64,000 bases of DNA from Bdellovibrionales bacterium. Its GTDB lineage: Bacteria; Patescibacteriota; JACMRA01. Below are positions 1-64,000 of this stretch, in pieces. A program made the translations under genes and the position numbers. The stretch lies in the NCBI GenBank assembly GCA_044378055.1, contig JBILXY010000005.1, forward strand, positions 4,525 to 68,524, in the 5' to 3' direction. The notes under the pieces are model-generated. The model was not told the DNA's origin, made no database searches, and saw only the letters and a list, made by a program, of their open reading frames with translations. Position 1 is the first letter of the stretch. The number at the start of each line of letters is the position of its first letter.

Positions 1-1
1 G

Positions 2-523
2 AATTTAACTGTATCCACAGCTGCCAAGTTTGTTGGCTCTGCTCCATATGTTAACTTTAGATGGTTGGGAGGCAGTTTAACTAACTGGTCCACTATCAAA
101 AAGACTTTGAAAACCTTGGAAAAACTTGAAAACATTGAAAACAACAAAGAGTTCTTCCAAAAATTAAGTAGGAACGAAAGACTTTCAATTCAAAGAGAAA
201 GAACCAAAATTAGTAAATTCTTCAGCGGACTTGTTAACTTAAAAAATAACCGTCCAGGAGCCTTACTAGTTTTAGATGCTGCAAATCATAGTGTGCCAAT
301 TCTTGAAGCTCAGAAAATGGGAATTCCTGTAATTGCACTAACTAATACTGGTTGCAAGTTTCTACCTGAAAAGTTAGATACTACTATTGTAACTAATATT
401 TACTCTATTAAAGCAGTTGAATTAATTTTAGATAACTTGGTAGCTTCCTATAACGAAGGCTTCCAATCTGGAATTACTGCAGCCCTTGAAGAAGAAAAGA
501 AAGCAGAGAAAATTAAGAATTAA
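2..523 (+). CDS. rpsB: 30S ribosomal protein S2, C-terminal part (5' end outside the window)
   Basis: The frame is open from nt 2. The translation ...YVNFRWLGGSLTNW...GALLVLDAANHSVPILEAQKMGIPVIALTNT matches the conserved S2 core. The listed start at 65 is an internal TTG. Confidence 0.9.
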   Translation, partial: NLTVSTAAKFVGSAPYVNFRWLGGSLTNWSTIKKTLKTLEKLENIENNKEFFQKLSRNERLSIQRERTKISKFFSGLVNLKNNRPGALLVLDAANHSVPILEAQKMGIPVIALTNTGCKFLPEKLDTTIVTNIYSIKAVELILDNLVASYNEGFQSGITAALEEEKKAEKIKN

Positions 524-528
524 TTAAT

Positions 529-732
529 ATGGCCCAGAAGCAAAAAAATAAAATCTTACTTATCAGCACCGAAGTTGACCCTTCCACTGGCAGAAAAGTT
601 ACACATAGATATGTTGTAAACAAGTCTTTAGCCAAAGGAAAGCCAAACGGAGGCAAAGGAAAGTTAGAATTAAAAAAGTACAATCCTATTCTTAGGAAGC
701 ATGTTTTGTACACAGAAACCAAGTATAAATAA
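529..732 (+). CDS. rpmG: 50S ribosomal protein L33 (long form, no Cys zinc knuckle)
   Basis: The C-terminus KLELKKYNPILRKHVLYTETK matches the L33 signature (KLELxKYxPxxRKHxxxxExK). It lies between rpsB and rpmI. Confidence 0.8.
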   Translation: MAQKQKNKILLISTEVDPSTGRKVTHRYVVNKSLAKGKPNGGKGKLELKKYNPILRKHVLYTETKYK

Positions 733-733
733 T

Positions 734-946
734 ATGGCCGTTAAAAAAATGCGTAGCAAAACTCATAAGAGTGTTTCCAAAAGACTTAAAGTTACCAAAG
801 GTGGCGATTTGATTAATGGAAAAATTATTTTGAACAAAGCTGGTGATAATCACTACAATACAAGAAAATCAAGAAGTAGAACTATCAAAGCTAAACGAGA
901 CGTTGTAGCAGATAAAATACACAACAAGTTAAAAGCAGTAATATAA
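734..946 (+). CDS. rpmI: 50S ribosomal protein L35
   Basis: ATG at 734 gives MAVKKMRSKTHKSVSKRLKVTKGG..., the typical L35 N-terminus. It sits directly upstream of rplT. The listed start at 701 overlaps rpmG and is less likely. Confidence 0.85.
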   Translation: MAVKKMRSKTHKSVSKRLKVTKGGDLINGKIILNKAGDNHYNTRKSRSRTIKAKRDVVADKIHNKLKAVI

Positions 947-947
947 T

Positions 948-1301
948 ATGTCTAGAGTAAAAAAAGGGGTTGCAGCCCACAAACACAGAAAATATCTATT
1001 AGATAGGGCTAAGGGTTTTATTAATGGTGCTAATTCTAAATTCAGATTAGCTAAAGAAAGATTACTTAAAGCTGAATCTAATGCTTATCGTTCTAGGAAA
1101 TTAAGAAAGAGAGATTTCAGAAGTTTATGGATTACCAGAATTAATGGTGCCCTAGATCAAGTAGGAAGCGATGTTAATTATAGCACTTTTATTCACAAAT
1201 TGAACACTTCAGAAATTAATTTAAACCGCAAGGCAGTTTCTGAAATGGCTATTAAAGATATTGAAGCTTTCAAAGATTTACTTGCTAAAATTACTGCTTA
1301 A
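948..1301 (+). CDS. rplT: 50S ribosomal protein L20
   Basis: MSRVKKGVAAHKHRKYLLDRAKGF...RDFRSLWITRINGA is canonical L20. Confidence 0.95.
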   Translation: MSRVKKGVAAHKHRKYLLDRAKGFINGANSKFRLAKERLLKAESNAYRSRKLRKRDFRSLWITRINGALDQVGSDVNYSTFIHKLNTSEINLNRKAVSEMAIKDIEAFKDLLAKITA

Positions 1302-1308
1302 TTTATAA

Positions 1309-2121
1309 ATGGAATACAAACTTCCAAAAACAGAAAATGAAATATTGGCCCTTATTGGGCCCGTTTCTGTGCAAGAACATTTCGAATACCTAAAATTCCA
1401 CGCCAAAAGATATAAGTATCTGCTCGAGGTAATATCTAAAACGATAAACGAGGAAATTCCCCTCTGGAGGGGTGGCTCTGAAAGAGACGGGGTGGACAAA
1501 TTCGCCGATAGTAAGCTCGACGACGACATGTTGAAATATATCCCAATCAAAAACAAAATCCTAGACATAGGCACCGGCTTCGAAGTTCAATTATTCCGAG
1601 ATATTTTTAAAGTTTTAGTAGATACAGCAGGATTTTACCATTCTGGTTGGCCTGAAAAAGATGGAGAAACTTTTTACGAATTAGATTTAAATAAGTTGGA
1701 GAATTTGAGCGACAAAGTTCATCAGAAATATCCTTTAATTATAATGGCTGAGGTTATAGAGCATATCTACACTGCCCCAGAACTTGTATTACCAAAAATT
1801 AAAAATTGGCTTTTACCGGATGGTATTTTAGTTATTCAAACCCCAAATGCAGTTGCGCTTCCTAAAAGATTAAAAATGTTATTTGGAATTCATCCTTTTG
1901 AAAAAATTAGGCTTAATTCAGCCAATCCAGGGCATTTTCGTGAGTACACCCTAGAAGAACTTACGACCATTGTTGAAACCGTCGGATTCAAGGTTTTATT
2001 CGCATCAAGAAAAAACTACTTTTCCCCAAACAACAAATTCCTCCGTTTTTTGTATTCCTTAGAATTTTTATGGCCGAAAAGTTTAAGAACTGGGATAACT
2101 TTGGTGGTTAAAAAGCTGTAA
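1309..2121 (+). CDS. Class I SAM-dependent methyltransferase (Methyltransf_11/23-like)
   Basis: ILDIGTGFE resembles motif I. IIMAEVIEHIYTAPELVLPKIKNWLLPDGILVIQTPN is typical of the post-II/III region. Confidence 0.65.
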   Translation: MEYKLPKTENEILALIGPVSVQEHFEYLKFHAKRYKYLLEVISKTINEEIPLWRGGSERDGVDKFADSKLDDDMLKYIPIKNKILDIGTGFEVQLFRDIFKVLVDTAGFYHSGWPEKDGETFYELDLNKLENLSDKVHQKYPLIIMAEVIEHIYTAPELVLPKIKNWLLPDGILVIQTPNAVALPKRLKMLFGIHPFEKIRLNSANPGHFREYTLEELTTIVETVGFKVLFASRKNYFSPNNKFLRFLYSLEFLWPKSLRTGITLVVKKL

Positions 2122-2247
2122 TAATTTTTTATTTAAACTTTCGAAATTGATATTTTAGATAGATAGTTTTTAACATTTATTTAATTTGAACTAAACAATG
2201 AACACAACCTTGACAAACTGAGGCTTAAAAGACACTTTTAATTAGTA

Positions 2248-2322
2248 GGATTCGTAGCTCAGTGGTAGAGCAGGAGACTCTTAATCTCTTGGCCGTGGGT
2301 TCAAGTCCCACCGGATCCACCA
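2248..2322 (+). tRNA. tRNA-Lys (anticodon CUU), CCA encoded
   Basis: Hand-folded cloverleaf. Acceptor GGATTCG/CGGATCC, D arm GCTC-AGTGGTA-GAGC, anticodon arm GGAGA-CTCTTAA-TCTCT, T arm GTGGG-TTCAAGT-CCCAC, discriminator A plus CCA. Confidence 0.9.
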
Positions 2323-2418
2323 AACAAAAATTAAACCGAGCAAAGTCTCAATAATTTATAATATGATGCGGAGTGGCCTTAATAAGCTGGATATCTTAAC
2401 AATTAAAATTTTTTACCT

Positions 2419-3132
2419 ATGTCAGTTGAACTACATCGCCCACTTGTGTTGCACTATGAAACCGCAGCCGAAATGTATAAACAAGCTGAAGAAATGGCAG
2501 TTCGCCAAATTTTAGATATGACGGCTGAACTTGGGCTTGCCAGAGTTGCACTTGCCGGTGGCACTACCCCAATTCCAATGTATGAATTAATGGCATCAGA
2601 CCCAGTTTTTCCATGGCACGAAGTTGAAATTTATCAGACCGACGAACGCTATGTTCCAGCCAATTCTGATAGTTCAAATCAGTATAAAATTCGCCATGCT
2701 TTAGGCGAAGAAGCTATGCAATTGGTTCGCGGATTCAACACTTTCAATGTTAATTTAACCCCAGATTTATCAGCTAAAAACTATCATGAAGAATTAGACA
2801 CCTTAGACGGTAAAATGTTTGATTTAGTTGTTCTAGGTATAGGTGACGATGGCCACATTGCCTCCCTTTTCCCAGAAGGTGATTATTTAAAACACCAACC
2901 AAAACATACACTTGTAACCACCGCCCCAAGCAGCTTAGTTGGTGAACAAAGAATGAGTTTAACCATTGAAGCAATTTTGAACAGCGAAATGATTTTAGTT
3001 TTACTGAAAGGTTCAGATAAACGCGAAGTTGTTACTGAAATGCTTGAAGGAAGAAAGAAGGCTTTTGAATTTCCAGCCAAATTCTTGCTGGCTCACCCTA
3101 ACCTAAAAATTTTCCAGACATTCGAAGATTAG
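2419..3132 (+). CDS. pgl: 6-phosphogluconolactonase
   Basis: VALAGGTTP, YQTDERYVP and LGIGDDGHIASLFPE are hallmark motifs of the 6PGL / glucosamine-6-P isomerase family. Confidence 0.85.
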   Translation: MSVELHRPLVLHYETAAEMYKQAEEMAVRQILDMTAELGLARVALAGGTTPIPMYELMASDPVFPWHEVEIYQTDERYVPANSDSSNQYKIRHALGEEAMQLVRGFNTFNVNLTPDLSAKNYHEELDTLDGKMFDLVVLGIGDDGHIASLFPEGDYLKHQPKHTLVTTAPSSLVGEQRMSLTIEAILNSEMILVLLKGSDKREVVTEMLEGRKKAFEFPAKFLLAHPNLKIFQTFED

Positions 3133-3211
3133 TTTTTAAGTTGTAATAAGTTCTACTTTACAAAATTCTTTAACTAGCTAAATACTTAGGCTGGACTATA
3201 GGAGTAACACA

Positions 3212-3640
3212 ATGGGTTTGCCTACAATTGTAATTAAGTTAGGTAAAAATTTCGGAGCAACAAATGACTTTATAAACAGTCAAGAGTTCAAAAATAATTC
3301 GGATAAAATGCTTGTAGCTATAATATTTGAATTAGTTAGTAAACATGTAACTATAACCATTTATGATAATATCTTAATCGTTAATGATGATAGTGTTGCT
3401 AATACTATTAAAATTAAATTTTGCGATATTTCTTCTTTCAGTTTAGAAGATAAATCAGTGGATTTAGTTGTAGCCGGAAGTTATATTTACTCTGAAATAA
3501 ATGAAACATGGTTATTTATTAGCTCAGATTTTATTTGCAAAGAGGGCTTAATATTTCCTATTGAACTTGAAATGTATACTTCTGGGGTAAACATTATTAA
3601 GTACATTCTCCCCAACAATTTTTATCCTAATGGATTTTAA
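3212..3640 (+). CDS. Hypothetical protein (142 aa)
   Basis: ORF only. An AGGAG-like site (taggagtaacacaatg) lies upstream and a terminator hairpin follows. Confidence 0.4.
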   Translation: MGLPTIVIKLGKNFGATNDFINSQEFKNNSDKMLVAIIFELVSKHVTITIYDNILIVNDDSVANTIKIKFCDISSFSLEDKSVDLVVAGSYIYSEINETWLFISSDFICKEGLIFPIELEMYTSGVNIIKYILPNNFYPNGF

Positions 3641-3646
3641 AATATG

Positions 3647-3670
3647 CAGGTAACCAATCCTGTTTTTTTC
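3647..3670 (+). terminator. Putative intrinsic terminator, copy 1 of an identical 24-nt unit
   Basis: CAGGTAACCAATCCTGTTTTTTTC: a short CAGG/CCTG stem followed by T7. The same 24 nt recur at 4107-4130. Confidence 0.5.
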
Positions 3671-3743
3671 ATTTATGTTGACTTTGGGCTTCAATTCATT
3701 CTTACTATATTTAGTAATCTAATTATATTATTGTGAGGTTTTA

Positions 3744-4106
3744 ATGATATCAATTTTTCTTATTTCCGAAGATAAAGTTGTTATTAATAGATTTCAACAA
3801 GCCTGCAAAAAGGTAGTTGGATTTGAAATTATTTCGTTCACCGATATGAGCGGGCTGGATACGATTAGACATTTCTTATCAATTAAGAAAATTTACATTT
3901 TTGCGATACATACTGAAAAGTACCTAGATTTCGTTGATAATATTTGCAATAAAGGAGGTAGATTAAATACAGGTTTTGTTATAGTTTATTGGAAGACTAT
4001 TGAAGGCATTTATGCAAACTGTGAAAAAATTGATAAAATTGTGCCATGTCCATATTTATTAAAGCAAGTTGAATTGTTTTGTTACATATTTGAAGGATGT
4101 GAATAA
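3744..4106 (+). CDS. Hypothetical protein (120 aa), possibly a degenerate receiver-like fold
   Basis: ORF only. The N-terminus MISIFLISEDKVVINRF resembles the first strand and helix of CheY-like domains but lacks the acidic pocket. Confidence 0.4.
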   Translation: MISIFLISEDKVVINRFQQACKKVVGFEIISFTDMSGLDTIRHFLSIKKIYIFAIHTEKYLDFVDNICNKGGRLNTGFVIVYWKTIEGIYANCEKIDKIVPCPYLLKQVELFCYIFEGCE

Positions 4107-4130
4107 CAGGTAACCAATCCTGTTTTTTTC
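4107..4130 (+). terminator. Putative intrinsic terminator, copy 2 of the identical 24-nt unit
   Basis: CAGGTAACCAATCCTGTTTTTTTC immediately after the stop codon of the 3744-4106 ORF. Confidence 0.5.
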
Positions 4131-4166
4131 TTGACAAACATGCAGTAAAATAGCAATTTTAGGTAT

Positions 4167-6245
4167 ATGTCAGAAAACTATGGAGCCGATCAAATAACCG
4201 TGTTAGAAGGTTTAGAAGCTGTTCGAAAAAGACCAGGAATGTATATTGGAAATACTGGAAAAGATGGACTTCACCGCTGTATTGATGAAATTGTGGCCAA
4301 CTCTGTTGATGAATACATGGCTAAGCACGCCTCTAAAATTAAATTGGTTATCACTAAAAAACAAGGAATTTATGTAGCCGATGACGGTAGAGGTATTCCT
4401 ACGGATATTCACAGCAAAACTGGCAAATCTGCTTTAGAAACTATTTTAACTGTGCTTCACGCCGGTGGTAAATTCGATCAAAAGAACTATCGTTTCTCTG
4501 GTGGTTTGCACGGTGTTGGTGCTTCGGTTGTAAATGCTTTGGCTTCCACCATGAAAGTATGGGTTTTAAGGGATAAAATGGTTCATTTCATGGAATTTAG
4601 CCAAGGAAAAACAGTAACTGATATTACTTTAATGACCCAAGCTGAATTTGAAACAAAGTATCCGGAAGTTGCTGCCCACCAAGTTTGGGATGAAACTGGA
4701 ACAATTATTTTCTTCCAACCAGATAAAACAATTTTTGAAACCACAACCTTCGATATTAAAGAAATTTCAACCAACATTCGCCAAACTGCTTATCTTAACA
4801 AAGGTTTGCAATTAACCTTAGAAGATCAAACCATCGAACCTTACACAGTTGAAGTTTTCGATTTTCCAAATGGAATTTATACATACCTAGAACATTTAAC
4901 TGAAGGCGAGGCTTTAACCACCCCAATTGTAATGTTGGAAGGAGAATTAGAAGGTTTCCAGTTTGAAGCAGCCCTAGCCTATGGTGCCGATTATTCTGAA
5001 AAAATGTTTGCCTTCACCAACGGAATTATTAACCCAGAACACGGTGCCCATGTTACCGGTTTTAAAGGTGCGTTAACAAAATTGGTAAACACACATGCTA
5101 TCAATAAAAATGTTTTCAAAAAGGAAGAACGCTTTACCAGCGATGATTTAAAAGAAGGTTTGCGTGTTGTAATTTCCATCAAAATGGCCGATCCACAATT
5201 TACTTCACAATCTAAGGTAAAATTGGGTTCAACTATTGCCAGAACTTTGGTAGATAGAATTTTTACCGATAAATTTGGAACTTATTTAGAAGAAAACCCA
5301 AATATTGTAATGGCCATTATTCAAAAAGCTGGCCTAGCTATGCGTGCTAGAATGGCTGCCAAAGCTGCAAGAGAAAATGTTTTAAGAAAAGGTGTTTTGG
5401 AAAGCACTTCCTTACCAGGAAAGTTGGCAGATTGTTCAGATAAAGACCCAGCTAAATGCGAAATTTTTATAGTAGAGGGAGACTCGGCTGGAGGTTCAGC
5501 TAAACAAGGCAGAGACAGGCATATTCAAGCTATTTTGCCTTTGCGTGGTAAAGTTTTAAACACTGAAAAAGCTACTTTAGACAGAATTTTAAACTACGAA
5601 GGAATTAAAAACATGGTTATTGCTTTTGGTTGTGGAATTGGCGAAAAATTTGATGCAACCAAGCTTCGTTACCATAAAATTATCTTAATGGCCGATGCGG
5701 ATGTTGACGGTGCCCACATTACAACCCTGCTTTTAACTTTCCTTTACAGATATTTACCAACTTTAATTGAAGAAGGATATATTTACATGGCTCAACCTCC
5801 GCTTTATCGTGTTAGCTGGGGTAAACAAGTTGAATATGTGTTTTCTGACGTAGAAAAAGATGCTGTTGTAGCTAAAATTCAAGCAGTTGGAGGAAGACTT
5901 CCTAAAATTGAAGAGGCTTTAGAAGACGAAACTTTGAGCACAGAAAATGCTGAATCTGGATTAACCGCCAATTTAAACATTACAACAGATGAAAATGCAC
6001 CTGCTAAAGCTAAGAAAGGACCTAAGATTGAAATTCAAAGGTATAAAGGATTAGGAGAAATGAGTGCCCAACAATTATGGGAAACCACCATGGATCCTGA
6101 AACCAGACTTTTATGGCAAGTAACAGTTGGCGAAGCAGCCCTGGCAAACCAAGTATTCGAAGATTTAATGGGCAGCGATGTTGAACCAAGAAAGAAATTC
6201 ATTCAAGATAACGCCGTCTTCGTAGAAATTGATGATATAGGATAG
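4167..6245 (+). CDS. gyrB: DNA gyrase subunit B
   Basis: YGADQITVLEGLEAVRKRPGMYIG, GGLHGVGASVVNALS, EGDSAGGSAKQGRDR, PLRGKVLN, DADVDGAHI and QRYKGLGEM are all GyrB signatures. Confidence 0.97.
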   Translation: MSENYGADQITVLEGLEAVRKRPGMYIGNTGKDGLHRCIDEIVANSVDEYMAKHASKIKLVITKKQGIYVADDGRGIPTDIHSKTGKSALETILTVLHAGGKFDQKNYRFSGGLHGVGASVVNALASTMKVWVLRDKMVHFMEFSQGKTVTDITLMTQAEFETKYPEVAAHQVWDETGTIIFFQPDKTIFETTTFDIKEISTNIRQTAYLNKGLQLTLEDQTIEPYTVEVFDFPNGIYTYLEHLTEGEALTTPIVMLEGELEGFQFEAALAYGADYSEKMFAFTNGIINPEHGAHVTGFKGALTKLVNTHAINKNVFKKEERFTSDDLKEGLRVVISIKMADPQFTSQSKVKLGSTIARTLVDRIFTDKFGTYLEENPNIVMAIIQKAGLAMRARMAAKAARENVLRKGVLESTSLPGKLADCSDKDPAKCEIFIVEGDSAGGSAKQGRDRHIQAILPLRGKVLNTEKATLDRILNYEGIKNMVIAFGCGIGEKFDATKLRYHKIILMADADVDGAHITTLLLTFLYRYLPTLIEEGYIYMAQPPLYRVSWGKQVEYVFSDVEKDAVVAKIQAVGGRLPKIEEALEDETLSTENAESGLTANLNITTDENAPAKAKKGPKIEIQRYKGLGEMSAQQLWETTMDPETRLLWQVTVGEAALANQVFEDLMGSDVEPRKKFIQDNAVFVEIDDIG

Positions 6246-6268
6246 TAACCAAATTTGTTAAGAATATT

Positions 6269-6292
6269 GGAGGGTTTAGCCCTCCTTTTCTA
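6269..6292 (+). terminator. Intrinsic terminator after gyrB
   Basis: GGAGGG-TTTAG-CCCTCC followed by TTTTCTATT. Confidence 0.7.
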
Positions 6293-6409
6293 TTGGTACA
6301 AACTTGGAACACAACTTAATCTTGCCAAAGATAAACAAATTTGCTTAACTCAATTAGTACTTATTTTTAGTACAACAACCAGAAATAAAATTTAAGGAGT
6401 AAGAAATTA

Positions 6410-6625
6410 ATGATAGCTTGTGAAAGAAATCTTGAGTCATCACTGATAGAAGGATTAGATCCAACCGCTGAAATTGGATTCCTCACAGCTCAGTTTTCTA
6501 AGATAGTTGCTGGTTATAGTTTTATAAAAAAAGAAGAGTTACTGCCTATCCTTAATAAAATCTTTGTTGAGGAAGAACTAGCACTAGATAAAATTCAAGC
6601 AATTTGCAAAATCTATTATCCATAG
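6410..6625 (+). CDS. Hypothetical protein (71 aa)
   Basis: AAGGAG lies 8 nt upstream of the ATG and a strong terminator lies downstream. Confidence 0.4.
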   Translation: MIACERNLESSLIEGLDPTAEIGFLTAQFSKIVAGYSFIKKEELLPILNKIFVEEELALDKIQAICKIYYP

Positions 6626-6645
6626 AGCAATTTGCTTTCTATAAC

Positions 6646-6676
6646 AGTCCCGCATTCAAAAGGGACTTGTTTTTTT
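6646..6676 (+). terminator. Intrinsic terminator
   Basis: AGTCCC-GCATTCAAAA-GGGACT followed by TTGTTTTTTT. Confidence 0.75.
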
Positions 6677-6698
6677 GCCCAATTTCCAAATTGGTTTT

Positions 6699-7046
6699 TT
6701 ATTCAACTTCTTCAATACTAATACTAACTCCATTATTTTCAACATTATGGCTGTAAAAACCTACCATTCCGGCAATTTGTTTGAAAAGTGGGTTACTTAT
6801 TTCATCGTAAATCCAGCACATTTCCCTGGTCATTTTTTCGCCTTTTGCCGTAATTACATAAAAATAATCACAAGTTGATCTTTTAATTGGGCAGAAATAA
6901 GCTGCATCTTCCATTACGGTGTTATCAAAATCTACAAGCTCTGGTTTAAAATAATAATTTCCTTCAACATGAATTATATTTTCGCCTAAAACCCCAGTAG
7001 CTATTACATTTTTATTGTCTAAATTTGTGATTGAAATTTTGGTCAT
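6699..7046 (-). CDS. DUF427 domain protein
   Basis: VEGNYYFKPELVDFD...YFCPIKRSTCDYFYV...CWIYDE...IAGMVGFY follows the DUF427 pattern (EGNxYFP..., C-P-x-K-G, aWxY). The start is taken at the internal ATG (MTKISI). Confidence 0.65.
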   Translation of the reverse strand: MTKISITNLDNKNVIATGVLGENIIHVEGNYYFKPELVDFDNTVMEDAAYFCPIKRSTCDYFYVITAKGEKMTREMCWIYDEISNPLFKQIAGMVGFYSHNVENNGVSISIEEVE

Positions 7047-7263
7047 ATTCTTATAATTTATTAAAGTGATGATTTTAATTATTGTCACTAAAATTTACGG
7101 ATATTATGTTCTTCAGAGAAATCGACAGTTCACGACATATCGGCTTGAAAACATTTGATTTTAGTTTTATAGTTTTGGATCCTGAAATAAATTCAGGATA
7201 ACAGGTTCAACAAGTTCACGATGACAGTTTCAACAAATTTAGGTTGGCAAATTGCTATCGTTA

Positions 7264-7899
7264 CTAGGCTTTTTTTCCAGTCTTGTATCTCAATAAATAT
7301 ATCCAACTAACTGCTTGAATTATTAAAATAATAACGGTTGGTATGGCGTATTGAATTGTATTTGAAAGATTAAAATTTCCATCTAATATTTCTGTGTTAG
7401 AAGGCTGAAGTGCTGTGTGGAAAATTAACAAAACCATTATTGGATAAGATAAATAGTGTAATATTTGCCACCATTTTTTCATTCTTTTTTGGAAGAAATT
7501 GTTAGAAGTTATTGCTAGAGGGATTAGCATCAAAAATGCAACGAATCCCATAATTTGGAAAGTTGGCATGGATGCTGGAATACCGAATTTTACATAAGCA
7601 AAACCCCTGCTCCACAAATAATGAACTAAAACTAGCACGAACATTAAAATACCTAATTGTCTTCTGGCACTCATTAACACAATTTGCAGGCTTCTTAAAA
7701 TTCCTTTAACTTTAAACCGAATAAAAATTCCCGGTATAGCGATTATCCAGAATGTGTAAATAGCCAAACGGCCAAAAATAGCCCCTATGTTAACGAGATT
7801 GGTTGGCAAAAAAGCAAAACTGACAAGAAGGATTGTAAAAATTATGTAAATTAAAACTTTTAAAGCTGATTTTAAGTTTGCAGAATATTTAGATAACAT
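7264..7899 (-). CDS. MsrQ/YedZ-like ferric-reductase-type membrane protein
   Basis: 211 aa with about 6 TM segments. RRQLGILMFVLVLVHYLW and KKWWQILHYLSYPIMVLLIFH parallel the heme-ligand His regions of E. coli YedZ as recalled. Confidence 0.65.
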   Translation of the reverse strand: MLSKYSANLKSALKVLIYIIFTILLVSFAFLPTNLVNIGAIFGRLAIYTFWIIAIPGIFIRFKVKGILRSLQIVLMSARRQLGILMFVLVLVHYLWSRGFAYVKFGIPASMPTFQIMGFVAFLMLIPLAITSNNFFQKRMKKWWQILHYLSYPIMVLLIFHTALQPSNTEILDGNFNLSNTIQYAIPTVIILIIQAVSWIYLLRYKTGKKA

Positions 7900-8101
7900 A
7901 TTTCAATTTATACAGAAAGCATTAATAAGTCAATAAATAATTTAAAATAACTTCCAAATAAAACTATTCAATCAACTGCAAAAAAAGCTTAAATATACTA
8001 GTCTTTGAGTCTCAATTATAAGAGATATAAAAACAATCATTTGACGAGTGTTAAGAAAAATTGAAAAATTATTTACAGAGTTTCGCAGATGAGTAAAAAA
8101 A

Positions 8102-8296
8102 ATGAGCCAATCTAGATTAGATATTGCTTTAGCAAGTATCCGGAGTGGAGATACTGGAAGAAAAACTATTTCATTACTTGTACAAGCAGATACCGAGGTT
8201 GCAGTTCCACACTTGTTGCCTTACCTAAACCAAGCCCAAGCCTTGGTTAACAAAGAAAATGAGGAGATAAAAAATGCTGGAGAAGCATTAGTGTAA
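8102..8296 (+). CDS. Hypothetical protein (64 aa)
   Basis: ORF followed by a terminator hairpin. No recognisable motif. Confidence 0.3.
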   Translation: MSQSRLDIALASIRSGDTGRKTISLLVQADTEVAVPHLLPYLNQAQALVNKENEEIKNAGEALV

Positions 8297-8322
8297 ACTT
8301 AGCAATAAATTTATCAAACCAA

Positions 8323-8350
8323 CCCCCTGGAATACCGGGGTGATTTTTTT
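8323..8350 (+). terminator. Intrinsic terminator
   Basis: CCCC(T)GG-AATA-CCGGGG followed by TGATTTTTTTC. Confidence 0.6.
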
Positions 8351-8400
8351 CTTATCTAGACAATAAGTTGGTTTTATTTTTGTTTTGGTTAAATATTAGT

Positions 8401-10113
8401 ATGCCTACACCACTTTTTTACATTTCTAAAATGTATGACCAAGTATCTAGAATTAATTCATACATGGTAACCAGCTCGGCTACTATTAATATTGAAGGAG
8501 ATGGAGATACTGAGGATGAATTAAAAAGTATTGGTATCAAACCATTCCAAAAAAATCAAGATGGGATATTAGAAATTGCCAGCAAGCTTGTTTCTATGGA
8601 AAATCCTGAATTAATAATCGCGGTTCATGGTTACAATACTGGTAGAAAAGAAGTGAAAGATTGGTTCGAAAGTATTTCAAATTTTATCAACACCGATGCC
8701 TGGATAAGCAAAGATAATAACAAACTATTTATTGGGTATAGATGGCCTTCTGAAAAAATTGGGGCTGATGAAAGTGGAAATTTTTGGAAAAAAAGCATGG
8801 ACGGTTACAAAGCCATGCCTATTATTTTAAGGGGAATTTTAGGATTTGGTGTAACAGGATTAATTTCCTCAATTTTTCTAATTTATATTTTTAAATTGTT
8901 ATGGCTAGCAGTTCCAATAATTATTTTTACCATCATTTCCAGTTTAATAATAACTTTAGTTTTACTAAGAACCATAGTCTATTTTAGAGATAATTTCAGA
9001 GCCAATAATTATGGAGTTCCAGATTTAGTAGAACTGATAAGGCAAATCGATAAATTAGTGATAGAAACAAGTTCAGAAAAGGCTTGGGAAAATAAAAAAA
9101 TTAAGCTTTCTTTTGTAGGCCACAGCATGGGTGGTTTTGTGGTAACTAACACTGTAAGAATTTTAAGCGATGTTTTTGATACCAAATCAATTGGCGAATT
9201 AAATCAGGAAAACAAACAACCCGATTCAGATATTGGGCATGTTTTTACTTTACAAAGACTTATTCTAGCTTCACCAGACATTCCCGTAGACAGCCTTGTT
9301 CAAGGCAGAGCTAATTATCTCAGTTCTTCCCTTCGAAGGTTCAAGGAAGCCTATTTATTCAGCAATGAAGGGGATCTTGCTTTAAGGCTTGCTTCCACTG
9401 CTGCCAATTATTTTACTTATCCAGCTAAAACTAGAAACAATGGTTATAGATTAGGAAACCTTGTTGTTGAAGCAAAACAATATGGTATTATAAATTTAGA
9501 ACAAATTAATAACCTTGCAAACAAAATGGAATCTAGCGATGTAAAAGATTCTGAAAATTCAATAAGCAGAATGGAGAAAAATAGCTTGGATAAAATTGTA
9601 ATTGGCTATCCTAAAAAAGAGATGCAAAGTTTGAATGAATTGCAAAAGAAACTTGAAACAGTTGGTGATGCTAACCATACCAGACAAGTAGCCTCTTTAT
9701 TTACTTTCATAGACTGCACAGATTACAAAGATTTAACTAACAATCCGAAAAAGTTAGGTCAAAACATTGGCGTTCTAAGTTTTGCTTTAAGAAAAGAAGG
9801 CTTGAATTTACTAGACTATTTCTTGCTTACAATCGGCTATGTTTTTCAGGGTAAAGATGTTCACGGTGGCTATTTTAGTGGAGAAACTAGCAAAACAATG
9901 TTGTACCGATTAGCTTTTATTGGTTTCCAAGATTATTTACATTCAGTTGCGGTTGAGGAATGTAAAAAGGAAATGGAAAAGCGAAACGAGACTTGCAAAA
10001 TTGGCTTGCAGTCTTTATCAGAATTAACCAAGCAAAAAGGTATTCAAATTATACTTTCACCAGAAAGGTATGTGGTTGATGTTTTAGATAAAAAATTAAG
10101 TAGAAACTTTTAG
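8401..10113 (+). CDS. Membrane-associated alpha/beta hydrolase (DUF900-like)
   Basis: AVHGYNTGRKEV, YRWPS and the nucleophile elbow VGHSMGG. About three TM helices (residues ~150-205) sit between them. The ATG at 8401 is preferred over the TTG at 8368. Confidence 0.6.
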   Translation: MPTPLFYISKMYDQVSRINSYMVTSSATINIEGDGDTEDELKSIGIKPFQKNQDGILEIASKLVSMENPELIIAVHGYNTGRKEVKDWFESISNFINTDAWISKDNNKLFIGYRWPSEKIGADESGNFWKKSMDGYKAMPIILRGILGFGVTGLISSIFLIYIFKLLWLAVPIIIFTIISSLIITLVLLRTIVYFRDNFRANNYGVPDLVELIRQIDKLVIETSSEKAWENKKIKLSFVGHSMGGFVVTNTVRILSDVFDTKSIGELNQENKQPDSDIGHVFTLQRLILASPDIPVDSLVQGRANYLSSSLRRFKEAYLFSNEGDLALRLASTAANYFTYPAKTRNNGYRLGNLVVEAKQYGIINLEQINNLANKMESSDVKDSENSISRMEKNSLDKIVIGYPKKEMQSLNELQKKLETVGDANHTRQVASLFTFIDCTDYKDLTNNPKKLGQNIGVLSFALRKEGLNLLDYFLLTIGYVFQGKDVHGGYFSGETSKTMLYRLAFIGFQDYLHSVAVEECKKEMEKRNETCKIGLQSLSELTKQKGIQIILSPERYVVDVLDKKLSRNF

Positions 10114-10117
10114 TTTA

Positions 10118-10984
10118 TTAATCTAATTCACCAAATTTACCTGCGTTAAAATCATTAATTGCGTCAATAATTTGCTGCTTTGTGTTCATCAAAAAAGGGC
10201 CGTAAGATACAATAGGTTCGTTTAAAGGTTCACCACTTAGAACTAAAACTAGAGAGTTATTGTTAGACTTAATTTGAATTGCGTCGCCGTCATTCTTAAA
10301 CAGCACCATTTGATTTTCGGTGATATTTTGATTGTTAATTTCTACTTCTCCTTCCAAAACTAAAACCGAACTATTAAAATTTTGTGGCAACTCGAGATTT
10401 AGATTCGCTTTTGAATTTAACCTTAAAGTTGATAATATAATTGGAGAAAATGTGAAGGCCGGGCCGGTTTTTCCAAACAAATTTCCTGCAATTAACTCGG
10501 CCACTCCACTATTATTTTCCAGTTCAATTTGTGTAATTTTATCTTTTGTAATTGCCTGATATTTTGGCTCGGTCATTTTATCTTTAGCTGGTAAATTTAC
10601 CCAGAGTTGAACCATTTGAAAATCTCCGCCTTTTTTAGCAAATTCTTCTTCGTGATATTCTTTGTGTAAAATTCCACTTCCAGCCGTCATCCACTGCACT
10701 TCACCTTGGCCAATTATTCCACTATTTCCAAAGCTATCATGGTGGGAAACTTTGCCCTCGTAAGCTATAGTAACAGTTTCAAAACCCCGATGCGGATGAG
10801 AGCCAACTCCTTTAGTTTTTTCTGAAGGTGGAAAGTAAGTTGTAGCCCCATAATCGAGCATTACAAAGGGTGAAATTCTATCCATAGAAATTGCCGACGG
10901 AATAAAATTATGAACTTTAAAGCCATCCCCAACCCAGTGATGAGGAGGTGGGTTAAATACAGATTCAATAGTGCGAGGAGACAT
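10118..10984 (-). CDS. Pirin family protein
   Basis: HPHRGFETVTIAYEGKVSHHDSFGNSG...VQWMTAGSGILHKE is the pirin cupin signature. Confidence 0.9.
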   Translation of the reverse strand: MSPRTIESVFNPPPHHWVGDGFKVHNFIPSAISMDRISPFVMLDYGATTYFPPSEKTKGVGSHPHRGFETVTIAYEGKVSHHDSFGNSGIIGQGEVQWMTAGSGILHKEYHEEEFAKKGGDFQMVQLWVNLPAKDKMTEPKYQAITKDKITQIELENNSGVAELIAGNLFGKTGPAFTFSPIILSTLRLNSKANLNLELPQNFNSSVLVLEGEVEINNQNITENQMVLFKNDGDAIQIKSNNNSLVLVLSGEPLNEPIVSYGPFLMNTKQQIIDAINDFNAGKFGELD

Positions 10985-11180
10985 AGTTTAGTTATTAAAT
11001 TTATTATCTACCCAGATTTGTTTTAAGTAAAGTCAACATCGCATTTATCATAATAATAGTTTAAATATTATGATATAATATGTCTATGTTTAAGGGTTAA
11101 TAAAAACATAGCTTCCTTGTTGATTATTGATAATCTTGAAGTAACTTGATTAAAAACCCAAACATAATTATTCCACTTTC

Positions 11181-11852
11181 ATGAGTTTAAATGTGCAAAT
11201 TGAACCAGGGTGGAAAGATGTTTTGCAGGAATATTTTAACAAGCCAGAATTTGAAGAATTAACTAATTTTGTTAAAACCGAGTATCAATCTAGGAAGGTT
11301 TTTCCCCTTCCTGAAAATATTTTTAAAGCATTTTGGAATACTCCTTTTTCTAAAGTGAAAGTAGTAATTTTAGGCCAAGACCCATATCATGGACAAGAAC
11401 AAGCACATGGTTTGGCTTTTTCGGTTCAGGATGGAGTAAAAGTTCCACCTTCGCTTCAAAATATTTATAAAGAAATTGAGGCCGAATTTGGAATTAAAAA
11501 AGATTTTACAAGTGGAAATTTAGAGGGATGGACAAAACAAGGAGTTTTTTTGTTAAACAGCGTTTTAACTGTGGTTGAAAATATCCCTGCTTCGCACCAA
11601 AAGAAAGGCTGGGAGGGTTTTACAGATTATGCTATAGAAAGTCTGTCCAAAGAAAAAGAGGGTCTAGTTTTCATGCTGTGGGGAAATTTTGCTAAATCCA
11701 AAGCAAGTTTAATTGATGAAAATAAACATCTAATTCTAACAGCACCTCACCCTTCCCCATTTTCAGCCCACACCGGCTTTTTCGGCTGCAACCATTTTAA
11801 GCTTTGCAATGAGTATTTGGTGAGCAAAGGAGAGATTCAAGTAGATTGGTAA
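11181..11852 (+). CDS. ung: Uracil-DNA glycosylase (family 1)
   Basis: VVILGQDPYHG, GLAFSV, GVFLLNSVLTV and HPSPFSA motifs. Confidence 0.93.
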   Translation: MSLNVQIEPGWKDVLQEYFNKPEFEELTNFVKTEYQSRKVFPLPENIFKAFWNTPFSKVKVVILGQDPYHGQEQAHGLAFSVQDGVKVPPSLQNIYKEIEAEFGIKKDFTSGNLEGWTKQGVFLLNSVLTVVENIPASHQKKGWEGFTDYAIESLSKEKEGLVFMLWGNFAKSKASLIDENKHLILTAPHPSPFSAHTGFFGCNHFKLCNEYLVSKGEIQVDW

Positions 11853-11995
11853 ATTCAAGTTTTTTTAAGATATTATACAAACAATTATATTATTGCAGTC
11901 ACAAAATAAGTAAATAAGTTTGATTGACAATAAGTTATATTTTAAAACAACATCCAGCCTATAAATTTTATAATTTCAATTAATTCAACTATCAT

Positions 11996-12643
11996 ATGTA
12001 TAACAAACTTTTGTATGGAGCAATCCTAATTTTTATTGGTGTAAGTATTTTTTTAAGCCTAGTTTTTAACATTAGCATTGGGCAGTTTTGGCCATTATTC
12101 ATAATTATTCCTGGTATATTTTCTTTGTTTCAAAGAGGGAATCAGCCAATTGGATCGATTATTATAATTACTGTTGGAAGTTTATTTTTACTCGGAAGTT
12201 TAGATATTTTAAATCGGGATTCATTTAAGTATATTATTCCAGCTATTTTTGTAGGTCTTGGTCTTTATGTAATATTTTGGAAAAGTAAGCCAGCTCCCTC
12301 TAGCGATCAAAATCAGATTTCATATTTGGCGGTTATGGGTGGTGCTAAAGACGCAGTAAAGAGCAAAGATTTTCAAGGTGGAAGTATAATGGCTATTATG
12401 GGAGGTGCTGAGATTGATTTGGTCGGGGCAAATATATCCGGCAAAGAAGCTAGTCTTGAGATTATTTCGGTAATGGGTGGTGTAGATCTGAAACTACCTT
12501 TAGACTGGGAAGTAAAAATTACAGGGGTGCCAATCTTAGGCGGTTGGGATAATGCAACTACAAATCAAGTTTCAGTACCAAAAACTAAAATACTTAATAT
12601 AGCAATAACTTCAATAATGGGCGGTGTTTCTATTAGAAACTAA
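11996..12643 (+). CDS. LiaF-like (DUF2154) membrane protein
   Basis: N-terminal TM helices, then repeated MGG(A/V)xxDL blocks typical of the LiaF C-terminal domain. Confidence 0.55.
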   Translation: MYNKLLYGAILIFIGVSIFLSLVFNISIGQFWPLFIIIPGIFSLFQRGNQPIGSIIIITVGSLFLLGSLDILNRDSFKYIIPAIFVGLGLYVIFWKSKPAPSSDQNQISYLAVMGGAKDAVKSKDFQGGSIMAIMGGAEIDLVGANISGKEASLEIISVMGGVDLKLPLDWEVKITGVPILGGWDNATTNQVSVPKTKILNIAITSIMGGVSIRN

Positions 12644-13017
12644 TTAAATATAGAAAAGCTACACAACAACATTACAACTGTAATTGGTTGCCAAAGTTTT
12701 CTTTCCTTTTTACTTTGGGTTGCAGAATTGGCAATTACAGCCAAAACATTAAAACCAATAATAAACCATTTTATAAAATCTGGAAATTTAAAATTGGTAG
12801 GTAAAATTTGGGTTGAATCGACAACAAACAAAGCAAAAAAAGACAAAATTAGTATGGATATAAACGGGGCAATTCGTATTTTAATTGGAAGCACACCTTT
12901 ATTGTATCCACCCATAGTCCACTCTCCCCAAGGTTTTCCAAAAACCAAACCAACTTGAAAAAGTATGGTGAAAAGTAAAAGGACAAGATAAATAACAGCG
13001 ACTGAAATTGTGAGCAT
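12640..13017 (-). CDS. Hypothetical membrane protein
   Basis: Four predicted TM helices. The start is set at the internal ATG (MLTISVAV) to avoid a 43-nt overlap with the upstream gene. Confidence 0.4.
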   Translation of the reverse strand: MLTISVAVIYLVLLLFTILFQVGLVFGKPWGEWTMGGYNKGVLPIKIRIAPFISILILSFFALFVVDSTQILPTNFKFPDFIKWFIIGFNVLAVIANSATQSKKERKLWQPITVVMLLCSFSIFN

Positions 13018-13055
13018 AATTGATTGGGTTTTTAATTGAAGTATTTGTCCACTTA

Positions 13056-13826
13056 TTAAATATCTTTTACATTCCTTACCGCGTGTTTTAAAATCCATTG
13101 GGTATTTTTGTTTGAAGAATCTTTATACTTCTCGATAAACTTAAAACCGACTTTTGCATTAACTTTAAAATAATCAGCAATGTTATTGGCCACCGATTTT
13201 TGAACAAATTTTATGTCGTCTTGAATTAAATTATCTAATATTTTAAATACTGGTTCTGGCTTAAAAATAAAATTATCCAATTTGGTGGACCAAGGTAATT
13301 TCGCTCTACAACCTTCTGCAGAAAGTCTTCTAAGGTGAAAGTTCTTTGATAAACTCCACTTCAACATTACTTCCATAGTTTTCTCAGGATATTTTCGAAT
13401 AAATGGCCTTATAGCGTATTCCCCAGTGTTCCTTTTGGTAATTTCCTGAATTGCTTTTATTGATGTTTCAAATTCATCAAGCCCATATGTTTCAACAAAT
13501 TTTGCAATAGGCATTATCCAATAAAAGTTGGTAAACATCCCAGTTTCATTTGGGTTTTCCTCGCCCAGAACACTCATTAAAATTTCTATAGCTTTAATAT
13601 AATTACTTGGCAAAAGTTGGTGTAAAATTTCAGAGTGTAGTTGAATTCTTTGGGTATAGCTTAAACCAACACATTTTAAACTAATGATTTCAACATATTT
13701 TTTTGCATCAAACTGAGGATAAACTGCTAGAATTTTTTCACCTAACAAGATAGCTAAATTTGTACCAAACCACTTTGTTATGCTTTTATCTTCTTGCAAT
13801 GTTGAACTTTTTTCTGGATTATTCAT
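13056..13826 (-). CDS. DNA alkylation repair enzyme (AlkD/AlkC-like HEAT repeat family)
   Basis: FHLRRLSAEGCRAKLPWS and ...DDIKFVQKSVANNIAD match the family as recalled (RLxSEGxRPxLPW, ...VxxSVaNxLND). Confidence 0.75.
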   Translation of the reverse strand: MNNPEKSSTLQEDKSITKWFGTNLAILLGEKILAVYPQFDAKKYVEIISLKCVGLSYTQRIQLHSEILHQLLPSNYIKAIEILMSVLGEENPNETGMFTNFYWIMPIAKFVETYGLDEFETSIKAIQEITKRNTGEYAIRPFIRKYPEKTMEVMLKWSLSKNFHLRRLSAEGCRAKLPWSTKLDNFIFKPEPVFKILDNLIQDDIKFVQKSVANNIADYFKVNAKVGFKFIEKYKDSSNKNTQWILKHAVRNVKDI

Positions 13827-13834
13827 ATTCTAAT

Positions 13835-14377
13835 TTAAACTAATTTCAAATATTTATTGGCTCTGTTGGCAACCGATTTTCTGGTGTCTTTGCTAAGTTT
13901 TTCTAATTGTGGTTTTAGCCAAGGTTTAAGTTCAGGATATTTTTGAGAATAGCCAACCAAGGCTTCCATGGTGAAATTGAGCACTATCCAATCTGTGGAA
14001 TTTATCAGATTGTTTTTTAAAATATCGACCACTTCTAGTCTTTGCTTTTCAGTTACAAACTTATCTAAAATCATAAATAACTGAGCAAAAGTCCACTGGG
14101 TTGAGGCTTGGTTTATTTTAGAAATCTTGCTTATAAATTGGTCTAAAAATGGCACAACTAATTCTGGTTTTGCTTTAGCAATTCTTTTAAAAGCGTTGGA
14201 AACCCTCAACCGCACAATTTCGTCTGTTGAAAAATAGCAATCATAAAGCTCTTGAATTCTTTTAGGTTTTTGCAGAATTTCTTCCACAACCAAAATAGTA
14301 TTTCCAAGCGAATTTGGGTGACCGCCAGTTAAAGCAATTTCAAAATTTGTTAGATTTGGTAATTCTTTGTTTTGCAT
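13835..14377 (-). CDS. Hypothetical helical-repeat (HEAT-like) protein
   Basis: All-helical composition, adjacent to the AlkD-like gene. No firm motif. Confidence 0.35.
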   Translation of the reverse strand: MQNKELPNLTNFEIALTGGHPNSLGNTILVVEEILQKPKRIQELYDCYFSTDEIVRLRVSNAFKRIAKAKPELVVPFLDQFISKISKINQASTQWTFAQLFMILDKFVTEKQRLEVVDILKNNLINSTDWIVLNFTMEALVGYSQKYPELKPWLKPQLEKLSKDTRKSVANRANKYLKLV

Positions 14378-14390
14378 AAATTATTTAAAA

Positions 14391-14780
14391 TTAACCAACT
14401 GGTGTACACAATTCAACTAAAAATCCATTTAGATCTTTCAAATATCCAACAGTCTGTCCCCAAGGTTTGGCTTCTGGTTCCTTAACAATTTCCGCCCCAG
14501 CATCCACCGCATTTTTATAATCTGTTTCAATTTTTTCAGTTACAAAAGTAAGTTCAAAAGCTGGCGAAGCTAATTTTTTGTCATGCTTGTTAATTTCAAC
14601 ACCGTTATATTCTGGAATAGAATAATCTGCAAAAGCCAAAGTTGTGGTGCCTGTATCAAGCTCGCCATAATCTTTTTCAGGGGTTATAAATTTTTGTTGA
14701 AATCCAAATGCCTTTTCATAAAAAGCCAAGGTTTCTTCAACATTTTCTACATAAAGTATGGTGTAACTGTATTTTAACAT
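14391..14780 (-). CDS. VOC / glyoxalase-bleomycin resistance family protein
   Basis: ILYVENVEETLAFYEKAFGF...PWGQTVGYLKDLNGFLVEL is the typical VOC fold pattern. Confidence 0.8.
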   Translation of the reverse strand: MLKYSYTILYVENVEETLAFYEKAFGFQQKFITPEKDYGELDTGTTTLAFADYSIPEYNGVEINKHDKKLASPAFELTFVTEKIETDYKNAVDAGAEIVKEPEAKPWGQTVGYLKDLNGFLVELCTPVG

Positions 14781-14786
14781 AAAAAT

Positions 14787-15086
14787 TTAATTTAGAAGAT
14801 TTATTTCTTGACCCTTGGTCGGCATTTCTAATAATAATGGGATGGCTTGTGAGATCAATTCTTTTACACCTGCAACTGATAGTGACAAATCATGGTCTTG
14901 TTTACTATCCCAGATTTCTGTAATATAAACCGTGTTATCTTCCTGTTCGCTTTGTCCCACAGCATAAAGCTGACAACCTTTGGCTTTGACTAGTATCATT
15001 TTTGAGGCTTGGAGCATTATCTCTGTTAGCTGATCAAGAAGTCCAGGCTTGGCAATGAGTTTTCCTTGAAATAGGTATTTTGGCAT
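14787..15086 (-). CDS. Antibiotic-biosynthesis-monooxygenase (ABM) domain protein
   Basis: 99 aa. ...GCQLYAVGQSEQEDNTVYITEIWDSKQDHDLSL fits the ABM / quinol monooxygenase pattern. Confidence 0.65.
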   Translation of the reverse strand: MPKYLFQGKLIAKPGLLDQLTEIMLQASKMILVKAKGCQLYAVGQSEQEDNTVYITEIWDSKQDHDLSLSVAGVKELISQAIPLLLEMPTKGQEINLLN

Positions 15087-15099
15087 AAATGCTTTTGAG

Positions 15100-15318
15100 T
15101 TATTTTGTAAACAATTTTTCCATCTTGTAATATTGACCCTTGGTTAGAAAAACTCGATGTATATTTGGACTATCAGTTGCCCCTGTAAGACAGGCAGTTT
15201 GGCTGATACCCCAACTAATTATTTTCATGGAAGTCACATCTAAATCAATGTAGTAATAAGATTTTAACATAAATGAATAATGCAAACTTACAAAATATTT
15301 TCTACTAATAAATGTCAA
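15100..15318 (-). CDS. Doubtful ORF (72 aa)
   Basis: ORF only, with odd composition. May be non-coding. Confidence 0.15.
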   Translation of the reverse strand: MTFISRKYFVSLHYSFMLKSYYYIDLDVTSMKIISWGISQTACLTGATDSPNIHRVFLTKGQYYKMEKLFTK

Positions 15319-15329
15319 TTTTAAAAACC

Positions 15330-15707
15330 CTAAATAGCTTTCCTTAAAATCTTGTCCATACTTTTACCCTTAGCTAGTTCATCAATTAATTTATCTAAAT
15401 ACCGAATTTCTTTCATTAGCGGTTCTTGAATTTCTTCTATCCTTACCCCACAAATAACACCTTTTATTAAAGTTCGAAGCGGATTAAGTTTAGCCTGGGC
15501 AAAAAATTCTTCAAAATTTACCATGTTTACAATCTGTTTTTCAAATTCTTTTTGAGTGTAACCTGTAAGCCATAAAATGATTTCATCCACCTCAGCCTTA
15601 GTTCGGTTTTTTCTTTCAGCTTTTTGGATGTAAAGTTTATAAACACTGGCAAAAGACATGTCATAAATTCTTGGCCTGATTAGTTTCGAAGAAGAGATGT
15701 TTGGCAT
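15330..15707 (-). CDS. DUF2200 domain protein
   Basis: [37 protein letters not shown]...[22 protein letters not shown] closely follows the DUF2200 consensus as recalled. Confidence 0.8.
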
Positions 15708-15780
15708 AAATTAATTTCCAATATAACTTATCTATTTAGATTCAAATTGTAAACAAAAAATATCTAATACTTAGGATATC

Positions 15781-15890
15781 CTAGATAGGGGAACATAAGT
15801 GAAGCGAGGGAAGTACCCCTGGTAAGGGGTCAGAGTTTGAAAAACTCTGGGGGTAGCAAGGGGACAAGCCGCAGGCTTGGGGGGTAGCCA
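15781..15890 (+). repeat. GC-rich multi-hairpin element, family 1, copy A
   Basis: CCTAGATAGGGG ... GTACCCCTGGTAAGGGGT (15813-15830), then CAGAGTTT-GAA-AAACTCTG, GGGGTAGC, AAGCC-GCA-GGCTT, GGGGGGTAGCC. Confidence 0.9.
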
Positions 15891-15905
15891 GATTTTCAAA
15901 TGAAA

Positions 15906-16310
15906 CTATCGGAGCATTTTAGCCCAAACCTTATTCATCTTTTCATCGAAAGTGTGAAGCTTTCTATTTTCTGTTTTAGCTAAGACCAAATTGTAATTAT
16001 CTTCTAATCCTAAAGTATTTTGCTGTGACAAGCTTAAAGCCTTTACTAATATATCTTCATTTTCAAACTCTACCATTGTTGATAAATACAAGTTTTCCAA
16101 AAAAGTTACAATTTCAGTTTCTTGCCATTTGTAAACTTTGGTAAGCACCCACAAAAATTCAAACACAGAAACCAAACTTACCCTTACACTTTCACCATTT
16201 GTTTTACATTTAATTAGAAAGTTAGAAACAATATTAGACTGCTCAGAATTTTTCTCTACTGCTAGTCTTACAAGATAATTTGTATCAATAAGGTGTAAAT
16301 TATTTGCCAT
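15906..16310 (-). CDS. PIN-domain toxin (VapC-like)
   Basis: N-terminus LIDTNYLVRL carries the first acidic PIN residue. About 134 aa. The ATG at 16310 overlaps the upstream antitoxin stop by 11 nt. Confidence 0.7.
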   Translation of the reverse strand: MANNLHLIDTNYLVRLAVEKNSEQSNIVSNFLIKCKTNGESVRVSLVSVFEFLWVLTKVYKWQETEIVTFLENLYLSTMVEFENEDILVKALSLSQQNTLGLEDNYNLVLAKTENRKLHTFDEKMNKVWAKMLR

Positions 16311-16593
16311 ATATACTACCATATTTATCTTTTATAAATTCAGTTTTACCCTTTTCAATAAGTGCTTCTAGCTCTTCATTTGTAAGATTTTTAAACTGTT
16401 TTGGAACTTCTAAAGATCCTTGTAATTTTTTTAGTTCTTCAATTGGGTTAACTATCTGGTATTCACCGTGAATAGTTTTAACTATTAAAAGGCTATTTTG
16501 CGAAGTTTTAGACACATCAATATCCAACTCTTTTAACAAAGCAACTGGAATAGTAACTTGATTCTTAGAAGAAATCTTTAACTTATAAGTCAT
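16300..16593 (-). CDS. AbrB/SpoVT/MazE-type antitoxin
   Basis: MTYKLKISSKNQVTIPVALLKELDI is a looped-hinge-helix (SpoVT-AbrB) motif. Translationally coupled to the PIN gene. Confidence 0.7.
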   Translation of the reverse strand: MTYKLKISSKNQVTIPVALLKELDIDVSKTSQNSLLIVKTIHGEYQIVNPIEELKKLQGSLEVPKQFKNLTNEELEALIEKGKTEFIKDKYGSIYGK

Positions 16594-16680
16594 AGTAAAG
16601 GAATTGTATTAAAAGTAAGGGGAAATGTCAACCACCGCTAATTCTAAGCTTAGTAAACTGCCCCGATTGCTACGCAATAA

Positions 16681-16759
16681 CCCCTAAATAGGGGTACATT
16701 AGTGAAGCGGAGGAAAAGTACCCCTGGTAAGGGGTCAGAGCGTAGCTCTGGGGGTAGCC
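16681..16759 (+). repeat. GC-rich multi-hairpin element, family 1, copy B
   Basis: CCCCTAAATAGGGG ... AGTGAAGCGG ... GTACCCCTGGTAAGGGGT (16718-16735), then CAGAGC-GTA-GCTCTG, GGGGTAGCC. Confidence 0.9.
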
Positions 16760-16770
16760 GTTAGCTAAAT

Positions 16771-17541
16771 TTATATTGGCCAATCGTAATTAGGAATAAA
16801 CAATCTTATTGTGTAGTATAATAGTAGTGTTATAAACATGAGTGCCATACCAATAAATATACCAGGCATATTTTGTTTTAAAAAATATACAACTATTCCG
16901 TCCAAAGGCCTACCAAAAATATCATTTTTATCAATTGCATTTAGTACAAAAATAAACTTTCTCTTATTAAAATTTTTTTGTATGAGTGTGCCAATTTTAT
17001 CTATAATGAAAGGTGTAAAGATAATTATTATATTTAAGTATAAAAAATTCCATTTAAGTAAATACCAAAGAAATAGCAAAATTAAAACTGCAACCAAAAT
17101 AGGTAATATAAACAAAATGAAGTTTGAATCGTTAGTAAATCTGTATTGCAAAAATTTATCAATAAAGCCTCTTCTTTTCTTACATACATAATCTATCTCC
17201 TTTAATATTTTTTGGTATTCTCTAATTGTTGTAAGATCTGATAATGATACTTCAAAAATATAACCGTCTGAGTAATTTTTACGAATGTTTATTGATTCAA
17301 TTAATTTTGATGTTGAAGAGTAGTCATTAAATGATAAACTAAAACCATCTTCTTCATAATTTTTAACTTCATCTAATATTTCATGCCATTGTTTATCGTT
17401 GGTTAAATCAGAAACTTTACACTTTATTCTAAAAAAAGAAATTTCTCTAGAACCATCAATATAATTTAAAATAAACTTTTTCAATTCGTTTAAACTAATT
17501 TTTGATGGATGTGTAATTTTGACCTCTGTTGATGGGTACAT
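16771..17541 (-). CDS. Hypothetical protein: ~140-aa soluble N-domain plus 3-4 C-terminal TM helices
   Basis: ORF only. The hydrophobic stretches ILFILPILVAVLILLFLWYLL, LYLNIIIIFTPFII and GIFIGMALMFITLLLYY are visible. Confidence 0.5.
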   Translation of the reverse strand: MYPSTEVKITHPSKISLNELKKFILNYIDGSREISFFRIKCKVSDLTNDKQWHEILDEVKNYEEDGFSLSFNDYSSTSKLIESINIRKNYSDGYIFEVSLSDLTTIREYQKILKEIDYVCKKRRGFIDKFLQYRFTNDSNFILFILPILVAVLILLFLWYLLKWNFLYLNIIIIFTPFIIDKIGTLIQKNFNKRKFIFVLNAIDKNDIFGRPLDGIVVYFLKQNMPGIFIGMALMFITLLLYYTIRLFIPNYDWPI

Positions 17542-17579
17542 ACTTATAAAAGGATATATTTAATCATTTATGTCCATTG

Positions 17580-18140
17580 TTAAATATCTTCAATCCACTC
17601 CACCAACACACTCCTAACCCCCTCCAAATTCTCCAAAACCTCCTCATTAGTAAATCTTAAAACCTTAATCCCGCATCCTTTCAAAAAATCGTCTCTAACT
17701 TTATCATAACCTAGTTTTTCATTATGGCTTTCTCCGTCTATTTCAATTGCCATCAACAATTCCGCACAGTAAAAATCTAAAATATAATTATCTATAATTT
17801 TTTGTTTTATAAATTTATAACCACTTAATTTCTTTTCAGACAAAACTTCAAACCAAATTTTTTGCTCGGCTTTGGTCATAAACCTAGACATTTTTTTAGA
17901 TCGATCTAAAAGTTTTGGGTTGTAATTAATTCTTTTGAACGGAGATTGGATTTCTGGTTGAATATTCTTAATATTGGTGTTGGCTACCCCCAAGCCACCC
18001 CCAGAGTTTTGCAAACTCTGACCCCTTACCAGGGGTACTTTTGACCTAGTTTCACTCAAAGTACCCCTATCTAGGGGTGAAACCAAAGGTTTCGGGGTAG
18101 TGGGTGTAGTACGCCTCTTAAACCTATCCAACTTACCCAT
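17580..18140 (-). CDS. DUF559 (Vsr-like / PD-(D/E)xK) endonuclease domain protein with a repeat-encoded N-terminus
   Basis: C-terminus NYNPKLLDRSKKMSRFMTKAEQKIWFEVL...YKFIKQKIIDNYILDFYC...AIEIDGESH...RDDFLKGCGIKVLRF matches DUF559. ATG at 18140 (TTG at 18146 is also possible), 10 nt after the thrS stop. Confidence 0.8.
   Translation of the reverse strand: MGKLDRFKRRTTPTTPKPLVSPLDRGTLSETRSKVPLVRGQSLQNSGGGLGVANTNIKNIQPEIQSPFKRINYNPKLLDRSKKMSRFMTKAEQKIWFEVLSEKKLSGYKFIKQKIIDNYILDFYCAELLMAIEIDGESHNEKLGYDKVRDDFLKGCGIKVLRFTNEEVLENLEGVRSVLVEWIEDI
17982..18106 (-). repeat. GC-rich multi-hairpin element, family 1, copy C (inverted, most complete)
   Basis: The reverse complement reads GAAACC-TTT-GGTTTC, CCCCTAGATAGGGG, AGTGAAAC, GTACCCCTGGTAAGGGGT (18021-18038), CAGAGTTT-GCA-AAACTCTG, GGGGTGGC, TTGGGGGTAGCC. 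It lies inside the 5' part of the DUF559 ORF. Confidence 0.9.
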
Positions 18141-18150
18141 AAACAAGACC

Positions 18151-20013
18151 TTACAACCCCTTCAAAAACTCACCCAATCCCTCCAACCCAACCTTACTCT
18201 CTCCTTCCTGTGTTCTTACAGAAACCTGCCCTTCGGCAATATCCTTCGGCCCAACGATTATCAACACTGGGATTTTTTGCATTTCGGCTTCTCTAATTTT
18301 TTTACCTAGGGATTCTGAACGGTCATCAACTTCAAACCTAATTTCGTTGTATTTTAAAGGTTTCATAAGCACTGTTTCGTCCAAAATTTCCTTTACTTTT
18401 TCAACATATTCCAAAGTTTCAGGCTGAGTATTAATAGTTAAAATTTTAACCTGGGTTGGGGCTAACCAAAACGGGAATCGTCCACCGAAGTGATCTATAA
18501 TAACACCCATAAATCTTTCTGAAGAACCGGCTATTGCTCTATGAATTACAACTGGTCTTTCTTTTTCGCCAGCTTCATTTATGAATTCTAAACTGAATCT
18601 TTCTGGTAAGTTAAAATCGCATTGAATTGTGGCAAGCTGCCATTCTCTTCCCAAGGCATCTTTGAACATGAAATCTAATTTAGGACCATAAAATGCAGCC
18701 TCTCCTTCAACCCGTTTATAGTTAAGATTATTAAGCTTTGCCGCTTCTTCCAAAGCATTTTCCGCAGTGTTCCAAGCCTCGTTAGAACCAAGATATTGAT
18801 CCAAATCATTCATATCTCTTACCGACAGAGAAACCCAGCTTGATTCCATTCCAACAGTTTCGTAAAACGAACGGATTATTTCAACGATTGTACTTACTTC
18901 GTCTTTTATCTGAGTAATGCGGCAGAATAAATGTCCATCATCTTGTGTGATTGAGCGGACTCTTGTAAAACCAGATAATTGCCCTGGCTTTTCATCACGG
19001 TAAACTGTGGCATGTTCAAAGTAACGCACCGGCATATCGCGGTAGCTAAATTGGTTATCTGCAAAAAGCTGCATATGATGAGGGCAGTTCATCGGCTTCA
19101 TAAAGAAATTATCTGATTTACCTTGCACACGGAAAAGCTCATCTCCAAATTTAGCAGCATGCCCAGAAGTTATATACAATTCTTCCTTGGCAATATGCGG
19201 TGTCCAAACCCTTTTGTAACCTCTGCAGCGATGTAATTGCCATAAATAATCTTGAATATTTTGACGAATGATCATTCCATTTGGCTGGAAAAGTGGTAAG
19301 CCAGCCCCAACCAATTCACTAATTGTATAATATTTTTGGGTTTCGTTTAAAACTCTATGATCCCGTTTCTTAGCTTCTTCCCTAGCATCTTGGAACTCGG
19401 TTAATTCATCTTTTGTTTCAAAAACCAAGGCGTAAATTCTTTGCATTCTAATATCTCTTTCTTGGTCACCACGCCAGTAAGAAGCAGAAAATTTATCTAG
19501 GGCAAAGCCAGCATGTTTTAACTCTTTTACATGCTCAATATGTGGCCCTTTGCACAAATCTTCAAACACAATTTCCCCAGTGCTTTCATTCACCAAACGG
19601 TAGATAGTAATTTTCAATTCCCCCATTAAACTTTCTGATAGTTCAAAGTTTTCTTTTTCTTCCACACTCATGCTTGTTGTACCCCTGGTTCTAAGGTCAT
19701 TTAAAAGTTCAACTTTAAGCGGTTGATTGTTCTTTTCAAAAAGCTCTATTGCCTCAATAATACTAACTTCTTGAACTTTAAAAGCTAAGTGTTGCTTTAA
19801 CATTTCCCTCATTTTTTCCTCTAATAAAGGTAAGTCTTCTGGAATTAAAGTTCGTGGTAAAATAAAGTCGTAGTAACAACCGTTTTCAATAACAGGCCCA
19901 ACGCCGTATTGAGCTTCTGGGAACATTTGACCAACAGCTGCAGCCATAATGTGGGCCATAGAATGACGCTTTGTATCAAGGGAAAGGTTTTGTGAGTTCG
20001 GGGAAAGTGACAT
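18151..20013 (-). CDS. thrS: Threonine--tRNA ligase (no N-terminal TGS domain)
   Basis: HSMAHIMAAAV (editing-domain HxxxH), CKGPH, YWRGD, EEAKKRDHRVL, class II motifs (FRVQGKS..., RVRSITQDDGHLF, GSSERF) and a C-terminal anticodon-binding domain. Confidence 0.95.
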   Translation of the reverse strand: MSLSPNSQNLSLDTKRHSMAHIMAAAVGQMFPEAQYGVGPVIENGCYYDFILPRTLIPEDLPLLEEKMREMLKQHLAFKVQEVSIIEAIELFEKNNQPLKVELLNDLRTRGTTSMSVEEKENFELSESLMGELKITIYRLVNESTGEIVFEDLCKGPHIEHVKELKHAGFALDKFSASYWRGDQERDIRMQRIYALVFETKDELTEFQDAREEAKKRDHRVLNETQKYYTISELVGAGLPLFQPNGMIIRQNIQDYLWQLHRCRGYKRVWTPHIAKEELYITSGHAAKFGDELFRVQGKSDNFFMKPMNCPHHMQLFADNQFSYRDMPVRYFEHATVYRDEKPGQLSGFTRVRSITQDDGHLFCRITQIKDEVSTIVEIIRSFYETVGMESSWVSLSVRDMNDLDQYLGSNEAWNTAENALEEAAKLNNLNYKRVEGEAAFYGPKLDFMFKDALGREWQLATIQCDFNLPERFSLEFINEAGEKERPVVIHRAIAGSSERFMGVIIDHFGGRFPFWLAPTQVKILTINTQPETLEYVEKVKEILDETVLMKPLKYNEIRFEVDDRSESLGKKIREAEMQKIPVLIIVGPKDIAEGQVSVRTQEGESKVGLEGLGEFLKGL

Positions 20014-20096
20014 AGGTTTTTAATGTATAATTTTAAATTTTTAAGCAATTTTTAATGAAGAAATTTTTAAGACTTTTTTATTTTTTAAATTAAACT

Positions 20097-20121
20097 CGTA
20101 GGGGAATGCCTACGGCTTCCC
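20097..20121 (-). repeat. GC-rich hairpin with a CTACG tail (family 2-like) in the thrS upstream region
   Basis: The minus strand reads GGGAA-GCCGTAGGCA-TTCCC-CTACG. An alternative hairpin CGTAGG-CATTCC-CCTACG overlaps it. Confidence 0.6.
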
Positions 20122-20175
20122 AAAAATTAAACCTTAAACATTTTCTTCATTTTATTTAGTATTTATAATTTGTGT

Positions 20176-20203
20176 GCAAACAAAAACTCCCATTTCTGGG
20201 AGT
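20176..20203 (-). terminator. Intrinsic terminator (minus strand)
   Basis: The minus strand reads ACTCCCA-GAA-ATGGGAGT followed by TTTTTGTTTG. Confidence 0.7.
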
Positions 20204-20212
20204 AAGATTATT

Positions 20213-20249
20213 TCGTAAAACAAAACTACTCCCGTATTTGGGCTGTAGT
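20213..20249 (-). terminator. Intrinsic terminator (minus strand), near-duplicate of the previous one
   Basis: The minus strand reads ACTAC-AG-CCC-AAATAC-GGG-A-GTAGT followed by TTTTGTTTTAC. Confidence 0.55.
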
Positions 20250-20387
20250 TGTGGTAGTTACAAAAATTTGCATATTTTTATTTTAAGCCAAGCTTGATTT
20301 AATGTCAAAAAAATATAACTTTACACTAATTTCAAAATACAATTAAATTACAGAGTAATTGAAGTTACAAAAAAATTTGGAGAATAC

Positions 20388-20549
20388 ATGGCAATTAAAA
20401 CTATAGTAACCTTCCCTGATAAAACTAGGGAGCCTGGCGAAGAATTTGAAACTTTGAATGAAGCATTAAAATATGTGGCTAAACTAAATAAAAATATGTT
20501 TTTTGAAGGCAAGCCGATCAAAAGTGCTAAAGTTGATTTAGAAACTTAA
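20388..20549 (+). CDS. Possible small protein (53 aa), below the ORF-track cutoff
   Basis: GGAG lies 7 nt before the ATG. Translation: MAIKTIVTFPDKTREPGEEFETLNEALKYVAKLNKNMFFEGKPIKSAKVDLET. Confidence 0.3.
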   Translation: MAIKTIVTFPDKTREPGEEFETLNEALKYVAKLNKNMFFEGKPIKSAKVDLET

Positions 20550-21445
20550 TTATTAGCCCTATTCTTCTCGGCCTCCAAAGCTGATAATCCAAGTTTTATA
20601 CTAGCAGTGAAAATCTGCTTTTTTCTATCTTCGGAAGCATACGGCTCTTCTTTTAATTGATCAATCGCTAGTCTTATAATATCTGCTTTCTGTCCTTTTT
20701 CAAGAGAATCTATTGTTAGTGGGTCATTAGCATATAGACTTAGGAAGTCATATATTATATTTACATTATTTGCCGAGGCTTCTAAAGCTTGATCAAATGT
20801 TAATTCCAAATCAGTAAGATTCAGTTCAAAATATGATTTCAATTGCTCTTTAGTTCTATTTAAAGGCTCTGTTATTTCTTTACTTAATCTTTGAGCGTCT
20901 TTATAAAGAGGATATAGTTCACTAGCATGTGTTTTTACCAAATTTGAATCAAGCAAATTCAGTTTTTCACTATCATTATTTTCCAAAGCAGTTAAAACAA
21001 TTTCCTGTAAATTTTTTGCTGTGTTATCTTTACCGTCTAAAGTTTGTATTTTTCTAATTAATTCTTGAACTTGAGAGTTCAATAGAGAATAAGTAAAATC
21101 TTTACCTTCGCTAAATAAATCATGCTCTTCTATCTGCTCATCTAAAGCTCTTATCATATTATCACTATTTTCCTCAAGGTTTTGGCTGGAAATTGCCTCG
21201 TTTATTTTATTGATTAATTCTTTTTTCTCTTCTACAGAAAGCAAATTTAAATACCTGGTTCTATCTTCTTTTTTTATGGCAAAAGTGTCTGGCGCTGCAT
21301 TAACCATTTTTCCAAGTTTAGCTATTTCAACTATCGGGTTAATTTCTACTCCCGAATTAGCGTAAGCTCTTTCCATTTCCTCCCTAGCCTTGGGAAGTTC
21401 TCTTTGGGGAATTTGTTGTTTAGGTCTATCCAGTATATCAGGCAT
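20546..21445 (-). CDS. Hypothetical acidic, all-helical protein (299 aa)
   Basis: ORF only. No signal peptide or TM helix. E/K/L-rich. Confidence 0.5.
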   Translation of the reverse strand: MPDILDRPKQQIPQRELPKAREEMERAYANSGVEINPIVEIAKLGKMVNAAPDTFAIKKEDRTRYLNLLSVEEKKELINKINEAISSQNLEENSDNMIRALDEQIEEHDLFSEGKDFTYSLLNSQVQELIRKIQTLDGKDNTAKNLQEIVLTALENNDSEKLNLLDSNLVKTHASELYPLYKDAQRLSKEITEPLNRTKEQLKSYFELNLTDLELTFDQALEASANNVNIIYDFLSLYANDPLTIDSLEKGQKADIIRLAIDQLKEEPYASEDRKKQIFTASIKLGLSALEAEKNRANN

Positions 21446-21541
21446 TTTGTTTTTGTTTTGAAAATTTTAACAGACTATTTGTTAAATAGCAATAATAAGT
21501 ATGTCTGATTGATTATGTAAAAACTAGTTGATGAATTAAAC

Positions 21542-22279
21542 CTATTTATTTTGAGAATCTTTCGTTGGGAATTGTGTAATTTTTTCTTCTATATAATCAA
21601 TTGTTTCTTCTAGACTACCATGCTCATTTATTAACTGAATAAAATGAGTTTTACCAAAAATTTCAGGATTATCTTTAACTAATTTACTCATCTCCACTAT
21701 GTCTGTGTTATAGATTAAATTGGCTGCATTTCTTGCGCTTTCATATGCATAACTATCTTTTTTTTCTAACTTTTCTAAAAGACTTGTTTTTAATTTTGAA
21801 AAAGTAGCTGTTACTGATTGGATATCAATATTTTTTACTTTTTTTACATTTCTTGTCTTAACAAATGGAATTAATTTAAGACACATACTCATTAGATCAT
21901 CATTAATATCTATCATTTCTAGAACCTGATCAACCATCTCGGCAGTTATTTCTTGCCTAACATCTGTATTTGAGGTATTCATTTCAGCTATCTTTAGTGC
22001 AGAAGCTTGAAGCAGATGTGAAAAAGTATTATCATTTTGAAATTTATTAAATATTGCTTGTGAATGTTCATTGCAATTTGGAATCATTTCTTCGATTGCA
22101 GCGAATCTTGCAACGGCCTCCTTTTCTTTTTGCTCTGCTTTTTCACGAATTTCTCTTGACTTTTGTCGTTTTGATTCTTGCATGGCTTCTGCAGATAAAA
22201 CATCCCTAGAATTTTCTTCTTGGCCAATTGAAGAAGGGGCGCGTTTTAATAAAGTTGGGTTATGTGCTGATTCAGACAT
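21542..22279 (-). CDS. Hypothetical acidic, all-helical protein (245 aa)
   Basis: ORF only, with a charged coiled-coil-like N-terminal third. Confidence 0.5.
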   Translation of the reverse strand: MSESAHNPTLLKRAPSSIGQEENSRDVLSAEAMQESKRQKSREIREKAEQKEKEAVARFAAIEEMIPNCNEHSQAIFNKFQNDNTFSHLLQASALKIAEMNTSNTDVRQEITAEMVDQVLEMIDINDDLMSMCLKLIPFVKTRNVKKVKNIDIQSVTATFSKLKTSLLEKLEKKDSYAYESARNAANLIYNTDIVEMSKLVKDNPEIFGKTHFIQLINEHGSLEETIDYIEEKITQFPTKDSQNK

Positions 22280-22383
22280 ATTTTTTATTTTTTTGACATA
22301 TTATACATCACAAACTGCTTTTAAGCAATTTAAACAAAGTCAGCTTGCCGTCATTTTAATTTGTTATAATATAAATACAAACT

Positions 22384-23058
22384 ATGTCTCATATTCTAAT
22401 AATTGAGGATGAAGAAAGAATGGCCGCCACTTTAAGGAAAGGCTTGGAAAAAGAGGACTTTAAAGTAAGCATTATTAGCAACGGCCTGGCAGCCAGAGTA
22501 ACAAATATAACTAACTACGATTTAGTTCTTTTAGATTGGATGCTTCCAGGGGTTTCTGGAATTGATTTGCTTCACCATTGGCGTAAACTTAAGTATTCTA
22601 CACCAATTATAATGTTAACCGCCAGAGATGGGCTTACCGATACTGTAACCGGGCTAGATTTTGGTGCCGACGATTATATTTCCAAGTTTTTTAAATGGCC
22701 TGAATTAATTGCTAGAATAAATTCTTTATTAAGAAGAACTAGGACTGAAGCAAACCTTGTAAAGGGTATTGAATTCGACAGAACTAACCAAATATTTTTA
22801 GAAGATAGCATTCCAGTAAATTTAACTGCAACAGAATTCAACATTCTAAAATACTTTTTTGATCATCCAAACGCTTTAATTACTAGAACAAGTTTACTTC
22901 TTTCAGTCTATCAAGATTCCAAAGAAACCTTTTCAAATGTAATTGAAAGACATATCAAATCAATAAGACAAAAATTTAATTATGACCCTATTTCAACAAT
23001 TCGCGGACTCGGTTACAGGCTACGGTCTTCCAGCTCAGTTCAAAGCCACAAGGATTAA
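22384..23058 (+). CDS. OmpR-family response regulator
   Basis: ILIIEDEERM...DLVLLDWMLPGVSGIDLL...PIIMLTAR (receiver) plus the winged-helix region LTATEFNILKYF...IRGLGYRL. Confidence 0.9.
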   Translation: MSHILIIEDEERMAATLRKGLEKEDFKVSIISNGLAARVTNITNYDLVLLDWMLPGVSGIDLLHHWRKLKYSTPIIMLTARDGLTDTVTGLDFGADDYISKFFKWPELIARINSLLRRTRTEANLVKGIEFDRTNQIFLEDSIPVNLTATEFNILKYFFDHPNALITRTSLLLSVYQDSKETFSNVIERHIKSIRQKFNYDPISTIRGLGYRLRSSSSVQSHKD

Positions 23059-23923
23059 ACTAACTTTCATAGTTTTTATTCTATTAAGCATTCTCTTAAT
23101 TTTAGGAGGTCTAAATTATTATGATAACAGCAGGCAAGGTTTAGAAAATTTAAGAAACCAAATTGATATTCAAATTGATAAAGAAAGACCAAGACTTAGA
23201 AATCAAATTGATCTGATTGAAGAAAGCAGAATTAAAGCCCTAGGAAGAATTCAGTTTCAAATTATTCTTAACAATCTTTTGTTGGTTTTAGTTTTGTGCG
23301 TACTAACCTGGGAAGCCCTATATTTCTTACTTTTACCTCTTGCAAAAGCCACCAAGGCAAGGGAGGATTTCTTAATCAGGGCAAGCCATGAACTGCGAAC
23401 ACCTCTGGCCATTCTTCATTCAGAAATTAGCTTATCTTTAACAGAAAAAGATTACAATAAATTAATAAAAATTAACCAAGAATCATTGCTGGAAATTGAA
23501 AGACTGCAAACATTAAGTGATACTTTACTGGGTCGAAATATTCCTAAATCAAGTAAAGTTAATGTTGAAAAATTAGTTTCAGATATTTGGGAGAATTTGG
23601 AAAGCATAAATTCAAAGGAGATTAAATTGAGCATTCTTTCTAAAAAAAGTTTATACATTACCACCGACTCAATCAAATTTTACCAGTTAATATTTAGCAT
23701 TCTTGAAAATATTATTAAACATGGAAAAGTCAATACTTTATGTTCAGTTTTTATTGATAATAATATTGTTTTTGAAAATGAAACTAATCAAAATAATTAT
23801 TCAGCTGGAACAGGGATGAGTATAATGCAAAGTTTAGCCCAAGATTTAAATTTTGATTTTACTTGGGAAAACAATGGAAATATTCACAAAACCGTTTTAA
23901 TATTAAAAACTCAGCGTGATTAA
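22982..23923 (+). CDS. Sensor histidine kinase (short, with a degenerate ATP-binding domain)
   Basis: H-box FLIRASHELRTPLAIL and two TM helices. The only canonical start overlaps the regulator gene by 77 nt. Confidence 0.7.
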   Translation: MTLFQQFADSVTGYGLPAQFKATRIKLTFIVFILLSILLILGGLNYYDNSRQGLENLRNQIDIQIDKERPRLRNQIDLIEESRIKALGRIQFQIILNNLLLVLVLCVLTWEALYFLLLPLAKATKAREDFLIRASHELRTPLAILHSEISLSLTEKDYNKLIKINQESLLEIERLQTLSDTLLGRNIPKSSKVNVEKLVSDIWENLESINSKEIKLSILSKKSLYITTDSIKFYQLIFSILENIIKHGKVNTLCSVFIDNNIVFENETNQNNYSAGTGMSIMQSLAQDLNFDFTWENNGNIHKTVLILKTQRD

Positions 23924-24780
23924 ACAGTTGGTAGAAAAATAATTAATAAAACCCCAGCTATCATAAAACAGCCTGCTATTAATTTTTGGTAGAATCTATC
24001 TTCATTCCAGATAAACTTTCCATAAACAATGTTCAGCAAGGTATCCATTCTTCTTACAGCGCCAACATAAGCTGGTTGAGAAACCAAAGCCACTGAATTA
24101 AATTCACCAACCCAAGTGAAGAAAGATAAGGAAGTAAGCCACAAATTTGTATCTTTAAAAATTTCTTTTTTCGGAAATTTAGTTCCTAAAATTACAATAT
24201 CAACCAACATTAAAACAACAGTAATAATTAGGTTTACAGCGGAAACAAAACCTAGAATACTCGAGCTTCGTATTCCAACCACAAATCCAACACTTCCAAA
24301 ACTCCAGATTAAAGCAACCAACAAAGCTAAAGTTGAACCTAAACTAAATTTAATATTAATACCTTTTTTGTTTATTTTAGCATGGGCCAGAATTGATCCA
24401 AAAACAATTAAAATAACTCCGATTAATCCATTAGTATTGAATGGTGAATTTAAGAATACAATATTAATAAAATATGAAAAAGCAGGACCCAAGGAAAGCA
24501 TTGGTACTACTATGGAAAGATCTTCAATTTTTAAGGCGTAAATGAGCAATAAATTTCCAACTATTTCCAAAAGAATTGTACCCATTAATAGCCACAGAAA
24601 ATCTCCGTTCAAACTTGGCAGACCAAACCAGAATATAAAAAATAAATAAACTGGAATAGCAAGCAACCCAGGCATCCACAAAATAGTTATAGGACTTAAT
24701 CTTGAAGAAAGTTCTTTACGGATTGGAGAAACTAAAGAAGAACAAAAGCCGGAAAAAACTGCGTACCAAAACCAAAGCAT
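23920..24780 (-). CDS. EamA/DMT-family transporter
   Basis: About 10 TM helices arranged as two EamA-like halves. 286 aa. Confidence 0.7.
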   Translation of the reverse strand: MLWFWYAVFSGFCSSLVSPIRKELSSRLSPITILWMPGLLAIPVYLFFIFWFGLPSLNGDFLWLLMGTILLEIVGNLLLIYALKIEDLSIVVPMLSLGPAFSYFINIVFLNSPFNTNGLIGVILIVFGSILAHAKINKKGINIKFSLGSTLALLVALIWSFGSVGFVVGIRSSSILGFVSAVNLIITVVLMLVDIVILGTKFPKKEIFKDTNLWLTSLSFFTWVGEFNSVALVSQPAYVGAVRRMDTLLNIVYGKFIWNEDRFYQKLIAGCFMIAGVLLIIFLPTV

Positions 24781-24820
24781 TTTATTAGCTTAGTTTTAAA
24801 AGAAAATCTGGTCAAAGCAT

Positions 24821-26533
24821 TTACCAACTTCCGCCTCCGCCTGAAAAACCTCCGCCTCCACCCCCTCCGCTTGAACTGTCGCTTGGTGGAGTATAAAATG
24901 CTGCAACTGCGTAACCTGCATAAAAAGAATTAACTGATGAAACTTCGCTTGAATCTGGAATTAGTTTTCCAAAATACTTTTGATACTTAGGTAAAATTCC
25001 GAAACTGGCAGCAAATGGTACACTGACAAGATATTTCTGAATTCCATCTTTAGGATTATTGCTGAAATCCAGCTTTAATATTTCTACATGCTCTAAATAA
25101 TATTTGTACCTTGTGCAATATCCTGTAATTTCCAAACCTAAATTGTTCAATCTGGCCCATTTGGCAAAAATAAAGTAAACACCTGGAAGACTAAAGAAAA
25201 AAGCCCAAAGTAATAAAGTTGACCAACTATTCCCCAATAAAATTGCAGACTGCAAAACAGAAAATACTATCGCACCTAAAACAAATATTGCAAAACCATA
25301 CAGTAAAGTCCAGAGAATAGGAGAATTTAGTGGTTTTTTGTCGTAATACTGCGATAATGATAGTTTAATGCTATTCTGGGTTTCTTCCAAATGGGTAGCA
25401 GGGCTAATTTTAGTAGAAAGAATGCCTTCATTTACACCTAATTTAGCCACAGCTTCAATAGTTTCGTTATAAATGGACGGGAGATGATTATTGGTTGGCA
25501 AGTCTTTGTGAAGGCTTATGGTAATATCTTTAGAACCTTCCTTAATTGGTTCAATTTTTAATATTTTCTTATGATTAAGCCACAAAATATAGCTTAGCAG
25601 AATATTTTTAACATCAAATTGTCCATCACCCACAAGATAACTTGCCTGCCAAGGTAACAACTTTGGCTCTTCAAATTCAGGTCTATCCAATTTCTGTTTC
25701 CCCCATTCATCTCTAGCTATATAATACCAGATTAAATATAAAGCATAATTAACTAAAATTAACAGAAGTAAATATGGCCAAGTACTTAGGAAAATACTAA
25801 TAAACAAAGAAGAGGCTGGCTTATCATTGTTAAGTTTTACTTGAAGTGGATTTTTATCACAATTTTTATATTCTCTTAAATCTTGTTCTGTAATTACATT
25901 CTGGGAATCTGGGTAAAGTTGGTTTAAAAATTCTGCATCAGGATTTGGTGTAACTTTGGCTTGCCCGTCTATTCCACAAAACATATTTCCATTATATTTT
26001 AAAGAAAGCTGTCTAATTGTTTCAGTCCAATCATTCAAAAAAATAAAATTATAGGCTACATCTGGGTTGTAATCTGCTTCAATTTCTAAACCGTAAGAGT
26101 AAAAACCTGGGTCGATGAACACATTTTTATCTCCTATCCTAATTCTGAATTCGCTCCATTCGTTTATTAATTCATATTTTTCACTGCTCCAATCTAAAGT
26201 TTCAGCACATTTTAAATCACATTTTTCGTTAGATTTGGCTTTTATAACATTTTTTACTGAATATTCCGTCCACACACCATCTTGATTTTTAGGTAAGGCC
26301 AGAAAAACCCCTCGGCTTGGTTTGTTAAACTTTTCGGTAATAAAATACTTTATTGTAATTTTCTTATTGGAAGTGTTTGTAGATGAAACTATTGAAATGT
26401 TAGCTGTTTCATTGGATATTTCATCAGCTTTTACAGGCAAAGATGGCAGACAAACTAATATACCCAGCAGCCCAAGAAAAGCAATTTTGTTTTTTAAATA
26501 GATAGGTATCATAATAAGTTGTACCGTAGCCAT
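24821..26533 (-). CDS. DUF2207 domain membrane protein
   Basis: Signal peptide, large extracellular domain, TM cluster, and the characteristic C-terminal glycine tail SSSGGGGGGGFSGGGGSW. Confidence 0.7.
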   Translation of the reverse strand: MATVQLIMIPIYLKNKIAFLGLLGILVCLPSLPVKADEISNETANISIVSSTNTSNKKITIKYFITEKFNKPSRGVFLALPKNQDGVWTEYSVKNVIKAKSNEKCDLKCAETLDWSSEKYELINEWSEFRIRIGDKNVFIDPGFYSYGLEIEADYNPDVAYNFIFLNDWTETIRQLSLKYNGNMFCGIDGQAKVTPNPDAEFLNQLYPDSQNVITEQDLREYKNCDKNPLQVKLNNDKPASSLFISIFLSTWPYLLLLILVNYALYLIWYYIARDEWGKQKLDRPEFEEPKLLPWQASYLVGDGQFDVKNILLSYILWLNHKKILKIEPIKEGSKDITISLHKDLPTNNHLPSIYNETIEAVAKLGVNEGILSTKISPATHLEETQNSIKLSLSQYYDKKPLNSPILWTLLYGFAIFVLGAIVFSVLQSAILLGNSWSTLLLWAFFFSLPGVYFIFAKWARLNNLGLEITGYCTRYKYYLEHVEILKLDFSNNPKDGIQKYLVSVPFAASFGILPKYQKYFGKLIPDSSEVSSVNSFYAGYAVAAFYTPPSDSSSGGGGGGGFSGGGGSW

Positions 26534-26753
26534 TAACTAGTATTCAGTTTTGGTCAATCCTCGCGATTTGAAAGAATATTCACCAAGGCTGTGGATAACT
26601 TACTTATACAGAATAATTCTAATTCAAAATGCTTCTTGAATATTTCAAAAGCCTAGATATTTAACTAGTAAAAAGTATAAAATACCACTTAACAGTTTGT
26701 CTGAATTTACTTAGCTTTCTAAGCTATTTAGTTTTAAAAGAAGGTGATAATCT

Positions 26754-26782
26754 TTGACAAACCAGGTTAATTATCTTATTAT
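26754..26782 (+). promoter_or_regulatory. Sigma70-like promoter upstream of the M23 peptidase gene
   Basis: TTGACA, a 17-nt spacer, then TATTAT, about 68 nt upstream of the ATG at 26851. Confidence 0.5.
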
Positions 26783-26850
26783 AACAATATATACTTGATC
26801 TAAAAATTAAGTAGACTTTATGGACAAGGCCTAAAAAGCCTGAAAACAAT

Positions 26851-28347
26851 ATGAGTTACAACGATATAGAATCAATCAACCCCTACGGATACCAGCCTAA
26901 CTTTATTTTAGTAAATAAGCCATCCAAAGGATCCTTCTTCGGAGACATAGTACCTGTTTACAGAACTACTCAAGAACTTAGCAATGTAATTGTTACATCT
27001 TGGGAAGGTCTTTCCAGCTTTATCTTAAATAGTAGCAACTTTTTAGTTTGCGTACTAAGTTTTCTAAGTCAGGCCATTAATAATACTGCCTATCAAAGCT
27101 ATTTAATTATTAATTCTGCTTATCAACAGGTTTTAGAAATGCCAGAAATTCTTGGCGGTGTTAGCAGTAAATTACAGATTGCATTTGAAACTTTAGCCCA
27201 GGAAAGCACTCGTGAATTATGGTGGTTAGAAGTTAAACTTGATGTAAGAACACTAATTGATCAAGCAACTTCCAGTATTAACAGCATTTGGAAAGTTTTA
27301 CAAAAGTTTTACTTAGCTGCTTTAATTTTTCTATGTTTAGGATTTTTGAATTTAAGTACACCATTACTCGCTTCAAATAACTCTAATAGCTTTTTAACAA
27401 AATTTTTGAATAATAATAGCTATGTTTCACAATCTAGCTTGCTTGCTTCCAAAGATTTTCAAGTTACTACCAATTTAGCTACAACCAATAGCGCAGTAGT
27501 AATTTCTACAGTTTCAGTTTACACAGTAAAAGAAGGTGACACTTTAGATAAAATTGCAGAATCCTTTGGAATTAAAACACAAACTATTTGTTTCAACAAT
27601 TACGGAACTGCTGAAGCTTGCACAATGAAAGTAGGAGATAAATTATATATTCCTTGGGTTGATGGATACATTTATAACTTAACTAAAGATGTTTTAGCTA
27701 GCGATTTATCTAGCACTTATGGTTTAACAGTAGAAGAAATTGTTAGCTATAATAATTACAGCTATAACCCTGTAACCCTTAACTTCCCTAAAGATAGTTT
27801 AGTTTTAATCCCAGGAACCGATTTTGCTAAGATTTCCGAAGCCAACAAAAAAGAACAAGCCAGACTTGATGCAGCTACAAAGAGTGCAGAACAAGCAGCT
27901 AGAACTAAAAACCTTAGCAGCCAAGCTATTCCAAGAACAACTGCCTTACCAGATTTAAACTATATGAAAGGTGGTTTCATTTGGCCAACTGTAGGTTTCG
28001 TAAGTAGATGTGTTCAACCAGGCCACATTGCTTGTGATATTGCTAACCATTCTTCTCCTGCCATTGTTGCTTCCAAGGGAGGAACCGTTTCAGCAGTTTA
28101 TAGATATGATGTTGTAGGTTATGGTTTAGCTGTTGTTGTTGACCACGGTAGAGACGAAAATGGAAGATCTCAGAAAACACTTTACGCTCATATGTCTGAA
28201 ATTAGTGTGACTAAAGGACAGAAAGTAAATCAAGGTGATCAGTTAGGATTTATGGGTCAAACTGGATACGCTTCAGGAATTCACCTTCACTACGAATGTA
28301 TAATCGACGGTGTAAAACAAGATCCATTACAGGTTTGCTTACCATAG
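26851..28347 (+). CDS. LysM-domain M23 family metallopeptidase
   Basis: LysM (YTVKEGDTLDKIAESFG, LYIPW) and M23 motifs HIACDIA..., GFMGQTGYASGIHLHYE. Confidence 0.85.
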   Translation: MSYNDIESINPYGYQPNFILVNKPSKGSFFGDIVPVYRTTQELSNVIVTSWEGLSSFILNSSNFLVCVLSFLSQAINNTAYQSYLIINSAYQQVLEMPEILGGVSSKLQIAFETLAQESTRELWWLEVKLDVRTLIDQATSSINSIWKVLQKFYLAALIFLCLGFLNLSTPLLASNNSNSFLTKFLNNNSYVSQSSLLASKDFQVTTNLATTNSAVVISTVSVYTVKEGDTLDKIAESFGIKTQTICFNNYGTAEACTMKVGDKLYIPWVDGYIYNLTKDVLASDLSSTYGLTVEEIVSYNNYSYNPVTLNFPKDSLVLIPGTDFAKISEANKKEQARLDAATKSAEQAARTKNLSSQAIPRTTALPDLNYMKGGFIWPTVGFVSRCVQPGHIACDIANHSSPAIVASKGGTVSAVYRYDVVGYGLAVVVDHGRDENGRSQKTLYAHMSEISVTKGQKVNQGDQLGFMGQTGYASGIHLHYECIIDGVKQDPLQVCLP

Positions 28348-28364
28348 GACTGTATTTCTCATTA

Positions 28365-28394
28365 ATAAAAAATAGCCACCATTAATCGGTGGCT
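28365..28394 (-). terminator. Hairpin terminator between convergent genes
   Basis: AGCCACC-ATTAATC-GGTGGCT. On the minus strand it is followed by ATTTTTTATT. Confidence 0.55.
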
Positions 28395-28671
28395 AAATAA
28401 ATACTAGGAAAAGCTGATTATTAGTTTTATCATTAGTATAAATACCTAAATCATTGAATATATGAATTAGTGTACTTTTAAAATATTCACAGTCAATACC
28501 GACTGGAATACATACAATTATCTGATATAAACAACCATATCTTATATCAAGTCGGTAATCAAACAGATTCCAGTAAGTTCTTTTAATGAAGCTGATTAGT
28601 TCTATATCAGGCTTAGAATCTAGGGAAAATATAATACAATCATTTTCTGTCCGAACGCTTAAAATCACCAT
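28393..28671 (-). CDS. Hypothetical protein (92 aa)
   Basis: ORF only. Confidence 0.3.
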   Translation of the reverse strand: MVILSVRTENDCIIFSLDSKPDIELISFIKRTYWNLFDYRLDIRYGCLYQIIVCIPVGIDCEYFKSTLIHIFNDLGIYTNDKTNNQLFLVFI

Positions 28672-28732
28672 TTTGTAATCTAAATAGAGTCTGTTTTAAA
28701 TTTAAATTGTTTAGTCTCATTCGTCAAAAAAA

Positions 28733-30778
28733 CTATTCCCAGATTATTTCTTTTTCTGATATTCCTCCAATTCTTGAAGGGGTTAAGAAAAGCTTGAATC
28801 CGTGGTATTCTTCCTTATTGTTCCATTCTTTAAGGTTGAGAGAATGATTGTGATTTGTTCTAACCGACAAAGCTGGATTATTAACTTGAAGTCCAATTTT
28901 AAAAGCATTAAATGCCAACAAATTATCCACCGATTTTCTTCCCAAATAAAATTCTTTCTGGATCAATTCCCAGTCTTGCAAACTTGCTACCCATGTATCT
29001 TGGCTGGTGGAATATAATTGTAATAACTTATTTAATCTTCCTTCATCGTAAAGAGCATCATCCTGGTATCGTGTAATAGCCCAAAATTCACTTTTTCCTA
29101 AATTTTCATGTACTAGACTATTGAAATTGTCTGAAAAGCTAATATCGCTGTTGCTTAAACAAATGGCGGACACTTCATCCACTAAAGTTTTTATATGGTT
29201 GAACGACTGCTGAATAGTATATTGTGCTTTGGTGTTTACAAATTCGACGCTAGAAAGGTACTTCTTTACTTCATTTTGGTTAGATAAATATGTGTTTAAA
29301 TTGTCCAGCTCGACACTATCTTCAGAGAAAATATAAATTTTATTGAATATATTTGCTTTTAGATTCTTTTGGATTGAGGAATAAACTTCACCTTGCCTTT
29401 CTTTCGAATTAAATTTCCCAAAACTTGTTATCCAAACTAAATTATTTTCCAGGTTTCGATCTTGGTTTAATTTTTTTTCTGAGTTTATATTTAATTTACG
29501 GATATAAAGGGCCAAGATGACCAACAAAATTGGAATTATTCCTATTTCTAAAACCAAATTAAAAGGACCAAAATGGGCTGGTTGATAGGCCCAATTATCT
29601 AGTATAAAATTCTTTTGCAGAAAAAATGCAGAACCTCCTAAACCTATACCAAAAAGTAGTGGAGAATATGACAAATTTGAAAATAAATTAATCCACAATG
29701 AAAATTCTTCAACTCTAACCAGGTCAGATTTACCTCTACCAAGCCAAAGAACTGTAAGTGTACCGATTGAAATGACCACAAAGATAATTATCGCGGTGAC
29801 ATTTTTTGATGGAACTTTTCTCCAATTTTTAATATTCTTCCAGACAAAATTTATAATTAAATAAATTTCCAGTAAAGCAATTCCAAGCCTGCTAAAGCTT
29901 AGTATTACAATTATAAAACTGATGTATATTAAATATTTTAGAAGTTTATTCTTATTAAAGATTGAGGTAAGGGATAGGCAAAATATGCCCAACATGGATA
30001 GATTATTTGGATGTGGCAACAAGCCGTAACCGCGTAAAAAGGTATGGTCGAAACTAAAAATGTTGAGGTTTTGTCTGGCCAGTTCTAACAATTGGAAATT
30101 TTCACCAAGCAGGTTAAGACCTAGAAAACTTGAAGTTGCAACTTGGTAAACAGAGATTAATAAATTTAAAACCATGTAACCGATTAAGCCATAAAATACA
30201 AAATTCAAAGGTTTAGTAGATTTCAACCACATCCAATAAACCAAACAAAAAAGTATTGGAATTGGAAGTAAAAAATTTAAATAATCTAGTAAAAAATAGA
30301 GAATCAAGCACAATCCAAAAAAAACTTTGTTGTACTTTGAAACATTTTCAGATGATAAAATTTGATTTGCCAGGTAAACCCAACAAGATAATGCACAAAA
30401 CACCCAGAAAAAGTTAAAATAAGCTGCAAAATTAGATGAAGAAACTATAATTGATGTTAACGAGGATAAAAGAAGAAATATTTTTAAAGAAACTTCATAA
30501 ACATTGGCACGAATTAAAATAACAAAAGCAAATAATATTACCAAAATATGAGGAAAAGATATATTTATGCTGGTAAAATAGCTTGTGTAGGGAATTGAAA
30601 ATATTTTGTTTAAATTAAAAGTAAAACCAAGGAAAAGGCTTACTAAACCCAACATAACCAACAAATAATTAAGCCGAGTTGAATAGCCCCAATTCATAAA
30701 ATTCAAAGTATATTTCACTTTAATATGCTTAGAAATTATACAAATAAGGGCAAGAAAAAAATTTACATTGACAGGCAA
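28733..30778 (-). CDS. O-antigen ligase/polymerase-like polytopic membrane protein with a ~230-aa soluble C-terminal domain
   Basis: At least 10 TM helices with a Wzy_C-like loop (ILSFSRLGIALLE). The start is ambiguous (alternative ATG at 30697). Confidence 0.5.
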   Translation of the reverse strand: MPVNVNFFLALICIISKHIKVKYTLNFMNWGYSTRLNYLLVMLGLVSLFLGFTFNLNKIFSIPYTSYFTSINISFPHILVILFAFVILIRANVYEVSLKIFLLLSSLTSIIVSSSNFAAYFNFFWVFCALSCWVYLANQILSSENVSKYNKVFFGLCLILYFLLDYLNFLLPIPILFCLVYWMWLKSTKPLNFVFYGLIGYMVLNLLISVYQVATSSFLGLNLLGENFQLLELARQNLNIFSFDHTFLRGYGLLPHPNNLSMLGIFCLSLTSIFNKNKLLKYLIYISFIIVILSFSRLGIALLEIYLIINFVWKNIKNWRKVPSKNVTAIIIFVVISIGTLTVLWLGRGKSDLVRVEEFSLWINLFSNLSYSPLLFGIGLGGSAFFLQKNFILDNWAYQPAHFGPFNLVLEIGIIPILLVILALYIRKLNINSEKKLNQDRNLENNLVWITSFGKFNSKERQGEVYSSIQKNLKANIFNKIYIFSEDSVELDNLNTYLSNQNEVKKYLSSVEFVNTKAQYTIQQSFNHIKTLVDEVSAICLSNSDISFSDNFNSLVHENLGKSEFWAITRYQDDALYDEGRLNKLLQLYSTSQDTWVASLQDWELIQKEFYLGRKSVDNLLAFNAFKIGLQVNNPALSVRTNHNHSLNLKEWNNKEEYHGFKLFLTPSRIGGISEKEIIWE

Positions 30779-30804
30779 GAAAAAAATAACAAAATTCTGC
30801 TATT

Positions 30805-31704
30805 GTGGCATTAGGTAAAAGTTTAGGAAACATTCTTGGCGACTATTTCGGTCAAGAAAGCGTAACTCTTGGAAATCAGGAGTCTAATTTTGGTAAAGAT
30901 ACCCTTGTAACTTTGCTTCCTATAAATTCTATAAACCCTAGTCCGTTTCAAACCAGATCGATTTTTGAAGATAATAAAATTAACAAATTAGCTGCAAGCA
31001 TTAAGGAAAGTGGCTTGATTCATCCAATTTTGGTTTTGAAAAGAGACAAAGATAGCATAGACGAAAGTGCAGATGGTTTTGAATATACACTTTTGGCTGG
31101 GGAAAGAAGACTTCGAGCTTGCAAAAGTTTGGGTTTTACAGAAATTTTGTGCATTATTAAACCTTTTGATTCACTTTCAGGTAAGCAGCAAGCCATGTTG
31201 GCAGCAGTAGAGAATTTGCAAAGGGAAGATTTAAGCCCTATCGAACTTGCCGGAACTTTTTTGATGTTAATGCAAACCCAGAATTTTGATGAGCAGGAAT
31301 TAGCCGACAATCTTGGTCATTCTTTGCAGTATGTAAAAAACTATATAAGATTGTTAACTTTAGATCAAACCGTTCAACAAGCCTTATTGGAAAGAAAAAT
31401 TGGTGAAGGTCAGGCAAGATTTTTAGTTGGATTAGAACCTAATTTACAAATAAAACTTTTACAAAGAATTATCGCCGAAGAATTAACAGTGAAGGAAATT
31501 TCGGCTATTACTTCGCAATTAAAATCTGCAGTAGCAGTTAAACCAGTTTTAACACCTAAATTAAAGACAGTAACTAAATTTAGCCCTGATATTATTGTTA
31601 AAGCCCAAAAGCTTGCAGAAATATTCCCTAACGCAGTTTTAAAGTGCACAGGAAGCGAAGAAGAAGGCAAAATTGTAATTTCCTGGAAAAAAGAAGCCAA
31701 GTAG
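30805..31704 (+). CDS. parB: ParB/Spo0J-family partition protein
   Basis: GTG start. LGKSLGNILG, INPSPFQTR, HPILV and LLAGERRLRACKSLG motifs, plus an HTH region. Confidence 0.85.
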   Translation: MALGKSLGNILGDYFGQESVTLGNQESNFGKDTLVTLLPINSINPSPFQTRSIFEDNKINKLAASIKESGLIHPILVLKRDKDSIDESADGFEYTLLAGERRLRACKSLGFTEILCIIKPFDSLSGKQQAMLAAVENLQREDLSPIELAGTFLMLMQTQNFDEQELADNLGHSLQYVKNYIRLLTLDQTVQQALLERKIGEGQARFLVGLEPNLQIKLLQRIIAEELTVKEISAITSQLKSAVAVKPVLTPKLKTVTKFSPDIIVKAQKLAEIFPNAVLKCTGSEEEGKIVISWKKEAK

Positions 31705-31782
31705 GGGAACACTAGCGGTTCCTAAAATTCTCAACAAACCACATTATTCGCCCCCAAGCTAAACTATAAGAGAGGGAATTTT

Positions 31783-34503
31783 TTACGACCTTATTCTTGT
31801 CCAAAGTTTATTGTCTGTTCCGCGGACGAATTGGTATTGTTTTCCGTTGAAAGTTACTTGGGTTGGTGAATTCAATACTGTAATGAAGTTTCCTTGTATC
31901 CAAGTGCCGTAATCATTTCTATGGTACAATCTGTTGTCTATACCTGCCCCAGCTTCAACTACTAAACCGTTGAATGCAGAAAAATTAGATGACTCAATAC
32001 TGTTTAAGGATTCACTAAATGAATTAAGTGAAAGATTAGTAAAATCATCTACAATATAATTGGTTTTAAATTTGGCATCTCTTGCCCCGAACCACATTTT
32101 ATTATTTACCACAACTGGCTTAGACATGTCTGAATATGTAAATCTGTCGTATCTGACCCAAGTATTAAACACCTCCGGGGTACCCATCGACCTGAAGTAA
32201 ATTGCGTTGTCCGTTCCCAAAGCTATTTGGAATAAGGTTGAATCAACAACTCCACCTACTGCAGTTTTTGTGGTTGTTAAGCCACCAATAGTACTCCAAA
32301 CTGGTGTTGTGTAAGCAGTCTGATTGAAAGATATATATTTTGCGGTATAGAGAACATTGTCTGTTCCTGTGGCAAACAACCAATATTTTGAATTAAAATT
32401 GTGCAAAGAAGGTAAATCTTTAATGGTAATTGTTCCAACCCTTCTCCATCTCTCACCTCCTGCTTCGCCAACTTTCCAAAAATATAATCCGTTATCTGTG
32501 CCTCTGGCAAAAACATATAATTCACCTGCTGGATCGATGCTTAAAACTGGTGTTCCAAGCGCGGTTATGGAAGATAATCTACTCCAATTGTTAAATACTC
32601 CATTGGAATCTGCACTTCTTAAATATAGCCCTCTATCTGTTCCTACTGCTGCTTGGTAAAGTCTGTTATTGTAAATAATTTCCTCGGTTTTACCTGCTAA
32701 TGTAATAGCATTTGGTGACCATGCTGAAAATGGTTGCAAAATATTATAGGTATTGATATTTGAATAAGCCCCGCCGTTTGTGTTGAACTCGAACTGAGTT
32801 GGTGAACTGACAGAATTTATTGGAGCAATAAGTGCATTACATCCCATACTTTCTGTAACACCAGTAACAATTATACAAGGATTATTATTTATACTGCTTC
32901 CAATTTTAATTGTATGAGTAGGTAAATTAAACGATAGACCTTTTCTTAGAGAATACAAACAATAAAGAACATTCTGCTCGGCTGTGTTAGTAACCTGTTG
33001 ATTACAATAATTTAATGTTAAGTTTTGACTAGTTACTGTAACTGCAGAGTAAGGTGTGGAACAATCAATTCTAAACAAATCATTAGTAGAGTAACTTAAA
33101 GCAATAATCAGCTGATTCGAACTATTGTTTACCATCATTACATTGTTATAGAACAAAGGCGCCATCTCTGCTTGTGCCCCATTGGATATGTTAACTCTGG
33201 AAAAAGATCCATCAAACTGTATGTAAGCAAATGTATTAGTAGAATCTGTTAAAACTTTAGCCTCGTCCAAGGTATTTAGGCTGGTTGAATAGTTTACTGA
33301 AAATGTTGGAGTGCTTGAAACTGGGAAAGTATCAGTATCTAAAATTCTTTTTACTCTTAAGTAATTAGAGTTATCCATATATGAAACCATTACACCTCCA
33401 CCCACCACAGAAGTTGGCATAGTAATTAATTCTTCAGATAATCTGTTTGGTTCAACTTGCGAACTTGGGCTGTATTCAAATCTTCCTTTTTCTGTGCCAT
33501 TAGTATTTAATACTAAAATGGATAAACTTATATTGGTAGAACTTGTCTGATTATTTGGGATAGTGGCCACAAAAATTAAACCAGCTGTAGAAACATTCAA
33601 TCTTAATTTATATTCGCTTTGTAGATTAAAAGAAGTTATACTTGGAAGAGTGAAAGTGCTTAGCAAAGTACCAGTGCTTGAGATTTTATCTATCTGTGTT
33701 CCAAGGGTAATACTATTAATTAAATTTGATACTATATCATAAATAATGTATAAATTTCCAGCTGAATCAATTTGCAAGGAATTAGGTGAAACATATTTAC
33801 TCGAACCGTTTATTGTATAAATTTTATTGTAATTAGTTGTTCCGTTAGGAATTCTGTAAACATGGTAATTTCCAACCAAACTTTCATAGGTAATTTGATA
33901 AGCATCACCTGCTGCATTAGCTACAACCCTACCAGTCAATAATTCAGCTGGAACATTAATACTGGATTTTACACCAACATTATTGAATTTATCTACAACT
34001 GACACATTATTTAAATAATCGTATCCTGCACTATATACATTTCCTTGCCCATCTGCTGCCAAAGCACTAATGGTTGCTGAAGTAGATGAGTTTATATAAT
34101 TAGCCGAACAAGCATAATTTGGTATACTTTCTTGCAATTTCACATTAGCAAGTTTAACTTGGCTGCTTTTTTCCTCAGACTGCCTTTTATTATTAGAGCT
34201 CAATGTTTCTCTCCACTCTGGCGAAAGGTTAACTGAATCATTAAGTCTGCTTGGTTTTACAGAAGAAAAATTAACTTCAGAAGTATCTGAAAGATTATTA
34301 TTTGGATTTTCAGAATCAACACAGATTCCAGCTGAATTTAAAGTTAATCCTGCTTCACATGTTTGATTAGCAGAGGCTTTGTTGTTGCTTGAAATATAGC
34401 CAATAAAGGCAATGGAAATAGTTGAGGCTATAATTACTAAACTAAGCCCGATTAATGAATATTTTAAAGTTTTTTTATTCAAATTAATTTTTTGTTTTTG
34501 CAT
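31783..34503 (-). CDS. Large membrane-anchored extracellular protein with a C-terminal beta-propeller-like repeat (GTDNxLY blades)
   Basis: N-terminal signal anchor. Six repeats: VGTDRGLYLR, RGTDNGLYFW, TGTDNVLYTA, LGTDNAIYFR, AGIDNRLYHR, RGTDNKLWTR, each followed by a W-containing segment (PLL/DUF346-like). Confidence 0.6.
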   Translation of the reverse strand: MQKQKINLNKKTLKYSLIGLSLVIIASTISIAFIGYISSNNKASANQTCEAGLTLNSAGICVDSENPNNNLSDTSEVNFSSVKPSRLNDSVNLSPEWRETLSSNNKRQSEEKSSQVKLANVKLQESIPNYACSANYINSSTSATISALAADGQGNVYSAGYDYLNNVSVVDKFNNVGVKSSINVPAELLTGRVVANAAGDAYQITYESLVGNYHVYRIPNGTTNYNKIYTINGSSKYVSPNSLQIDSAGNLYIIYDIVSNLINSITLGTQIDKISSTGTLLSTFTLPSITSFNLQSEYKLRLNVSTAGLIFVATIPNNQTSSTNISLSILVLNTNGTEKGRFEYSPSSQVEPNRLSEELITMPTSVVGGGVMVSYMDNSNYLRVKRILDTDTFPVSSTPTFSVNYSTSLNTLDEAKVLTDSTNTFAYIQFDGSFSRVNISNGAQAEMAPLFYNNVMMVNNSSNQLIIALSYSTNDLFRIDCSTPYSAVTVTSQNLTLNYCNQQVTNTAEQNVLYCLYSLRKGLSFNLPTHTIKIGSSINNNPCIIVTGVTESMGCNALIAPINSVSSPTQFEFNTNGGAYSNINTYNILQPFSAWSPNAITLAGKTEEIIYNNRLYQAAVGTDRGLYLRSADSNGVFNNWSRLSSITALGTPVLSIDPAGELYVFARGTDNGLYFWKVGEAGGERWRRVGTITIKDLPSLHNFNSKYWLFATGTDNVLYTAKYISFNQTAYTTPVWSTIGGLTTTKTAVGGVVDSTLFQIALGTDNAIYFRSMGTPEVFNTWVRYDRFTYSDMSKPVVVNNKMWFGARDAKFKTNYIVDDFTNLSLNSFSESLNSIESSNFSAFNGLVVEAGAGIDNRLYHRNDYGTWIQGNFITVLNSPTQVTFNGKQYQFVRGTDNKLWTRIRS

Positions 34504-34568
34504 ATTTATTTTTTACAAAAATATTATACAGTAAGAACCTGTTTTAGCCAATTTATGAAGAATAAGGA

Positions 34569-35684
34569 CTAAGCGTCAATATCAGAATTTTCTTCAGAAA
34601 CTACCTCGCCTTCTGGTTTTTCTTCAATGGCGTTAATGCTAATATCTAAATCTAATAATTCAGAAGCAAGTCTAACATTTACACCTTTCCTTCCAACAGC
34701 CAAAGAGGCCTCTTCAGGGTAACAGAAAATGTTTACGCGGTTATCTTCCTTAGAATAGTCGATTGTTTGAATTTCAGCTGGTTCTAGAGCATCCATAATC
34801 ATTTCTTCCATTTCTTCTGGTCTGTTTTCTACAACATCAATCTTTTCAGACATGGTAATAGAAATTTCACGCATGATATTAATAATTCTTACATTCTTTC
34901 TTCCCAATATAGTTCCAACTGGATCGATATTTTCATCTTCAGGGGCTGAAACCAAAATTTTACTTCTAACACCGGCTTCTCTAGCAATTTTATCGATAAC
35001 CACAATTCCGGCTTCTACTTCAGGAACTTCTTTAGCAATAATAGCCCTAATAAAGTCTGGGTGAGAGCGGGATAGAACTAACCTTGAGTTTCCTCTTTCG
35101 TCTTCGCTAATTTCCACAATTAAAGCTTTGATATTCTGACCTGGCTTGAATCTATCGGTTGGCATTAGGTTTTCCTTAGCAATAAATCCAGAAGTGTTGG
35201 CAAATTTTACAATATAGCCACCTTTTCTTGAAAAATCAACTTCTACATTAATTACATCACCAATTTTGTCTTTGAATTGTTGAAGAATTTTAGTATGCTT
35301 AACATTGTTAATACTTTGGCGCAAAACCTGCTTTGCAACCTGGGAAGCAATTCTACCAAAGTTCATATCTCCATCAGTAATTACAACCTTTTTTAAAGTG
35401 TCTCCCATCTGGGCGTTAGGGTCGGTAAGCCTGGCTTCTACCAAGGTAATTTCGCGCAGTGGATTGATAACTTCTTCCACAACATGGGTTACTTCGTAAA
35501 CGGTATATTTTCCGGTTAAATTGTTGAATTCACCTTCATAAGATTTGTCTTTGTCACCAAATTCTTTGCGGTAAGCACCGGCAAGGGAAGTACCGATAGA
35601 TTTAATAATTTCATCTGGGGAAAGACCAATTTCAATTCCCAACAAGTCAATTTGTTCTTGTAAGTCGGATAAGTTAAAGGGCAT
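34569..35684 (-). CDS. nusA: Transcription termination/antitermination factor NusA
   Basis: N-terminal domain, S1 (GDVINVEV...) and two KH domains (PGVRSKI-like AGVRSKILV, ...GRKGVNVRLASELL). The listed 5' extension to 35771 is repeat-derived, so the start is set at ATG 35684. Confidence 0.93.
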   Translation of the reverse strand: MPFNLSDLQEQIDLLGIEIGLSPDEIIKSIGTSLAGAYRKEFGDKDKSYEGEFNNLTGKYTVYEVTHVVEEVINPLREITLVEARLTDPNAQMGDTLKKVVITDGDMNFGRIASQVAKQVLRQSINNVKHTKILQQFKDKIGDVINVEVDFSRKGGYIVKFANTSGFIAKENLMPTDRFKPGQNIKALIVEISEDERGNSRLVLSRSHPDFIRAIIAKEVPEVEAGIVVIDKIAREAGVRSKILVSAPEDENIDPVGTILGRKNVRIINIMREISITMSEKIDVVENRPEEMEEMIMDALEPAEIQTIDYSKEDNRVNIFCYPEEASLAVGRKGVNVRLASELLDLDISINAIEEKPEGEVVSEENSDIDA

Positions 35685-35728
35685 AATAATGTATAAATAA
35701 TTTTTAATTAAGGTTTCGGTAAATTTGT

Positions 35729-35800
35729 GTACCCCTGGTAAGGGGTCAGAGCGAAGCTCTGGGGGTAGCAAGGGGTCAAGCCAAAGGCTTGGGGGTAGCC
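35729..35800 (+). repeat. GC-rich multi-hairpin element, family 1, copy D
   Basis: GTACCCCTGGTAAGGGGT (35729-35746), then CAGAGC-GAA-GCTCTG, GGGGTAGC, AAGGGGTC, AAGCC-AAA-GGCTT, GGGGGTAGCC. Confidence 0.9.
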
Positions 35801-35885
35801 AGCAAAATTCACCTAAATAAAAGAACCTCCAAGGGGAAGTTCATTATAATTTTTATAAACCTTACAACTACAGAGTTGTCAAGGA

Positions 35886-36710
35886 TTAATATTTTTTAAT
35901 TTGGCACCTAATTTTACCATCAAATTTAGGTGCGGGGTGCTCATCACCAATTAACATAAATTGCCCAAAGGTTCTTGTATCACTTGAGGATATGTTCCCA
36001 ATGTTTTCACCAATTTTATCCTTTAATAGTATTGTAGTTGGCCAACCATCAATCAAGTTAATTGCACTTGGGCTAATTTGGAACTCTAGTCCTTTACCCC
36101 AAGCTTGTTTACCAATTGAATATTGTTTTGCTTCTCTAAACACATCAGGGCAAGATAGTAGTGCTTGTTTAAAAATAAGACCAGGCATTCTGTTCTTAAT
36201 TCTACTGATAGCAGAGTCAAATCCTATTGTGTAATCTATGCCTGAAGTTCTTGCAATTTCCACTTTGAAAGTTGGAACAAGCCCATCTTTGTCAGATTTA
36301 ACATTTTCAAAATCAAAAATGAATTTGGCTCTTATAACTGGATTCTCAATTTTATAAGAACTAGTTTCAGTAAAAAAAAGAAATTTTCCAATTGTGTATT
36401 TATATTCATCCTCATCGAGGCTAATTGTTATTTCAGCAGTCGAAACTTCTCGCAATTGTTTAGCTTGAACAACCAAGTTGCTCAATTTACCTGATGACTG
36501 ACCAGGAAAAAAACTAAAGTTAAAACAAGATCCATCTAAGCAAACTGCTTTCTTTATAGAATCCCTTATTTCCTCTACCTGAGCATTGACTTGTTTGTAC
36601 AAGTCATAGTTCAAATCAGGAAGAAATTTGTGATACCCAAACCAAGCTAGAACTGGTAATACAACAATCATTACTCGTTTGTATTTCCAAGGCTCATACC
36701 ATTCTCTCAT
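35886..36710 (-). CDS. Hypothetical membrane-anchored protein (274 aa)
   Basis: A single N-terminal TM helix (VMIVVLPVLAWFGY) and a soluble domain. No motif recognised. Confidence 0.5.
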   Translation of the reverse strand: MREWYEPWKYKRVMIVVLPVLAWFGYHKFLPDLNYDLYKQVNAQVEEIRDSIKKAVCLDGSCFNFSFFPGQSSGKLSNLVVQAKQLREVSTAEITISLDEDEYKYTIGKFLFFTETSSYKIENPVIRAKFIFDFENVKSDKDGLVPTFKVEIARTSGIDYTIGFDSAISRIKNRMPGLIFKQALLSCPDVFREAKQYSIGKQAWGKGLEFQISPSAINLIDGWPTTILLKDKIGENIGNISSSDTRTFGQFMLIGDEHPAPKFDGKIRCQIKKY

Positions 36711-36862
36711 TTATATCTCCAACTTGTTCACTAAATACCCAACACCTAATTATAAATCACAAAAAATGGGTATGGTCAAACTGGTTTTTTTGGTTAATTT
36801 TAAGAAGAAAAGTGGTAAGAATATACCTACAATTCTGTTGATAAATTTAGATGTGGTTAAAC

Positions 36863-37075
36863 TTAAATTTTAGATCGGAATTTTGATAAAATAAACATGG
36901 TTGTGAAAAAATAACCATTAGCAATAAAAAATCCTTGCAAAATTAACTCATACCAAATTTTTGTTTCAGTTGGAACATCATACTTTGTGAACAGGTAATA
37001 GAGAATAATAATCGAAATAATATTACAAGTTAATGCTAAATAATATTTGTAGTTAAGTTTAAGATGAAGTTTCAA
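36863..37075 (-). CDS. Small membrane protein (70 aa, TTG start), possibly the 3' half of a split gene
   Basis: Two TM helices. An unlisted 50-aa, 2-TM ORF (37224 to 37072) ends in TGA overlapping this TTG (TTGA). Confidence 0.3.
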   Translation of the reverse strand: MKLHLKLNYKYYLALTCNIISIIILYYLFTKYDVPTETKIWYELILQGFFIANGYFFTTMFILSKFRSKI

Positions 37076-37277
37076 TATATAATAGGTAGAAGCAGTAAAA
37101 TACCAAAATTTAATGGCAAAAATACAGTTCCCAAAAATAAAATATTTGAGTAGAAATCTTTTATATTAAGCGCTAATATTAGATTTATAAAATTGAATAT
37201 TATAACGCCTGTTGCTGAATTCATAGAAAGTATTAGTTACATTTATCATTAAAATTAGCAAAAAACCAATATCTTTG

Positions 37278-37556
37278 TTAATCTGCTTTTCCCTTGTTTT
37301 TTAATAGCAAAAGTGGCAAAAGAATTGTAATTACTGCAAAAATTATCTGAAAATTTCTTACAAATTCTAAAATATTAGTATCAATTTGATTACTGTCAGT
37401 ATAATATATAAGAAAAACATCAATAGCACAATTTAACAGTGCAAACCCAAAAGAATACAGACTAATAGTTCTAAGTTTTTTATAATATCTTGAAATTAAC
37501 AAGTAAAAAATTGATATTAATAAAGAATAGAATGGTAGAAAATATATTATGTACAT
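37278..37556 (-). CDS. Small membrane protein (92 aa, 3 TM)
   Basis: ORF with hydrophobic segments. Confidence 0.35.
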   Translation of the reverse strand: MYIIYFLPFYSLLISIFYLLISRYYKKLRTISLYSFGFALLNCAIDVFLIYYTDSNQIDTNILEFVRNFQIIFAVITILLPLLLLKNKGKAD

Positions 37557-37626
37557 AAGGATTTTTTTTAAGGATTACAACCTGCTCTAAACATTCCGTC
37601 CAGGCCTACATCACGCCTCCATGGCT

Positions 37627-37893
37627 CTATGTTCCACTCTTTTTATGCAACTTTTTTAGTATAAATTTGAATATAAATAGTAGTTGCAAGATGATGGAGA
37701 ATATACCTAATGTTAAGGCTAAGTATAGTAAAAAATAATAATTAAATTCAAAACCTAAAACATAGGTTGGATAGAACTTTTCAAAATTTACATTCTCATC
37801 TTTCAGAATTCCAAAAAAAACAAGCGTTAATAAGCAAATTAATTCTACTAAAATTGAGTAAAAAATAAAAACTGGTTTAATATATTTTTTCAT
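37627..37893 (-). CDS. Small membrane protein (88 aa, 2-3 TM)
   Basis: ORF with hydrophobic segments. Starts 9 nt after the stop of the upstream secreted protein gene. Confidence 0.4.
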   Translation of the reverse strand: MKKYIKPVFIFYSILVELICLLTLVFFGILKDENVNFEKFYPTYVLGFEFNYYFLLYLALTLGIFSIILQLLFIFKFILKKLHKKSGT

Positions 37894-37901
37894 AAAACTT
37901 T

Positions 37902-39020
37902 TTAATTACATCCGTTTCTTACAAACCCCCAATAGCCTTTATCTGGCTTAATAGGCTCTATATTCCATGGAACTTTATTTCCCTGTGGGATATCAGCATG
38001 GCACATAAACTGATTGTACATCGACCAATATTGATTTGTATTCCATCGTTTATTCCAAGGACTATTTACGCAAGTCCAACCTGACCATAGTGCACAATTA
38101 GATGTTTTGTCGAATGATTCTTGCCAACAAGCCCACTGTCCTCTACAATTCCAAGCACCACACCAAGTTGGACTGTTGCTTGCAGACCACATTCCGTCTC
38201 TATTTATCCAATTTACAGTACTAATTGCATTGCCACACCAAGTAGGGTCGGCTACAACTGGAAAGGCTGCATTTTCTAGGTTTATGTGTTGCCTTAAAGT
38301 GTTTCCGTTTTCTACTGTGTACCAGGTTTTTAAATCTTTTTTGTTAGCATCTACAGCCCAAGGTTTTCCTATTGAAATAACCGGTGTTTGTCTAGACATT
38401 ATTAAATCTGAAGTAGATTTACCTATACTTTTTGGTAAATTAATTTTTTCTATTTTGTTGAAATTTGGGTTGGGTTTGGTTATAACTGCACTTCCATCAT
38501 TATTGATAGAAAGTTTATAATCTTGTTTTAATTCTACTTTAAAATCGTAAAAATTTGGAGCATCTTTAGACTTTATATTTATAACCTGTCTTACTCCACC
38601 ATCTACTGCTTCAACAATGATATCTGTTTTAGACTTTTCGCCTGAATAAATTACCTTTTCATCAACAATATCCACTGAATTTATTTCCTTATCTTCAGGG
38701 ATAGAAATAGAAATATCATCATTTAACCTGGATAATTTAACTTTTTTATCTTTCAAACTAAAGTCTAATTTAATGTTTGTCTGGTCAGAGTTTAAACGGT
38801 TACTATCTTTGTTATTTTTTGTAAGTTTTTGAGAAATTGGCTTCTGTTTATCTTTATCTTTTATATTTTCAAGTAATTGTTTAGTTAGGTTAAAAGATCT
38901 TTTATTTACCTTTAAATCTAGCGAATCCGAAGCTTGTACATTAAAATTAAGAAGTGAGAAGGCTAATACGAAAATGATTGATAATGAAAATATATTTATT
39001 TTGAAAGGTTTTGTGAACAT
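37902..39020 (-). CDS. Secreted protein with a Cys/Trp-rich C-terminal domain (DUF2599-like)
   Basis: Signal peptide MFTKPFKINIFSLSIIFVLAFSLLNFNVQA. KPWAVDANKKDL...FPVVADPTW and ...NQFMCHADIP...PWNIEPIKP...GCN resemble the DUF2599 pattern as recalled. 10 Cys and 20 Trp in the last ~120 aa. Confidence 0.55.
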   Translation of the reverse strand: MFTKPFKINIFSLSIIFVLAFSLLNFNVQASDSLDLKVNKRSFNLTKQLLENIKDKDKQKPISQKLTKNNKDSNRLNSDQTNIKLDFSLKDKKVKLSRLNDDISISIPEDKEINSVDIVDEKVIYSGEKSKTDIIVEAVDGGVRQVINIKSKDAPNFYDFKVELKQDYKLSINNDGSAVITKPNPNFNKIEKINLPKSIGKSTSDLIMSRQTPVISIGKPWAVDANKKDLKTWYTVENGNTLRQHINLENAAFPVVADPTWCGNAISTVNWINRDGMWSASNSPTWCGAWNCRGQWACWQESFDKTSNCALWSGWTCVNSPWNKRWNTNQYWSMYNQFMCHADIPQGNKVPWNIEPIKPDKGYWGFVRNGCN

Positions 39021-39257
39021 ATATAGTTTTTTAAATTTATAATATTCTATATAAGCCATTGTATTAAACAACAGTCAAAGAAAAAAACTGTTCACAGATT
39101 GGACTTTACAGAATATAAACTTAAATAATGTAAATAATAACAATTTATTAACACAAAAATTATTCAAGATAAAAATATATCTAAGGAGAATAAATCTACT
39201 TTAATAGAGCATATAAATAACGATTTACTCAATAACAGATAGAATATGTGTATTACC

Positions 39258-39287
39258 CCACAATAAAAGACCCAATTAAGGGCCTTT
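39258..39287 (-). terminator. Possible terminator downstream of the 23S rRNA
   Basis: The minus strand reads AAAGGCCC-UUAAUU-GGGUCUUU (one G-U pair) followed by UAUUGUG. Confidence 0.45.
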
Positions 39288-39313
39288 ATGATGGTTTTAC
39301 TGAAGTTTGCAAC

Positions 39314-39331
39314 TTACAGCTGGATTTTAGC
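39314..39331 (-). other. 3' half of the pre-23S processing stem
   Basis: TTACAGCTGGATTTTAGC is the exact reverse complement of 42482-42499. Confidence 0.75.
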
Positions 39332-39371
39332 AAAGTTTTATTAAATTAAAAAACTAGAAAAAATTAAAATT

Positions 39372-42392
<3,021 letters not shown>

Positions 42393-42481
42393 TAACTTTT
42401 TATAGATCTTTAATTTTTTTCGAACTTACACGTTAGAAAGATTTAGTATTTCTACTAATGCTTTTCTACCGCGGTTTTTAT

Positions 42482-42499
42482 GCTAAAATCCAGCTGTAA
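42482..42499 (-). other. 5' half of the pre-23S processing stem
   Basis: GCTAAAATCCAGCTGTAA pairs perfectly (18 bp) with 39314-39331. Confidence 0.75.
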
Positions 42500-42575
42500 A
42501 TTGACTATCTATTATGCAGATTATTAGCATATTAGTAGCTCTTTAAAAGAGACAAAAATTTGTTCACTTGTCAAG

Positions 42576-43307
42576 TTATTTCGCCAAAAGGTGTTTGTAC
42601 TTCTCTTTCAAAGCTATCAAATGTGTGTTTAAATAGAGGCTTTTAGTCATTTTCTGGCTACGATTAGTTTCGTGCATTCTATGCAAATGACTGTAAAAAT
42701 GTAAATAAATAGGCATTTCTTCTTGTTCCAAAAAAGATAAATACATATCAATATCTTCTGGGCCAACAAAATTTTCGTCCATACCACCAACCCTAGCAAT
42801 CAACTCTTTCTTAATTAATGTATTAAATTGAATAAAATGGTCACCTGTTAACACTGATTTAAGTAAGTCAGAAACATCTTTAAATTTCCAGCCGTAATAA
42901 TCTTCTCCTGATAGGTATGATAGTTTCGCATCTACCCTTAAAAAATCTGCAACAAACCAATTGGTTTTAGGATTAGATTTTATTGCCACTGCGAAGTTTG
43001 CTAAGGTTCTTTGTAGAATAATATCGTCGTCATCTAAAACAAAAATCCAATCATATTTAGCTTTGGCAACTCCTAGATTGAAAGCTTTTTTTCGGCCTAC
43101 ATTTTCTTTTAAATCTATGAAGCTAAAATTTTCTGGGAAAGATTGAGCGTTTAAATACTTACTTACATCAGGGTTACCGTCATTAACAATAATATATTCC
43201 CAAGTTATTTGATGTGGAGTATTGATTAAGTTTACAACACTTTCTATTGTTTCGTTTAGGAATTGTATTCTGCTTGTTCTGGTTATAACAGAGATGGTTG
43301 TGTTCAT
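42576..43307 (-). CDS. Family 2 glycosyltransferase
   Basis: ISVITRTSRIQFLNETIESV..., IIVNDGNPD and FVLDDDDII (DxD) motifs. Start at the internal ATG (MNTTISVI). Confidence 0.8.
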   Translation of the reverse strand: MNTTISVITRTSRIQFLNETIESVVNLINTPHQITWEYIIVNDGNPDVSKYLNAQSFPENFSFIDLKENVGRKKAFNLGVAKAKYDWIFVLDDDDIILQRTLANFAVAIKSNPKTNWFVADFLRVDAKLSYLSGEDYYGWKFKDVSDLLKSVLTGDHFIQFNTLIKKELIARVGGMDENFVGPEDIDMYLSFLEQEEMPIYLHFYSHLHRMHETNRSQKMTKSLYLNTHLIALKEKYKHLLAK

Positions 43308-43399
43308 GATTATATAAATATCAAAGATGGTGGATTGGGTCAAAAAAAATATCACCCCGAAGGGTGATTTATTGGTAAATTATATTTATTGGCCAAAGC

Positions 43400-43516
43400 G
43401 GGAGATAGTAAATATCTCCCCTACGGTAAAATTTTGTTCGACGCAATGGTCGCATTTATGGCGATCCGCGATCGCCGCTACGGGCCCAAACGGGAGGATG
43501 AATTCTTCCCCTACGG
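43400..43516 (+). repeat. Cluster of three GC-rich hairpins, each followed by CTACGG (family 2)
   Basis: GGGAGATA-GTAAA-TATCTCCC-CTACGG (43400-43426). GGCGATC-CGC-GATCGCC-GCTACGG (43460-43483). GGGAGGA-TGAAT-TCTTCCC-CTACGG (43492-43516). Confidence 0.85.
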
Positions 43517-43520
43517 TTTT

Positions 43521-44789
43521 TTACCTGCTGATTAGGGTGAAGGCTTTGCCGAATTTTCCGTTTCTGCCTGTTCTACCAATACGATGGATGTAATCTTCGT
43601 AACTCATTGGTTCGTCGAAGTTTACTACTGAAGAAATATCGCTAACATCAATACCACGCGCAGCAACATCTGTAGCAACTAAAATATCGATTTGTGTCTG
43701 TCTGAATCTTTTTAGTGCAATTTCGCGGTGTTTCTGGGTTTTACCTCCGTGAATGAAATCTGTGATATATCCGCTTTGACCTAATTGGGATGAAACTTGT
43801 TCAGCCATGATTTGGGTATTAACGAATACTAAAGTTTTAGTTCTTCCTTCTTTTTGAAGAATATCTAGTAAAACATCGATTTTTCTGTTGCTTCTATCAA
43901 TATGTACTGCTTCTTGGTGTACGAACATGGAAGGTTTAGGCTGGTTTAACTGAATATAGTCAGCAGTTGGGGCTAAACGATTAATGGTTGGTTGCACTTT
44001 TTTATCTAAAGTAGCAGAGAAGAATAGGTTTTGATGAACTTCAGGAATTTTGCTGAACAATAAGTTAATATCGTCGGAAAAACCCATATCTAACATTCTA
44101 TCCATTTCGTCTAAAACTACTGTATCTACATATTCAAGTTGTAAAACTCCGCGGTGGAATAAATCTACAAGTCTTCCTGGTGTTCCAATGATGAAGTGAT
44201 TAGGACGACTTAAACCACGAATTTGGGTGCCCATTGAAGCTCCGCCAATACAAGTTTGTACTCCAATTCTTAGTTTTCTTAAATCGAAAGTCATTAATTC
44301 TTTTTCAATTTGAAGAGCAAGTTCACGAGTAGGGGCAATAATTAAATTAACCTGAATTTGGTTGTTCTTTGCGTGAGCAATTGTTTGATTAAGAAGAGGG
44401 ATTAAGAAAGCTCCGGTTTTACCTGAACCTGTTTGAGAAATTGCCACAATATCTTTTCCGCCTAAAACGACTGGAATTGATAGAGCCTGAATTTCTGTAG
44501 GGCTGTAATAGCCTCTTGCTGTAAGAGATTCTAAAATTTCTGGGGCAAGGTTTAAAGATTCAAAAGAACCGAAGTCTTTTTGTTCTTCAACGATAGTAAG
44601 TTCAGCTTGGTTGATTGTTTGATTGTAAAGGGAAATATCTAGAGTTTGACCTCTTCTTCCTCCTCTACCTCCGCCCCGACCTCCGCGGCCTGAACTGAAA
44701 CCTGAACGGCCACCACCAAAACTTCTACCTCCTCCTCTGTTCGAATTGGAGCGACCACCAAAGCCTCCTCCTTGAGAATTATAATTCAT
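43521..44789 (-). CDS. DEAD-box ATP-dependent RNA helicase with an N-terminal RGG-rich tail
   Basis: Q motif (GYYSPTEIQ), AISQTGSGKTGAF, PTRELA, VLDEMD (motif II variant), SAT, VATDVAARGIDV and HRIGRTGRNG. Confidence 0.92.
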   Translation of the reverse strand: MNYNSQGGGFGGRSNSNRGGGRSFGGGRSGFSSGRGGRGGGRGGRRGQTLDISLYNQTINQAELTIVEEQKDFGSFESLNLAPEILESLTARGYYSPTEIQALSIPVVLGGKDIVAISQTGSGKTGAFLIPLLNQTIAHAKNNQIQVNLIIAPTRELALQIEKELMTFDLRKLRIGVQTCIGGASMGTQIRGLSRPNHFIIGTPGRLVDLFHRGVLQLEYVDTVVLDEMDRMLDMGFSDDINLLFSKIPEVHQNLFFSATLDKKVQPTINRLAPTADYIQLNQPKPSMFVHQEAVHIDRSNRKIDVLLDILQKEGRTKTLVFVNTQIMAEQVSSQLGQSGYITDFIHGGKTQKHREIALKRFRQTQIDILVATDVAARGIDVSDISSVVNFDEPMSYEDYIHRIGRTGRNGKFGKAFTLISR

Positions 44790-44974
44790 ATAAGTAATAA
44801 CATTATTGCAGAACTAACCAAAGCAAAACAATATGTTATCACTTCAATCTGTGCAATTCTTTTAAGACTTATACAAAAACTACTTCTTGTAAAGGGGAAC
44901 TGTGAATACTAAGAAGAAAACGCCATGTATTAAACAAGTTAAGTATTTAATTCTTAGAAAATTTTATTTTAAAA

Positions 44975-45355
44975 CTAGATTATTGCAATTAATTTTACAG
45001 TGAAAACCAAAGGCGAATTAGCTGGAATTAAACCTGGAATTTCTCTGCTTCCGTAAGCAAGTTTTGCTGGAATTGTAAGTTTTCTTTCACCACCAACTTG
45101 CAACCCTTTTACATTTTCTAATCCTTCCCCAGTAATTCCCATATCCCAACCTTGAATAACTTGGCCAACCCCAATAGTTATATCTAAAGGTTGATTGCGT
45201 GAGTATGAACTATCAAAAGGTGTTCCATCCAGTAAAGTTCCAGCATAGTCGATTAAAATATCTTTACCTACAACAACTTCCGGACCAGTTCCAACGGTAA
45301 TATCTTCTACAATTAATTCATTTATTTCAGGGTTTTGGATATTTAATTCAGACAT
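44975..45355 (-). CDS. FKBP-type peptidyl-prolyl cis-trans isomerase
   Basis: YAGTLLDGTPFDSSYSR..., IGVGQVIQGWDMGI and GGERKLTIPAKLAYG. Confidence 0.9.
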   Translation of the reverse strand: MSELNIQNPEINELIVEDITVGTGPEVVVGKDILIDYAGTLLDGTPFDSSYSRNQPLDITIGVGQVIQGWDMGITGEGLENVKGLQVGGERKLTIPAKLAYGSREIPGLIPANSPLVFTVKLIAII

Positions 45356-45492
45356 AGGTATGTAAATTTATACTTTTTTATTCTAAATTGTTTGTCTAGA
45401 TTATGGCAAGAAAATTGTTATTTTTATTAGACTGACTGGACATAAATGGCTTAAGTGTAAATAGTTAAGTATTAAGTTGTGAGGAAAGTTTC

Positions 45493-45648
45493 ATGAAAGG
45501 AAGTATTGGAAGGAGAGGAAAACTAGCTTTAGCAGTTATTTTAACACTTGCTGTAATCCACTTAGAAGAAAGTAATAGTTTAGAAACTTATACTCATGAG
45601 AGCAAAAACTTACAAAACACAAGTAAGTTGACTAACAAAACCAAATAG
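45493..45648 (+). CDS. Possible small secreted or membrane peptide (51 aa), below the ORF-track cutoff
   Basis: GAGGAAAG precedes the ATG. MKGSIGRRGKLALAVILTLAVIHLEE... has a signal-like N-terminus. Confidence 0.25.
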   Translation: MKGSIGRRGKLALAVILTLAVIHLEESNSLETYTHESKNLQNTSKLTNKTK

Positions 45649-45670
45649 TTATATATTTGGTTAATTTTTT

Positions 45671-47455
45671 ATGGGCAACAAGTTTCACCCTAATCTAGGT
45701 TTTAAATTATTACAGAGTTTTGTGGTTGGTTTTTCTGTATGGCTTGTAACCATGCCAATTGCAGTGCAGGCCTTAACTTTTGTGGATTCTACCCAAACTA
45801 ATTTTAACACAGGTACTTATTCTGCCACACAGTGGAATGGAGGGGCAAACAACTTTGTTCGTTTAACTGCTGGTGGTAGGGCTGCTGGAACTGGAACTTA
45901 TACTTCTGGGGTTAAAGATGCTGGATTTAATGCAAGTTGGAATAGTATTGCTTGGGTTCCAACTGGGCCTTACAACAAGGAATTGCCGGCAAACTTAGGG
46001 GTTGAAACTGGTTACATTATCAACAATGTTAGCATGACTGGAAATAATGCTTACTACAGATTCAATCAGGCTGTTAGTTCCACAAGTTTTCCGGATAGTT
46101 CTGGCAATTCCATGACTGGCACATGTGTAGCAACTGAATGCCCTGTATCAGGAGCTGCTGGAAAGTTGAATACTGCCACTACTTTTGATGGAGTGAATGA
46201 TTCGATAACAGTTCCAACAAGTTGGAGTACAAATTTAAACACAACTTCTTCTCTTGCTTTCTGGATTAGAACAACCCAAGTTGGTAATGCAACTTTCTGG
46301 CAGGCCCCAACAGTTACAGGAATTGAACAAAGCGGAGCAGGAAATGATATTTTTTGGGGAAACATCGATAATACTGGCAGAATAGCCTTATATGTGGGAG
46401 ATTCTGGGTTCGTAAAAAGTACCAATCCAATTAATAATAATGTTTGGAGGCATGTTGTAATGACCAGAAATGCCACAACTGGAGATGCTAGAATATATAT
46501 TGATGGGACTTTAAATGCTAATGCAACTTTAGAAACAGGCAATAAAACTACGCCATTTACAGCTATTGGAAGACTTGAAAGCACTGTAGGGCCTGCAGGG
46601 TTTGTATATTTTGCGGGAAGTTTAGATGAAATGGCTTCCTTTAACCGTGTTTTATCGGCTAGCGAAGTAACTAGTATGTACCAAAGAGCGGTTTTAAGGC
46701 TTTTATTCCAAGTAAGATCTTGCCCTAGCGTTGCCTGCACAGGGATAAACTTTGAAGGACCAGATGGAACCACAGGAACTTTTTATAGTGAGCTGGATAG
46801 TCCCGGCGTTGGTTTACCAATTTTCAATTTAAATTCCTTAAACGCACCGCTAAACCGCTATTTTCAGTATTTTATTCGCTTTCAAACAGATAATAGTGCT
46901 ATTACCCCAACTTTGCAAAGTGTAACAGTGGACTATTCACAATATATTCCCAGCATTGCCTTAAGCATAAGGAATAGCGCAGATACTGCTGATACAAATT
47001 CTTGCGATTTAGGAACTGCTAGCACAACTTTGGTTTCCAGCTGTAGCTATAGGGTTAAAGTTACTACTAATGCAGTTTCTGGTTATGTTGTTGCAGTAAG
47101 AACTTCAGGCAACTTAACCTCAGGCTCGGATAGTATTCCTAATGCTGCTGCTGGCACAGGTGGTGGGGGCGGAAATAACATTGTGGCAGGAACAGCTCTT
47201 TACGGTGCACAGGTTTTAGCTGGTTCAATTACAGGTGGGACTATAGGGGTTAACAGTTTGTTTAATGCAGGGGCAACTAACAGTGTTTTGTTCAATTATG
47301 GCAGTAACACCAACATGGTAACAGCCACTGGGCCAAACAACCCTGTAAATTCAAGTCAATCTTCATTAGTAACCCACAATCTTGCAATCGATGGAGGAAC
47401 ACCGGCTGGTTATTATTCACAAAGTATAACCTATAGCGTTACAGCAACTTTCTAG
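45671..47455 (+). CDS. Secreted LamG (concanavalin A-like lectin/glucanase) domain protein
   Basis: Signal/TM helix at the N-terminus. FDGVNDSITVP...SLAFWIR...WRHVVMTRN...ARIYIDGTL...FAGSLDEMASFNRVLSASEV is the LamG_3 pattern. Confidence 0.7.
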   Translation: MGNKFHPNLGFKLLQSFVVGFSVWLVTMPIAVQALTFVDSTQTNFNTGTYSATQWNGGANNFVRLTAGGRAAGTGTYTSGVKDAGFNASWNSIAWVPTGPYNKELPANLGVETGYIINNVSMTGNNAYYRFNQAVSSTSFPDSSGNSMTGTCVATECPVSGAAGKLNTATTFDGVNDSITVPTSWSTNLNTTSSLAFWIRTTQVGNATFWQAPTVTGIEQSGAGNDIFWGNIDNTGRIALYVGDSGFVKSTNPINNNVWRHVVMTRNATTGDARIYIDGTLNANATLETGNKTTPFTAIGRLESTVGPAGFVYFAGSLDEMASFNRVLSASEVTSMYQRAVLRLLFQVRSCPSVACTGINFEGPDGTTGTFYSELDSPGVGLPIFNLNSLNAPLNRYFQYFIRFQTDNSAITPTLQSVTVDYSQYIPSIALSIRNSADTADTNSCDLGTASTTLVSSCSYRVKVTTNAVSGYVVAVRTSGNLTSGSDSIPNAAAGTGGGGGNNIVAGTALYGAQVLAGSITGGTIGVNSLFNAGATNSVLFNYGSNTNMVTATGPNNPVNSSQSSLVTHNLAIDGGTPAGYYSQSITYSVTATF

Positions 47456-47525
47456 GATACGGAAGATTAAAACACATGTTTTAAAATCAATAGTATGAAT
47501 TTAATCAGTAAAGATGGATAGTCAA

Positions 47526-48953
47526 TTATCTATTCCACCCACCAGAATAACTTCCCTCCTTATCTATTCTTTCAAAACCATGCTGCCCAAAGTAATCACG
47601 CTGGGCTTGAATTAAACTTTGCCCTGTTTGATTGTATAGCAAATCTTTCAAATAACCTATTGATGAAGTAATAACTGGTAAATTAAGAGCTAATAATTTA
47701 GATTGTGATATTAATGAAGAAGCCAGTAATTCTTTTAAAACGGAGGTATAGTTCAGCTTGTCGGAAAGAAGCTTAGGTAGATATTCAAGCCATTTACTTC
47801 TAATTATACAACCTCCCTGCCAGACCCTTAACACTTCTTCAATCTTAATTCCCCAACCATAGTTGGTTTCAGCTGCTAATATCAGTTCTAAGCCTTGAAT
47901 ATAGCTGGTCAGGAAAATTAACTGCAATAAATTATTTAATTCAGTAACTTCAAAATCCAGCTCTGCTAAATCATTAGGCATTTTTTCCACAATAAAATTA
48001 TTCAGATCTTTGCTAGTAATTCGGGCATTTAGCGCAGAAAATATATTTGGCACAGAAACTTCAAGCTCTAAGGCTGATTCAATTGACCATTTTCCAGTAC
48101 CTTTTGAATCGGAAACTTGTTTAATTTTGTTGATCAAAAAGTCTGAACTCAAAGAATCTTTAGTTTCTAAAATCTTGTTGGTTATATCTAATAAATACGA
48201 CTGATTATTGCCTGTATTTAACTCTTCAAAAACCTGTTTAATGGATGTTAAATCCAATCCTGTAGTTTTTAATATATCGTAAACTTCGGCTATGCCTTGC
48301 ATTAAAGAGTATTCAATACCATTGTGAACCATTTTCACAAAGTGACCTGCAGGGTTTTCACCGAAATTGGCCACACAGGGGTTTCCTTCAAAGTCTTTAG
48401 CTGCGATGGCTTGTAAAATTGGCATTACAGCATCGCAACTTTCTTTATGGCCTGAAAGCATTATACTTGGGCCATTCAAAGCCCCTTCTGCCCCTCCGCT
48501 TATTCCACAACCAAGAAAATATATAGTTTTTTGATCTAGAACCATTTCCTCGTCGTCGTTTAATTCATCTTCAAAATCAATGCAGTCTTCCAAAATAATT
48601 TCCCTGGTTATTGTATCTTGCCAGTTAGAATTTCCTGCATCAATAACAATATCTAGGCTGGATAACAATGGTTTTAACTCGACTAAAATTTCATCAACAG
48701 GATCGCCACTTTTCACCAAAAGAATAACTTTTCTTGGTAGTTCCAAACTTTCCACAAAATCTTTTAAATTTTCATAGCCAACTATATTGTTTCTGGTTTC
48801 TGCAGAATCTAGTTTAGAACTTAGGTCTAAAAGGTCAGTAGTTTTTTTGTAAGTGCGATTATATACTGAAATTTTATAACCTTTGTTGGCTATATTCCTT
48901 GATAAATTACCACCCATTGTTGAAAGCCCAATTAAGCCAATATTATTTAACAT
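47526..48953 (-). CDS. gnd: 6-phosphogluconate dehydrogenase (decarboxylating)
   Basis: IGLIGLSTMGGNLSRNIANKGYKISVYNRT (Rossmann fold), GCGISGGAEGALNGPSIM, HFVKMVHNGIEY, GTGKW and RDYFG.H. Confidence 0.9.
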   Translation of the reverse strand: MLNNIGLIGLSTMGGNLSRNIANKGYKISVYNRTYKKTTDLLDLSSKLDSAETRNNIVGYENLKDFVESLELPRKVILLVKSGDPVDEILVELKPLLSSLDIVIDAGNSNWQDTITREIILEDCIDFEDELNDDEEMVLDQKTIYFLGCGISGGAEGALNGPSIMLSGHKESCDAVMPILQAIAAKDFEGNPCVANFGENPAGHFVKMVHNGIEYSLMQGIAEVYDILKTTGLDLTSIKQVFEELNTGNNQSYLLDITNKILETKDSLSSDFLINKIKQVSDSKGTGKWSIESALELEVSVPNIFSALNARITSKDLNNFIVEKMPNDLAELDFEVTELNNLLQLIFLTSYIQGLELILAAETNYGWGIKIEEVLRVWQGGCIIRSKWLEYLPKLLSDKLNYTSVLKELLASSLISQSKLLALNLPVITSSIGYLKDLLYNQTGQSLIQAQRDYFGQHGFERIDKEGSYSGGWNR

Positions 48954-49045
48954 AGAAAGTGTTTTATAGCATTTAAGTGAAGAAGTCTAACTTTGTTGTC
49001 AATAAATAAGGCAAAAAAAACTGGTCTTTAGTAGCCAGTAAATTT

Positions 49046-49450
49046 CTATGATTTTAGTAAATCATTAATAATAATTTTTATATCTCCGTCTTGGAAATAA
49101 TATATTCCATCTTGCAGGCCTGTTTTTTCAGTAAGACCAGAAAGATTAACTAAATTATGAATTGCAGCTTCTGCGATATTATATACCGCAATTTTGCTTA
49201 TAGAAAATGCTTTACTATTATGAAACTCTTCTGCCAGTAGAGTACCTTTAGGCTTGGTTGAATAGCTTAATTCGTCATCTAAAATACAACAATCAACTAG
49301 TATTAGAAATGGAACTAAAAAATTATTGTCAGCCTCTCTTGCAATTCTTATATAATCTCGACCCTGTGCGAGTGAATGCAGTTGATAGCAAACGATATCA
49401 TGTGCTAATTCCAAGTTTCCAACAGATGAAACTATAGCAATCTTAATCAT
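49046..49450 (-). CDS. Hypothetical protein (134 aa)
   Basis: ORF only. Confidence 0.4.
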   Translation of the reverse strand: MIKIAIVSSVGNLELAHDIVCYQLHSLAQGRDYIRIAREADNNFLVPFLILVDCCILDDELSYSTKPKGTLLAEEFHNSKAFSISKIAVYNIAEAAIHNLVNLSGLTEKTGLQDGIYYFQDGDIKIIINDLLKS

Positions 49451-49543
49451 TATTAAATCCTATAAGAAATATATTCACTTATTCTTATATTTTAAGAATG
49501 GTCAATTGAAATCTCAATACTACTCCAATTTTACCTTAATGTT

Positions 49544-49954
49544 TTAATTTAGTTCTACATGTTTTTTAAAGTTTTCTAAAATTGCTTGCCAGCCTTCGCG
49601 CTGCATTTCTTCTGGGTTTTCAGTTTCTGGGTCAAAAGATATTGTTACAATTGTTTGACCTTCTGTTTCTTCAAAAGAAATTGAGGCTGTTCTGTCGCCA
49701 AATTCGTATTCTAGTAATTTATATTCTTCCACTTTGGTATAAACTCCTTCAAAATCAAAACTGGCTGAACCATCTTTCGCAGACATTGTAGAAGAAAATT
49801 TTCCACCAACTTTTAAATCTACGCTGGCTTTAGGGCATTCCCAGTCTGGTGAAGCAAAGTTCCATTTAACAATATGCTCTGGTTGTGTGTAGCATTCCCA
49901 AACCTTTTGAATAGGGGCAGAAATGGTTGTTTGAACAGTAATTTTAGAGGACAT
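49544..49954 (-). CDS. SRPBCC / AHSA1-like domain protein
   Basis: ISAPIQKVWECYTQPEHIVKWNF...GGKFSSTM...FEGVYTKVEEYKLLEY matches the Aha1-like SRPBCC pattern. Confidence 0.8.
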   Translation of the reverse strand: MSSKITVQTTISAPIQKVWECYTQPEHIVKWNFASPDWECPKASVDLKVGGKFSSTMSAKDGSASFDFEGVYTKVEEYKLLEYEFGDRTASISFEETEGQTIVTISFDPETENPEEMQREGWQAILENFKKHVELN

Positions 49955-49971
49955 GATTTAATTTTTAAATA

Positions 49972-50526
49972 TTATTCTTTTTCCGCAAGGTCTTTTCTGT
50001 AAAAAGATTTTTCCAACCAAGCGTCTGCTATGCCTAAACCTAAAAAGATAAGCCCTGTTACTATTAATTCAAATGGAATTTTGCTAAATTCAATAATTGC
50101 CGCAAACAAAATGTAAAGAATTGCAAGAATATAGTAAGAAAAATTGTTTCTATAAAACCACGCTGTAAAAAGCATTCCAACAGCACATAAGGCCAGCCAG
50201 AATGAAGTTGCTTTATATTCTAATAAAATGTAACCGTAAAGTTTAAAATAAGTTAGAACCCAGCCGCCAATTCCAATTAATATCCAAGTAATTTGGCTGC
50301 CCACTGAGGATAGATTATTGTACCACATCCACTTTACCTGAAAAAATAAAGCTAAAGCTGTTAAAATAAGCCAGCCAAACAGCGATAGTCTTAAATCGCC
50401 CAAGATTGGATTAATTTCAGACATAAAAGGCAAAATCTGGGAAAGAATAAACCCTATAAAAATTACTACACCCCACAAAAGTACTGTTTTTTGATATTTA
50501 CTTAGTGACATAATTTTAATTAACAA
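49972..50526 (-). CDS. Hypothetical membrane protein (5-6 TM)
   Basis: ORF with hydrophobic segments. Adjacent to, or overlapping, the cytochrome b5-like gene. Confidence 0.45.
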   Translation of the reverse strand: MLIKIMSLSKYQKTVLLWGVVIFIGFILSQILPFMSEINPILGDLRLSLFGWLILTALALFFQVKWMWYNNLSSVGSQITWILIGIGGWVLTYFKLYGYILLEYKATSFWLALCAVGMLFTAWFYRNNFSYYILAILYILFAAIIEFSKIPFELIVTGLIFLGLGIADAWLEKSFYRKDLAEKE

Positions 50527-50965
50527 AATCCCCGACTACTGGTACAATGTTTAGTTTCCCTTTTCCATGAGGAGAGTTATTTATAACACCACTTAAATCT
50601 TTGCCACAGCTAGCTTGGCCGCCCGATGGGGAATGCACACCATTTCGCCACAAACTAAAATTACTTAAATCGTACACTATTCCGTCTATTACAGCGTAAC
50701 ATTTATTGCCGCTTAAACCGTTGAATTTAGATAATTCAGAATTACTAATATTTATTTTGCTAGTCTGATCTGTATTGGTTTTGCTATCGGTGGTTTTAGA
50801 TAATTGATTTGAGGTATTATTGCTAATTTGGTTGTTAACCTGGGCATTTTTTTGCGAATCAAAGGTAAAAACCAATATTCCGGCTAAAACACATAAACCC
50901 ACAACATATATTGCGATAATCAAATTTTTGTTAAGCATAATAAAGTGGTATTTTAATAAAAACAA
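50516..50965 (-). CDS. Membrane-anchored cytochrome b5-like heme/steroid-binding domain protein
   Basis: N-terminal TM helix, then ELSKFNGLSGNKCYAVIDGIVYDLS...W.NG.H...GKDLSGVINNSPHG. Confidence 0.6.
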   Translation of the reverse strand: MFLLKYHFIMLNKNLIIAIYVVGLCVLAGILVFTFDSQKNAQVNNQISNNTSNQLSKTTDSKTNTDQTSKINISNSELSKFNGLSGNKCYAVIDGIVYDLSNFSLWRNGVHSPSGGQASCGKDLSGVINNSPHGKGKLNIVPVVGDFVN

Positions 50966-51065
50966 TTTATTTTATGGTCAAAATTTTTCACCTTTTAGGC
51001 TGAGGATATTATTTAAGAACAGTTTTTTATTTGCATAGAAAAGAATTGCGATATAGGGTTAATTT

Positions 51066-52910
51066 ATGTCATCCCAGCTTCTAAACAAACTTAAAGAATA
51101 TTTTGGTTATGATACTTTAAGGCCTGCCCAAATTCCTGTTATAGAATCTATTTTAGAAGGGAAGGATACTGTAGCAATTATGCCAACTGGTGGTGGTAAA
51201 AGCCTGTGTTATCAATTGCCTGCTGTTTATTTGGAAGGTATGGTAATTGTGGTTTCTCCGCTTATTGCCTTAATGCACGATCAAGTTCAATCTTTGAAAA
51301 AAAATGGAATTGAAGCAGGTATTTTAAATAGTTCTATTTCAGAAAGAGAGCAACAAGAAGTGATTGATAATGCTGAAAACGGCACTCTAAAACTGCTTTA
51401 TGTTTCACCTGAAAGATTAATGGCTAGGGAAAATGCTTTTTTAACCTGGATTGAAAAATTGAATGTTTCGCTAATTGCTATTGATGAAGCCCACTGTGTT
51501 TCCCAATGGGGACACGATTTTCGCCCAGAATATTCAAGGCTTTCGGTGATAAAAGACACTTTTCCCAATATTCCAATAATTGCCCTAACCGCCACTGCCG
51601 ATGAAATTACCAGAAAAGATATTATTGATCAATTGAAATTGAATAACCCAAATGTTTTTATCAGTTCTTTTGACAGGCCAAACATTACCTATACTGTTGT
51701 TCCCAAAGCTGATGATAAAAAAGCCTATAAAAAATTATTTAGTTTTATAAATTCGTTCAAAGGTGAATCTGGGATTGTGTATTGTTTAAGCCGAAATTCA
51801 ACCGAGGAAGTAGCTCAAAGTTTGGTTAATGCTGGAATATCTGCCGCGGCTTTTCACGCTGGTTTAAGTAATGAACAAAAAGATGAAACATACAATTTGT
51901 TTATGCAGGATCAGATTCAAGTTGTTTGTGCCACGATTGCTTTTGGAATGGGTGTAGATAAGCCAGATGTACGCTTTGTAGCCCATTGGAATATGCCTAA
52001 ATCTATAGAGGGTTATTATCAGGAAACAGGAAGGGCTGGAAGAGATGGGCTTCCTTCTGAAGCATTGTTATTATATGCCCCAGGTGATGCTGGAACTTAC
52101 CGAAGATTTATTGATATTTCAAGGCCAACCCCAGGTAATATTGATTCTTTCCAAACATTTAAAAAACTACAACACGATAAATTAGACAGATTAGTTGAAT
52201 TTTGCAGCACAGGGCATTGTAGAAGAAGAATTTTACTTCAGTATTTTGATGAAAGGCTGGAAATGGATTGTGGAAACTGCGATGGCTGCTTAAACCCAGT
52301 GGAAAAAATTGAAGGAACCGAAATTTCCCAAAAAATTATGTCTGCTATTTACAGAACCGATCAAAAGTTTGGAATTGGCTATATTGTTGACTTTTTACGG
52401 GGAATTTCTAACGAAAGAATGGAAAGTTACGGCCACACAAAATTACCCACTTTTGCCATTTTAAAAGATTCGCCAAGGGAAGAATTAATGTTTTATACTA
52501 ACCAGTTAATTAGCCTTGGTTATTTACAAGTAAATTATGATGGGTTCATTAAAACTTTATCACTAAACGATATTTCTATGAAAATTGTGCAAGGCAATAT
52601 TGTGGTGGAATTAACCCCATATCAAGAGGAAATTAAAGAACCAAGCAAAAGTAAATCAACTAAAAAAGCCACTTCTAAATTATCTGTTAAAGATACAGAA
52701 TTTTTTGAGATTCTAAGAAAAACGCGACAGGAAATTGCCAAACAAGACGAAGTTCCAGCCTTTGTAATTTTTGGAAACGCAAGTTTGCTGGATATGGTGA
52801 ACAAAAAACCAAAAACCAAACAAGAATTCAGCCAAATAAGTGGAGTGGGTGCCACTAAACTAGAAAAATACTGGCCGCTGTTTAAGGATGTTTTGGTAAA
52901 AGGGGTGTAA
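51066..52910 (+). CDS. recQ: ATP-dependent DNA helicase RecQ
   Basis: FGYDTLRPAQ, MPTGGGKSLCYQLPA, DEAHCVSQWGHDFRPEY, TATA, VATIAFGMGVDKPDVRFV, QETGRAGRDG, a Zn-binding Cys cluster and a C-terminal HRDC domain. Confidence 0.95.
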   Translation: MSSQLLNKLKEYFGYDTLRPAQIPVIESILEGKDTVAIMPTGGGKSLCYQLPAVYLEGMVIVVSPLIALMHDQVQSLKKNGIEAGILNSSISEREQQEVIDNAENGTLKLLYVSPERLMARENAFLTWIEKLNVSLIAIDEAHCVSQWGHDFRPEYSRLSVIKDTFPNIPIIALTATADEITRKDIIDQLKLNNPNVFISSFDRPNITYTVVPKADDKKAYKKLFSFINSFKGESGIVYCLSRNSTEEVAQSLVNAGISAAAFHAGLSNEQKDETYNLFMQDQIQVVCATIAFGMGVDKPDVRFVAHWNMPKSIEGYYQETGRAGRDGLPSEALLLYAPGDAGTYRRFIDISRPTPGNIDSFQTFKKLQHDKLDRLVEFCSTGHCRRRILLQYFDERLEMDCGNCDGCLNPVEKIEGTEISQKIMSAIYRTDQKFGIGYIVDFLRGISNERMESYGHTKLPTFAILKDSPREELMFYTNQLISLGYLQVNYDGFIKTLSLNDISMKIVQGNIVVELTPYQEEIKEPSKSKSTKKATSKLSVKDTEFFEILRKTRQEIAKQDEVPAFVIFGNASLLDMVNKKPKTKQEFSQISGVGATKLEKYWPLFKDVLVKGV

Positions 52911-52948
52911 TGGTTTGGTGATGTGGTAGCAAATCACATAGCAAAAAT

Positions 52949-52972
52949 GGAGACCGGGGGTCTCCGCTACGG
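52949..52972 (+). repeat. Family 2 hairpin plus CTACGG unit
   Basis: GGAGACC-GGG-GGTCTCC-GCTACGG, between the convergent recQ and the 53008-53247 ORF. Confidence 0.8.
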
Positions 52973-53007
52973 TTGCTCGAGGATTTTCATTCTGAACTTA
53001 GCAACAC

Positions 53008-53247
53008 CTACCTTCCCCTAGGTGATCTTTGTTGAATTTTAGGCCTTGGGTTGTTCATTCTTTGGGCCATTAATTTTTGAGGGGCAGGGGTAATTTTAGC
53101 CGGTGTAGGAACTTTTTGGATTACTGCAGTATTAACCTCGGTTTGATTTGCTGGTTCAGAAGATTTAGGTTCAATGGTTTTTTGTGTTTTTTGGGTCATA
53201 CAATTATTTCTGTTAAATAGGTTGATTGTGGCATTATTGTCAATCAT
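53008..53247 (-). CDS. Doubtful ORF: basic, Pro/Gln-rich (79 aa)
   Basis: ORF only, low complexity. Confidence 0.2.
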   Translation of the reverse strand: MIDNNATINLFNRNNCMTQKTQKTIEPKSSEPANQTEVNTAVIQKVPTPAKITPAPQKLMAQRMNNPRPKIQQRSPRGR

Positions 53248-53304
53248 TCACATATATTAATCAAGCCAATAAAAAAGGCCATTTTGGCCTGGTTGTTGTA
53301 TTTG

Positions 53305-53727
53305 TTATTTCTGAATGCGACGAATTTCCATATCTCCAATAAATTGATCGAGATCAGTACTTCTAAAAAAATTTACACCATTTATAAACCCTGACACTTC
53401 ATGATAATGACTAAAAGCCATGTACTCTAATATTACTTTTGAATCTGTATTAAAAACTCCAAAAATACTACCAATCATATCATTATAGTATGTAATTGCC
53501 AAAAGAATGCCATGAATTGAAGGTTCGTTAAACCACTTTGATTTAGAAATACAGGCCTCAACTAAAATATAGTTTGGAAGCTGTAGATTGTAATTATCAA
53601 AATTTTTAATATATTCAACAGTTTCTTCAAAATTCTTAAGGAAGAATAATTTATGGCCAGAAAGCTGTTCTTTAGCTTTTATTATTATCTCTTTGTCAGA
53701 TGTAACAATCCAAATTAAAAACCTCAT
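53305..53727 (-). CDS. Hypothetical protein (140 aa), possibly a degenerate receiver-like fold
   Basis: MRFLIWIVTSDKEIIIKAKEQL...NYILVEACIS resembles the N-terminal layout of the 3744-4106 product. Confidence 0.4.
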   Translation of the reverse strand: MRFLIWIVTSDKEIIIKAKEQLSGHKLFFLKNFEETVEYIKNFDNYNLQLPNYILVEACISKSKWFNEPSIHGILLAITYYNDMIGSIFGVFNTDSKVILEYMAFSHYHEVSGFINGVNFFRSTDLDQFIGDMEIRRIQK

Positions 53728-53867
53728 TGTTTTTTCCTGAACAACTAAATTAGTATTATAATCTTGTTTAAATTAAGTCAAACAATTTTGTAGAAGGCTA
53801 AATTTAAAATATATATTCAACCAATTAAGCCCTATTAAATGGTATTTTATTTGTTAAAACATGTGTT

Positions 53868-54833
53868 TTAAATTTTAATCACCACATTTCCTTTCTTGTG
53901 GCCTTCATCCACATAAGCGTGGGCTTTGTCCATTTCAGCCAGTGTGTAGGTTTTATCTATTACCGGTTTTAGATCTTTACTTTCACAGATTTCAGCGATA
54001 AATTCCATATCTTTAGAATTAACAGAAGCAACACCAGCCACCAAATTTAAGCTCAGCTTTTTGGCATCCAAGGTTCCTTGAATCATTCCTTTGATTATAA
54101 CTGCACCTAATGCCAATACTCCGCCTTTTTTAACCAGCTTTGCCATTTTCCCAACATCGCTTTTATCTACGGTTTCGTAAACAATATCAAACTGCCCTTC
54201 CATCTCAAAAAGTTTTTGTAGCGATTCTTTGTTTGTATAATCTACCACGAAATCTGCCCCAAGATCTTCTACTAAAGCTAAATTAGATGTACTTGTAACC
54301 GCGGTTACTTCAGCCCCATAATATTTAGCAATTTGTACGGCAATGCTTCCAACAGCTCCAGAAGCCCCATAAATTAAAACTTTATCTCCTTTTTTGATGC
54401 CAGATTTTTTCAAAAAGTGTAGGGCGGTATGACCACCAAAAACAATAGCCGCCGATTCCTCGAAAGAAAGATTTTTAGGTTTTATAGCTAACGGAGTTGT
54501 GTCTGGAACAGCAATATATTCAGCATAAGTTCCCATAGTCATATCGTTTAAACCAAAAACCTCGTCGCCGGGTTTAAAATTAGTTACATCTTTACCTACA
54601 CTTTCAACTATACCAGAGATTACATTACCTAGTATCTTAATTTTTGGAGTAAACAAGCCGAACATTAAACGCACCAAAAAAGGATCAGCCCTTCTAAGGC
54701 GCGCATCGCCAGAATTTACTGTGGTAGCAATCATTTGAATTAAAATTTGATTATCTGCAGGAGTTGGTTTTTCTATGTCAGATAATTTTAAAACTTCAGG
54801 CGAGCCGTATTGGGTGTAAGTTATTGCTTTCAT
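53868..54833 (-). CDS. NADPH:quinone oxidoreductase / MDR-family zinc-type alcohol dehydrogenase-like protein
   Basis: GDEVFG..., VLIYGASGAVGSIAVQIAKYYGAEV (Rossmann fold) and a C-terminal GHKKGNVVIK. Confidence 0.85.
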   Translation of the reverse strand: MKAITYTQYGSPEVLKLSDIEKPTPADNQILIQMIATTVNSGDARLRRADPFLVRLMFGLFTPKIKILGNVISGIVESVGKDVTNFKPGDEVFGLNDMTMGTYAEYIAVPDTTPLAIKPKNLSFEESAAIVFGGHTALHFLKKSGIKKGDKVLIYGASGAVGSIAVQIAKYYGAEVTAVTSTSNLALVEDLGADFVVDYTNKESLQKLFEMEGQFDIVYETVDKSDVGKMAKLVKKGGVLALGAVIIKGMIQGTLDAKKLSLNLVAGVASVNSKDMEFIAEICESKDLKPVIDKTYTLAEMDKAHAYVDEGHKKGNVVIKI

Positions 54834-54958
54834 GGTTTAAGTTTGTTGTTGGGTTTGGGGGATTTGTCAAAAGCGGAGCGCCAATGTATTTATTTAGAAT
54901 AATATTAATAATTATTTGCATTAAAACCAACTTTTGAATACTTTGTATTTACCTTAAT

Positions 54959-55696
54959 ATGGCCGACCAAAACCAATTATATCTTCCAATTTATACTTTA
55001 AAACCTTTTGCAGAAAACATTTTTATTGTAGATGGCGAAACAGTAAACTTTTACGGAATGCCGTTCACCACCAGAATGACAGTAATAAAGTTAGAGAATG
55101 GCGATTTATTTATTCACTCGCCAATTCAGGTTAAACAGAATTTAAAAGCCGAATTAGATAAGCTTGGTAAAGTAAAATACCTGATTGCCCCTAATAAAAT
55201 TCACTATTGGTATTTAGATCAGTTTCAAACAGCTTATCCAGAAGCTATTACCCTAACAGCAAAGGGTGTTCAAGAAAGAGCAAAGGAAAATGGCAAAGAA
55301 TTTAAGGTAGATTATGTTATCGAGGGTGCTAAAAATGAATTTTGGAGCAACGAAATTGATCATGTAGTAATGCAAGGAAATAGGTTTATGGAGGAAGTTG
55401 AATTTTACCACAAACCAAGTAAAACTTTAATTCTAACCGATATTTACGAAAATTTTGAACCAGAAAAAATAAGCTGGCCGTTTAGGGTTTTAGCCTGGCT
55501 AGGCGGTGCTTTAAGCCCATGGGGAGGAACAACCAGGGATCAGCAAATGTTGTATTTTGGACGAAAATCAGAACTGAAAAATTCTTTGAAAAAACTAATG
55601 TCATGGGATGTGGAAAAAATTATTCTAGCCCACGGGAAATGTATTACAGAAAACGCCAAAGAAGAGTTGAAAAGGGTTTTTAAGTGGGTGAAATAG
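54959..55696 (+). CDS. DUF4336 domain protein
   Basis: MPFTTRMTVIKLENGDLFIHSPI...IAPNKIHYWYL...YPEA follows the DUF4336 pattern as recalled. Confidence 0.6.
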   Translation: MADQNQLYLPIYTLKPFAENIFIVDGETVNFYGMPFTTRMTVIKLENGDLFIHSPIQVKQNLKAELDKLGKVKYLIAPNKIHYWYLDQFQTAYPEAITLTAKGVQERAKENGKEFKVDYVIEGAKNEFWSNEIDHVVMQGNRFMEEVEFYHKPSKTLILTDIYENFEPEKISWPFRVLAWLGGALSPWGGTTRDQQMLYFGRKSELKNSLKKLMSWDVEKIILAHGKCITENAKEELKRVFKWVK

Positions 55697-55701
55697 AGCT
55701 G

Positions 55702-55748
55702 AGGGAAGTACCCCTGGTAAGGGGTCAGGGCGAAGCCCTGGGGGTAGT
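55702..55748 (+). repeat. GC-rich multi-hairpin element, family 1, copy E (short)
   Basis: GAGGGAA, GTACCCCTGGTAAGGGGT (55708-55725), then CAGGGC-GAA-GCCCTG, GGGGTAG. The second stem carries a compensated A>G / T>C pair relative to copies B and D. Confidence 0.9.
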
Positions 55749-55820
55749 TTTGGGTCAATTGGAAAAATACAAATTACTAAATTAATGTTAATTTTAGGAC
55801 TGGGAAGTAAAAATTACAAC

Positions 55821-55834
55821 CCCCTCAGGAGGGG
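55821..55834. repeat. CCCCT-N4-AGGGG hairpin followed by AATTT
   Basis: CCCCTCAGGAGGGG-AATTTT, 5 nt beyond the stop of the frameshifted minus-strand gene. Confidence 0.8.
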
Positions 55835-55838
55835 AATT

Positions 55839-56209
55839 TTAGACTTTTGTATTTACAACTTTAACATAGAAAATTGCTGAAAATACTGTTCCAAATATTG
55901 GCGGAATTATTAGTTGTATTGGATACGGATACCCATTCCATGTTAATGAAATAAAAACTAAAACCGACCCAAAAGTGTAAATTCCGATTGTAACTAAAGC
56001 CACGGGAATACTCCAATTTCTTTTTTTCCACAGGCCAAAGGAGGTGATAATCGAGATTGGGCCAGTAATTATCAGGTCTGCTGTGGGTAGTAATATTTTG
56101 TCTAAACTATTTTGTGAAAATAACCAACCAGTTCCCCAGGTTGATAAACTGCCAACAATCGCAAAAATTCCTGTGAGCAGAAAAAACCAAGCAAAATTAT
56201 AAATTTCAT
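55839..56209 (-). pseudogene. Membrane protein gene (about 123 codons) interrupted by a 1-nt frameshift in a T6 run
   Basis: ATG at 56209 gives MKFIILLGFF. After the T-run (plus-strand A6 at 56181-56186) the only long open frame is +1: ...LLTGIFAIVGSLSTWGTGWLF...IIPPIFGTVFSAIFYVKVVNTKV*. The total of 371 nt is 3n-1. Confidence 0.5.
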
Positions 56210-56507
56210 CTGTATTAGTTGATTTTTTAAACAGAAACTGAGTATTTCGACCTCAATTGTAAGCTTTGTTTAACGGCACACAATGTCAACTGAATTTAGT
56301 TATTGGCATTACACTTTTGTAAAAAAATTTACCCTTTCATTTTTACCAACTAAATTTTTTACTTTTGCAAAGTTTTTTAAAATTAGAGAGTTTTCTTTCT
56401 AAATCGCCTAAAATTTATAATTTCAATTCTCTCTAACACAATAACCTAAATTTACCCTTAACTTCATTCTTAGCAAGGAAACACCCCGTCTTCGCTACGC
56501 GAATCCA

Positions 56508-56521
56508 CCCCTCAAGAGGGG
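56508..56521. repeat. CCCCT-N4-AGGGG hairpin followed by AATTT
   Basis: CCCCTCAAGAGGGG-AATTTA, preceded by TCGCTACGCGA. A partial complement TTGAGGGTG lies about 85 nt downstream. Confidence 0.8.
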
Positions 56522-56670
56522 AATTTATTGGTCGTGTATTTGTGTATCACAACGGCGTTGAATCTTACTACGCTTCTAGAGGTTTTCGTGGTGGGTTGAG
56601 GGTGTAGCCTACTACAGTTAATTTATTGACAATTGTATTATTTTGAGGGTTTTTTAATAAAATTAGCAAT

Positions 56671-57495
56671 ATGAATAAATTTATAAAAAAGAACCAGTTA
56701 CTTTTTATTTCACTTTTAGGAGCTTCTATAATTATTGGTTTAGGTTTTTTTATTTTCTTTGCTCTTGGTTATTCTACCAACAACTGTAAAAATGCAAAAA
56801 CAGAGATTGCTTTAAATACCAAAATATTTAATAAATCAGACAAAAATCTATTTGTAATTGCGGAAGGTAATGGAGAAATAGTAAAGGATTATTTATATTA
56901 TGCAAAGGGCTATAATTACGATAAATGTGAAGTTTATACTTCCACAAAGCTAAATTTCTATTATAATTTAAATAACCAAACTCAGTTAATTTACACTTCT
57001 GATGCTACATTATCAAAAATTATAAATAGTGATAAAAACCTAAATATTAATTTAACAGAAGAATTACAAGAATTGATTAATGTATTATTAGTAAATACTT
57101 TTGATTCTAACACTATATTAATATCAGGTCTTGATATTATAAGAACATACTCTCTTTCAAATTTAAATCAGGATCGTATTGAAGTATTAATTGCCAGTGG
57201 CGCAGAAAAAAAATGGTATCAACTGAATATTCATTCAAACAAAAACTTACAAGAGTTAAATAAAATTTTAAAAATAGGTGATGGAAATAATGATTTTATT
57301 GCAGACTATGGTGATAAAGCTAATGGAGTTTTGAATGTCCAAGATTTAAAATGTGAAGGTGGTAAATGCACTATGAACGCAAATATAAGAATTACAACAG
57401 GGTCTGATAGAAAAACTATATATAAAAAAGCAGCAATTGATTTGAGCCTGGAAAATCAGGAAGTAATTGTAACTGGAGGAAAAGAAATTAACTAA
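56671..57495 (+). CDS. Hypothetical membrane-anchored protein (274 aa)
   Basis: N-terminal TM helix (LLFISLLGASIIIGLGFFIFFALG) and an Asn/Lys-rich ectodomain. Confidence 0.45.
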   Translation: MNKFIKKNQLLFISLLGASIIIGLGFFIFFALGYSTNNCKNAKTEIALNTKIFNKSDKNLFVIAEGNGEIVKDYLYYAKGYNYDKCEVYTSTKLNFYYNLNNQTQLIYTSDATLSKIINSDKNLNINLTEELQELINVLLVNTFDSNTILISGLDIIRTYSLSNLNQDRIEVLIASGAEKKWYQLNIHSNKNLQELNKILKIGDGNNDFIADYGDKANGVLNVQDLKCEGGKCTMNANIRITTGSDRKTIYKKAAIDLSLENQEVIVTGGKEIN

Positions 57496-57518
57496 CTAAC
57501 TAAAAATATTTATTAATT

Positions 57519-57869
57519 ATGATCACAGTTTACGGAATTACCAACTGCACCACAGTTATAAAAGCCAGAAATTGGCTGGAAGAGAATAAAATTGAGTACA
57601 ATTTTCATGACTACAAAAAGCTTGGTATTGACGCTCAGCATTTAACAAAGTGGATTGCCAAATTTGGCTGGGACAAGGTTTTGAATATGCAAGGCCAAAT
57701 GTGGAGAAAGGCCAGCGACGAAGAAAAAACTAAAGTTGTGGATGAGAAAACTGCGATAGAATTTATGATTAAAGTTCCAACTTCAATAAAACGCCCGATT
57801 GTGGAATTGGAAAGTGGGGAGATTTTGAAGGGTTTTGAGGTGGAGGAGTGGAAAAAATTATTAAAATAG
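57519..57869 (+). CDS. ArsC/Spx-family protein (YffB-like)
   Basis: MITVYGITNCTTVIKARNWLEENKIEYNFHDYKK...IKRPIV is the ArsC-family thioredoxin-like fold signature. Confidence 0.85.
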   Translation: MITVYGITNCTTVIKARNWLEENKIEYNFHDYKKLGIDAQHLTKWIAKFGWDKVLNMQGQMWRKASDEEKTKVVDEKTAIEFMIKVPTSIKRPIVELESGEILKGFEVEEWKKLLK

Positions 57870-57968
57870 AAAATTTAAATTGACCATTATTGCTCTATTT
57901 AATGGTAATTACTTATATTAAAACATGTGTTTTAAGTATTCTTGATTATATATTGAATATGGCTATAT

Positions 57969-58247
57969 TTACTTTCCACCACTCTTTTCCCTTTTCTCTT
58001 GTCTTAAAGCATACAAATACAAGCTTTGAACTTTTTCCCTGGCCCAATCGGTTTTACGAAGGAAAGTAAGACTAGATTTTACGCTTGGATTCATTTTGAA
58101 GCAATTAATATCTACCAGATTAGAAAGTTCTCTCCAGCCATATTTTGCCTCTAAAAATTCAACAATCATTTTTAAACTTACCCCATGCAATGGGTCTTTA
58201 GCCTGAGTTTCAGCAAAATTTCTTTTTAATTGTTCTTCGGTAATCAT
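57969..58247 (-). CDS. VF530/DUF2132 family putative DNA-binding protein
   Basis: DPLHGVSLKMIVEFLEAKYGWRELSNLVDINCFKMNPSVKSSLTFLRKTDWAREKVQSLYL closely follows the DUF2132 consensus as recalled. Confidence 0.8.
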   Translation of the reverse strand: MITEEQLKRNFAETQAKDPLHGVSLKMIVEFLEAKYGWRELSNLVDINCFKMNPSVKSSLTFLRKTDWAREKVQSLYLYALRQEKREKSGGK

Positions 58248-58250
58248 ATT

Positions 58251-58790
58251 TTATAGTATTTGTTGGATTATTTTGTACTTTAGTTGAACTAGGCCAGTTT
58301 CGAACTGTTCTGTGCTAATTAAATTTAATTTATGTTTTAGTTTTTTGTCTTGGAAAAGTCTTACACCCTGACCCAGTAAGGTGGGAATAATAGAAATTAC
58401 AAGTTCATCGACTAAATTATTGCTTAAAAGGTAATTAACAATTTCTGCTCCACCATCACAAAATATGTCTTTTCCTTCAGTAGATTTCAGATTCTCAACC
58501 AGCTCTTTCAAATCTTGATTGTAAAATTCAACTTTTCCATAATTTTCTTTTTTATTCCTAGTTATAACGAAAACTTTTTGATTTGGGTAAGATAATTCAC
58601 CGGCATTTTTAATTACCCAGTCATAAGTTTTTCTGCCTAAAATTACAGTGTCCACACTATCTAAAAATTTTGAATATCCGTAATCCTGACCTTCTTTTTC
58701 AACAATAGATAAAAAACTAAGATCATCGTTTGGGCCTGCAATATAGCCATCTAACGAACTTGCTATGTAAACAATTAGTTTTCTTGGCAT
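58251..58790 (-). CDS. Dihydrofolate reductase-family protein (RibD C-terminal domain)
   Basis: KLIVYIASSLDGYIAGPNDDLSFL...VILGRKTYDW...FCDGGAEIVNYLL...DELVISIIP.LLG.G. Confidence 0.8.
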   Translation of the reverse strand: MPRKLIVYIASSLDGYIAGPNDDLSFLSIVEKEGQDYGYSKFLDSVDTVILGRKTYDWVIKNAGELSYPNQKVFVITRNKKENYGKVEFYNQDLKELVENLKSTEGKDIFCDGGAEIVNYLLSNNLVDELVISIIPTLLGQGVRLFQDKKLKHKLNLISTEQFETGLVQLKYKIIQQIL

Positions 58791-58797
58791 ATTGAAC

Positions 58798-59220
58798 TTA
58801 CTCTAAAATTTCATGATTTTCCTTCATGTATTTAATTCCTGACAGGATCATCTTTTCTAGAATTTCTAGATCAATATCGGCTAGTTTTTTTATGTGCATA
58901 CAACCACCAGACATTTTAAACTTTCCTAATTTTTTCTCCAATTCTTCTTTTCCTTCCACCTTGCCCATAATGTAGATGGCTATTGTTGAGGCTCTTGGAG
59001 TAAAGCCTGTTACAAACCAGTCGCCTTCACTGGCTTTTTGCTTGTAATGATATTTTCCAAAACCAATTATTTTACCCCAAATCACTGGCGTATTCCCAGT
59101 AACCTTTTCAAAAATTTTAAGTAATTCTAAACAATCAGGAATTACAGCAACATTTTCTTGGGTTTTAATAAACTGAATCGGAGAGATTTCGGTTGGTTGG
59201 GTTTTGTTAGTATAGGCCAT
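58798..59220 (-). CDS. DUF1801 (YdhG-like) domain protein
   Basis: VIWGKIIGFGKYHYKQKASEGDWFVTGFTPRASTIAIYIMG fits the DUF1801 pattern. Confidence 0.65.
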   Translation of the reverse strand: MAYTNKTQPTEISPIQFIKTQENVAVIPDCLELLKIFEKVTGNTPVIWGKIIGFGKYHYKQKASEGDWFVTGFTPRASTIAIYIMGKVEGKEELEKKLGKFKMSGGCMHIKKLADIDLEILEKMILSGIKYMKENHEILE

Positions 59221-59302
59221 AGAATATGGGGATATTTTTTTAATTTATTCAATTTTGTGTCAAACCTGGTTAATTACTTCAAAGCCATTCAAGTGTTTAC
59301 AG

Positions 59303-59320
59303 TTTACTATTGATAGTAAA
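59303..59320. promoter_or_regulatory. Perfect 8-2-8 inverted repeat in a divergent promoter region (operator-like)
   Basis: TTTACTAT-TG-ATAGTAAA between the divergent genes 58798-59220 (-) and 59436-60986 (+). Confidence 0.35.
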
Positions 59321-59435
59321 TACTTAACACTAAACTGTTAACCAAATTGACAGCATTATTGTTTAAATGGAGTGTGGGTGCATTTAACTTTTCATTACAA
59401 AAGATAAACTAACATTCCCACTTTGCTTCCATTCT

Positions 59436-60986
59436 ATGCTTAAAAAACTATCATCCTGGCTTCTAATAATCTTCGTTTTAGCCACATTTACCATAAATAT
59501 TGAAGTAAAAGCCGCAGCTTCTGATGATTTTGTAACAACCTGGAAAACAGACAATGCTGGTACTTCAAACTCTTCTTCAATTACCATTCCCACCCACTCT
59601 GGTTCTAGTTATAGCTACCAAGTTGATTGGAATAATGATCAGGATTTTTTAGATGCTGATGAAACAACATTAAATACTGGAAATGTTACTCATGATTTTG
59701 GGGTGGCCGGAACTTATACAATTAGAATTAAGGGGCTTTTCCCAAGAATTTATTTTGAAAATACTGGTGACGACGAAGCAAAAATTATTAGAGTTGATCA
59801 ATGGGGAACAAATCCTTGGACTAGCATGGAATTGGCTTTTACAGGTACACCTAATTTAAGAATTACTGCCACTGACACGCCTAATTTATCTGGGGTTACA
59901 AGTTTATGGGGAATGTTTGCAGGTTCAGGCATAACTACTAATACCGCCATGAGGAATTGGGATACCAGCAATGTTACTCGTATAGATTTTATGTTTAATG
60001 TAGCAGTAAATTTCAATGAAGATATTAGTGGCTGGGACACTGGAAATATTACTACCATGACTGTAGCTATAAATGGTGCTACTAGTTTCAACCAAAGTTT
60101 AGCCAATTGGGATATGAGCAGTGTTACTGATGCTACTATGTTGATTACTAATACAGCCTTAAGTGCAGATAACTATGCTAGCACTTTAAATGGTTGGAGT
60201 ACACAAGCATTACAATCTAATGTTACTTTGGGTGCAGCGCCATCAGTCTATTGTTCTAACGCAGCAAATGCAAGAGCTAATATTATTTCTAATTTTAACT
60301 GGACTATCACTGATGGTGGAGCAACACAAAATTGCGACAATGGAGATTTAGATGGGGACGGGATTGTTAATATAAACGAAGATGAAAACGGCGGAGATAG
60401 TAATGGAGATTCAATTCCAGATAAGACCCAAGCTGGAGTTATGAATGCTTACTCTCCTGTTTCACAAGTCAATTTCACCTTAATATCATCTAATTCGGAT
60501 TGTGTTTTTAGAAATGGTTTAGATGTTTATTCTGAAAATACCTTGTTACCATCATTCCAAGATAATTCTTATGATTATCCGCTTGGCTTATTATCATTTA
60601 GGCTAGAATGTACCAATCCAGGTGATAGCACAACTGTAAAAATTATTTATGATAGAGTTTATGATGTTTCAAACGCACAGTTTCGTAAAAATAAATCTGG
60701 AGTTGGTTTTATAAATATAGCGGGTGGACACACTTTTGGGGTTGAAAATATAAACGGAATTAATAGAACCACAGTAACTTACAACCTGCAAGATGGAGGG
60801 TTTAACGACGATGACGGAATAGCTAATGGATTCATTTTAGATCCTGTTGGAATTGCAAACCCACAAGCTAGTTTAGCTGCCACAGGAATGAATATTCAAA
60901 CTGTATTAACTTGGAGTATTTCCGGTTTAGTGCTTGTGTTTAGCATAGTTGCAAGTCTGTTTTTGTTCAGAACAAGGAAGAATTAG
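59436..60986 (+). CDS. Surface protein with DUF285 (BspA-type 26-residue) repeats and a LAATG cell-wall sorting signal
   Basis: Signal peptide. Repeats ...WDTSNVTRIDFMF..., ...SGWDTGNITTM... and ...LANWDMSSVTDAT.... The C-terminus has LAATG (60873-60887), then a hydrophobic helix, then RTRKN. Confidence 0.75.
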   Translation: MLKKLSSWLLIIFVLATFTINIEVKAAASDDFVTTWKTDNAGTSNSSSITIPTHSGSSYSYQVDWNNDQDFLDADETTLNTGNVTHDFGVAGTYTIRIKGLFPRIYFENTGDDEAKIIRVDQWGTNPWTSMELAFTGTPNLRITATDTPNLSGVTSLWGMFAGSGITTNTAMRNWDTSNVTRIDFMFNVAVNFNEDISGWDTGNITTMTVAINGATSFNQSLANWDMSSVTDATMLITNTALSADNYASTLNGWSTQALQSNVTLGAAPSVYCSNAANARANIISNFNWTITDGGATQNCDNGDLDGDGIVNINEDENGGDSNGDSIPDKTQAGVMNAYSPVSQVNFTLISSNSDCVFRNGLDVYSENTLLPSFQDNSYDYPLGLLSFRLECTNPGDSTTVKIIYDRVYDVSNAQFRKNKSGVGFINIAGGHTFGVENINGINRTTVTYNLQDGGFNDDDGIANGFILDPVGIANPQASLAATGMNIQTVLTWSISGLVLVFSIVASLFLFRTRKN

Positions 60987-60997
60987 AATTTAAGTTT

Positions 60998-61654
60998 ATG
61001 AAAAGTAAGTTTAAAAGTTTCATAAATATAATCAATCAGAACAAATTGTTGGTTTATAGCGCAGTATTTTTTAGTTTTTGTGTTATTTTTTATTCATCTT
61101 CCATTCTTTTTACCTTAACAAAAGGGCCAAATTCGATCCCTGAAGAAAAAGTTTCAACTACTGTGGCTGAAATAGAGAAAAACTTGAAATTAGACCTTCA
61201 AAATAACAAAAAAGATGATACAAATGTTGATGATGGATTTAAAAAATCAAATGTGAATTTGTTCATACCTAAAATTGGTTTAAACTTAGGCATTTTAAAT
61301 GGAAGTGAAAAGGTTTTAGAAGAAGGAATTTGGGATAAATATCCAGAAAGATTCTTGCAGGAGAAGTCTAATATTGTTTTATCAGGTCATCGTTTTTCTA
61401 TTGGTCTTAACCCTTTGGGCGTAGAAAGAGCCTCACCTTTATTGCACGCTGACAAGCTGGAAAAGGGAGATAGTATATACCTAATTTCTGCAACCAAAAC
61501 TGTAAATTACAAGATTGTGAATAAGTTTAAAGTAAGCAAAAATGGGCTTTGGATTATGGACAATTCAGCAGATAAAACCATGTTAACTCTGTACACCTGC
61601 GGAGAAGAAGGCGCAGATGGCGACAGGATGGTTTTCAGAGGCGAGGCAGTCTAA
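60998..61654 (+). CDS. Sortase (transpeptidase)
   Basis: N-terminal TM helix, LFIPKIGLNLGIL, catalytic LSGHR, TLYTC and a downstream R (RMVFRGE). Confidence 0.8.
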   Translation: MKSKFKSFINIINQNKLLVYSAVFFSFCVIFYSSSILFTLTKGPNSIPEEKVSTTVAEIEKNLKLDLQNNKKDDTNVDDGFKKSNVNLFIPKIGLNLGILNGSEKVLEEGIWDKYPERFLQEKSNIVLSGHRFSIGLNPLGVERASPLLHADKLEKGDSIYLISATKTVNYKIVNKFKVSKNGLWIMDNSADKTMLTLYTCGEEGADGDRMVFRGEAV

Positions 61655-61670
61655 CTTTGTATAATTAAAA

Positions 61671-62081
61671 TTACTTCCAAACACTTAAAATAGCCCCTGC
61701 TACGGTCATTATAATCAGTTGATAGCCACCATCTACAAACCAAAGTTTTACAGATCTATATTGATAAAGATAGTTAATTGCAATAGAGGCAATATTAATT
61801 AAAAATCCTATTTGGAAGCCTATTAAAGCTCCATCCAGCCAATTTTTTGGATCTAAATTTTTAAATAAAGCCGCAATAAATAAGTTGAATAAGAAAAAAC
61901 AAATAAAACTTCCACCATAAGTAACTAGCATGTTTCCTTCTGCAATTTGTTTATCTGTAAGCCCTGTTTCTTTCTGCCAAACTTTACCAAAAAGGAAGGT
62001 GTACCAAGCAGCCCCAATGCCAAAGGTGATAAAAGTGGTAATTAAAACAGCAAGCAAATTAAGATTGGTAAAGTTGAGCAT
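61671..62081 (-). CDS. DUF1761 family membrane protein
   Basis: 4 TM helices. N-terminus ...FGIGAAWYTFLFGKVWQKETGL is typical of DUF1761. Confidence 0.65.
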   Translation of the reverse strand: MLNFTNLNLLAVLITTFITFGIGAAWYTFLFGKVWQKETGLTDKQIAEGNMLVTYGGSFICFFLFNLFIAALFKNLDPKNWLDGALIGFQIGFLINIASIAINYLYQYRSVKLWFVDGGYQLIIMTVAGAILSVWK

Positions 62082-62162
62082 AGTTAAATAATTTAATGTG
62101 TTTTAGGCTTCAAATTATTAAGTATTTTTGTCAATATGTGTTTTTAGCCTGTAAAAATGACC

Positions 62163-62528
62163 TTATTTAAACCACTTTCCAGCACTTTTCCTGCGATGAG
62201 GGCAACCAGGCCAGCAACAAGGCCTTCTCTCTCCTGATCGTAAATCTTCACACAATCGCTTAAGATGTTCATCTCTTGTTTTTTGCTGTTTCACTATAGT
62301 CACCCAACAAATCCATTCATTTTTGGTAAGCGGGGTAAGTGTGTTCCATTTTTCTTTTACATCAGGGTTTGAATCGAGGGTTTTTTGTAAATCATCTGGC
62401 ATTTCATGAAGAAAACTAGGATCAACAACTACTTTTGAAACGGTTTTTATAGCAGCAATATTTTCATCCAAATCACACTGTTCTTGTTCGGTTAAAGTTT
62501 TTGCTTTGGAAGAGGGTTTTTGGATCAT
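62163..62528 (-). CDS. YdeI/OmpD-associated family protein
   Basis: W..LTPLTKNEWICWVTIVKQQKTRDEHLKR... plus the terminal RRPCCWPGCPH motif. Confidence 0.7.
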   Translation of the reverse strand: MIQKPSSKAKTLTEQEQCDLDENIAAIKTVSKVVVDPSFLHEMPDDLQKTLDSNPDVKEKWNTLTPLTKNEWICWVTIVKQQKTRDEHLKRLCEDLRSGERRPCCWPGCPHRRKSAGKWFK

Positions 62529-62594
62529 AGAATGATTTTTTGAGGTTAATTACAGCAAACTAAGAATATATAAATTAGAGAATAATTTTATTGA

Positions 62595-62930
62595 TTATCT
62601 ATTATCACCAGAGCCAACTAGGGTTTTTGATTCTTTCCTACTTAATAGCTTTTCCTGATTTATTTTTACAACATCTTCTAAAGAAATATTTAATTCATTA
62701 CAAATACAAGTTAAATAACCTAATACATCACCCAATTCTTTCGCTACTTCTTTAACATCAAAATCACCTTCCCTATATCTTCGCTTCATTTTTCCTGCAA
62801 CTTCACCAGCTTCTTCAAGTAAACCAAAAGTAACTAATTCCAAGCGATGAGTCGGGTCGGTAACTTTGTAATGAGAAGAAATTTCTTTTATAAAATCGTC
62901 GTATTCTTGGAAGGTGGTAATTTGGGGCAT
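62595..62930 (-). CDS. MazG-like nucleotide pyrophosphohydrolase
   Basis: GLLEEAGEVAGKMKRRYR...ELGDVLGYL is the EExGE...E..D pattern of MazG-type all-alpha NTP pyrophosphatases. Confidence 0.85.
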   Translation of the reverse strand: MPQITTFQEYDDFIKEISSHYKVTDPTHRLELVTFGLLEEAGEVAGKMKRRYREGDFDVKEVAKELGDVLGYLTCICNELNISLEDVVKINQEKLLSRKESKTLVGSGDNR

Positions 62931-62954
62931 ACTAATTATAATTTTAAGAAAATA

Positions 62955-63416
62955 TTATATTACACTAACCGTAACCGTACACTCGGTTTCATCTGCATTG
63001 TACATATCTAAATCATATCCAAAGGCTCGGTTTAATTCAGTTTCTGGCATGTTATTTATTTTTTTCCATTCTTCAATTAAACTATTTGGCATTTCACCTT
63101 TAACTGTAACATAAGCGTAATCTTGAGCTGGAATTGTAATTGTAGTTAGCTCAGGGTTTGTTTGAGAAGATCCTTCTTCTGTTAAATAGCCAATTAACAT
63201 ATCATAGCCTCTTTCTTCATAATTTTTTGGATTTATGTAGTTATAATAAACACAATGTAGGGTTGGATAAGCCTTATGTTGAATTGAGTCAGCCATGTTT
63301 TCCGATCGAAACTTTTTCCAAGCTTCCATAATATCTTTACCACTTTGATGGTCTTTATTGGTAGTTGAAATTTTGTAGCCGGTTACCTGAAAAGCTGGGT
63401 GTGAATATTTTTCCAT
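62955..63416 (-). CDS. GyrI-like / AraC effector-binding (Cass2-like) domain protein
   Basis: FQVTGYKISTTN...IMEAWKKF...IPAQDYAYVTVKGEMP..IEEWKKI...DLDMY fits the GyrI-like small-molecule-binding fold. Confidence 0.7.
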   Translation of the reverse strand: MEKYSHPAFQVTGYKISTTNKDHQSGKDIMEAWKKFRSENMADSIQHKAYPTLHCVYYNYINPKNYEERGYDMLIGYLTEEGSSQTNPELTTITIPAQDYAYVTVKGEMPNSLIEEWKKINNMPETELNRAFGYDLDMYNADETECTVTVSVI

Positions 63417-63452
63417 AACTGATATTTTAAATTTTTAGATATATTTTTCATC

Positions 63453-63914
63453 TTAGATAGTTGTAGATATGTCAAAATGAGTAATATCTTTTTCAATAAC
63501 ACTACTTAACTTTGTATATAAGGCGACCGCTTCCACGTCTTCGTTATCTGCTTGTACAAAAATAATCTTAGCATTTATTTCTTTTGCAACGGCTTTTAAA
63601 TTTAAAATTAATTGCGTGGCAATACCTTTTCGGCGATGCTCTTTTTCAACCGCTAAATCGTATAAATACACTTCACTTGTTTCTATTTCAATTTTACATA
63701 ACTCATAAGCTACTATTCCACCTACAACTAGATTTTGAATATCCACAGCGACTAAAATTATGCATTTGGGATCACTTAGAATAGACTCTAAGTATTCATT
63801 TGAAGGTATTTTGGAGTATGCTTCTTTTTCCGCAAAAGCTTCGGCAAAAACAAGTCTAAGCTGTTTCAATTCTTTTAAGTTTGTATTGGTTAATCTTTTA
63901 AATTTGTAAGACAT
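63453..63914 (-). CDS. GNAT acetyltransferase closely resembling aminoglycoside 3-N-acetyltransferase AAC(3)-I
   Basis: [69 protein letters not shown] parallels the recalled AAC(3)-Ia block [67 protein letters not shown]. Confidence 0.7.
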   Translation of the reverse strand: [153 protein letters not shown]

Positions 63915-64000
63915 AAAGTAAATTAATTTTTTAGAAAACTAAACTTTGCATTTTCTTCAACCTAGACTCTGCCTTTTTCGTATTCAAAAGTTGCTCTAAA

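Follow-up and report, generated by a model that had tools for sequence, protein, structure and literature searches.

A probable new family of short, modular palindromic DNA repeats, found between and within the genes of small-genome freshwater bacteria

The 64-kb stretch of DNA analyzed here, which we call the window, carries a short GC-rich repeat at five loci. Three of these lie between 15.8 and 18.1 kb, downstream of thrS, separated by one or two accessory genes on the same strand (a DUF559 gene with a membrane ORF, and an AbrB/PIN toxin-antitoxin pair). The repeat unit consists of an A-rich run, a first hairpin (hairpin A, GTACCCCT-N4-AGGGGT), a second hairpin (hairpin B) and a terminal GGGGTAG. 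The features of the window are listed below, with bit scores from a covariance model of the unit.

1452-1497, forward strand: putative decayed sixth locus in frame F1 of a methyltransferase ORF (1309-2121), with peptide PLWRGGSERDGVD; 17.2 bits, E=0.004
15778-15808, forward strand: apparent decayed left arm ATCCTAGATAGGGG and spacer ataagtgaagcgagg of a former doublet, upstream of copy 1; read from the sequence
15809-15858, forward strand: copy 1 unit, ACCCCT-GGTA-AGGGGT, hairpin B CAGAGTTT-GAA-AAACTCTG, then GGGGTAGC; exact 18-mer, 59.4 bits
15859-15889, forward strand: tandem 30-nt-type module of copy 1, AGGGGAC-AAGCC-GCA-GGCTT-GGGGGGTAGCC; sequence and covariance search
16656-16701, reverse strand: inverted left arm of doublet 2, GTACCCCT-ATTT-AGGGGT, TATTGC-GTA-GCAAT, GGGGCAG; inverted repeat, 55.7 bits
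16714-16759, forward strand: right arm of doublet 2 (copy 2 of the original prediction), hairpin B CAGAGC-GTA-GCTCTG; 70.1 bits
17580-18146, reverse strand: DUF559 (Vsr-like PD-(D/E)XK) endonuclease ORF, its first ~55 codons running through doublet 3; Pfam, start codons and homologs
17982-18042, reverse strand: right arm of doublet 3 (copy 3), hairpin B CAGAGTTT-GCA-AAACTCTG, then GGGGTGGC-TTGGGGGTAGCC; 59.1 bits
18057-18102, forward strand: inverted left arm of doublet 3, GTACCCCT-ATCT-AGGGGT, GAAACC-AAA-GGTTTC, GGGGTAG; 65.4 bits
35725-35770, forward strand: copy 4 unit upstream of nusA, hairpin B CAGAGC-GAA-GCTCTG; 64.5 bits
35771-35800, forward strand: tandem 30-nt module of copy 4, AGGGGT-CAAGCC-AAA-GGCTTG-GGGGTAGCC; 24.1 bits, E=2e-5
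55704-55749, forward strand: copy 5 unit, 6 nt past the stop of a DUF4336 gene, hairpin B CAGGGC-GAA-GCCCTG; 69.4 bits

The analysis confirms that the five GC-rich multi-hairpin copies are a genuine, non-random repeat. The original prediction had reported five copies sharing an identical 18-nt hairpin, and all of them were located: GTACCCCTGGTAAGGGGT occurs exactly at 15813(+), 16718(+), 18021-18038(-), 35729(+) and 55708(+), and an 18-mer match was found in none of 100 dinucleotide-preserving shuffles of the window. The second and third hairpins that it quoted are also present as written, the third being a 30-nt tandem module, AGGGGT-hairpin-GGGGTAGCC, at 15859-15889 and 35771-35800. The five loci stand, but their extents have been revised: copy 2 occupies 16656-16760 rather than 16681-16759, and copies 2 and 3 are inverted head-to-head doublets. 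In total, the covariance model detects seven complete units, spread over the five loci, along with two tandem modules and a single decayed copy in coding sequence. The last reads CCCCT-CTGG-AGGGGT GGCTCT-GAA-AGAGAC GGGGTGGAC, in an ORF whose Pfam methyltransferase domain begins at residue 74; of all the parts listed, it is the least certain.

The unit is 42 nt long and the module 30 nt, both multiples of three, and a doublet measures about 105-125 nt. The ends of the unit, AAAGTACCCC and GGGGTAGTTT, are complementary at nine of ten positions. Doublets are found at 16656-16760 and 17982-18102 in the window and in the related loci L002, L003, L008, L026, L035 and L036; when folded as DNA, their two arms pair with each other. 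The DNA-fold z-scores of the elements range from -3.1 to -5.9, with -4.5 for the copy 1 unit folded together with its module, -5.2 for the whole of doublet 2, which forms a long branched hairpin, and -5.9 for doublet 3. The spacer ataagtgaagcgagg upstream of copy 1 matches those found in doublets 2 and 3 as well as in L002 and L003. A G-quadruplex formed from the four G-runs of copies 1 and 4 cannot be a general property of the family, as a single unit has two G-runs and one C-run.

The search for further copies outside the window, proposed at the outset, was successful. An exact 21-mer was found at 12 metagenome loci, of which some share synteny and 87-96% identity with the window and some have unrelated flanks, and the complete 1.27-Mb chromosome of a metagenome-assembled genome (MAG), OY969926.1, has at least 12 loci or units. 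Across the 293 kb made up of the window and related loci, the covariance model gives 58 matches. The hosts are low-GC, small-genome uncultured bacteria, represented by contigs from freshwater metagenomes. The exact 21-mer has no match in the GTDB representative genomes, and the exact 18-mer is absent from viral contigs. A degenerate pattern search recovered the family. It also matched Kiritimatiellia and Prevotellaceae MAGs, where the matches are unrelated tandem ACCCCT-N4-AGGGGT arrays, and, by chance, a single Streptomyces sequence. The 14 viral matches to a looser pattern are likewise due to chance: they lack hairpin B and come from GC-rich contigs.

The two hairpins of the unit vary in very different ways. 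Hairpin A is the sequence-invariant part, whereas hairpin B, with a stem of 6-8 bp, is free in sequence and keeps its pairing. About 98-99% of hairpin B pairs are Watson-Crick, compared with 52-60% in controls that shift the partner column by one position; both sides have changed in five of the six pairs, and the covariation score was reached by none of 500 shuffles. The compensatory stem changes of the original prediction are real as far as pairing is concerned, but for the most part they reflect the reuse of about 11 recurring stem types and not independent events. At orthologous sites, close relatives carry different whole hairpin B modules next to an identical hairpin A: upstream of nusA the window has CAGAGC and CAAGCC where L013 has GAAACC, at the thrS-DUF559 site it has CAGAGTTT where L002 has CAAGCC, and downstream of the DUF4336 gene it has CAGGGC where L004 has CAAAGC. 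These differences point to conversion or replacement at the DNA level as much as to selection on point mutations.

Strong nested hairpins with covariation, most of which lie directly past gene ends in the window, might also be taken as elements that act as RNA, in the form of a cis-acting terminator, an mRNA-stabilizing structure or a small structured RNA gene. Hairpin A on the reverse strand, followed by a short TACTTTT tail, indeed scores as a weak terminator-like site, but it is the only part of the element that resembles an intrinsic terminator, and a consistent U-run is absent. Copies occur in both orientations relative to the transcription of the flanking genes, and many lie, again in both orientations, within the coding sequences of essential genes, in which a terminator would do harm. 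Moreover, G-T (or G-U) pairs fill just 3 of the 432 pair cells of both hairpins in a 36-unit alignment; since they are almost absent, Watson-Crick pairing is kept on both strands. In a search of the window against Rfam 15, only 23S rRNA and tRNA-Lys reached the gathering score and the elements had no match, nor was anything relevant seen between 15700 and 18200 at E<=1, so the elements are not fragments of a known RNA family, an outcome that the original prediction had allowed for. Overall, we think it very unlikely that the elements act as RNA.

The island downstream of thrS offers a different kind of explanation. Three elements punctuate the 15.8-18.1 kb region with accessory genes between them, and doublets 2 and 3 enclose an ORF that is not the same in the window, L002 and L003, within flanks that are conserved, as might be expected if the elements were attC-like sites for site-specific recombination that bracket exchangeable cassettes. 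Integron attC sites have an R''-L''...L'-R' organization with a GTTRRRY core, share a uniform orientation and are accompanied by an intI gene. Against this, the element sequence lacks the R''/R' GTTRRRY core sites, inspection of the translated window ORFs by eye showed no integrase, the orientation of elements in the array is not uniform and most members of the family are solitary or intragenic, which makes an attC-like role highly improbable in our judgment.

The original prediction described the elements as islands in intergenic DNA, a description that does not fit all of them: copy 3 lies inside the DUF559 ORF, the decayed copy at 1452 inside the methyltransferase ORF, and in relatives many copies sit in-frame and stop-free within conserved genes. 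The ThrRS of L031 shows a net gap of 13 residues relative to the window ThrRS (a 42-nt unit corresponds to 14 residues); the insertion is visible against the window, L002 and L003, which at about 60% amino-acid identity are too diverged to fix its boundaries. In-frame copies are also found in ValRS, in the ArgRS of L006, where the catalytic domain is split, and in a UvrD-like helicase, Pol I and Fmt. A class I aminoacyl-tRNA synthetase (aaRS) has four copies, and hsdM, hsdS and miaA carry copies as well; none of these ORFs contains an internal stop. On both sides, 12 of 54 units are flanked by at least 60 open codons.

None of the 15 sequence variants tested has a stop in frame F1, in which the decayed copy at 1452 and the forward intragenic copies of L006, L016, L017, L024 and L031 are read. 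Together with unit and module lengths that are divisible by three, this would suit selection at the protein level, with the recurring peptide (VPLVRGQxxxLGVA, or SPLxRGT in the reverse frame) as a functional module that has spread among proteins. Taken overall, however, intragenic copies use several frames and both orientations, and half or more of all copies are intergenic. What is conserved is the DNA palindrome, the residues encoded by hairpin B being free, and the element-encoded part of the DUF559 protein is predicted to be disordered. We find this reading scarcely credible.

Rickettsia palindromic elements (RPEs) are repeats of this kind; according to a review (PMC10969869, summarizing Ogata et al. 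2000 and 2002), they lie in-frame in unrelated housekeeping genes and are about 100-150 bp in size. The present elements resemble them as palindromic repeats of a bacterium with a small genome that have inserted, without shifting the frame, into unrelated housekeeping genes, here those for ThrRS, ValRS, ArgRS, Pol I, a UvrD-like helicase, HsdM/S, a class I aaRS, MiaA and DUF559, and in encoding a recurrent peptide while the host ORFs stay intact. They differ in several respects. The unit is 42 nt and the doublet about 105-125 nt, against about 100-150 bp; the element is built from modules, and its paired hairpin B is hypervariable; its host is of another lineage (a low-GC bacterium with a 1.27-Mb relative); and the review mentions no linkage of RPEs to DUF559 or RAYT genes. 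Size and host place the element outside the RPE family itself (RPE-1 to RPE-10). As an analogy, the RPEs are closer than the REP sequences, given that the elements are not confined to intergenic DNA and that many are in-frame in conserved genes.

We consider it probable that the copies form a new family of short, modular, GC-rich selfish palindromic DNA repeats of the REP/BIME and RPE kind, non-coding by origin. Such an element would act as DNA, with its hairpins forming on single-stranded DNA and its inverted doublets able to extrude as branched cruciforms. A structure-specific enzyme acting in trans may copy it to new sites and homogenize the copies; protein recognition would then fall to the invariant hairpin A together with the GGGGT(A) motifs, and hairpin B would be purely structural. 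Copies that land in genes would survive only if they are in-frame and stop-free, and would be translated as short, probably disordered surface insertions. The leading candidate is a Y1 (HUH) transposase of the RAYT type, for which those element-bearing relatives that could be examined have genes, and the alternative candidate is the physically linked DUF559 nuclease.

The REP/BIME/REPIN sequences of proteobacteria are mobilized by RAYT (Y1 HUH) transposases; in the classical case, a GT[AG]G tetranucleotide stands at the 5' foot of the palindrome and the RAYT gene is flanked by cognate REPs. The REP/BIME likeness noted in the original prediction is partly supported and fits the anatomy: like REPs, the elements are imperfect palindromes, short and rich in GC, that combine a conserved GTAG-containing motif with a variable stem whose pairing is kept. 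They occur as inverted doublets able to form a long hairpin and as tandem clusters, and their copies, numbering in the tens (the window has seven units in 64 kb, OY969926.1 at least 12), are dispersed mostly just beyond gene ends. RAYT-like genes also occur in element-bearing relatives: one (L006:1566-2384) is on the contig that bears the ArgRS copy, P0009 and P0015 are encoded on OY969926.1, and P0003 comes from metagenome 3300005528, the source of loci L001 and L012. The likeness fails in other respects. A unit comprises two hairpins, with GTAG on the 3' side of hairpin B, and the 5' foot of hairpin A has GTAC instead of GT[AG]G; many copies are intragenic. In tests on L006, L033, L034 and L038-L040, the 6 kb around each of three RAYT-like genes contained no element unit. 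What flanks these genes, and also interrupts them in-frame, is another repeat, '(CC)GTAG + hairpin', and on this point the element does not pass the classical test for a REP. The window itself, as the original prediction stated, has no visible transposase: E. coli RayT gave no match in a phmmer search, and none was seen on reading the translations of the 72 ORFs.

In the DUF559 gene of the window, the 5' end of the ORF runs through a doublet. The Pfam match starts at residue 79 and the first internal Met is residue 86, downstream of the domain start. In-frame start codons exist only within or before the doublet. AlphaFold2 predicts the domain with pLDDT >90 and residues 1-76 with pLDDT 41-54. 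All members of a clade of at least 12 proteins, 50-89% identical and including that of the window, have a doublet at the same place in the 5' coding end. The gene and its doublet lie directly past the stop codons of different conserved genes, namely thrS in the window, nrdB in L026, hsdS/hsdR in L035 and class I aaRS/miaA in L036, and from this we infer that they move as a unit.

These observations raise the question of whether a mobile DUF559 endonuclease gene, with a master doublet in its own 5' coding end, and not a RAYT, provides the cognate enzyme. By nicking hairpins or cruciforms it might seed gene conversion, which would spread and homogenize units and doublets, even in-frame into essential genes. 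In addition to the constant position of the doublet and the mobility of the pair, the variant on the gene matches that dispersed in the same genome: L036 shares an ATAC head and a GTGA loop, L026 a TTCA loop and, with its hsdM copy, L035 the hairpin B CAAGAC-AAA-GTCTTG. Inverted elements bracket the DUF559 gene and a variable cargo ORF in the window, L002, L003 and L026, and the DUF559/Vsr clade contains a proven homing endonuclease, I-Bth0305I (PMC3424549). Yet OY969926.1, with its at least 12 units, gave no DUF559 homolog in a protein search and none in 96 kb around the units, while the DUF559 homologs P0137 and P0138 have no doublet. The linkage is explained equally well by a single ancestral in-frame insertion that was inherited with the gene and homogenized like the other copies, and homing through double-strand-break repair alone would leave the spread to unrelated sites unexplained. 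On balance, we regard both the partnership and its proposed nicking mechanism as unlikely; if true, it would be a second, independent pairing of an enzyme with a palindrome, beside RAYT-REP and with an enzyme of another class.

Like free-standing Vsr/DUF559 homing endonucleases (EDxHD, I-Bth0305I), the window DUF559 gene lies directly past the stops of conserved genes, in contexts that differ among genomes; it departs from them in the palindromic doublet of its 5' coding end and the dispersed solitary copies. We know of no description of an embedded repeat doublet with dispersed copies as a feature of such homing endonuclease genes.

MITEs (Correia, ERIC, Nezha) resemble the selfish repeat that we favor in being small, non-autonomous, structured, dispersed and sometimes intragenic, including with in-frame fusions (PMC10969869), and the complementary unit ends recall terminal inverted repeats. 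However, the units are far below the usual MITE size, and no target-site duplication is visible at the ThrRS insertion or the other sites compared. Neither the window nor about 290 kb of related loci contains an autonomous insertion sequence with the same ends, and the only gene there that carries a doublet is DUF559, at one end only. Downstream of the DUF4336 gene, the window and L004 are too diverged beyond the element for an empty-site comparison, and none of the sites compared gave a clean filled-versus-empty pair at the nucleotide level. With neither such a pair nor a target-site duplication, we infer the transposition of the element rather than observe it.

To our knowledge, the in-frame colonization of housekeeping genes by selfish palindromes has so far been treated as close to a peculiarity of Rickettsia. 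The in-frame copies in the genes of the relatives are new, as is the DUF559 clade that always has a 5' doublet. If the elements are indeed selfish, such colonization extends to free-living or episymbiotic small-genome freshwater bacteria and reaches aminoacyl-tRNA synthetases and even RAYT-like genes. The window also holds a separate (CC)GTAG-headed REP family, with GTAG 5' of the hairpin. One genome would thus harbor two palindromic families, one of the RAYT type and one with invariant and hypervariable paired hairpins linked to a mobile Vsr-like nuclease gene, and their coexistence allows us to ask how such elements are recognized, copied and homogenized. At a practical level, the repeat breaks short-read assemblies and inflates or splits predicted proteins in MAG annotation.

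The most fitting description of the family is a new palindromic DNA repeat of REP/RPE-like type, set apart by an invariant hairpin beside a hypervariable, always paired one, by its in-frame spread into conserved genes of relatives, and by a constant doublet (two inverted units) within a mobile DUF559 nuclease gene. The five exact copies of the 18-mer GTACCCCTGGTAAGGGGT in the original prediction were recovered at 15813 (+), 16718 (+), 18021-18038 (minus strand), 35729 (+) and 55708 (+), and the hairpins quoted with them are in the sequence exactly as given. With up to three mismatches allowed, none of 100 dinucleotide-preserving shuffles contained any match to the 18-mer. The proposed covariance model, based on 36 different units and run on the window (mean GC ~33%) without filters, found seven full units, a tandem module and a weak decayed copy.

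Features found in the window by the covariance model
1452-1497, weak decayed copy (17.2 bits, E=0.004)
15809-15858, + strand, full unit
16656-16701, - strand, full unit
16714-16759, + strand, full unit
17993-18042, - strand, full unit
18057-18102, + strand, full unit
35725-35770, + strand, full unit
35771-35800, tandem module
55704-55749, + strand, full unit

Each unit consists, in order, of an A-rich run, hairpin A, hairpin B and the end GGGGTAG(C/T). Hairpin A has a 6-bp stem, GTACCCCT-N4-AGGGGT, with the loops GGTA, ATCT, ATTT, ATCA, TTCA or GGCA; the hairpin B stem is 6-8 bp long and its loops are mainly GAA, GTA, GCA or AAA. Copies 1 and 4 (at 15781 and 35729) carry an extra 30-nt module, AGGGGT-hairpin-GGGGTAGCC, and copies 2 and 3 (at 16681 and 17982) are head-to-head inverted doublets whose outer ends read CTACCCC and GGGGTAG and whose arms lie on either side of a ~22-nt spacer. 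A decayed remnant of a doublet left arm lies upstream of copy 1. Folded as DNA (z-scores -3.1 to -5.9), single units form two hairpins, and in doublets the two arms pair with each other and hairpin B branches off at the side. The C-GNA-G triloop is an exceptionally stable DNA mini-hairpin motif, which fits a putative hairpin at the DNA level.

Across the 36 distinct units, hairpin A is invariant save for one G-T pair, and in hairpin B both sides have changed in five of the six pairs. Hairpin B is paired in 98.6%, falling to 52-60% when the 3' partner is slid by one column, and its observed covariation score was reached by none of 500 shuffles; an alignment of 58 hits gave the same pairing picture. 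G-T pairs make up 3 of the 432 pair cells of the 36-unit alignment (hairpins A and B together), so both strands keep Watson-Crick pairing, as is expected of a DNA palindrome and not of an RNA from one strand. Action of the elements as RNA, for which a weak terminator-like tail on the reverse strand only can be cited, is disfavoured by their mixed orientation, the near absence of G-U pairs, the copies within genes and the lack of an Rfam match, the only Rfam matches in the window being one 23S rRNA and one tRNA.

Hairpin B varies among about 11 stem types that recur (CAGAGC, CAGGGC, CAAAGC, CAAGCC, GAAACC, GATGGC, GATTGC, GAAGGC, TATTGC, CAGAGTTT and CAAAATTC), so that independent events are far fewer than pair cells. 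At all four sites comparable between the window and close relatives, hairpin A is identical, and it is the entire hairpin-B module that differs.

Hairpin B at sites shared by the window and related loci
Upstream of nusA: window CAGAGC + CAAGCC; L013 GAAACC
thrS-DUF559: window CAGAGTTT; L002 CAAGCC
Downstream of the DUF4336 gene: window CAGGGC; L004 CAAAGC, with a second copy, carrying CAGGGC, 233 bp further
Copy 1: window CAGAGTTT + AAGCC; L003 CAAGCC + CAAGCC

On sequence comparison, these module differences point to inter-copy replacement or conversion at the conserved GGGGT borders. The compensatory stem changes originally proposed hold as far as kept pairing is concerned, but the whole-module differences at the four orthologous sites speak against slow compensatory substitution.

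Copies also lie inside genes. The thrS gene of the related locus L031 contains an in-frame 42-nt unit, and alignment with the window ThrRS leaves a single clean 13-residue gap at ...FEK[VPLARGQATGLGVV]QFGVGP... Apart from the 14-residue insert encoded by the element, the L031 ThrRS (L031:1699-3930, -) has ~110 residues (150-258) that the window ThrRS lacks.

Further in-frame copies in related genomes
ValRS (L024)
ArgRS (L006): two-module copy of 24 codons, splitting the catalytic domain
UvrD-like helicase, Pol I and Fmt: copies
Class I aaRS (four copies), miaA, hsdM and hsdS, more distant genomes: ATAC-headed variant copies, with zero internal stops in the ORFs

At least 60 open codons lie on both sides of 12 of the 54 units, and about an equal number are near ORF N-termini. 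Unit and module measure 42 nt and 30 nt; frame F1 (GTA CCC CTG ..., VPLVRG...) is stop-free in 15/15 variants and frame 2 always contains a stop. The decayed copy at 1452-1497 lies within a methyltransferase ORF and is read in frame F1. Intragenic copies occur in both orientations and several frames, which favours passive tolerance of insertions over peptide function; selection at the peptide level is disfavoured by this use of multiple frames and by predicted disorder. In-frame gene colonisation of this kind, by a palindromic repeat family, is a hallmark of Rickettsia palindromic elements (PMC10969869), which the present family resembles in this respect.

Doublet 3 lies within ORF 17580-18146, a DUF559/Vsr-like endonuclease. 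The Pfam match begins at residue 79, ahead of the first internal Met at 86; the L026 homologue offers no in-frame start codon other than codon 1 and the internal Met; and conservation extends to a short motif at the N-terminus, MG.L..FK+, all of which places the doublet within the coding sequence. AlphaFold2 predicts residues 1-76 of the window protein to be unstructured (pLDDT 41-54, against >90 in the nuclease domain). The doublet is at the same place in at least 12 DUF559 homologues (50-89% identical), some with extra units, and is lacking in others; its variant tracks that dispersed in the same genome. Gene and doublet lie directly 3' of the stop codon of thrS (window), nrdB (L026), hsdS (L035) or a class I aaRS (L036), and with a different conserved gene upstream in each genome they behave like a free-standing mobile endonuclease gene. 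attC-like cassette sites would fit a thrS-adjacent island with a variable cargo ORF, but the elements have neither the core motifs nor a uniform orientation, and no integrase was seen in the window.

The small variable island downstream of thrS (15781-18146) holds a doublet, DUF559, a membrane ORF, a doublet, an AbrB/PIN toxin-antitoxin pair and a unit; BLAST found no counterpart of the ORF lying between the two doublets in L002 or L003, which are otherwise syntenic. Among Logan contigs with the window ThrRS (L055-L058), several short-read contigs stop ~80 nt past the thrS stop codon, at doublet 3, so the repeat breaks assemblies.

The mobiliser could conventionally be a RAYT-type enzyme (REP-associated Y1 transposase) acting in trans or, as a more novel guess, DUF559. 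Against a causal role of DUF559, the relative MAG chromosome OY969926.1 has many units, and no member of this DUF559 clade was detected on it. With E. coli RayT, phmmer gave one match in the window and related loci, L006:1566-2384 (-), whose protein has HUH and Y motifs and a Pfam Y1_Tnp score of 21 bits, just below the cut-off of 23. Among its homologues are two proteins that OY969926.1 encodes and a third from metagenome 3300005528 (also the source of L001 and L012); several are named 'REP element-mobilizing transposase RayT' by JGI. No units of the hairpin A/B family lie within 6 kb of these RAYT-like genes, which instead have classical '(CC)GTAG + hairpin' repeats on their flanks and, in-frame, within them. 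RAYT-type enzymes are thus found together with the element, yet it is apparently the (CC)GTAG family that supplies their cognate repeats. The predicted REP/BIME-like character is largely borne out, by short palindromes, inverted doublets and many dispersed copies, but not by any close linkage of units to the RAYT-like genes.

RAYT-like genes interrupted in-frame by REPIN-like repeats are L006:1566-2384 (-), L033:6001-6648 and L038:6001-6654; the first has two insertions of a ~110-nt GTAG...CTAC doublet, and its ORF is still open. In the window, this second family, '(CC)GTAG + G-rich hairpin' of classical RAYT type, is found at three places.

Second repeat family in the window
20098-20125
31701-31722
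~43398-43517

Three 'hairpin + CTACGG' units cluster between window ORFs 42576-43355 and 43521-44789.

The exact 21-mer had no match in 185,579 representative genomes. Freshwater metagenome contigs contain it in 12 stretches, of which seven share synteny with the window (87-96% identity) and five have unrelated flanks. With a degenerate pattern, OY969926.1 (complete, 1.27 Mb, ~33% GC) gave at least 12 loci, including L013, syntenic with the window nusA region, and further MAGs gave single loci; no member of the family was found in viral contigs. From the 1.27-Mb genome we can only infer a candidate-phyla-radiation-like lifestyle for the element-bearing host. Tandem ACCCCT-N4-AGGGGT hairpin arrays (period ~24 nt, GTAC/GTAG flanks) occur in GC-rich genomes of other phyla, a Kiritimatiellia MAG (L015, L022, L030) and a Prevotellaceae MAG (L020, L025), and may reflect convergence or a widespread hairpin-A-like motif. 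At L018:1800-2900, two inverted units lie 830 bp apart with only a small ORF (52-85 residues) between, each with another hairpin type ahead, GTAGGGGAAGGATTTATCCTCC or GGAGGGCTCCTGCCCTCC.

The 23S rRNA gene stands alone at 39359-42398 (-), with neither 16S nor 5S rRNA detected over the 64 kb, which makes this a case of unlinked rRNA genes. Outside the element family, 55821-55845 (CCCCTCAGGAGGGGAATTTT) and 56508-56530 (CCCCTCAAGAGGGGAATTT), each a hairpin with a T-run, look like intrinsic terminators.
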